The notes beneath the pieces were generated by a model. That model saw only the letters and a list, made by a program, of their open reading frames with translations. It was not told where the DNA came from and made no database searches. A DNA stretch of 63,995 nucleotides, the filler included, from Octopus bimaculoides (taxonomy: Eukaryota), in NCBI RefSeq assembly GCF_001194135.2. It is 6 parts of 5 records of this genome, joined end to end, with 100 filler letters (N's around TTAATTAATTAA, not from the genome) between each part and the next. Parts side by side here need not be neighbours in the genome. Positions count along the whole stretch, not along the records: positions 1 to 18,581 come from NC_068983.1; 5 more parts are not named here. One strand, given 5' to 3'. Positions 1 through 63,995 of the stretch are shown here, one piece after another (positions within the stretch are counted from its first letter, which is position 1; every line of letters starts with the position of its first letter). Position numbers and translations under genes: made by a program.

Positions 1-768
1 CGTTGCGAGGAAATTTTTACAATAGAATGTCTTATATGAATTTTTGTTTATTCCGCCTCTTGATTAGGACAGATTTGTGCAATTTTCCGTAAAAAAACTT
101 TGTTGGGAATTTCTTTTTCCTTTTTAAACTATTTACATGTCTGTTGGACCGTTTCACATGATCTTATTCATTAAAACTTAACAAAACTTGGGAAGTTCTT
201 ACAACTTTGGTCGTCGTAATGCTTTGCTTTCGTTTGTTTAATAAAAATTCCTCCTCGTAATGATTTTGCTTTCATTTTGTGATAGACAGCTATCATGCAG
301 AAAATGCCAGCTTCCAAATTCTGTTTTCTGATTAGGTAAAAATGATTAAACTTCAAACTTCAGTAACATTTTTCTGCTATTTTTCTGGAATAATTAAATA
401 GCAAAATCGGATTTTACGTGGAAAATTATTTCAATATACCGAATTTGAAACTTTTGATGTAATTTTGAAATCTCACAATATGTGACAGAAAAAGAGAAGA
501 CCCTACAAAAGTAGAGAGACAGACGGTTATAGGACATCGCGCGCGCGCGCGCACACACATTTACAAACGTACACACAAGTAATCACGAGTTTAAAACGGT
601 GTATAGTAGACATATGTATGTATGTATGTGTGTGTGTCTGTTTGTCTTTCTGTGTGCGAGTGTTTCTTTCCTATGGACAGTAGAAAAGCTACCTTCTCCC
701 TCTCTCCTTAAAGTTACATATTCCTCACCTTTTTCCCCTTCCTCGGCATTTTAAAAGTTACTTATGTG

Positions 769-806
<38 letters not shown>

Positions 807-865
807 CATATATCTATGTATTTATGGAAGTATGTATGCAGCGTGGCGTGTATATGACAGCTGTA

Positions 866-1180
866 TTAACGTTATTATCCCATTGCCGCTTAGACAACGC
901 TGTTCTCCCTTTACCCGATATCAGTCACCCTCACTCTGTCAGCATATTTCTATATTTCCTTCATATTAATACTCTTTGCACCCTTCTCATTTTATCATAT
1001 AATTCGCCCAAGCCCCCTAGGGGGCACATTATAGATTTTTATTGAAATCTAATTAGTCTATTATTGAACTGGGTGTTAGTTTAATATGTTTGCAAAGTTT
1101 ATTGAAGATTGGTTCGCTGGTTTAGGCAGTAAAATGGTAACAGACAGAAAGACAGAAATTGCCATTTATATATAAGATAT
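866..1180 (-). mobile_element. Possible non-autonomous Helitron/Helentron-like element
   Basis: The minus-strand terminus reads TCTTATATATAAATGGCAATTTCTGTCTTTCTGTCTG, in the style of invertebrate non-autonomous Helitron 5' ends. Internal perfect palindrome GCCCCCTAGGGGGC at 1012-1025. The other end is not resolved. Confidence 0.35.
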
Positions 1181-1699
1181 ATGTGTATATACGCGCGCGC
1201 GCCTGAACTTATAAATTGTGTATGCGCGCACAACATGATACTAGAGTGATATATAGCAATTGACTAAGTTCCAAATTTTTCAAAGATCTTATGTAACTAC
1301 TCGATTTCTTATGGAAGTTCATAAAATATGACATGCTTTTTCTGGGCATTGACGAATCAAAATTCACCATACACTGATATTTCTATCTGTAACATCTTTA
1401 GTTAGGATCGGGTTCTGGATGATGGAGTGTAATATTTGTTTTTGAAAAGCTTCTCTCCTTTTGCGAAAGGACATATCAAACAAAGACTGGCTCTTTGCAA
1501 GTAACGTTACACACCTTGTCTGCTGCATTTAAAAACAACCAAAATATGAAAAGTTGTGACGAGCACTTCGGTGTAAGAGGCTCCTACAAAGCTAAGACAG
1601 CGATATACTTCCAATTGAAGGCTGATGGTATTCCACTTCATTAAAACATTCCCGCTCACTCAACTTTCCACCTCTTGCCATTTTTGACCTGTCTAACAC

Positions 1700-1835
1700 C
1701 CTCGGCCTAGCAGTAACTATTATTACCAGTGCTTTCTTCCCCAGAACATCGCTCTTTGGAATCTTCTCTCAGCTCATGCTTTTCAAGAAGGTATTCTCCT
1801 GCAACAGTGTCAACGGAACATTAATGGCGTCAAAC
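1700..1835 (+). mobile_element. Degraded LINE ORF2 C-terminal fragment (CR1/Jockey-like)
   Basis: Translates YYQCFLPQNIALWNLLSAHAF..LQQC..NIN, resembling the SFFPRT..LWN.LP motif at the end of CR1/L2/Jockey ORF2. Confidence 0.45.
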
Positions 1836-1904
1836 TCACCGATCCCGGAGGGCCTGTCTCTAGAGGTCATGACCAATACTCCTTCCTCAAGACTTCAGAA
1901 GTTA

Positions 1905-2093
1905 TAATTTTTGTGGGGAGGGGGACAATCGATTACACTGATCCCAGTAGGCAACTGGTACTTAATTTATCGACCTGGAAAGGATGAAAGGTAAAGTCGA
2001 CCTCAGCGGAATGTGAACTCAGAACGTAGCGACGGGTGAAATACCGCTAAGCATTTAGTCTAGGGTGCTAACGATTCTGCCAGCTCGCCGCCT
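1905..2093 (-). mobile_element. tRNA-derived SINE family B copy
   Basis: Reverse complement of the GGCGGCGAGCTGGCAGAATCGTTAGC...GAGTTCA head plus the CATCCTTTC..GGTCGATAAATTAAGTACCAG body; recurs at several loci in the window. Confidence 0.85.
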
Positions 2094-2109
2094 AAGTTAT
2101 AATAAAAAT

Positions 2110-2318
2110 AATTCTTTCTATTATAGGTACAAGACCTGAAATTTGGGGCAGGGGGCAGTCGATTACAGTGATCCCAGTACTCAACTGGTATTTATTTTAT
2201 CGATTCCAGGATAGGCAAAGTAGACCGAGACGGCTTTTGAACTCAGAACGAAAAGGCGAACGAAATGCCACGAAGCATTTTGTCCGGCGTGCTAACGATT
2301 CTGCCAACTCGCCGCCTT
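2110..2318 (-). mobile_element. tRNA-derived SINE family B copy (tandem with the previous copy)
   Basis: Same head, body and tail as 1905-2093, including the GGTCTTGTACCTATAATAGAAAGAATTATT tail. Confidence 0.85.
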
Positions 2319-2323
2319 AACAT

Positions 2324-2324
2324 C

Positions 2325-2367
<43 letters not shown>

Positions 2368-2388
2368 GCAGCAGCAGCAGCAGCAGCA
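2324..2388. repeat. (CAA)n(CAG)n compound microsatellite, non-coding
   Basis: Direct inspection. Confidence 0.95.
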
Positions 2389-3020
2389 GGTGTCTGAATA
2401 CAACATTTTGCAAAATCTCATTTATCAAAAAAACAATTTGTGAAATAAAAGTCGTTAGATGCTCGTTCATTGGTTTGTCTGAAAGTGAAATAGTGCATTC
2501 TCGGATATTTTTAGATCCAAGAATTCCACCACACTACTTAGTTCCAGATCCGAAATTTTCAGTATATGAAAATGNNNNNNNNNNNNNNNNNNNNNNNNNN
2601 NNNNNNNNNNNNNNNNNNNNNNNNNNNNNNNNNNNNNNNNNNNNNNNNNNNNNNNNNNNNNNNNNNNNNNNNNNNNNNNNNNNNNNNNNNNNNNNNNNNN
2701 NNNNNNNNNNNNNNNNNNNNNNNNNNNNNNNNNNNNNNNNNNNNNNNNNNNNNNNNNNNNNNNNNNNNNNNNNNNNNNNNNNNNNNNNNNNNNNNNNNNN
2801 NNNNNNNNNNNNNNNNNNNNNNNNNNNNNNNNNNNNNNNNNNNNNNNNNNNNNNNNNNNNNNNNNNNNNNNNNNNNNNNNNNNNNNNNNNNNNNNNNNNN
2901 NNNNNNNNNNNNNNNNNNNNNNNNNNNNNNNNNNNNNNNNNNNNNNNNNNNNNNNNNNNNNNNNNNNNNNNNNNNNNNNNNNNNNNNNNNNNNNNNNNNN
3001 NNNNNNNNNNNNNNNNNNNN

Positions 3021-3062
<42 letters not shown>

Positions 3063-3329
3063 ACTTGCATGTATTTATGTATATGAAAGTATAAAACATA
3101 AGGGACATCAATCTTAAGATCTGTTGCCGTCTTCGAAAATAACGACAATGATTTTCCTTCATCAGGTTTGGTCTCAGTCTTCTTTTACAATTTAATTCTT
3201 AAGATGTTTTATAAAAAAACACAAAACGGTCACAACTATTTCACTAAACTTGTACTTCATTTATCGACCCCGGGAGGATGACAAGTAGAATTTTCCCCCG
3301 AGAGAGAAAGGACGGTGATCCCATAATTC

Positions 3330-3700
3330 TACCAGTCCATCAGTTCTTCGTAGTCGTGCTGCTTTCGCGGATTCCCATAACTCCCTGTCACCATCCAATT
3401 CCATTAGTATGAGTTTGAATAGATTGCTTGAGACATCGTGAATATTTCATTAGCTGATTACACAACCAGGAATGCCACCCCCATGGATGTATTGCAGTTA
3501 CTCTCTTGATAGAGCTTGGTGATCCTAACCGTTGATCTTCTAGGATTCTTTTGCTCAGCATCAATGTAAGAATATTGTTAGCTCAGTTGAACTCTTCTGC
3601 TACCTCTTCACAATCCGCCATGCTGCAATCCCGTGACTTCACCGTATCCCTGGAAGAGTGGCTGTAGAGGTGCTATGCTTTGTCAAATGGCTTGATTGCC
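3330..3700 (-). mobile_element. Degraded RTE-type LINE 3' end fragment
   Basis: The minus strand ends MELDGDRELWESAKAARLRRTDG, resembling the RTE C-terminal DR..W motif; heavily decayed. Confidence 0.4.
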
Positions 3701-4064
3701 ATCCCATGAAGTATTTTCAAAGTACCCGAATACCCAAAGTCCCTCCGTAATTCTTATATGAATTTAGAAAAATTGTTAGAAATTCAAATCCGGCAACTGT
3801 ATTCACATTTGGGTCAATTATTCTATTTTACATTTAGCCAGTTTAAATAGCCATTAATGCCACCATCTGTCGAATTAAACAAAGTCTGTAAGATGTTCAT
3901 TTGAGTCTCTCTTCAAATGCTGCGCATCTTCTACATACGCTAATATATGTAGGAAATCATGAAATTGTGAAGATATATGTACACATTGTATGCGTGTTTA
4001 CATGCGGCTGTATATGATATGTATTTTTCTATACGGAATATATCAGCCGTAATATCTTGAGACA

Positions 4065-4275
4065 ACAAACTGGCAAAATCGTTAGCACGCCGGGTAAAAT
4101 GATTAGCGGTATTTCGTCCGTCCTTACGTTCTGAGTTAAAATTCCACTGAGTTCGACTTTACCTTTCATCCTTTCGGGTCGATAAAATAAGTATCAGTTG
4201 AGCACTGGGGTCGATGTAATCCACTTACCTCTTCCCCAAAACTGCTGGTCTTGTGCCAAAATTTGGAACTAGTAT
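4065..4275 (+). mobile_element. SINE family B copy
   Basis: CTGGCAAAATCGTTAGCACGCCGGG...TTCTGAGTTAAAATTCC...CATCCTTTCGGGTCGATAAAATAAGTA. Confidence 0.8.
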
Positions 4276-4324
4276 CTTCTATTTCTCAAATTTGAGGATA
4301 TCTCATTCGCGTACTTACAGTTGA

Positions 4325-4530
4325 TGTTGTTATTGTTTAGATTTGTTCATCTCTAACCGAGCGCGCTTATAACTGAAACCGTAGCCATTCCATTATATTT
4401 TCAAGTTTAGTATCTAAACCACATCATTCATCCAATATATATCTTTTTTTCCTTTTCCAAGATGATAAGGTATAGATTGAGGGAGATTTCTAGCAGGCCG
4501 ATCGACTACATAAATGTTGGTCCCCTAACT
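4325..4530. repeat. Interspersed repeat family D, degraded (related copies at about 25295-25450, 31580-31750 and 31850-32030)
   Basis: Recurring motifs TTGTTTAG.., GACCAT..GTC, TTATCCA..GTGTCC..CCTTTT and AGATTTGGCT.CTATTTCTAGCA; each copy retains only some of them. Confidence 0.5.
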
Positions 4531-5084
4531 GATGTTATGTCATAAAGGAGATAATTATGAACGTTGTGATTGGAAATTTGTATGATCTAAATTAAGCATC
4601 TCACCAAGTGAGCCAACATCCTGATTTGTGCTAGCAGATAAGATATTTTGTTTTTTACATATCGTCCCAATTCAAGGATATCTCAGAACATTGCGCCACT
4701 GAGTGGTGCCAATCAGATAAACTACTACAATACCTTGGGGTGATTTATGATATTTATAGACACCGCTGAATTTGCTGTCGGAAAGATAGCACCAAAGAGC
4801 AAGTACCGTACAAACTTACTTTTGTCTTTGTTTCTTCGCATTCTGAGTTCAAATGCCATCAGAGTTAACTTTGCTATTTCATGCTCCGGAGCATTTATAA
4901 TATAATGGGATCGATTCGATTGAATCTTACCTTTGAATTTGTGGAATTATGTCAAGGCAAGAAATTGATATCTTCATCATTAAATATTTTTAGAAAAGTT
5001 TGTTACTCCCTTGAAGTCTTATCCTTTAAATAATTTCTCTGTAATTCTTTGAACTTCCGCCGATCAATTTTATCGCAATTTCCT

Positions 5085-5108
5085 AACACTATCTTTCTTT
5101 TATTTCAG
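5085..5108 (+). promoter_or_regulatory. 3' splice acceptor upstream of the start codon (implies an unlocated upstream exon)
   Basis: atctttcttttatttcag polypyrimidine tract plus CAG, 18 nt before the ATG; the frame stays open from the acceptor to the ATG. Confidence 0.55.
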
Positions 5109-5126
5109 TTAATTCCAGAAACTTTA

Positions 5127-5275
5127 ATGAAATCTCCAACAGAAATGGTTTCAAATATTGCTGGACAAAATATAACAATACCTATTGATCTTTTTAAAGA
5201 TTTCGAAAACTTGAAGAATGCAACTAAATTAGACTCAGCCACTTTGATGAGGAAGTTGCTCACTGACTTTCATAA
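5127..5275 (+). CDS. Coding exon 1 of a C2H2 zinc-finger gene (MKSPTEMVSNIAGQNITIPIDLFKDFENLKNATKLDSATLMRKLLTDFH-K); ribbon-helix-helix-like segment
   Basis: ATG at 5127, downstream of a pyrimidine tract and CAG acceptor ending at 5108. Consensus donor AA|GTAAGT at 5276. The phase-2 splice joins in frame to the acceptor TTTCAG at 6554 (AA+A = Lys, then CTG at 6556, in frame with the 6586 ORF). Confidence 0.8.
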
Positions 5276-6554
5276 GTAAGTTTAACGATCTCTCTGTTCA
5301 TACATTCCGCATTGTTTATACGACGTTGTATATAGTTATAGTTGACATTACTTGCTACAAACATAAATTTCCTTGTAAAACATTTTAACACATCATATAC
5401 TCACGCACACACACATTTTTCAATCGATGCTCATATCGCCATTTAGTCATTTATAAGGTAGAAATAATAAGTTTGTGTAGCGTTAAAGTATATTAACAAA
5501 CTTAGCAAAATAAACTTCAGACAGGAATCGAAACCGAATCATGAACTTGAGAGTTCTGATAAACACTAGAACGCCGATTAAATGTATTTCAAGACGCAGG
5601 CTTTTCTTTCTACTGTCTGAATTTAAATAGGTGTGACTTGTCGATAAAGTGACTACCGGTATTACGCTGAGTATAATTTACGATTCTGTCCATCTCTGAT
5701 ATACTTTGCGTAAATTCAAAATAAATATTTATTACTCCCATTCAAATGAGGCGGAGATGAAGTGATACAGAAGCGACATCTTATTTTACTCTTCACGGCT
5801 TCCAAAATTCTGTCATTCTGAGGTCAACAAATTAACTACTAACGAAACAAACAGAAGGATTAATAAAGCTTAAATATGCTAAATCAAAAATCATTATTAC
5901 TTTGTATTTATGACTGGTGTATTTCAATTTCGCTTTAGAGACATTAACCTATTAACACTAATGAATTCTCTCACCATTAGAGTTGTAGCATCCAATTTAC
6001 TTAAGGAAAAATGTGGTAGGAATTGTAATTACATTTGTAGATCTATTCAAGCACACACGATCAAACCTAGAATGAATCGATTATGTTACTATCGGGCTAG
6101 TTTTCTCAATTCCCAAATGTTTCATAACTGGTCGCCATTTGTTAAGTCAAACAGTAGTATATAGTTTTGAATAATATATAGAGGCTTAGTCAATTCATAT
6201 AGAGAAGCCCCTACCCAACTCCCATGGTTGTATGTTAAAGCATACAGGAATCTAATTACACATTCATAGTGATGTTTCACTACAATTGTTTTGTTTATGT
6301 TAGTCGTTTAAAAGTTCATGTTTCAAATGTTTGCTTTCAAATATTCTGTTAAGTTGAAAGTGTCTTTGTTTATGATCTACAAATAAATTAATAGAGAGTT
6401 GATAATTCCTTTTAGGATATTGTACTTTATATTTTTTATACTATTTTCTAATTTTTATTTTTAAAATCTTTCAAACGTTTAATTATTTTTATAAGTTATA
6501 ATTTCTCTCTTATTTTTATTGCCGTTTTCACTTCAATTACTGGTGTTATTTCAG

Positions 6555-9066
6555 ACTGAAAGAACCAGACAGTTCCAACTTCGTTTTGCCAGAAGAAAAT
6601 ATAGCACAAATATCTACAAGTGACTATTCTGAGAAGGCAATAAAGGCAGCAATCGATGCTAACCGCAAACGCATTAAGAAAGAAGACGTGTCTTCTTGCT
6701 ATGAGTGTTCCCCAAGTACTACCATAGCAGACTTAAATACCAGTTTAAGTACCGAATCAGATATCCCGATGGTCAATGGTAACAATAGTCCTGAATTGTG
6801 TGCCAGAAACAAAGATCTCCCACTAAATCAATTTAATATCAAAAGGAAACCTGTAACAGCGAGATTTAAGGTCGCTAAAGTCGTCTGCAAAGAGGAAGAA
6901 AATTCGTCCCTCAATGACAGCTACGGAGTAGATGTGGTACATGGATCGAAATTATTTCAGTCTAAATTAGAACATGAAAATGATAATTCAGTTTGTGAAG
7001 ACAATGTCTTCTACAATAATACTATAAACACGACAGATACAAGAATCTGCCAACCATCCAATGTAGCAAATCCATATTACTATTCTAGTTGTCAGCCTGT
7101 TTCACTGAAAGCAAACCATTTAAGAAATGTTCATACAGTAACAAAGTCAGTCGATCATTCGAAGAATATTTATACACCAAACAATAAAGTAAATTGCCAA
7201 GATGACGGAAGCTACCGAGAATCAGACAGTGAAACGCCATTAGACTTAAGTATTGTAAAATTAGAACCACATTCTTCACATACATCTCTAACTTCATCAC
7301 CTGTACCATCACCAGAAAATGAGCATTTGCACTATCAAAGTAGCAGTAATTGTAGGGACGATATTCATACTGTCAACGTTGAAAATGAGAAAAGTAACCG
7401 TACAGAATATTTTGGAATGCAAGCACATAGAGATAATTCTCCATCTCCAGAGCTAGCACCCACTCAACTTGATGTTAACCAAACTGTTATTAAAAGTAAT
7501 AGTTCATCACCTGAGATAATGAATGTCACACCTGATAAACAGATACGTCCAGATGTAGCGTCTCAGGTATTTAATGTGAAGCAACTGCCAACACAAGTTC
7601 CAAATTGTAATGAAACTCAATTAATTTTGCCATCACAGTTGAATTCGCCTTGCCTCAATGAGGCATCGCCACAAATCGCTAGCAACTATTTTTCAATCCC
7701 AACGCAAGGACCTAGACCAGTTCCAGTTCCAACAAATGTGGTAACATTACAGAAAAATGATAACTGTATGTATGTTTATCCAATGGGTTTTCCAACTTTG
7801 ACAACTATTCCGCAAGGGAGTCATCCAATAGGATTACCTATAATGTCTCAAGCCATGTTGCCTGTACCCAAAATCGATCCATCTCAACAAATAGGACCGA
7901 ACAAACCCTTGGAACAAGACCAATTGAAACTAGTTGCTGAAAGTAATATCTTTCCTGGTGTTTACACTAGCATTTTGAAACTTTCTTCTCACAAAAGATC
8001 TCGTTCAAAGCCTGAAAAGTTGATCTCAGCCCCTGTGTCACAAGTAATCCCTACCACTTCGAGTGTACCAATTCAGCCTATAAATACGCAGACTGTTATG
8101 TTCTTTCCTACCATGCAGCAAATGCAAACATCATGCTTACCAACAAATTCTGTAAATAATGTTCAATCCACTCCATCTTCAACTGTAACAGTTACTACAA
8201 TTGCTCAGGGTAATATCTCATCGCCGAGAGAGTGTGTAACAATGACGTCAGCAGGACAGACTAGTACCCAAACAACAGGTTCGAACCAGCAGTCGATTAT
8301 TATGGTCTATCCTCATACTGGAATTTCAGCATTAGGAAAACCAGTTCGTCGAAGAGGAAGGCCACCGAAACTGCCAATGCTCACACAATTACTGATAGAT
8401 AAAAAACCGAAATTAAACGTAAACCAAATTAACGAAGAAAAAAAACTTAAGGTTGAAAATCAGAGTGAGTGTTCAATAGTGCCGACACCTTTTCCAGCGA
8501 TGAGCAGCAATATCAAACCAGAAATAAAAAGATCTCACGAGAAGGATTGCGTTGAAATCATACCTGATTCTCCGGCAAACGTTATTGGAGACAAAGATAA
8601 CGATAAATTAAAACATTTTGAAACACCTTTGGAACCTAAAAAATCAGAATCATTATATCAAGAAATGATTTTATCTCCTAAGTCTTTAAAAAACATAAAG
8701 CCTCGCAAGTCGCATTCTGCCAATGATTTCATGAAGCCGAATGCTAATTTTATATGTACATCATTCAGAATTCGGCCGAGAGCGTTCAGAACACGGCGAA
8801 ATGGTGGCACTCGAGGCCGGAAGAGCTCGAGATTGTCCCAGCCAGTGCAGTCGGAATCTATCACGTCTCCATTACAACAGCAGATAAACCAGCAGCAGCT
8901 GGAGTTTCAGCAACAGCAGTTGCAACAACAGCTACAACAACAATTACAACAACAGCAGCAGCAACAGTTGCAACAGCAACAACAAAAGAAGATGCAAGAA
9001 CAACAGCAGCAACTTCAACAGCAACTTCAACAACAGCTGCAACAACAGCTACAACAGCAACAACTG

Positions 9067-9098
<32 letters not shown>

Positions 9099-10230
9099 AC
9101 AACAGCAGCAGCAACAGCAGCAGTTACAAAATGTGCAACAGCTGCAGACACTGAAACAACACCAACCACTGCTGAAGCTTTCTCCAACTCAGATGCATGA
9201 ACATGATGATGAAGACGATGAAGAACAAGATGCAGAAGAGGAAGAAGACGGAAACGAAGTATTAAAAGAGAGGGAAGGAAAGATTCTTGACAGTCCCTCA
9301 AAGTCCTTGCACTGTAACGATGTCAACTCAAATTCGTCTGATGACCGACAGACTGAAGATGATTTCTTGGAGTTTTCATCAGGTAAAAATCTTTTCCAAG
9401 AGCTTTATCACTGTAAAATATGCAACGACATTGTCTCTTCAGACGAAAAAGTCTCGCATCAAAGGCAACACGTTCCCGTGCGATTCTTCTGTCAGTCATG
9501 TGGGATGGAGTACCAATGCTTCTGGGTAAAGAGCCCAGTTACTGAAGACGATAACCCACCGGAACCGATGGAATGTGACCGATGTAATACCCATTTCTCC
9601 AGTCAAAAATACGATTTCAGTTGCTGCCTGCAAATACAAAATGGTAATATTCTGTGTGATCTATGTGTCGAACAGTTTCGGACTTTCACACAATTTTATG
9701 ACCATCGAAATAAATTTCACCCTAACAGTCCCACAACTCCTGCTAACCATTATGTGTGTGATAGTTGCGACAAAGTTCTTTACTCTGCGAAAGCACTCCG
9801 TTATCATCGGAAGTTACATTTAGACCGTACAGTACAGTGCACTATTGGTGATTGCCCAAGGTTCTTTCAGAATAACATGGAGTTGTCACGTCATATACGC
9901 GAACAGCACGACAAAATGAAAGAGTTCTTTTGCATATATGACGGCTGCAACAAGAAATTTATGAAAAATTTTCATCTACAAGAACATGTACGCGTAAAGC
10001 ACTTCAACATCCGGGCATTTCGTTGCTCGTGGCCCGGATGTACGAAAGAGTTTGCAGCAGAGCGACATCTCAAAGTGCATCTCTTAATCCACAAGGACGA
10101 AAAACCTCTAAAGTGTGACTTTTGTGAGTATAGATGTCGTCAGCGAAATGCCTTAAATTGGCACATGCGCAAACACCCTGAAGCACCTTATAAATATAGA
10201 AAATTTTCAATTAATTCATCGGACTGTTGA
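6555..10230 (+). CDS. Coding exon 2 of an AT-hook/poly-Q/C2H2 zinc-finger protein, ZFP91/ZNF653/ZNF692/ZNF276-like; about 1274 aa with exon 1
   Basis: Uninterrupted ORF of more than 1200 codons. It has an RRRGRPPK AT-hook, a long Q-rich tract, an acidic D/E tract, six canonical C-x2/4-C-x12-H-x3/4-H fingers and one atypical finger. The last finger KDEKPLKCDFCEYRCRQRNALNWHMRKH closely resembles the GEKPLQCEICGFTCRQKASLNWHMKKH finger recalled for the ZFP91 family. Confidence 0.95.
8344..8373 (+). other. AT-hook motif (VRRRGRPPKL) within the zinc-finger CDS
   Basis: Canonical R-G-R-P core flanked by basic residues in the translation. Confidence 0.85.
8875..9147 (+). repeat. Coding CAA/CAG poly-glutamine tract interrupted by Leu
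   Basis: Mixed CAG/CAA codons translating to QQQL-type repeats followed by a pure Q run. Confidence 0.95.
9412..10176 (+). other. C-terminal C2H2 zinc-finger array (6 canonical, 1 atypical, plus extra CxxC pairs)
   Basis: Spacing counted in the translation: CKIC-x11-H (atypical); CDLC, CDSC, CTIGDC, CIYDGC, CSWPGC and CDFC, each followed by x12-H-x3/4-H. Confidence 0.92.
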
Positions 10231-10676
10231 AATTGATAAAAAGAAATTATTTATTTATACATTTATACTTGTTGTTGTTTTTTCTTTTGGTTTTGTTTTT
10301 GAAATTTGCATTTGCTTCCATGAGTACATGCTTGTAGGGCACCGTAAAATTATGATGAGCTCCAGTGAGTCGACTCTACAGTGTAGGTTTGATTTCCAGT
10401 TGGAGTATTTGGCTATACGTGGCAATTGTCATCCGTTTTGGGTTGTCTAGAAACGGTTGACTTGAAAACGAAGGGACCCTCCAACGTTCCATGGCATCCG
10501 GATGCTAGTAAGAAGTGAAATAATAACCATAAAATGATATTGTAATAATAGAAAGAGAACGAGAACCAATTGATAATTGGTTCTAGCTGAAAACACTCAT
10601 ATATAAAGATATATGTACTGTGCGGACTATAGAAATATACTGAATTAGACATTATGTTTATATCTAAAATATACAA

Positions 10677-10682
10677 AATAAA
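10677..10682 (+). terminator. Candidate polyadenylation signal AATAAA of the zinc-finger gene
   Basis: AATAAA about 450 nt after the stop codon; motif only. Confidence 0.3.
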
Positions 10683-10989
10683 TAGATTCTGCTAATGCAG
10701 TGTGGATCTAATTGCAGAATAATTGGCAACAAAATTAGTAGCTAATTAGGAAAAGATGCTAGTTGTAATAATTAGAAGACTAATCCAGAAACCAATGTGG
10801 TAATAGATGAAATGAACAAAGAAAATCAGGCCAAGTAGCGTAAACAAAGATATAAATTAATAGATTGTCACGTGTTTCATTGGAGTCCAATTTTATAGAT
10901 AGGTCAACTAAATAGAAAAAGGTTGACGGCGAAAAACACCTTTAGGATCAGATTCAGAGGTAACCTAGTGTATAGCATTTTGTTTATAT

Positions 10990-11210
10990 TCTTTTACTTG
11001 TTTCAACCATTTGTCTGCGGACATGCTAGAGCACCGCTTCAAGGGTTTTTTAGTCGAAGAAATCGACCCCAGGAATTATTCTTTGTAAACCTAATACTTA
11101 TCCTACCGGTCATTTTGACTGAACAACTAAGTTACGTGGACGTAAACACACCAACATCGGTTGTCAAGCGATGGTGGGTGAGAAACACAGACCAGAGACA
11201 CGCGCATAAA
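10990..11210 (-). mobile_element. SINE family A, 3' half (adjoins a CA repeat and gap)
   Basis: CTTTTACTTGTTTCA..CATGCTAGAGCACCGC..AATCGACCCCAGG..GTTGTCAAGCG; matches other copies. Confidence 0.85.
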
Positions 11211-11832
11211 CGCACACACACGCATACACACACACACACACACACANNNNNNNNNNNNNNNNNNNNNNNNNNNNNNNNNNNNNNNNNNNNNNNNNNNNNN
11301 NNNNNNNNNNNNNNNNNNNNNNNNNNNNNNNNNNNNNNNNNNNNNNNNNNNNNNNNNNNNNNNNNNNNNNNNNNNNNNNNNNNNNNNNNNNNNNNNNNNN
11401 NNNNNNNNNNNNNNNNNNNNNNNNNNNNNNNNNNNNNNNNNNNNNNNNNNNNNNNNNNNNNNNNNNNNNNNNNNNNNNNNNNNNNNNNNNNNNNNNNNNN
11501 NNNNNNNNNNNNNNNNNNNNNNNNNNNNNNNNNNNNNNNNNNNNNNNNNNNNNNNNNNNNNNNNNNNNNNNNNNNNNNNNNNNNNNNTATATTTGTCTTT
11601 CGAGGTAGGTCAGTGTTGCTCTTTTTACATTTCTATACTACAAGGAGATAAAAAGTCGTGCATATTTTCTAAGAAGCATTCCAGGAAGAGATATTCTGCG
11701 TATTAAATTTCTACGTCTTTATCATTTGTTCAGAATTATATCTGACAATTTGAAGGTTTTTCAGTGACAATTATTTGAAAAAGATGTTTACGAAAAAGTA
11801 GAATCCTTGAATTGTATCATTGTTTTTTATTT

Positions 11833-12059
11833 AAGCGGTGAGCAGCACAGTCGTTACCGCGCCAGACAAAATGACTGTTGGCATCTCTTCCAACACTTTA
11901 CGTTTTGAGTTCAAATATTGCCGATGTCAATTTTGCTCTTCATCCTTTCGGGGTTCGATTAAATAAGTACCAGATGAGCGCTGGAGTCGATGTAATTGGC
12001 TATCTCTCACCCCGCCCAGTTCTGGCATTGTGTCAAGATTTGAAACGAATATTATTATT
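11833..12059 (+). mobile_element. SINE family B copy, near full length, with (ATT)n tail
   Basis: Degenerate head, TTTTGAGTTCAAAT B-box region, CATCCTTTCGGGGTTCGATTAAATAAGTACCAG, ATTATTATT tail. Confidence 0.8.
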
Positions 12060-12383
12060 TCTATTTGTTGTTTACAGACATTTATATCTTGGTATATATA
12101 GTACGAACTAAAATTTTCAGTTCCACTATTAATCTACATTGCGTATTGAGTACTTTATAACAAGTGGTGCCTATATTTCATATCACAGTTCCTTTCAGCA
12201 GAGCACTTTCAAGCAACGTTATTTTAGTGGAATTTTGTAGAAACACCACTGAAATTTGTCTATAGAAACTTTTGTATCATCATTTAAGAAGTTTTTTCTG
12301 AAATGTCTCTTTCAAGAGATTGGACATTTTTTAAAAAGGCAAACAAGGCGTGTTATGTGTCCTTTAGTAAGGATATTATACAC

Positions 12384-12528
12384 CAGTCGTGGGCAAGCTG
12401 TGGCGCGTGGGACTTTCTGAATGGCTCGCTCAACGATAAATTACTTTGGATATTTTAGTAGTGTGGCCCACTGATAATGAACCGTGTCGCATGCAACCCA
12501 CTCCTGGAAAAATGGTTGCCCATGCCTG
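12384..12528. mobile_element. hAT (Charlie-like) MITE, 145 bp
   Basis: TIRs CAGTCGTGGGCAAGC / GGTTGCCCATGCCTG; flanking 8-mers TTATACAC and ATGTACAC (6/8 match, central TA). Confidence 0.75.
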
Positions 12529-12677
12529 ATGTACACGAAGAATAGGCTCAAAATTTTAGATTTAAAACAAACAAGTGTCCCCACAGGACATACGGCCACA
12601 ACAATTCTAAGAAGCGTTGTTTAATATGAAGAACATCAAATCTAGAAAAGCAATGAATTAATATAGGAACTTCTTAA

Positions 12678-12785
12678 TTTTATCTGAAGGAATGAAAATA
12701 TCATTACAATCATGAAATGTTTTCAATTTAGTTAAAATCAAAATTGAAAAAGTTAATTGTGATATTTATATTCCTTCAGACAAAA
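12678..12785. repeat. Imperfect AT-rich palindrome of about 108 bp (fold-back/MITE-like)
   Basis: TTTTATCTGAAGGAATGAAAATATCA pairs with TGATATTTATATTCCTTCAGACAAAA; inner TTTTCAATTT pairs with AAATTGAAAA. Confidence 0.7.
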
Positions 12786-15410
12786 CTAAAGACCTTTAAT
12801 ACCATAGCTTCTTACGTAATGCAATTACCAACAAATAAATCAAAATATTTCTAACAATACAAAGTACCTATGCAAAAGCAAAAAATTCTGAATTTATAGA
12901 ACCCACACTTCACTTTTGAAGATCACATGCCGAATTCCACTAACAACCTTTCAGCAAGACTTAAAAATTCCACACAAGACGAAAAGTTTTTCTTTTTATT
13001 AAAAGTAACTTCCAGGAGATAATACAGCTAAGTTAACACACTTCAATGGTTTGGTCGACATGATACTCTATATTTCTCAGGCTATCCCCAGTTTGGAGAT
13101 TTTAAACCAAAATTACATTAGAGCAGGTACTGTAGAATGTATAGTATAATCCTTTTCCAAGATTTAATACAATATTACTATTACTATTCGATATTACTTT
13201 TTGGTGTACTTTACCGCATTTACTCTTTAAACTATACATTGCACCCATATTGATCTTCGTTCTGAGGATCATCGTAAAACCTCTTCCTAGCCCTTCCAAG
13301 TTCCTTGGTAACCGAATTGCTCACAAATTTCTTATCGTGACGTATGTCTAAATGTTATGGATATAGCCATTCTAATCAGATTTATTTCATTTCAATCGGC
13401 ATATGCCAATTTATGCAGAGGAGGAGTTGTAAGTAAACTAAGTTGAACTCAATATATTACTGGTTTCGTATTACATCGATTCTGAAGCGGATTTTTAGGT
13501 AGTGGATCCCAGTATTATAAATTCTGAGCACAGAATGACGAAATTTTGTGGGGCGGGGGAATGTTGGATCGGTACTCTCCGTTTCCACTGTCTAAACTGC
13601 ATCACAATGTATTAAGGTTTTCTCAGCGGCAGTATAAAACTGTTGAAGGCATTTAATAGCTGGTCACCAATTCATATTATCTTTACACAAAACGCATTGA
13701 TTCATTACAGCATACTGATGAAATATAAATTAATCGCAACGATGCAAGAAACTTGATTGTACTTTCTATGTCCATAATTTTAATGCAAATATACCGCACA
13801 ATATAATTCCTTTCAGTCAGTTCGTCGATGTTAATGACATCGTTCTCAATTCTTACGGACGCCTGTCGTGTAAAAGAGTCAGTCTTTTCTTCTACACATT
13901 ATCAATTTCCAAGTAAATTTTCAGATTCAAAGAAAAACAATTCTCCCAATAGCATTTTATTGTCGAGTTTAGTCGATTTAACCGAACATTATTTTACTTT
14001 CATTTGATTTTGTTGATCTCTGCTGACTTTAGTTATTTCGCTCCCTGAATCATAGAATGAAACATCATCAAATTTTCTTTCAAAATATCTTTTAAGCCTC
14101 GAAAATTTATTCGTAATCTAAGATTTCTCATACAGACAAAATACTGAAGTAACGCTAGTCTAGAGGGACGCTCTTCGTTCCAGAGGGGTATTTAAGTTTA
14201 AACAGAAAGTGGTAGTTCGGTTTTTGGCAGTTTATGTTGTAGCTCTTTTTACTATTTTGTTTACATGTGATTTTGCTTATGCTGTTATTTATAGTTTCCC
14301 TGCTATTTTTTGTTATGTAATCTCAATGAAACATATTACAAACACGCCAGATATGTATCCAGTAATTAAGACTGCTTTACTTCCGTCGTAATTTCGTCTC
14401 TTCTATATAAATACAAGAGTTAACAACTTTCTAAGAATTTTATTTTTTATCATTATAGAAAGAGAAATTGCGTTGGAATAGCAGAAACATGAGTAGACTG
14501 CACAAAGTATTTCGTAGTATTTATTTAATCCACTTTACAATGAGTTCGAAATCTGCTGGGAAACTCTTGTCTTTCGCCCCTCTCCGCAGACTTATTATTA
14601 TTATTATTATTATAATAAGCATTTATGTTGCTTTCTACGGCTGAAAAAGTGGGTAGCCGCAGAAACATATAGATTCACATGTTTTGATCATCGTGTACAA
14701 ATTATACACTGGGTGCCCCAATCTGTTGTTGCAGAATCATTGTGTCATTATTACACCTGACCAGTTACTAATTAACAAAATGATTCAGGAAAAAACAGTA
14801 TAAGTAGCAGTAACTTAATCGTAGTGTGACTGGACTACCAGAAGGTACTTGATAGTATATCACGTCGATGGATGGATTATCAAGGTGTCGCAGTTAGCCA
14901 ATTCAGTGTTGAACTCTAATGGCGTACTTACTAACACTTTCTATTCCATTATTTTCTCAGTAGAATAGAGACGGTGACTTAGTCGTAGATGTACAATGAA
15001 ATAAATACTTTACTACTTCATAGTATATTTCAAAACGGAACAATTGAATATAACTATACGTTCATGACTCTACTTGAGAGCATTGTTTTCGTTTCGAAGA
15101 CTTTGTAAACAATCACACGCATGAGTGCGCTTACAAGTGGGCATACATATATATTATGCGCACGCACACACTCACACTTACACGCACGCGCACATACTTG
15201 TATAGAATACAGACATCAAGTCAGTCTATTTATTTATTTATTCATCCTCAACTCGATGATATTTATGTGATGAACGCACACGGCTTTATGACATCATCAG
15301 CAAGGCGATCTCCCCGCCAACGACATCAGTTTGTATATCCACGCGATAACTTAACATCACATTCCTGTTATTTTTTTTCTTCTCCATAGACCGGTCAGTA
15401 TCCTGTTATA

Positions 15411-15456
<46 letters not shown>

Positions 15457-15981
15457 NNNNNNNNNNNNNNNNNNNNNNNNNNNNNNNNNNNNNNNNNNNN
15501 NNNNNNNNNNNNNNNNNNNNNNNNNNNNNNNNNNNNNNNNNNNNNNNNNNNNNNNNNNNNNNNNNNNNNNNNNNNNNNNNNNNNNNNNNNNNNNNNNNNN
15601 NNNNNNNNNNNNNNNNNNNNNNNNNNNNNNNNNNNNNNNNNNNNNNNNNNNNNNNNNNNNNNNNNNNNNNNNNNNNNNNNNNNNNNNNNNNNNNNNNNNN
15701 NNNNNNNNNNNNNNNNNNNNNNNNNNNNNNNNNNNNNNNNNNNNNNNNNNNNNNNNNNNNNNNNNNNNNNNNNNNNNNNNNNNNNNNNNNNNNNNNNNNN
15801 NNNNNNNNNNNNNNNNNNNNNNNNNNNNNNNNNNNNNNNNNNNNNNNNNNNNNNNNNNNNNNNNNNNNNNNNNNNNNNNNNNNNNNNNNNNNNNNNNNNN
15901 NNNNNNNNNNNNNNNNNNNNNNNNNNNNNNNNNNNNNNNNNNNNNNNNNNNNNNNNNNNNNNNNNNNNNNNNNNNNNNNNN

Positions 15982-16035
<54 letters not shown>

Positions 16036-16339
16036 CAGCGCATACACAGCGAGTTGATCGTTAGTGTAACCGTGATGTTCTGGTGATCTCATGAGTAGCG
16101 TTCTTTATTTCCACTGATTTGTGAAAATACAATTTTTATCGTATAATGTGAAACATACATGATAATGCCAACATGCAAGCACAATTTCTTCCACAATGAA
16201 ATCAATACTACATGAAGAAGGTTACAAAACACCCGTAATCCCAAGGATCTCATGTGGTTAAATAAATATATACTCACTGCTCATACCTCCTGACTTTCAT
16301 GGTTTACACAAACACAAAAATGAATATATATATATACAT

Positions 16340-18250
16340 AGCAAAAATATGAGTTAGAGGTTATGCAACCGTCTAAGGGATAAATGTATCCGTAGGCACT
16401 ACTGGTGTATTACCTGACTATGTATAGGTCTTATTATAAGATTAACAGTAGTTGGTAATTTAAATGGTAAACTGTGGTTTAATATAAGAAAAGAAATGGA
16501 GCAACAATTAACAATTAGAAGTTGATCATTGGTATTAAATGGTCATAGTTTAATTACAGCTGTTTCAGTTTGTTATTTTTTAGGTAAATTTGCATTTATC
16601 TCGTTTCTTCTACTGACAGAAGAAAAAGGAAATAAGTTCGTTAAGTCTTTACGTTTACATTTTTGTGTCCTTTAAAGGTTGTACGTGTGTGTACATTTCT
16701 TCAATTAGATGACTGGAGTAGTAAGTGGGGAAAATGACTAGTTGACCGACGGTGTTAGTTGAAAGAGTAATAACTGGTAGTAATATCTGGTGTCATTAAT
16801 TGTAATAAGTAACGCTATTTGAGTCCGCTAGATAAGTCCCTATGATTACAAATAATGCCCTTGCTAAAAATTCAGGATGCTCTTAAAAGTTTAAGTGCGA
16901 TAAACGGTATAAATCTGGGTTACATAAAAAGGTATAACGAATAAATGAAATGTTGTTATGTGCGGTGCGGGCTATCTACTCGTTAATATTATTAAAATCA
17001 ACCAACTCGGCTAGAATAGACTAAATTGCTCATTTAATCGTACTTATGTTATTGACAGCCCAAGAATTTGCATGTTAGTCAGTGATCTAACTTTAATGTG
17101 AATATATTAAAGAGAATTATAGCTCCAGGTGTACATCGTGCATTTAAAATAAATAATTCAGTTAGTCGGAGTAATTTTATATAATTATGATTTATGATAT
17201 TAAATCATGCTTTGTGGTAAAGGAAAAGGGGTCAAGGGGAGGTAATCAGATGTTAGACAGGTTAGCTAATAACCTGTAATGTAGGTATTAGCGGTATTGT
17301 ATGTTTTTCTCGTCTCGTTTATTAAGTAATTCTGATTTGGCCATTAAAATGAATTTCTCATTAATGCATAAAGTACAGCGATTATTTTTAAGGTTATATA
17401 AAGATGTTTGGCTAGGATGCGCCACTCTAATTTATAATTAACGTTATCGTTAAGTTCCCAGATGTAACTGCTTAATCCGGTAGAGTTAGCCTTATTTCTT
17501 TTCTGAAACTTGAGAGATGGGAATTATATCTAAGTTTCATTTCATTTTTAGTTGCTCCTATATAAGTATTCTTGTAATTATTGGAGAATACATCACGTTG
17601 GTAGATTACATTCTTAGTTTTACATTTATTCAAGAATTCACAAGTATTTTTATCTCTGCAACCACATAGATTAGTAAGATTTGCTGTGCCTATGATATGG
17701 TGAGGGAGATTATCATTTATAAGGTGGTTGTCCGTATTTTTAGAGGGTGATTTACTTGGGGGATCGCTTATTATATCAATCGATTGGTTATTGTGATTTT
17801 TATTGCTATTCTTCCTAGTTTCGTAGACGGAGTCTAGCCTTTTATTGTTAATAGAGGCTATAATAGTACCTAGGTTGCTAGTTAGGTTATGGCCTATTCT
17901 AATTTTATTGCTAAAGATTTCTGAGTATTTCGTATTCATATTGAAGTGCTTATTTATAAGTTTCATTATAGATTTGACTATATTAGTTTTTAGTTGTATT
18001 GCGAAGGAAATTATTAGCCAAATGTTATCCTTATTCCGCTTGTTATTCTTAATATTTTTGTTCTTGGTGTAAAAATTTCCCTCAGTGTTGTTGTAGATCG
18101 TAAATTTATGGTTATAATTATTCTTCTTCTTTCTATTGTTATTTTTATTGCTATTGCTTTCAGCTTTGGTAGGGTTGTTCGTATTCGATTTATTTATTTT
18201 ATTTACCTTGGTATTATAATTGCTAACAGGGATTTTATTGGTTCTTTTAG
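16340..18250 (-). mobile_element. 5'-truncated, frameshifted Penelope-like element (GIY-YIG endonuclease region plus AT-rich 3' region)
   Basis: Minus-strand translations: DNIWLIISF..KTNIVKSIMKLINKHF, CGCRDKNTCEFLNKCKTKNVIY..V..TYIGATKNEMKLRYNSHLSSF, SSYIWEL..LEWRIL, RCTLCINEKF..LLNKRDE. These are typical of the PLE linker and GIY-YIG domain. The coding part is about 17290-18250; the 3' boundary is approximate. Confidence 0.88.
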
Positions 18251-18252
18251 GT

Positions 18253-18254
<2 letters not shown>

Positions 18255-18344
<90 letters not shown>
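18255..18344. repeat. (ATT)30 microsatellite
   Basis: Direct inspection. Confidence 0.95.
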
Positions 18345-18581
18345 GTTCAGTAGTTTTATTTTTATAACGTGCTTTCACTTCACTACCGAGCGCAGCTCTG
18401 TGCGCCTTGGGTATGTGCTGTGGTTTGCTGTGGTGCTCTTATGTTTACTGTATTGAAAGTGTTTTGCGTAGAATGTGTGCAGTACCCAGTAGTGCAATTT
18501 TCTGTATGTTATATATATTTGTAAGTCCTGGTGTTTTTGTTATGTATTTGTCTGAATATTTTTTATTATACCTAAGGCACC
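18345..18581 (-). mobile_element. 3' end of an R4/Dong-clade non-LTR retrotransposon
   Basis: With one frameshift in an A-run the minus strand reads GALGIIKKYSDKYITKTPGLTNIYNIQKIALLGTAHILRKTLSIQ* (stop 18445-18447), matching the recalled R4/Dong C-terminal GALG...QK..LLGTA.ILR motif. A short 3' UTR runs straight into (AAT)n. Confidence 0.85.
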
Positions 18582-18681
18582 NNNNNNNNNNNNNNNNNNN
18601 NNNNNNNNNNNNNNNNNNNNNNNNNTTAATTAATTAANNNNNNNNNNNNNNNNNNNNNNNNNNNNNNNNNNNNNNNNNNNN
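18582..18681. other. Artificial 100-nt scaffold spacer N44-TTAATTAATTAA-N44
   Basis: Counted 44 N + 12 nt + 44 N; identical at five loci; gives a stop codon in all six frames. Confidence 0.95.
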
Positions 18682-20184
18682 TGAGATTGTGGTCCCCATT
18701 ACGGGGATGAAAGTTTATATTAATAGTTATGATAGCAGTTGGTACTAAACGTAGTAAACCTCCGGGTAGTGACCAAGATACTGTATTAGTTTCAGTTATT
18801 TTTTGATTAACAAGTTGCTGAATCCCTGTGGGTAATGGGTAATGGGGAGAGGGTTATGGTCAGTCCCGTAACCTAATTGGTCAGCTATTTTTTCGAAAGG
18901 CCATGACGCTGTTATGGTTGGTTAGTGTTTAATAGATAACATAAAAACAAACTAGATGAAATATATAAATGCATAAAAACATAAAAACAAATAAGCCATG
19001 ATTAAGTATGGGCAGGTGGGAGAGTAAACATTAATATTGAGTCTTGATTCGATTAAATTAAATTAAATTAAATTAGATTAAATTAAGTATTATATAAGTA
19101 AAATGTGGATGAATGGATGGGTTAGTGAGTATGATAGGTTAGACTAAGGGGATGCAGTTTTTCTAGACTGCTAAGGAAAAAAGTCATTACAAAGGTATAA
19201 AACTGCATACAATAAATGTAATACATGTATCTGTCTAATTAAGGGAATCAATTGTATATTTTAGCAAAATATAGGGGCAATACAGGAAGAAATTATATGT
19301 GGGAAGTTCTAAGGACCAGTTCCTAACAAGGTACAATAGACCAAAAGGACCGGATACGTTATTTTTCTAAGTTGTCGTTATTCATCGCTAAAACTATGTT
19401 TAAAATATATTATTTCAGACACAATACATTAAATGCAAGTCGCTATGAAATACTGTTGAGTTGTTCAATTAATCAACTAATCAGTCATTCAACACTTGTG
19501 TATTAATAATTGGGCATTCTACCAGCAGTATATTGGATAGATACTATCACTTAGGTGGTTGGATTCACAACCTTTAACTCTCTTTGAATATATANNNNNN
19601 NNNNNNNNNNNNNNNNNNNNNNNNNNNNNNNNNNNNNNNNNNNNNNNNNNNNNNNNNNNNNNNNNNNNNNNNNNNNNNNNNNNNNNNNNNNNNNNNNNNN
19701 NNNNNNNNNNNNNNNNNNNNNNNNNNNNNNNNNNNNNNNNNNNNNNNNNNNNNNNNNNNNNNNNNNNNNNNNNNNNNNNNNNNNNNNNNNNNNNNNNNNN
19801 NNNNNNNNNNNNNNNNNNNNNNNNNNNNNNNNNNNNNNNNNNNNNNNNNNNNNNNNNNNNNNNNNNNNNNNNNNNNNNNNNNNNNNNNNNNNNNNNNNNN
19901 NNNNNNNNNNNNNNNNNNNNNNNNNNNNNNNNNNNNNNNNNNNNNNNNNNNNNNNNNNNNNNNNNNNNNNNNNNNNNNNNNNNNNNNNNNNNNNNNNNNN
20001 NNNNNNNNNNNNNNNNNNNNNNNNNNNNNNNNNNNNNNNNNNNNNNNNNNNNNNNNNNNNNNNNNNNNNNNNNNNNNNNNNNNNNNNNNNNNNNNNNNNN
20101 NNNNNNNNNNNNNNNNNNNNNNNNNNNNNNNNNNNNNNNNNNNNNNNNNNNNNNNNNNNNNNNNTATATATATATATATATATA

Positions 20185-20386
20185 TGTTTGTTCCACCGCC
20201 GTCGCTTGACAACTGAAGCTGGTGTCCCCGTAACTCAGCGGTTCGACAAAAGAGACTGATAGAATAAGTACTAGGGTTGCAAAGAATAAGTTCTGGGGTC
20301 GATTTCCTCGACTAACACCTTTTAAGGCGGTACTCCAGCATGGCCGCAGTCAAATAACTGAAACAAGTAAAAGAATAAAAGAATAA
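20185..20386 (+). mobile_element. SINE family A, 3' half (follows a gap and TA repeat)
   Basis: GTTTGTTCC..CGCTTGACAAC..CCGTAACTCAGCGGTTCG..CCAGCATGGCCGCAGTC..ACTGAAACAAGTAAAAGAATAAAAGAAT. Confidence 0.85.
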
Positions 20387-20728
20387 CACACAAACACACA
20401 CACACACATGCACACATACACACACACACATACAAACACACACACACATATTGTATATACGTAGGCACTCTGAATCGACTGAATGGAATCCCCTGGTAAA
20501 CGTAGATTGAGCTTTTTTATGTTTTTGCACGTAGAAACCGAAATGCCGACATGCTGTCATGTATATTTTCCATAATTTCCATAATCATTTATATAATAAA
20601 CAAAAATTCCCTAGGTTCAAAGGTTTATATGAATTAGACAAACATTTGCTTGCATGTATGAACAGCTCTGTGCATGCTCACACACACACACGAGCGGACG
20701 TGTACAAGTGTGACTTTGTATGTGTGTG

Positions 20729-20799
<71 letters not shown>

Positions 20800-20837
20800 A
20801 TGTATGTATGTATGTGTGTGTACGTGTATGTGTAAGT

Positions 20838-20915
20838 GCAGGCGTGACTGTGTGGTCAGAAGTCTGCTTTCCAACCATATGGTTCCGCGTTCAGTCCCAC
20901 TGCGTAGTACCTAGA
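20838..20915 (+). mobile_element. SINE family A head fragment
   Basis: GCAGGCGTGACTGTGTGGTCAGAAG..CCAACCATATGGTTCCGCGTTCAGTCCCACTGCGT. Confidence 0.7.
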
Positions 20916-21502
20916 GAAAGTAGCTGCTACTGTAGACAGTAACTTCTGGTATTATATTTATTCTTTAGGCGCAAGCGCTTCGACATTACGTGGTTGATGT
21001 ATTTTTCTCATGACTATAAGTATGGGTAAAAGGATATATTGTCTGTAATATTTTAATTATATTACATGTGACCTATGTACACCTCCACAGAAATGATAAA
21101 ATAACAATACACACACGCACATATACGTATATACGAATATAGTTATTACTTTTCATCGCCACAGAAAGTGACCGTTTTCCTTGTTTTCCTGTTCCTGGTT
21201 TAAAATATAAATGCAAAATATACTGTTTCACAACCTCACTAACATTTTGTAGTGCCAGCAACTGTTATGTATATATTGTGGTTAAACACGAAACTATCTT
21301 TCGTTCAACAATGGCAGAAGCGGTAAATAGTCATTGAAGCATTAATATGTTCAGCAAAATAACTTGTGGTAAATATTCCATTTTTACATTGTGTGGTATG
21401 TTTGCGGTCTAATCTTTCCATCGAAAACATGTCCAGTAATTGTGAGTACGTTCATTGATTAAATATCACACTTTGACGAAATATAATTGTACTGGTTAGT
21501 TT

Positions 21503-21563
<61 letters not shown>

Positions 21564-21621
21564 GCACTCAAACGCACGTATACACACACATGTATGTATG
21601 TATATATGTATATATACATGT

Positions 21622-21741
21622 AAGGAGAGCTGGCAGAATCGTTAGACGTCCAGCCAAATGCTTAACGGTATTTCGTCCGTCTTTGTTTTGAGTTCAAATT
21701 CCACCGAGGTTGACATTCATCTTTCAGGGTTGATAAAATAG
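21622..21741 (+). mobile_element. SINE family B 5' fragment
   Basis: GAGCTGGCAGAATCGTTAG..TTTGAGTTCAAATTCCACCGAGGT..CATCTTTCAGGGTTGATAAAA. Confidence 0.75.
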
Positions 21742-22773
21742 TTTAATATTTATACATAGTTTAATATTTATACATAATGTACAATATGTATAAATATTAA
21801 ACTATTTCTGAATAATTTCTTTTCCTCCCTCTATTGCGGTAAAAGTTTGGTATATGCTCAAAAGTATCCATAAATTTCTATCCTTTTGTTAATATATTCT
21901 TATTAATAATCCTATGAATAGCCATAAACTTTATCTGTATACAATATAGCAACATTGTTTTAAAACATTTAACTATAGTACTACATGATAAGACTTCTCT
22001 TGTTTCATTATCAATGGTCTGCTAGTGGGCGACCCCCTTAGTTGTCAGCCAGCATCTTGTTTTAAGTTTTCCTTTACCAAACCTCATGATATTTATAACT
22101 ATACCAACTATGATTTCTGTCTGCTCTCTCAGCCCTATCCCTAACAGATGATGCCCTTTATTCTCTCATCCTTAGATATACAAGGTTTGATAAACTAGTC
22201 TATAAATTAAAACTGATCCCATAAAAACAAATAAAATCAGTGACAGGCAGAGTCTTCTTGACAATTTATTAACTTCTATGTTGTAGTAAAAGCAACATGT
22301 TCTTTGTCTATCTCCTTAACTTCTTGGAGATTTTAGGTATAATTATACTAATGTGTCCATCTGTTCTAATTTAATTAAATTCTATGTCTTTGTGCAACTG
22401 AGGATNNNNNNNNNNNNNNNNNNNNNNNNNNNNNNNNNNNNNNNNNNNNNNNNNNNNNNNNNNNNNNNNNNNNNNNNNNNNNNNNNNNNNNNNNNNNNNN
22501 NNNNNNNNNNNNNNNNNNNNNNNNNNNNNNNNNNNNNNNNNNNNNNNNNNNNNNNNNNNNNNNNNNNNNNNNNNNNNNNNNNNNNNNNNNNNNNNNNNNN
22601 NNNNNNNNNNNNNNNNNNNNNTATATATATATAAGGTTTTTAACTTTTAAATTTTCATATTCAAAAGAGACAGAGACTTCAAATTCGATATATCGATTTA
22701 TCCTCTGGAAAATATATATATATGTGTGTGTGTGTGTGTATGTGTGTGTGTGTATGTGTGTGTGTGTGTATGT

Positions 22774-23162
22774 AGTTAGTTTAGTCAGTCCACATTACTC
22801 CGTAACTATTCCATGCCAGTGGACGTGATCCTGGGCCACCCCCTGGATTTCAGACCAAGAGAGACCAATTGCTTTCGCTCCATCTTCCAGTTATTCTTTC
22901 CAGGTCTTCTTAGGTCGCCTAACTTTCCTCTTTTCTTCAGGTTACCTGTCTAACATCTGTCTTGGAATGTTGCTTGGAGGTTTCCTTAGAGTGTGACCGA
23001 TCCAGTCCCATTCCTTTTCAGAATTTCCTGATTGATGAGAATTTGGTACGTTCTATCCCGCAGACTTCTGTTTGAAATTTTATCTAGCCACCAGATCTTG
23101 AGGATGTAACACAGACATTTGTTGATGAAAGTCTGTAGCTTACTCTCTATGACTTTGGTGAC
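22774..23162 (-). mobile_element. 5'-truncated RTE LINE (ORF2 C-terminus and tail)
   Basis: KLQTFINKCL..ILKIWWLDKISN..L..RT.Q..I.QEI.KR..W.GHTLRKPPSNIPRQ..RPKKTW..AQD..HW; classic RTE C-terminus carrying stops and frameshifts. Confidence 0.9.
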
Positions 23163-23419
23163 ACACTCTCTCTCTTTCTCACATGTCAGAGTCACTCGCC
23201 CCTATTCACACGTACACACGTACACTCTCACGCACACCATTTTCGCATATGCACACATGCACGCGCACCCTCTGTTGTTCGGATTACTAGCAGCATTATT
23301 ATCGCTTTTTCATTCAACCTGTTTTCTTATTATCTCCCTTCCTTTCAACCTCTTTTTCCCCCCAATCATTCGCCATGCTGGACCACTGAACTCTACACAT
23401 TAAAAAAAAAAATTCTCTC

Positions 23420-23550
23420 TCTGTTTATTTCGTCTTATTCCTTTCTGTTGAAGAGCGTAGGCTCGAAACGTAAAAGACATTTTCATTTTTCCCGAGCGTC
23501 AAACTAATACACTTACTTGTTGTTCATACACCTCTCTTCGTCCTTTGTTT
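23420..23550 (+). mobile_element. Penelope-type terminal repeat fragment with a degenerate hammerhead-like motif
   Basis: TTGAAGAGC-GTAG-GCTC-GAAACGTA at 23448-23472; shares downstream TTTCCCGAGCGTC with the 48 kb copy. Confidence 0.35.
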
Positions 23551-36877: not shown

Positions 36878-37562
36878 CTGCGTATAAATTTCATTAGGTT
36901 TGATAATATAGAAATAATGGCTTTAAAGAATTTTAAGAAGGTACTTGCCAGCACACAATGTGGTAAGAAGGGCAATACTGATCTTAATAAAGTTAGTCTT
37001 GCCCCACCCCACACACTGGCACACTAACATTCTATTTTCTTCTAAATTATTTTAATGTATCATCTTTATCAATGCTTTGTTCTCATTTCTGCCATAAACT
37101 TTATAAGAAAGTTATGCGTTGAAACAAAATTCTAGTTTGAGAATCTAGATACAGTTAGAGATAAAATTTGATATACATTAAGTGGAGACATATATGACTT
37201 AGAAATATATACAACTGGCTAAATAATATCATTTGCTATCTCATGGAGATGGCTTATTGTCAGTTAAAAACGAGATGCAGTCCACAATATTAGGTCTCAA
37301 TGAAAATATAATAAGCTAAATTCAAACGTCAGAGACGCTGGAGAAATTATCTTCTGTAAATGAGAGAATATTAAGACTGATATAATTGAAGTATAGCTAT
37401 ATGTTATGGTGTTGTAAGAGGAAAGTAGAAAGCATTATTAAATGCTTTATACTTACATAGATGTACATACATGTCATTGATACATATACACTCACATAGC
37501 ACACACACACACGCACATGGTGTGTGCCTGTTTATGTATGAATGCATGATGTAGCAAGATGC

Positions 37563-37626
<64 letters not shown>

Positions 37627-38408
37627 ACACGCATACACGCGCGTGCACGCGCGCGCGCACACACACACACACACTCACAATTTAAAATAATAATAACAAG
37701 GCAAACCATAATGCGATTTTAAATATTCATCTCCTACAGCTTATTCGATATTTCTCATATATTCGCATAATAACAGCAGTCTTCTTACATATAATAAAGC
37801 GCAGTGTGTTCCACGTCGGTCACGCTGGCAGAGGAAAACTAAAACAACAAGCGGCTTGAGAGTGAGTCAAACTCAGAGATGCTAAATATAGGTGAACTGT
37901 ACTGAAAGATTTTGCACTGAAGTCGCTGGTAATTTAATCAAAATAAAGCAACTATAGCTTTGTTAAGCTATACTCAAACAAACTAGTGGAGACGAGAATA
38001 CATTTACCAAAAGTTTATTACTGAAGTCGTCCGATATTTTTGTATAGTTCACTCAGATTCGTTGCACCCTCGCTGCTGACATTCTTCTGTTTTCATTCTC
38101 CTCCCGGAAGTCCCTTTTCTTTTCTGGTGACCAGCTTCCTAGCTATCCCGCAGCGAAATATCTGTCTACGAATGCTGCCCTACACAACAAACTTTTATCA
38201 CAAATTATTAATTTCACACGAATCCTGGCTAGAATCTAGGAATCTATCGGTCACATCTTCCTGGTTAGCCCGCAGTTATAGTACACCTCGCTCAAGCTGC
38301 CATACAGTGGGACTAAACCTGAAACCATATTATTGCGAAGCGAGCTTCTCAATCACTCAACCAATATATATTCCAAGTCTCGAATTCAATCGAATACGCT
38401 GTATTAGA

Positions 38409-38457
<49 letters not shown>

Positions 38458-38535
38458 GTTATGTTAGACGTAAAGATTCCTACTTCAATCCTAACCAAGG
38501 AATGAATAAAAAATGTGTAAAAAAAGATACGTTAC

Positions 38536-38668
38536 CTGAAAAATTATGGAAGAGTAACGAATTGGAAAGATAGGGGTGGATAGCAACGCAAGGCAACACA
38601 AGAAGATGAGATTAATTGACAGGAAAACCTGGTAGAGTTCTGAGTCCTTCCAATCGACCATATTTACA
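38536..38668 (-). CDS. Candidate coding exon ((A)VNMVDWKDSELYQVFLSINLIFLCCLALLSTPIFPIRYSSIIFQ), unknown gene, possible membrane anchor
   Basis: Acceptor TTATTATTTCATAG (38670-38669), ATG at 38661 in an AATATG context, donor CAG|GTAACG at 38535; hydrophobic stretch. Confidence 0.35.
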
Positions 38669-38844
38669 CTATGAAATAATAATAAAGCAAATAAATAACC
38701 AAAGAAAGAAGAGTTGTAATATATCTTCTTTTCTGCTTTAACCTCGTGATGAAACAATTCATTCTTTTGACTATAAAACAATACCATACAGCGAGTTTTC
38801 AAAAAAAAAAACCCAGAAAACAACATGGAAAAAGAAACTCAACT

Positions 38845-38879
<35 letters not shown>

Positions 38880-39220
38880 GAATATAAGCGCACTTACCTC
38901 TTGAAAAAAAACAAAAGACAAAGGGAAGCAGAAATATAAAATAAAAAACGGAACACGTTAGACGAACCGAAAAAGAATAAATGGGCACTGTTTTGACATC
39001 TAAACGCGCGTGCACATTACGTATATATCTATATATATACACACGCATACACACACACACGCACAGACACACACACACATACACACACACACACACAAAC
39101 ACACACGCAAACACACACACACATATGCATGTATGCGTATATATATATGTAGGTAGGCATGTAACGTATACATGCATGTTTCTTTCTCTCTCTCTCTGTA
39201 TTTGTGTATGTGTTTGTGTT

Positions 39221-39251
<31 letters not shown>

Positions 39252-39475
39252 NNNNNNNNNNNNNNNNNNNNNNNNNNNNNNNNNNNNNNNNNNNNNNNNN
39301 NNNNNNNNNNNNNNNNNNNNNNNNNNNNNNNNNNNNNNNNNNNNNNNNNNNNNNNNNNNNNNNNNNNNNNNNNNNNNNNNNNNNNNNNNNNNNNNNNNNN
39401 NNNNNNNNNNNNNNNNNNNNNNNNNNNATATATATGTATATATAAATATATAAATACACACAGACCAGCTCTTAC

Positions 39476-39525
39476 GCTGCTGGCTTTCCAAGCATGGAAA
39501 TATTGGAAACCACTATGTTGGAATA
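39476..39525 (-). CDS. Candidate upstream exon (YSNIVVSNISMLGKPA-A)
   Basis: Donor GC|GTAAGA at 39475; splicing to 38668 keeps the frame (GC+T = Ala, then Val Asn Met); the acceptor GGCAG is weak. Confidence 0.25.
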
Positions 39526-39577
39526 CTGCCGTTCAATATGCGTAGAAAAAACTCAATGGTCAATTATTATTATTATT

Positions 39578-39613
<36 letters not shown>

Positions 39614-40093
39614 ATGTTCTTATTGCTCTAGTTGATTTTGTGTCTTTCTTGATTTCTTTATCAATATTGTTTCGGCGTTATAATTGTTTTTTGTTTTTTA
39701 TTTTGTTGAGAGAGAGAGGATTTCACACATACACACACACACATACACACACATACATATACACATACATTGATACATATATACATTCATAATACATATA
39801 TGCATACATACATACGTATACATATATATGTGTGTGTGTTTTTGTTGAGATCATAGTTTGCCTATTATCTGCATATATAAGAATGGGTAGCTATGTAAAT
39901 ATAAGCAAACGCTTACACACACACACACACACAAGTACATAGACATACATACGCATGCACGCATACGCTCTCACTCATGATATATTTTTATATATATTAT
40001 GCGTATATATACATATACACACATATATGATGCACACAAACAAGCTTAGAGATACATGGGACATATGTATGTATATATGTATGTACTTGTGTA

Positions 40094-40196
<103 letters not shown>

Positions 40197-40562
40197 GTAT
40201 ACAAACACACACACACACATATATATATAAACCAAACAGAGATAACATTCTTGATTCTGTCAGAGTGCTATAACGAAGACAACCAACTGATTGCTGGTCA
40301 ATCAAGCCAAACACATAACGACTAAGAGAAGAATGAATATACAGTATAAGCATGCTGAAATCTTGTTCTATCTGTATGCCATGGGCCAATAGATAGCGAG
40401 ACGCTCCACTGACCCAGAAGTTTCGGGTTCGAACGCAATACAAGTTATACAGCTTAGAATCAAGTAAGCATAAAAATAAATTAATCCAACAATGGAAGCA
40501 ATATATTTGTCGAAGAATTTACACTAGGTATTATTAACCTTCATGTTAAACTGTATATTATA

Positions 40563-41540
40563 TCAGGCTGAGTAAAAAGTAAGCAACGTTTTAAAACATG
40601 AAAAACATTACAATATATTTCAACAATGCGGAAATTTTAATCATCAAAGTAAGTACCATTACGATCAACACATTTTTGCCAACAAGCTACAAGTGGTGAC
40701 ACAAAAATCTGAAGTTCTGGAGCTGATGAACTCTTTGAACGCACTTTCAGCATCGGTTTGATTTTTGAACTTCTCTGAGAAAGTGGTAGTCGGTAGGAGA
40801 AAGATCTGGGGGAATAAACTGGATGGAGAAGAACTTCGTAGCCAAGTTCCCTCAATTTCTGGAGCGTTATTTGGGAAATGCATGGTCGAGCATTGTCATG
40901 AAGAATGATTAGCCCTCTTCTGTTGACCAGTGTGGGACAGAAGAGTAGCGGTTTTTTGTTCATATTGGCAATTTCATGGCAATATGTTTCTGCAGTAATG
41001 GTTTTTCAGGGTTTTAAGAAGTTATAGTGAATGAGTCCAGCAGTAGACCACCAAACAGTCACTATAACCTTCTTTTTGAAGAGCTCAGGTTTAGGGAAGT
41101 TCTTCGGTTCTTCATTTTGGTCCACCCACTGCGACGAACGTTTTTTATTATTGTACAGAATCTACTTTTCATTGCAAGTTACAATACGGTCGAGAAATGG
41201 ATCGGTCTGGTTACGGAGAAGAAGCGACGTGCAAATTTCATACCTGCGCATTTTCTGATTTTCATTCAAATCGTGTGGTACCCATTTGTCGAGCTTTTTT
41301 GATTTTCCGATCACATGCAAATGGTTGCAGGCAGTTTTCTGGCTAACTTGAAGTTTTTTTGCCAATTCTCGAGTGGTTTTACATCTATCTTTCTCAATGA
41401 CGGTCTTTAATTGACCACCATCGATTACAGATGGGCGTCCACTACGCTCACGATCTGCAAGGCTCAGGTTATCACTGCAAAATCATTTAGATCATTTTCG
41501 AGCTGACCACTCATTGGTCATTTCCTCACCAAACGTTTGG
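40563..41540 (-). mobile_element. Defective mariner transposon (Hsmar1/cecropia-like, D,D34D), 5' end missing
   Basis: ERSGRPS..TTRELAKKL, KWVPHDL, FLDRIVTCNEK, LHDNARP, HPVYSP and WQKCVDRNGTYFD over several frames; TA plus TIR TCAGGCTGAGTAAAAAGTAA at 40561-40582. Confidence 0.93.
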
Positions 41541-41689
41541 TGACTGCATTCCCCTGGTATCAATTTGCTTTTGTGAGATAATGACATTTCTACTGTAATC
41601 CTCACTTAATCATTGCGAGTTTTTTCTGTCCATTAATATGCATTTAACTTGCGAGGGCACTCTCTCACACCCTTCAATATCAACTTTTA

Positions 41690-42162
41690 TCACCTGGTCC
41701 AATTATAACATCGGGGCTTCATGCCCCTCCCCCCACTATAACTTTTAATACCACCTCGTCTCCCACCGTTATGGTGTCGACCATTCTTTTAAGGTCCTCG
41801 AGTGCTGCCTGGATAATTATCTCCAGAGTCTGCCCTTGCCAATTCTTCGGTGGTGTTCTCGTTACTTGGAGGACTTCTATCTTCTCTTCTACATCCAGCA
41901 GTATCGCAGCCGCCAGCCAGGCGACATCTACCTCTGGGGGAGTCTCTTCCACCCTTACCTTGGAAGCACGTCTTCCAAGGTAAGTAGGCAGAAGTATTAC
42001 CTCATCCGTTTTCAGGGAGGCAACCGAATATTGCCTGGCTTTCTCCTCGGATGCAAATCGCACCGCCACAGCTGCGTATTTGTTCCCTCTGGTAAGGTAG
42101 GTAACATCCTGCCAGACGGGTCACAAAGCCTTCTCTACTTGTAGTTTTGTCACTATTTCCAT
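41690..42162 (-). mobile_element. LINE ORF1 N-terminal/RRM-like fragment (Tx1/L1-like), pseudogenized
   Basis: MEIVTKLQVEKAL*PVWQDVTYLTRGNKYAAVAVRFASEE..PTYLGRRASKVRVEETPPEV..VLKVIV, then a frameshifted KPRCYN start of a zinc knuckle. Confidence 0.65.
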
Positions 42163-42639
42163 TCATTTTGCATCCAGACTATACGTTCTTTATATTATTA
42201 TCTTTTTTGCGTGTCTAGGAGATGTCACTTTTACTTCGTACCACTCCCTTTGCAGGATTTCCCTGTACTTGTTTACAACTCCACCTTCTTAAAACAAATT
42301 TATTCTCTTGTTTCACCAGCCGCAGCTGCAAAATTCATTTTTTTACCACCTTCATTTTTTCCAACTTCTGGTCTGCAATATCTAAACTCAGTAATTCTTC
42401 TTCAAACATCGTTACGTCTGAAGAATTCAAATCCTCATACATCATGAAGACACAAGTAATGCGCTTCCCCCTTCAACCAAGAGAAACAGCGTCAACAAGA
42501 CTGCCGTAAGGCAGCAAATACTAATGTCTCAAGACTCAATAATTAATGAATATAATTCAAATTCAACAATCTTTCACTAACGCTTCGAACGATGCCCAAA
42601 TAAAATTCACGACCAACTGGGTCACAGATGATTGTAATA

Positions 42640-43545
42640 AAGAATTTTTTTTATTGCCCACAGGAGGCTAACTATAGAGGGGACAGTACAAATACAAACA
42701 GGGCAGTACAATGAAAGTGGGGACGTAAAAACGGATGGAAGGATGAATAAAAATAAAATAAATTACAATGAATAATGAAGTCGTTCGATCCCACATCCGC
42801 CCGCCTTCATTTAACCTTACTATTATACCCATTTTTTGAGGTTTATAACATTTTTCTTTTTCGAAAACTTTTTTTTAACACGTTAAACATTGTAAAATGT
42901 CTATACCAAAATCTTGTTTTAATTTAGATAGACTTCCCATTGTGGACATCTCACTGGAATCCATATTCATTGCCATGTATTTAACGTTCTCATATTCCTT
43001 TAATTGTTCCACATACATAAGGTCGACTATAATACAGCCCAAATTCCTGGGTGTCTCATCAGACAGATACGTGTTCACCTATATTATCTTGTCTCAGCGA
43101 TGAATTTCATTTATAAGTCTGACATTTGTTTCATTGTAAAAAACGATGTACTTCTCTTTTTGCTTTCCTCCTCACAGGGCAGGGATCAGTAAATTTGGGG
43201 CTCCTGTGTGCATGTGCTCATTTTTTCCGTGTCGGGTGGGACAGGGTGAGGATTGGTGTCTACAGGGGAAGGGTGGGAAAGAGTGGGCTTGGATGGGAGT
43301 CGGGTGGGCGTAGGATGGGGGCTCATCACTCAGGCTGTGTTTTCCTCCTCTTTCACCTTTTTTCCCACTTTTCCCCATCCGTTGTCTCCCTTGTTTTCGC
43401 CTATCTCTGCTTCCGCACTGATTACTGATAGAGGCGGAGGTGCGGCTTCCTTCCTGCCCACGGGCTTGGTTTGTATTTCTGAGGGTGGTGGAGGACAGCC
43501 TACTCTAATGTGACCCTTTTGGCCACATTTGTAGCACCGACGTAC
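42640..43545 (-). mobile_element. Internally deleted LINE: ORF1 CCHC zinc knuckle region and LINE-like 3' tail
   Basis: RRCYKCGQKGHIRVGC gag-type knuckle (about 43500-43545) followed by a Pro/Lys-rich segment. The 3' tail GTGGGCAATAAAAAAA at about 42645-42665 resembles the tail at 60880. Confidence 0.65.
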
Positions 43546-43596
43546 CCATTCCCAGAAAATCCAGGCCTTGTGCCTATAATAGAAAGGATTGTTGTT

Positions 43597-43598
<2 letters not shown>

Positions 43599-43668
<70 letters not shown>

Positions 43669-43686
43669 AATAATAATAATAATAAT
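43599..43686. repeat. (AAT)n(AAC)n(AAT)n compound microsatellite
   Basis: Direct inspection. Confidence 0.95.
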
Positions 43687-44174
43687 TATCATGTACATTG
43701 TTTTGCTTTGGTATAAAAAGACGGGCTACAGCAAATATTCTGCTTAATACCACAGATTTGCTTGACACTTGTTTGACCTTAACCAGTTGAGCATGTCCAT
43801 TGGTGGCTGACGATATGTGCATCTCTGATTATGAGCAGTGGGGGAGCATCATAGTCATGTGTTGAGAGGAATTATTTGGGGTTTGAATAATTCACCTTTG
43901 GAAACATGGGTGTTTTGCTCAACGTCCTTAAACAAACCTTATTCAAGGACCTTTTGAGCGGGATGGGCTACTCGACTTGAAGATAATTCTAACTGGACCC
44001 CACCTGCGAGGTCATGCGCTGTTTATCTTGATATGAGATCACCATGTCGTGCACATATGGTTGTGATGCATGTGCCTGGTGTACCCTTATCAGACGGGTA
44101 GTCATGATGGGTATAATGGGCTTCGTATATTTTACCCCAGTGTCACTTTGATGGCATGCACTGCTCTCTCACTC
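43687..44174 (+). mobile_element. Non-coding interspersed element of about 490 bp bounded by (AAT)n on both sides
   Basis: Complex sequence between the (AAT)n at 43599-43686 and the (AAT)5 at 44175-44190; recalled as a common octopod repeat; no tRNA head or ORF recognised. Confidence 0.55.
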
Positions 44175-44190
44175 AATAATAATAATAATA

Positions 44191-44465
44191 ACTGGAGCTG
44201 GGTAAAATACTAAATGAGAAGTTAGGAAATGTGAATGAATTTTGTCTAAACAGGTTAGAGGTGCAACTGAAAACGAAATTGAATGGGAAGGACTTGACAG
44301 TTGCAATCAAACTCTGGGCTGTACTGGTTATTAGCAATAGTACATTTCATTTCATTTCATTTCAAAGTTTCAGCTCAGAGCTGCGGCCATGCTGATGCAC
44401 CACCGTGTACGGTTATTTTGAACTGGATCAGAGAAGAGATAGTGAAGTTGGATAAGTTAATGTGA
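44191..44465 (+). mobile_element. R4/Dong-clade RT C-terminal fragment interrupted by a SINE A tail (44345-44405)
   Basis: EKLGNVNEFCLNRLEVQLKTKLNGKDLTVAIKLWAVLVI..[insert]..NWIREEIVKLDK matches the recalled R4/Dong RL..ILKSKLNG.N.I.AINTWAVPV..W...EL..LDR. Confidence 0.75.
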
Positions 44466-44483
44466 AAAAAACGAAAAAAAAAG

Positions 44484-44638
44484 GCGCAGGAGTGGCTGTG
44501 TGGTAAGTAGCTTTCTTACCAACCATATGGTTGCAGGTTCACTCCCACTACGTGGCACCTTGGGCAAGTGTCTTCTACTAAGCCTTGTGAGTAGATTTGG
44601 TAGACGGAAACTAAAAGAAGCCCGTCGTGTATATGTAT
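44484..44638 (+). mobile_element. SINE family A head and CORE-like part (cut by the spacer)
   Basis: GGCGCAGGAGTGGCTGTGTGGTAAGTAGC..GGTTCACTCCCACTACGTGGCACCTTGGGCAAGTGTCTTCTACTA..AAGCCCGTCGT. Confidence 0.88.
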
Positions 44639-44738
44639 NNNNNNNNNNNNNNNNNNNNNNNNNNNNNNNNNNNNNNNNNNNNTTAATTAATTAANNNNNN
44701 NNNNNNNNNNNNNNNNNNNNNNNNNNNNNNNNNNNNNN
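44639..44738. other. Artificial 100-nt scaffold spacer
   Basis: N44-TTAATTAATTAA-N44. Confidence 0.95.
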
Positions 44739-44830
44739 ACGGGAACGTAAGTAAACCGACACCGCTTGTCAAGCCGTGGTGGGGTGCAAACACAAGCCGA
44801 AAAACACACATTCACAAACGTATGCATAAT

Positions 44831-45555
44831 CCGGATGTCCCAAAAGTACCTGATGGGTTTCAATTTTTAATAACTCCCTTAACTTTACAAATAAATGCAT
44901 GGAATTTTGATACAATATAAAGGACATAATAGGAATTATGTCAAATTTTGCAACACCACTACATTACATATGAAAAATGACATCGCTTAAAAGGCAGCCA
45001 TTTTCGGCTTCGCACACCTGTACTCTTTCAAAACTTGCACCATAACACCCTCAAGAATTTCAGGCTCCACTTCTCTGATTTCTCTATTGAAGTTCTCCTT
45101 CAATTGCACCAGGGTCTCCGGTTTGTTGAGGTAAACCCTCTCTTTCAGGCCGGTTGACATTGCCCTAGCGGGAGATTATTTTCTCTCCGAAGCTCTGCCG
45201 CAGCAACTGCATTATCTCTCTCTTGTGGTAATAGCAGCTGCCCCATCTTACTGGAACCATGTGAGAGGTCTACTTTGAATGCCTTTCACGTTCCCCAGAC
45301 TTGACTTTTCTTCTGGGGATACCTGAAGGAGAGGGTTTACATCAACAAGCCGGAGACCCTGGTGCAACTGAAGGAGAACATGGTGAAGTCGAAAATGGCT
45401 GCCATTTAAGCGATGTAGTGGTGCTGCAGAATTTGACTCGTGCATATTAATTTCCATTATGGCTTTTATATTGTATCAAAATTTCATGCAGTTATTTGTA
45501 AAGTCAAGGAAGTTATGAGAAATTGAAACACATCAGGGACTTTTCGGACACCCTG
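44831..45555. mobile_element. Palindromic non-autonomous Tc1/mariner derivative made of two inverted 3' ends
   Basis: The right end ..GGGACTTTTCGGACACCCTG|TA mirrors the left CCGGATGTCCCAAAAGTACC over more than 100 bp. Both arms encode LKERVY.NKPETLVQLKEN. The minus arm also has WFQ*DGA..SFGEKIISR; the plus arm has SPDL/DFFFWGYL. Confidence 0.88.
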
Positions 45556-45591
45556 TATATGTGTGTGCGTGAGAGAGAGAGAGAGAGAGAA

Positions 45592-45642
45592 TGAGTGAGT
45601 GAGTGAGTGAGTGAGTGAGTGAGTGAGTGAGTGAGTGAGTGA
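45592..45642. repeat. (GAGT)n tetranucleotide repeat
   Basis: Direct inspection. Confidence 0.9.
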
Positions 45643-45684
45643 GGAATTGAGGGAAGGAGGGAGGGAGTGAGTGCATATATATAT

Positions 45685-45845
45685 ATGGTTGGCGTTAGGA
45701 AGGGCATCCAGCTGTAGAAACTCTGCCAAATCAGACTGGAGCCTGGTGTTGCCATCCGGTTTCACCAGTCCTCAGTCAAATCGTCCAACCCATGCTAGCA
45801 TGGAAAGCGGACGTTAAACGATGATGATGATGATGATGATGATGA
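45685..45845 (+). mobile_element. SINE/RTE-related 3' fragment with (GAT)n tail
   Basis: GGTTGGCGTTAGGAAGGGCATCCAGCTGTAGAA..CCAACCCATGCTAGCATGGAAAGCGGACGTTAAACGATGATGATG. Confidence 0.7.
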
Positions 45846-45861
45846 TACATACATACATATA

Positions 45862-46012
45862 CAATGGGCTTCTTTCAGTTTGCGTTTACCAAATCTACGT
45901 ACAAGACTTTGGATGACCCGGGGTTAGAGTAGGCGACACTTGTGGAAGGTACCACACAGTGAGACTGAATCTCTTGCTTGCGAACCAAACATCTTACTAG
46001 ACAGCCACTCGC
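45862..46012 (-). mobile_element. SINE family A head, degraded
   Basis: GGGCTTCTTTCAGTTT..ACCAAATC..GACACTTG..ACAGCCACTC is the reverse complement of the family head. Confidence 0.7.
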
Positions 46013-46689
46013 TTTTGAGTTTTGCCGCTGCTTGCATGCATAAAATAAAACCTAACTCCTCTACGAACATGATAGGGCAATTAAAAGTTTCCCAAGTCAT
46101 TCTCTACGGTCTTCAGAAATAAAGGTCATGTTGAATAGATAATGTTTTCCAAGACACACTACAAAACAAAACAAAATCAACGGCTGGTATTTTCGAGAAT
46201 GTCTTAAATTATTTATACGAGTCTGATTGATTTAGACAGAAATGAGCCAAAACAATTGGACTAAATACTTGGGCAGAAGTGAGCCAAAACAACGGAACTA
46301 AACATTATTAAATCCAGTGTGGCTTTGTACGTAGTAACAGCCAAACCAACAGGGCCATTTGAAGCTTTAGTATATTGACCTCAATGGAGGAAGAGTGCAG
46401 AATGATATATGTAGCTCGCTAGTCTAAAGACTAACCGCTTTCCCTCCTGGGAAAACTGATGATCTGTAAGGGCAACAATTACTTATCAAAAGTTTAATGA
46501 GATTGTTCGATATGATCATATGCCATGAGGGGGATCAAAAATTAACATTTCAAGACCTGCCCAGTATGAATGCAATTGGAAAATTTTCTTCGTTCTATAC
46601 TCTCAAATGAAACGCAAGATCTGAAAGTTACGTTCTCTGCACCATGCTATGATAAATGAACTTAATGAACTATTCTGTTAAACATTCTT

Positions 46690-46781
46690 TTGCATTCTTC
46701 TTCTTACCATTGTTGTTGTTGTTGCTGTTGTCACTGCCCCTGCTGTTGTTCTAGTTGTTATTGCTGTTGTAGTTGTTCATT

Positions 46782-46825
<44 letters not shown>

Positions 46826-46958
46826 ATTCGTGTTGGCCTAGAGGGGTGCTTATGCCTGCAAGGGAAACATAAGATGGGAGGGAAATGTAGAGAGACAGCA
46901 TTCCGGGAAGGAAATATCGAACGTCGTCGTCGTCGTAGTAGTAGTAGTAGTAGTAGTT

Positions 46959-46995
<37 letters not shown>

Positions 46996-47032
46996 CAGCA
47001 GCAGCAGCAGCAGCATTAGTAGCATTAGTAGC

Positions 47033-47084
<52 letters not shown>

Positions 47085-47185
47085 CCAGCAGCAATAGTAG
47101 AAGTAACTATTATTATCAGCCTCATCATTATCATCATCATCATCATCATCATCGTTGTTGTTGTTGTTGTTGTTGTTGTTATCAT
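46690..47185. repeat. Compound trinucleotide block (TTG/TAG/CAG/CAT)
   Basis: Direct inspection. Confidence 0.95.
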
Positions 47186-47994
47186 TAACATCAATATGTT
47201 TATGTTTATATCGCNNNNNNNNNNNNNNNNNNNNNNNNNNNNNNNNNNNNNNNNNNNNNNNNNNNNNNNNNNNNNNNNNNNATCGCAAAATGTCGTGTAA
47301 AAATCAATGTTGGCTGCAGGAAATAAAACCTGACATTCAGTCCATACATCCATAAATACAGACAGCCTGTATGTGAATGTATGTATGTATGTATGTATGT
47401 ATGTATGTATGTATGTTTGCATTTATGTATGTATGTATGTATGTATGTATGTATGTATGTATGTATGTATATAAGTATGTATGTATGTATGCCTGTGTTG
47501 ATGTCTGCTACGATGATGTAACGTGTAGGTAGGAAAAGCCTAAGATTCTGACAGGAATAATGGAAAAACGTAGCAAATATGAAGCGGGTAAGAAAGTTTC
47601 TCATACCGTATTTGTATACTTATATATAAACACGCTTGTATTTATGTATGTGTACAAACACGTTTGTATATATGACTATGTTTTGTATCGTTTATCTTTA
47701 ACTCGCATCAGTCATTGGGTTAAGGTCCTGCTGGGGGACAGTTTTGAAGCATTTAGTGGATCAATTCGATCCTAGCACTAATTATTATATCAATTCCTTT
47801 TGGCGAAGTGCTAATTTACGGAGATGCGAACACACCAACAACGGCTACCGAACGGTGGTGGGAGACAAACACAAAAGCACACTCAGAAACACACACAGAC
47901 GCATGAAGGCATACACACACACTCATACACACAGGCACACACACACACACAAGCACACACATGCACACAGATATATATATATATATATATCCCC

Positions 47995-48180
47995 TTTCAC
48001 AATGTAACCTCGTGAGCATCGGTGCCATTTTCCTCTTCCTCCGTTTTTCCATTTCCGAACTTTCTGTCTCTCCGACGAAGGGCTCCGCCCGAAACGTCAT
48101 GCTCTCTCTCCTTCCTTTCCCGAGCGTCCAATAACACTATCCGTATCACGTTCTCACTTTGTTGTTTTTTGTTTTTTGAA
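47995..48180 (+). mobile_element. Penelope-type terminal repeat fragment with hammerhead-like core
   Basis: CCGACGA-A-GGGC-TCC-GCCC-GAAA-CGTC at 48072-48098: a CUGANGA/stem II/GAAA layout with a U4-to-C change. Confidence 0.4.
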
Positions 48181-48221
48181 CCTATATATATAGAAATATA
48201 TATATATATATATATACACAC

Positions 48222-48350
48222 ACGACGGGCTTCTACACAGATTATCTCTTTCAAATCTACTCACAAGGTTTGATCAGCCCTGGTTTACAGTGGAAGATAC
48301 TTGCGGAATGTGCCGTGCAGTGGGACTTCTCAATTACACAGCCGCGCCTG
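48222..48350 (-). mobile_element. SINE family A head, degraded
   Basis: ACGACGGGCTTCT..AAATCTACTCACAAGG..GAAGATACTTG..GTGCCGTGCAGTGGGAC. Confidence 0.7.
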
Positions 48351-61731: not shown

Positions 61732-61991
61732 TACAGCGTGTCCCCAAAATATATACACACTGATAAACTCACTTAGTATTCATTTCTTTTTAGATATATA
61801 CAGCGTGTCCCCAAAATATATNNNNNNNNNNAGTATTCATTTCTTTTTAGATATATACAGCGTGTCCCCAAAATATATACACACTGATAAACTCACTTAG
61901 TATTCATTTCTTTTTAGATATATACAGTGTGTCCCCAAAATATATACACACTTTAACCGCTGATAAACTCACTTAGTGTTCATTTCTTTTT
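61732..61991 (+). repeat. 67-bp tandem repeat of a Tc1/mariner terminus (at least 4 units; gap inside)
   Basis: Unit TA|CAG(C/T)GTGTCCCCAAAATATATACACAC..TGATAAACTCACTTAGTATTCATTTCTTTTTAGATATA; CAG starts at 61734, 61801, 61858 and 61925. Confidence 0.9.
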
Positions 61992-62360
61992 AGATTTAAC
62001 CCATAAGAAATAATAAAGGGGACCAGACTAAGCGTTGAAGAAAGAAATTTATCCTGAAATGTCAATGGATGTTTGAAAAATGCTGTTGAAGTTGCGAAGA
62101 GAGTTTAGGAGGGAGTTTCAAATCGATTCATCTGTGAAACTTAGCATCAATTGATTTAGAGATAAGTTTAAGGCAAATGAAACAGTTCAGAATGTCCACA
62201 AGAAACATTCTGGAAGTCTACGGACATCAATAAGTCTAACAAAGCCTGATAGAAACGCATGGCAAAGGTCCAAGAGAAAAAAAAAATCTGTGCAGTCAGT
62301 CGAGAGTCGGGAAATCCAAATTTCAAAAACCAAGAGTCCATTGCATTTAGAAGCGTTGTT
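61925..62360 (+). mobile_element. 5' fragment of a Tc1/mariner element (TIR plus N-terminal DNA-binding region, decayed)
   Basis: TA|CAGTGTGTCCCCAAAA TIR; frameshifted translation RLSVEER..NAVEV..EFRREFQ..RDKFKANETVQNVHKKHSG..RTS resembles the DUF4817-type N-terminus. Confidence 0.75.
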
Positions 62361-62550
62361 ACTGGAAAAGACACGTTTACTCACGCACACACGCATTGTA
62401 TATATAAATATCTACATATATACACACATGAATGTTCATTGTCTGAATATCTTTAGTCTTTGGTTCTCTCATTTTGCATGTAATAAATATGGATGTATAT
62501 TTTCTACATCAAGCACAAGCTTGTTTGATCGTTTATTTTTTATCGTTATT

Positions 62551-62873
62551 ACTCTTTTACTCTTTTACTTGTTTCAGTCATTTGACTGTGGCCATGCTGG
62601 AGCACCGCCTTTAGTCGAGCAAATCGACCCCAGGACTTATTCTTAGTAAGCCTAGTACTTATTCTATCGGTCTATTTTGCCGAACCGCTAAGTTACGTTG
62701 ACGTAAACACACAAGCATCGGTTGTCAAGCGATGTTGGGGGGACAAACACAGACACACAAATACATATATATATATATGTACATATATACGACGGGCTTC
62801 TTTCAGTTTCCGTCTACCAAATCCACTCACAAGGCTTTGGTGGGCCCGAGGCTATAGTAGAAGACACTTGCCC
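62551..62873 (-). mobile_element. SINE family A, near full length (head cut by the spacer); shows the internal TA/CA microsatellite intact
   Basis: Continuous tail, 3' half, short (TA)n linker, then GACGGGCTTCTTTCAGTTTCCGTCTACCAAATCCACTCACAAGGCTTTGG..GAAGACACTTGCCC. Confidence 0.92.
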
Positions 62874-62973
62874 NNNNNNNNNNNNNNNNNNNNNNNNNNN
62901 NNNNNNNNNNNNNNNNNTTAATTAATTAANNNNNNNNNNNNNNNNNNNNNNNNNNNNNNNNNNNNNNNNNNNN
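62874..62973. other. Artificial 100-nt scaffold spacer
   Basis: N44-TTAATTAATTAA-N44. Confidence 0.95.
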
Positions 62974-63482
62974 GCCATTAATAGCCGACGAGAATGCATC
63001 GTAGCTCTTCGCTCCGACATTCGTAACTCCGAGTACTATAATGACAACTTTTTACTGTTTGTCCTAAACTATGTGTGTGTGTGTGTGTGTCAGAGGCGAC
63101 GCCGTGTGATCAACGTCATTCGGGCTCATCACAGATTTCACATAGGGGTCGATAAAATAAAGTACCAATAAAGTACTGAGACTCCATGGAATAAATCAGA
63201 GGTACACAACCATTTTTAGCCTACGGACCTCTTTCTGTCTTATTTTACATAGGTGGGCCCTCAGCCATTCAATTTTCAGAACATCCCATTACTATATTTT
63301 TATAATCAAATAGTTAGGAATTATATTAAAAATATATAAATATTTTGTGTATCGTAGAATTATAACCAATTTATTGCATACAAATTTAACAACAGAATCT
63401 TATATGGAACTCCCTAAGGGGAGGGTATAGATTAAGCCCACTGTCCCCTCAAGATTACAGTCCTTGTGACTAGATTAAAGCA

Positions 63483-63690
63483 ACGATCTGGCAAAATCGT
63501 TAGCGCACGAGCAAGATGCTTTGCGGTATTTCTTTCGACTCTTTACATTCTGAATTTAAATGCCACCTAGGGCAATTTTGTCTTTCATCTTTTCAGGGGT
63601 CGACAAAATAAAGTACTGGGTTTCATTGTATAAACTAAGCCCCCCACCACCTCCTCCTCTCAAAATTACTGGCCTTGAGCTTAAATTACA
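63483..63690 (+). mobile_element. SINE family B copy, degraded
   Basis: CTGGCAAAATCGTTAGCGC..TTCTGAATTTAAAT..TTTCATCTTTTCAGGGGTCGACAAAATAAAGTAC. Confidence 0.75.
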
Positions 63691-63995
63691 AACTATATTA
63701 CAAACATATTGCGTTATAAGCAACAGCCCAGCCCTTGCCATCATGCGAAAATTCATGCATAAGCGAATCAGAGCATACAAGAATTAAAATATTGTGGAGG
63801 GACAGTAATAGCTCACAGGAATATAATTAGTATTCACATCTCTTGTTTCATCTACGGATGCAAATTTTGCAGTTTGGATGGCTGGCATTATACGGATGTT
63901 TAGTTAGCAAACAAATCTACACCACCACCACCATTATTACCGACACGGCGATCTCTTTTCTCTCCCTCCCACTCTCTCTCTCTCTCTCTCTCTCT

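What the first reader, a model, noticed from the sequence alone, without database searches (positions are those of the whole stretch)
5166..5275. Ribbon-helix-helix-like domain encoded by the small first coding exon of a C2H2 zinc-finger gene
Seen: NITIPIDLFKDFENLKNATKLDSATLMRKLLTDF aligns without gaps to a generic RHH pattern (TVSLPDELLERLDELAKKEGVSRSELIREALREY): alternating beta-strand, Pro, helix A, turn, helix B with the L-hydrophobic-R motif. Known: RHH is mainly a prokaryotic and phage dimerising DNA-binding fold. From memory, vertebrate ZNF653 has an N-terminal strand-helix-helix-like motif next to an AT-hook. Inference: this may be an under-recognised eukaryotic RHH-like dimerisation module in this family. 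ORF-only annotation starting at 6586 would miss it entirely.
Basis: partly seen in the sequence, partly recalled or inferred. Interest (0 to 1): 0.7.

Follow-up and report, generated by a model that had tools for sequence, protein, structure and literature searches.

The report
RHH-like module in mollusc zinc-finger gene
A small exon of a mollusc zinc-finger gene encodes a 35-residue strand-helix-helix module, conserved across molluscs, that by sequence profile and predicted structure looks like the bacterial and phage ribbon-helix-helix fold and most likely pairs proteins rather than reads DNA.

Summary
Window 5166-5273 encodes QNITIPIDLFKDFENLKNATKLDSATLMRKLLTDFH on a 167-nt exon (5109-5275). 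This exon splices in frame to the 3.7-kb exon 6555-10230 of a 1274-aa C2H2 zinc-finger protein.

- **Splice junction:** the bivalve Solemya has an intron at the same codon and in the same phase.
- **Conservation:** the motif aligns without gaps in cephalopod, bivalve, gastropod and chiton orthologues, with 7 invariant residues. An exhaustive profile search of 1.84 billion proteins found it only in this family. It found no vertebrate and no prokaryotic protein.
- **RHH-likeness, consistent but every signal sub-threshold:**
  - 12 of 28 orthologue segments give marginal Pfam hits to RHH_1 or RHH_9; reversed sequences give none.
  - hhalign against an RHH profile scores 17.8, above all 300 column shuffles and within the range of true RHH family pairs.
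  - AlphaFold2 predicts a 14-residue helix, a 3-residue loop and a second helix (pLDDT above 90).
  - The top 50 Foldseek PDB hits are almost all RHH proteins.
- **Not shown:** the dimer was not modelled. The strand has no conserved basic residues, so DNA reading is unlikely.
- **Not supported:** "first coding exon" is uncertain, and the ZNF653 link has no support.

Verdict: a plausible new animal RHH-like module, not experimentally tested.

The parts
5109..5275 (+). Small coding exon (167 nt; enters in phase 0, leaves after 2 bases of a codon). It carries the RHH-like module.
   Evidence: AG acceptor at 5107-5108 after a polypyrimidine tract and GTAAGT donor at 5276. The frame is open from 5034. 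It is homologous to Solemya exon 2, with the same phases at both ends.
5127..5129 (+). Candidate start ATG. A second in-frame ATG at 5145-5147 has a better Kozak context. Either may be internal if an upstream coding exon exists.
   Evidence: Sequence reading. Both Met positions are conserved in the cephalopod fragment P0004. Most complete orthologues start in an upstream exon, but a chiton model starts in this exon.
5169..5183 (+). Putative beta-strand N15-I-T-I-P19. Hydrophobic residues alternate at positions 16 and 18, and the Pro is invariant.
   Evidence: Column composition. The segment is extended, not helical, in the AlphaFold2 monomer. hhalign aligns it to the RHH strand.
5184..5225 (+). 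Helix A, residues 20-33 (IDLFKDFENLKNAT). D21, F26 and T33 are invariant.
   Evidence: AlphaFold2 H20-33, with block pLDDT 95-96. Conservation.
5226..5234 (+). Three-residue loop K34-L-D36. Its consensus is [KNH]-L-D, where classical RHH has G-x-S/T.
5235..5270 (+). Helix B, residues 37-48 (SATLMRKLLTDF). L40, R42 and L44 are invariant.
   Evidence: AlphaFold2 H37-47. Conservation.
5276..6554 (+). Intron (GT...AG, 1279 nt).
   Evidence: Canonical splice sites. The intron position and phase are conserved in Solemya.
6555..10230 (+). Large terminal coding exon (about 1224 codons plus stop).
   Evidence: ORF 6502-10230. It is collinear with bivalve orthologues from 7345 to 10212 (tblastn E 2e-130).
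7237..7251 (+). PLDLS, which matches the CtBP-binding PxDLS motif pattern.
   Evidence: Coordinates. P-L-D-L is invariant in 19 full-length orthologues. Function is inferred from the known PxDLS motif.
7951..7983 (+). Strongly conserved block FPGVYTSILKL(PWSRRSR in orthologues). Function unknown.
8335..8376 (+). AT-hook-like GKPVRRRGRPPKLP.
   Evidence: R-G-R-P-P-K is invariant in orthologues. The AT-hook assignment rests on the motif pattern only.
8908..9129 (+). Long Q/L-rich low-complexity tract, absent from the bivalve orthologues.
9394..10185 (+). C-terminal C2H2 zinc-finger region. It ends with the finger KCDFCEYRCRQRNALNWHMRKHPEA.
   Evidence: Pfam zf-C2H2, 5 stretches. Coordinates. Folded in the AlphaFold2 model of the Patella orthologue.

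Best explanation
The exon encodes an autonomous module of about 35 residues (short strand, 14-residue helix, 3-residue loop, second helix). It has been conserved since the mollusc ancestor and adopts a ribbon-helix-helix-like fold.

The module sits near the N-terminus of a long, mostly disordered protein that looks like a transcriptional repressor. In orthologues the order is: an N-terminal RRKS motif, this module, PLDLS, an AT-hook, then C-terminal C2H2 fingers.

A 35-residue strand-helix-helix cannot bury its 12 or so hydrophobic residues alone. The most likely mechanism is therefore that two copies intertwine through the I-x-I-P strand and the two amphipathic helices, as in Arc or CopG, and so dimerise the zinc-finger protein. 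That would be the same role that BTB, SCAN or ZAD domains play in other C2H2 families.

The outward-facing strand positions are Q/H/N and A/E/T/D, and the module's net charge is about -1. The ribbon probably does not read DNA.

Shown here: the exon, the splice junction, conservation, helix boundaries, RHH-like sequence profile and RHH-like predicted geometry. Inferred: dimerisation, lack of DNA reading, and the repressor role.
For: - **Exon and junction:**
- **Conservation:** found in all four mollusc classes sampled, with a gapless core and 7 invariant positions.
- **Family-library scans:** 9 of 28 segments hit Pfam RHH_1 (best E 0.021) and 3 of 28 hit RHH_9 (best E 0.004). Only one other hit appeared among 24,736 families. 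The same 28 sequences reversed gave 0 RHH hits. The only functionally named PHROG hits are an Arc-like and a CopG-like repressor.
- **Profile comparison:** hhalign against a 9-family RHH profile scores 17.8 (P 0.0015) in the expected register. 300 column shuffles gave mean 7.9, sd 1.8, max 15.5, and the reversed alignment gave 9.1. Bona fide RHH families score 7.8-21.5 against each other.
- **Structure prediction:** the AlphaFold2 monomer has pLDDT 81.7, with H20-33 and H37-47 at pLDDT above 90.
- **Structure search:** the top 50 Foldseek PDB hits are almost all RHH proteins (Arc, CopG, CopA_SO, ParD, NikR, MatP, PutA, AmrZ), plus the RHH-like plant TCP domain. TM-scores are 0.55-0.72, with rmsd 2.4 A over 36 columns. 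BFVD gives the same picture.
- **Context:** in a full-length AlphaFold2 model of the Patella orthologue the module is the only folded element outside the finger region, and it contacts nothing else.
- **Strand composition and charge:**
Against: - No hit reaches a curated threshold. The window's own peptive gives no Pfam hit.
- All Foldseek E-values are 0.1 or higher.
- hhalign probability is only 16.5%.
- PDB sequence searches found no RHH protein.
- The strand is not a DSSP strand in the monomer model, and only two core-facing hydrophobic residues precede the Pro, where typical RHH proteins have three.
- The loop lacks the usual Gly.
- The dimer was never modelled.
- AlphaFold2 may simply reproduce RHH geometry for any sequence with this pattern, so the structure and profile lines are not fully independent.
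It did retrieve real Arc, CopG, ParD, RelB and Omega families.
Confidence: 0.55

Rival explanations
1. The module is a conserved amphipathic helical hairpin, or a linear interaction motif, that folds only on a heterologous partner such as a co-regulator. It is not a homodimeric RHH. The RHH resemblance would then be convergence of a very simple pattern of hydrophobic strand, Pro and two amphipathic helices.
For: All RHH signals are sub-threshold. The module is isolated in a long disordered region that is full of short motifs such as PLDLS and an AT-hook. Conserved polar residues D21, D25, T33, D36, R42 and D47 could form a partner-binding face. Helix B contains M-R-K-L-L, which resembles co-regulator boxes; this is my own reading of the sequence.
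Against: A conserved I-x-I-P strand directly precedes helix A. Helix lengths and the loop match RHH. The marginal hits and Foldseek lists are almost exclusively RHH rather than other two-helix folds (control 74).
Confidence: 0.28
2. The module is a true DNA-binding RHH. The dimeric beta-ribbon would insert into the major groove and add a second DNA-reading head to the C2H2 fingers.
For: Classical RHH proteins and the plant TCP domain bind DNA through the ribbon (PMC9841405). R42 in helix B is invariant and aligns with the conserved Arg of RHH_1-type helix B.
Against: The outward strand positions are Q/H/N/K/F and A/E/T/D, with no conserved basic residue. Acidic residues lie at the N-terminus of helix B, where RHH proteins touch phosphate. 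Mean net charge is -0.9.
Confidence: 0.07
3. The module is homologous to an N-terminal domain of vertebrate ZNF653, ZNF692 or ZFP91-type proteins. It would then be an old bilaterian domain rather than a mollusc invention.
For: The last finger (C-x2-C-x-Y-x-CRQRNALNWHMRKH) resembles the last finger of that vertebrate group; I recall this from memory. One Elysia orthologue is auto-named 'zinc finger protein 692'.
Against: The exhaustive profile search of 1.84 billion representatives gave only mollusc family members at E <= 1e-3. A finger-region search also returned only molluscs. From-memory ZNF692 and ZNF653 N-termini gave no real match (ZNF692 -2 bits, ZNF653 not reported, unverified sequences).
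Confidence: 0.1

Closest known systems
Prokaryotic and phage ribbon-helix-helix proteins (Arc, Mnt, CopG, ParD, NikR N-domain; Pfam RHH_1 PF01402 and RHH_9 PF19839)
   Same: The order of elements is the same: a short strand with alternating hydrophobic residues, Pro, a helix of about 14 residues, a 3-residue loop and a second helix. The hydrophobic register is the same (i, i+1, i+4, i+7 in helix A; i, i+1, i+4, i+5, i+8 in helix B), as is a conserved Arg in helix B. These families give the best and nearly the only marginal profile hits and structural neighbours.
   Different: The module is encoded by one exon of an animal gene and fused to a protein of about 1200 residues with C2H2 fingers. 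No match is above threshold. The strand is shorter and lacks conserved DNA-contacting polar or basic residues. The loop lacks Gly. The domain is slightly acidic. The dimer is not shown.
Plant TCP domain (AtTCP10, AtTCP15, OsPCF6), the known eukaryotic RHH-like transcription-factor domain
   Same: It is a eukaryotic transcription-factor module with a very short strand, a first helix of about 14 residues, a short loop and a second helix. It is structurally closest to bacterial RHH proteins (PMC9841405). TCP chains 7vp3 and 7vp6 appear among the Foldseek hits.
   Different: TCP is the DNA-binding domain itself, with a basic R-V/I-R strand and an extra N-terminal hairpin. The mollusc module is acidic to neutral and accompanies a separate finger-type DNA-binding region. 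There is no sequence relationship.
N-terminal oligomerisation domains of C2H2 zinc-finger proteins (BTB/POZ, SCAN, insect ZAD)
   Same: The proposed role and position are the same: a small, lineage-restricted N-terminal module that would dimerise a protein with a C-terminal finger array.
   Different: The folds are unrelated and there is no sequence similarity (no Pfam hits). Dimerisation here is inferred, not shown.
Vertebrate ZNF653 (Zip67), ZNF692 and ZFP91 group
   Same: C-terminal adjacent C2H2 fingers with a similar last finger (from memory). ZNF653 is described as a 5-finger repressor and cofactor of nuclear receptors (PMC6348741).
   Different: No vertebrate protein carries a detectable copy of the N-terminal module. 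Orthology is not established. The mollusc proteins are 2-4 times longer.

Membership tests
Ribbon-helix-helix superfamily (Pfam RHH_1 and its clan) | Sequence match to a family model above its curated cut-off | tested here: not met
   The window peptide gives no Pfam hit. Orthologue segments give only marginal hits (RHH_1 best E 0.021, RHH_9 best E 0.004; RHH_1 cut-off 20.5 bits). A six-frame scan of G000 with PF01402 does not find this exon.
Ribbon-helix-helix superfamily (Pfam RHH_1 and its clan) | Profile-profile similarity comparable to that between accepted RHH families | tested here: met
   hhalign scores 17.8 against 7.8-21.5 for true RHH family pairs. It is above all 300 column shuffles (max 15.5) and the reversed control (9.1). 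Absolute probability is only 16.5%.
Ribbon-helix-helix superfamily (Pfam RHH_1 and its clan) | Strand, helix A, short loop, helix B topology, with solved RHH proteins as nearest structural neighbours | tested here: met
   AlphaFold2 gives H20-33, a 3-residue loop and H37-47, preceded by an extended segment. The Foldseek PDB top 50 are almost all RHH proteins, with TM 0.55-0.72 and E 0.36 or higher. BFVD gives the same picture. This rests on a predicted model only.
Ribbon-helix-helix superfamily (Pfam RHH_1 and its clan) | Intertwined homodimer with a two-stranded antiparallel beta-ribbon | not testable with these tools
   Only single-chain prediction is offered.
Ribbon-helix-helix superfamily (Pfam RHH_1 and its clan) | Outward-facing polar or basic strand residues that contact DNA bases | tested here: not met
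   Position 15 is Q/H/N/K/F/Y/V and position 17 is A/E/T/D/V/S. Mean net charge of the core is -0.9.
Ribbon-helix-helix superfamily (Pfam RHH_1 and its clan) | G-x-S/T/N turn between the helices | tested here: not met
   The turn is [K/N/H/R/Q]-[L/M]-[D/G] after an invariant Thr. Gly occurs at position 36 in only 4 of 28 segments.
ZNF653/ZNF692/ZFP91-type zinc-finger proteins | Shared N-terminal domain with the vertebrate members | tested here: not met
   No named vertebrate protein appears among the 38 hits with E <= 1e-3 in 1.84 billion representatives; every named hit is a mollusc, and some short fragments carry no name. From-memory N-termini gave no real match (ZNF692 -2 bits, ZNF653 not reported, lead only).
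ZNF653/ZNF692/ZFP91-type zinc-finger proteins | Orthology of the finger region | tested here: inconclusive
   A word-based search with the Patella finger region returned only molluscs. One orthologue is auto-named ZNF692. No verified vertebrate sequence was available for comparison.
CtBP-recruiting repressors (PxDLS motif) | A conserved P-x-D-L-S/T motif in a disordered region | tested here: met
   PLDLS lies at 7237-7251. P-L-D-L is invariant in 19 orthologues, and the region is disordered in the model. CtBP binding itself was not tested.
FOG/SALL/BCL11-type N-terminal RRK motif proteins (NuRD recruitment) | M-x-x-R-R-K-x-x-x-P at the extreme N-terminus | tested here: inconclusive
   The motif M[AS][HSF]RRK[SGN]xxP is present in most complete orthologues. 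It was not found in the window, in the readable part of 60 kb upstream (about 21 kb of which reads N), or near the locus by a genome-wide pattern search. The motif has S where the known motif has Q, as I recall it.

The most novel reading that the evidence does not exclude
This would be the first animal transcription-factor family with a genuine ribbon-helix-helix dimerisation domain. It would be a pan-molluscan module, more than 500 million years old and encoded by a single exon. It would either have been captured from a prokaryotic or phage RHH gene or have arisen by convergence. In a C2H2 zinc-finger repressor it would do the job that BTB, SCAN or ZAD domains do elsewhere.
Probability: 0.45. 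Interest if true: 0.7.

Novelty: new variant of a known kind. Interest (0 to 1): 0.55.

Why it matters
RHH is treated as a prokaryotic and phage DNA-binding fold. The only well-documented eukaryotic relative that my literature searches turned up is the plant TCP domain (PMC9841405).

An RHH-like module used as a protein-pairing device at the head of an animal zinc-finger repressor would extend the fold's reach. It would add a new lineage-specific oligomerisation domain to the C2H2 repertoire. It would also give an uncharacterised, phylum-wide mollusc regulator a testable architecture: RRK motif, dimeriser, PLDLS, AT-hook and fingers.

There is a practical point as well. Many database models of this gene, mainly ORF-only calls, lack the exon, so the domain is invisible in much of the data.

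Tried and rejected
- **PDB sequence searches** with the peptide and with profiles A1 and A2 gave only chance-level hits (a repeat protein, YAP1, Spc24, cullin) and no RHH protein.
- **NCBIfam scan** returned noise only (DfrG, gcvH-like).
- **Six-frame scan of the whole genome G000 with PF01402** did not find the exon. One unrelated weak hit appeared.
- **Paralogue search in G000** with the Solemya N-terminus found only this locus, so the module is single-copy.
- **Hunt for an upstream exon encoding M-x-x-RRKS-x-x-P.** I tried a degenerate DNA pattern in the window and fetched loci, tblastn and regex over 60 kb upstream, and a genome-wide pattern. Nothing lay near the locus, and about 21 kb of the upstream sequence reads N, so the question stays open.
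- **Family alignments of real RHH proteins** were too narrow (near-identical to the seeds) to make strong profiles. I used them only as a yardstick.
I did not pursue it further.
- **HTH or winged-helix reading** of 'FEALKSATKLDxxxLMRKL': considered because of a weak cullin match. Rejected because no HTH family appears in the Pfam or Foldseek lists.
This was a lead only, and it was negative.
- **ORF 17472-18374 (-)** looked by eye like a GIY-YIG remnant, but Pfam gives nothing.

Full report
**1. What is in the sequence**

The window is eukaryotic, with 36% G+C, CA/TG microsatellites and assembly gaps. It lies at G000:C3:100437054-100455690 of a 2.34-Gb genome.

The coding stretch belongs to a 167-nt exon, 5109-5275. 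A polypyrimidine tract and an AG at 5107-5108 precede it. A GTAAGT donor at 5276 follows it.

Joining 5275 to 6555 (acceptor ...ttatttcag) completes a Lys codon (AA|A). Reading continues into the 3.7-kb open frame that ends at 10230. From the ATG at 5127 the product is 1274 residues. Pfam finds C2H2 fingers at its C-terminus and nothing at its N-terminus.

**2. Is the exon real, and is the junction right?**

A word-indexed search with residues 1-110 found three bivalve proteins: Solemya velum, Sinanodonta woodiana and Potamilus streckersoni. They share the motif at 56-65% identity. They are collinear with the window protein over many later blocks:
- PLDLS
- VVxxQKNDNCMxVYP
- FPGVYTSILKL
- the AT-hook GKPVRxRGRPPKLP
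- LYQEMILSxKSL
- NFICTSFRIRPR
- the finger region

In the window the tblastn match to the motif covers 5163-5276 and stops at the exon edges.

The Solemya gene (locus L016) has three coding exons. The motif lies on its own 153-nt exon. The following intron interrupts the third codon after LLTD[YF], after its second base (AG|G). That is exactly the position and phase of the window's AA|A.

Many short database ORF fragments from other molluscs also end two residues after D-Y. That is where an intron would cut them.

No transcript data were available. Conserved intron position and phase, canonical splice sites and frame continuity make the 5275/6555 junction very likely.

**3. How widely is the motif conserved?**

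I ran an exhaustive HMMER search with a four-sequence profile (A1) against 1.84 billion representative proteins. It gave 38 hits at E <= 1e-3. About 30 are clear family members. The rest are multi-stretch matches to repetitive proteins.

Every hit that carries a name is a mollusc:
- Gastropods: Lymnaea, Physella, Biomphalaria, Elysia, Plakobranchus, Nucella, Haliotis, Patella, and also Lottia, Gigantopelta, Pomacea and Batillaria
- Bivalves: Solemya, unionids, Tegillarca, Mya, Dreissena, Mercenaria
- A chiton: Liolophura

The window's own organism is very likely a cephalopod. The closest fragment, P0004, is 79% identical. If so, the module spans the mollusc crown group.

No vertebrate protein and no prokaryotic RHH protein reached the threshold.

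Twenty-eight non-redundant segments align without a single gap over 33 core residues. P19, D21, F26, T33, L40, R42 and L44 are invariant. L29, L35, M41 and Y48 are nearly so. The module is single-copy in G000.

**4. Is it RHH-like?**

Four kinds of test agree. Each one alone is sub-threshold.

(a) Family libraries.
- The window peptide itself hits nothing in Pfam.
- Of the 28 orthologue segments, 9 give marginal hits to RHH_1 (best E 0.021) and 3 to RHH_9 (best E 0.004). Only one other hit (Spectrin_4) appears among 24,736 families.
- The same 28 sequences reversed keep their composition and helical periodicity. They give four unrelated single hits and no RHH hit.
- In PHROGs the only functionally named hits are an Arc-like repressor and a CopG-like repressor.
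- NCBIfam gives noise.

(b) Profile against profile.
A database search with A3 retrieved 498 real Arc, CopG/NikR, ParD, RelB and Omega proteins, which shows the seeds are sound.
- hhalign of the mollusc alignment A2 against A3 gives score 17.8, P 0.0015 and probability 16.5%. It aligns strand to strand and helix to helix, with one loop gap.
- Three hundred column shuffles of A2 gave mean 7.9, sd 1.8 and maximum 15.5. The reversed alignment gave 9.1.
- As a yardstick, accepted RHH families compared with each other the same way score 7.8-21.5.
- So the mollusc module is about as similar to RHH as RHH families are to one another.

(c) Structure prediction.
- AlphaFold2 was run on residues 1-49, with A2 as the alignment. 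Mean pLDDT is 81.7.
- It predicts a 14-residue helix (20-33), a 3-residue loop and a second helix (37-47), with block pLDDT 91-96.
- The NITIP segment before the helices is extended rather than helical. A strand cannot form in a monomer model.

(d) Structure search.
- Foldseek against 350,542 PDB chains returns a top-50 list made almost entirely of RHH proteins: Arc, CopG, CopA_SO, StnY, ORF56, HicB, CdbA, ParD, NikR, RHH-type MazE and VapB, MatP, AmrZ, PutA and NikA.
- The list also contains the RHH-like plant TCP domain (7vp3, 7vp6).
- TM-scores are 0.55-0.72, rmsd is about 2.4 A over 36 columns, probability reaches 0.82, and E-values are 0.36 or higher.
- The viral library gives Arc-like and CopG-like phage proteins.

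These lines are not fully independent, because AlphaFold2 learns the same sequence pattern that the profiles see. Taken together they make an RHH-like fold the best reading.

**5. What does it probably do?**

A full-length AlphaFold2 model of the Patella orthologue (842 aa, 19-sequence alignment) has two folded regions. They are the module (H42-55 and H59-75, pLDDT 87-91) and the C-terminal finger region. Everything else is below pLDDT 50, and the module contacts nothing else.

About 12 of the module's 35 residues are hydrophobic. It cannot bury them alone, so it must pair with itself or with a partner.

The RHH precedent points to an intertwined homodimer. That would dimerise the finger protein, as BTB, SCAN and ZAD domains do in other C2H2 families. 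This step is inference.

DNA reading by the ribbon looks unlikely, for three reasons:
- The outward-facing strand positions are Q/H/N/K/F and A/E/T/D.
- Acidic residues sit at the N-terminus of helix B.
- The mean net charge is -0.9.

The rest of the protein suggests a repressor. This is inferred from motif patterns only:
- PLDLS (7237-7251), invariant in orthologues and matching the CtBP-binding PxDLS motif
- an AT-hook (8335-8376)
- in most complete orthologues, an N-terminal M-[AS]-[HSF]-RRK-[SGN]-x-x-P that resembles the FOG/SALL/BCL11 NuRD-recruiting motif

**6.

*First coding exon.* All complete bivalve models and most complete gastropod models start in an upstream exon encoding MxxRRKSxxP. 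The window exon, like Solemya exon 2, is entered in phase 0 with an open frame back to its acceptor.

I could not find such an exon in the window, in the readable part of the 60 kb upstream (about 21 kb reads N), or near the locus by a genome-wide pattern search.

On the other side, the chiton RefSeq model starts with a Met inside the motif exon. Both in-frame Mets of the window exon are conserved in a second cephalopod fragment. The question is open.

*Link to ZNF653 and ZFP91.* The last finger resembles that vertebrate group (from memory), and one Elysia orthologue is auto-named ZNF692. But no vertebrate protein carries a detectable copy of the module. The literature I could read describes ZNF653 only as a 5-finger cofactor and repressor of nuclear receptors (PMC6348741).

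Nearly all ORF-only database models of orthologues begin inside the large exon and lack the module.

**7. Comparison with what is known, and novelty**

The closest known kind is the prokaryotic and phage RHH superfamily. The closest eukaryotic precedent is the plant TCP domain. TCP was long annotated as bHLH and has since been shown to have an RHH-like fold with a very short strand, a first helix of about 14 residues and a short loop (PMC9841405).

The mollusc module differs from both in four ways:
- It is not basic.
- It accompanies a separate DNA-binding region.
- It is encoded by a single small exon of an animal gene.
- It has no above-threshold sequence relationship to any described family.

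My literature searches found no described animal RHH domain.

I file it as working like an RHH, not as a proven member of the superfamily. Two defining features were tested and not met: an above-threshold model match and a DNA-contacting strand. The central one, the intertwined dimer, could not be tested.

I rate it a new variant of a known kind, of moderate to good interest. Its value depends on a dimer prediction and a simple biophysical test.

Noticed in passing
orthologues P0001, P0002, P0007, P0009-P0011, P0014, P0022, P0168, P0176 and others; not found in window 1-5108: Most complete orthologues begin M-[AS]-[HSF]-R-R-K-[SGN]-x-x-P on a separate first exon (Solemya L016 10001-10120). This resembles the N-terminal FOG/SALL/BCL11 motif that recruits NuRD, with S in place of Q. 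The matching exon was not found for the window's gene; much of the upstream sequence reads N.
   Followed up: partly
window 7237-7251: PLDLS, a match to the CtBP-binding PxDLS pattern. P-L-D-L is invariant in 19 orthologues and lies in a predicted disordered region.
   Followed up: partly
window 7951-7983 (and PWSRRSR just after it in orthologues): The block FPGVYTSILKLPWSRRSR is the most strongly conserved stretch outside the module and the fingers (G, V, Y, T, S, K, L, P, W, S, R invariant). AlphaFold2 predicts it disordered. Its function is unknown. In the window's protein the PWSRRSR part has diverged to SSHKRSRS.
   Followed up: no
window 8908-9129: A 74-residue tract made almost only of Q and L (QQQL repeats plus a run of 22 Q). 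It is absent from the bivalve orthologues, so it is a lineage-specific low-complexity expansion inside a conserved gene.
   Followed up: no
database models P0170-P0175, P0178-P0180, P0182, P0184, P0186-P0195: About 20 of 28 further orthologue models start inside the large exon and lack both the RRK exon and the module. Most are ORF-only calls from Logan or ENA assemblies. The family's N-terminus is systematically under-annotated.
   Followed up: yes
P0197 (Liolophura sinensis XP_064611083.1): The chiton RefSeq model starts with a Met inside the motif exon (MSEVSSSGGLDEKEQISVPKDLF...) and has no RRK exon. The start of the gene may therefore differ between mollusc classes, or that model may be incomplete.
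   Followed up: no
window 17472-18374 (-): A 300-codon open frame, very rich in Asn, with a run of about 34 Asn and a '...VIYQ...YIGAT...' stretch that by eye recalls a GIY-YIG motif. Pfam finds nothing. It may be a decayed mobile-element ORF or simply low-complexity sequence.
   Followed up: partly
window 2575-3020, 11247-11587, 15457-15981: Three runs of N are each flanked by (CA)n or (TG)n microsatellite. They look like assembly gaps inside dinucleotide repeats. All six frames appear 'open' across them, which inflates the ORF list.
   Followed up: no
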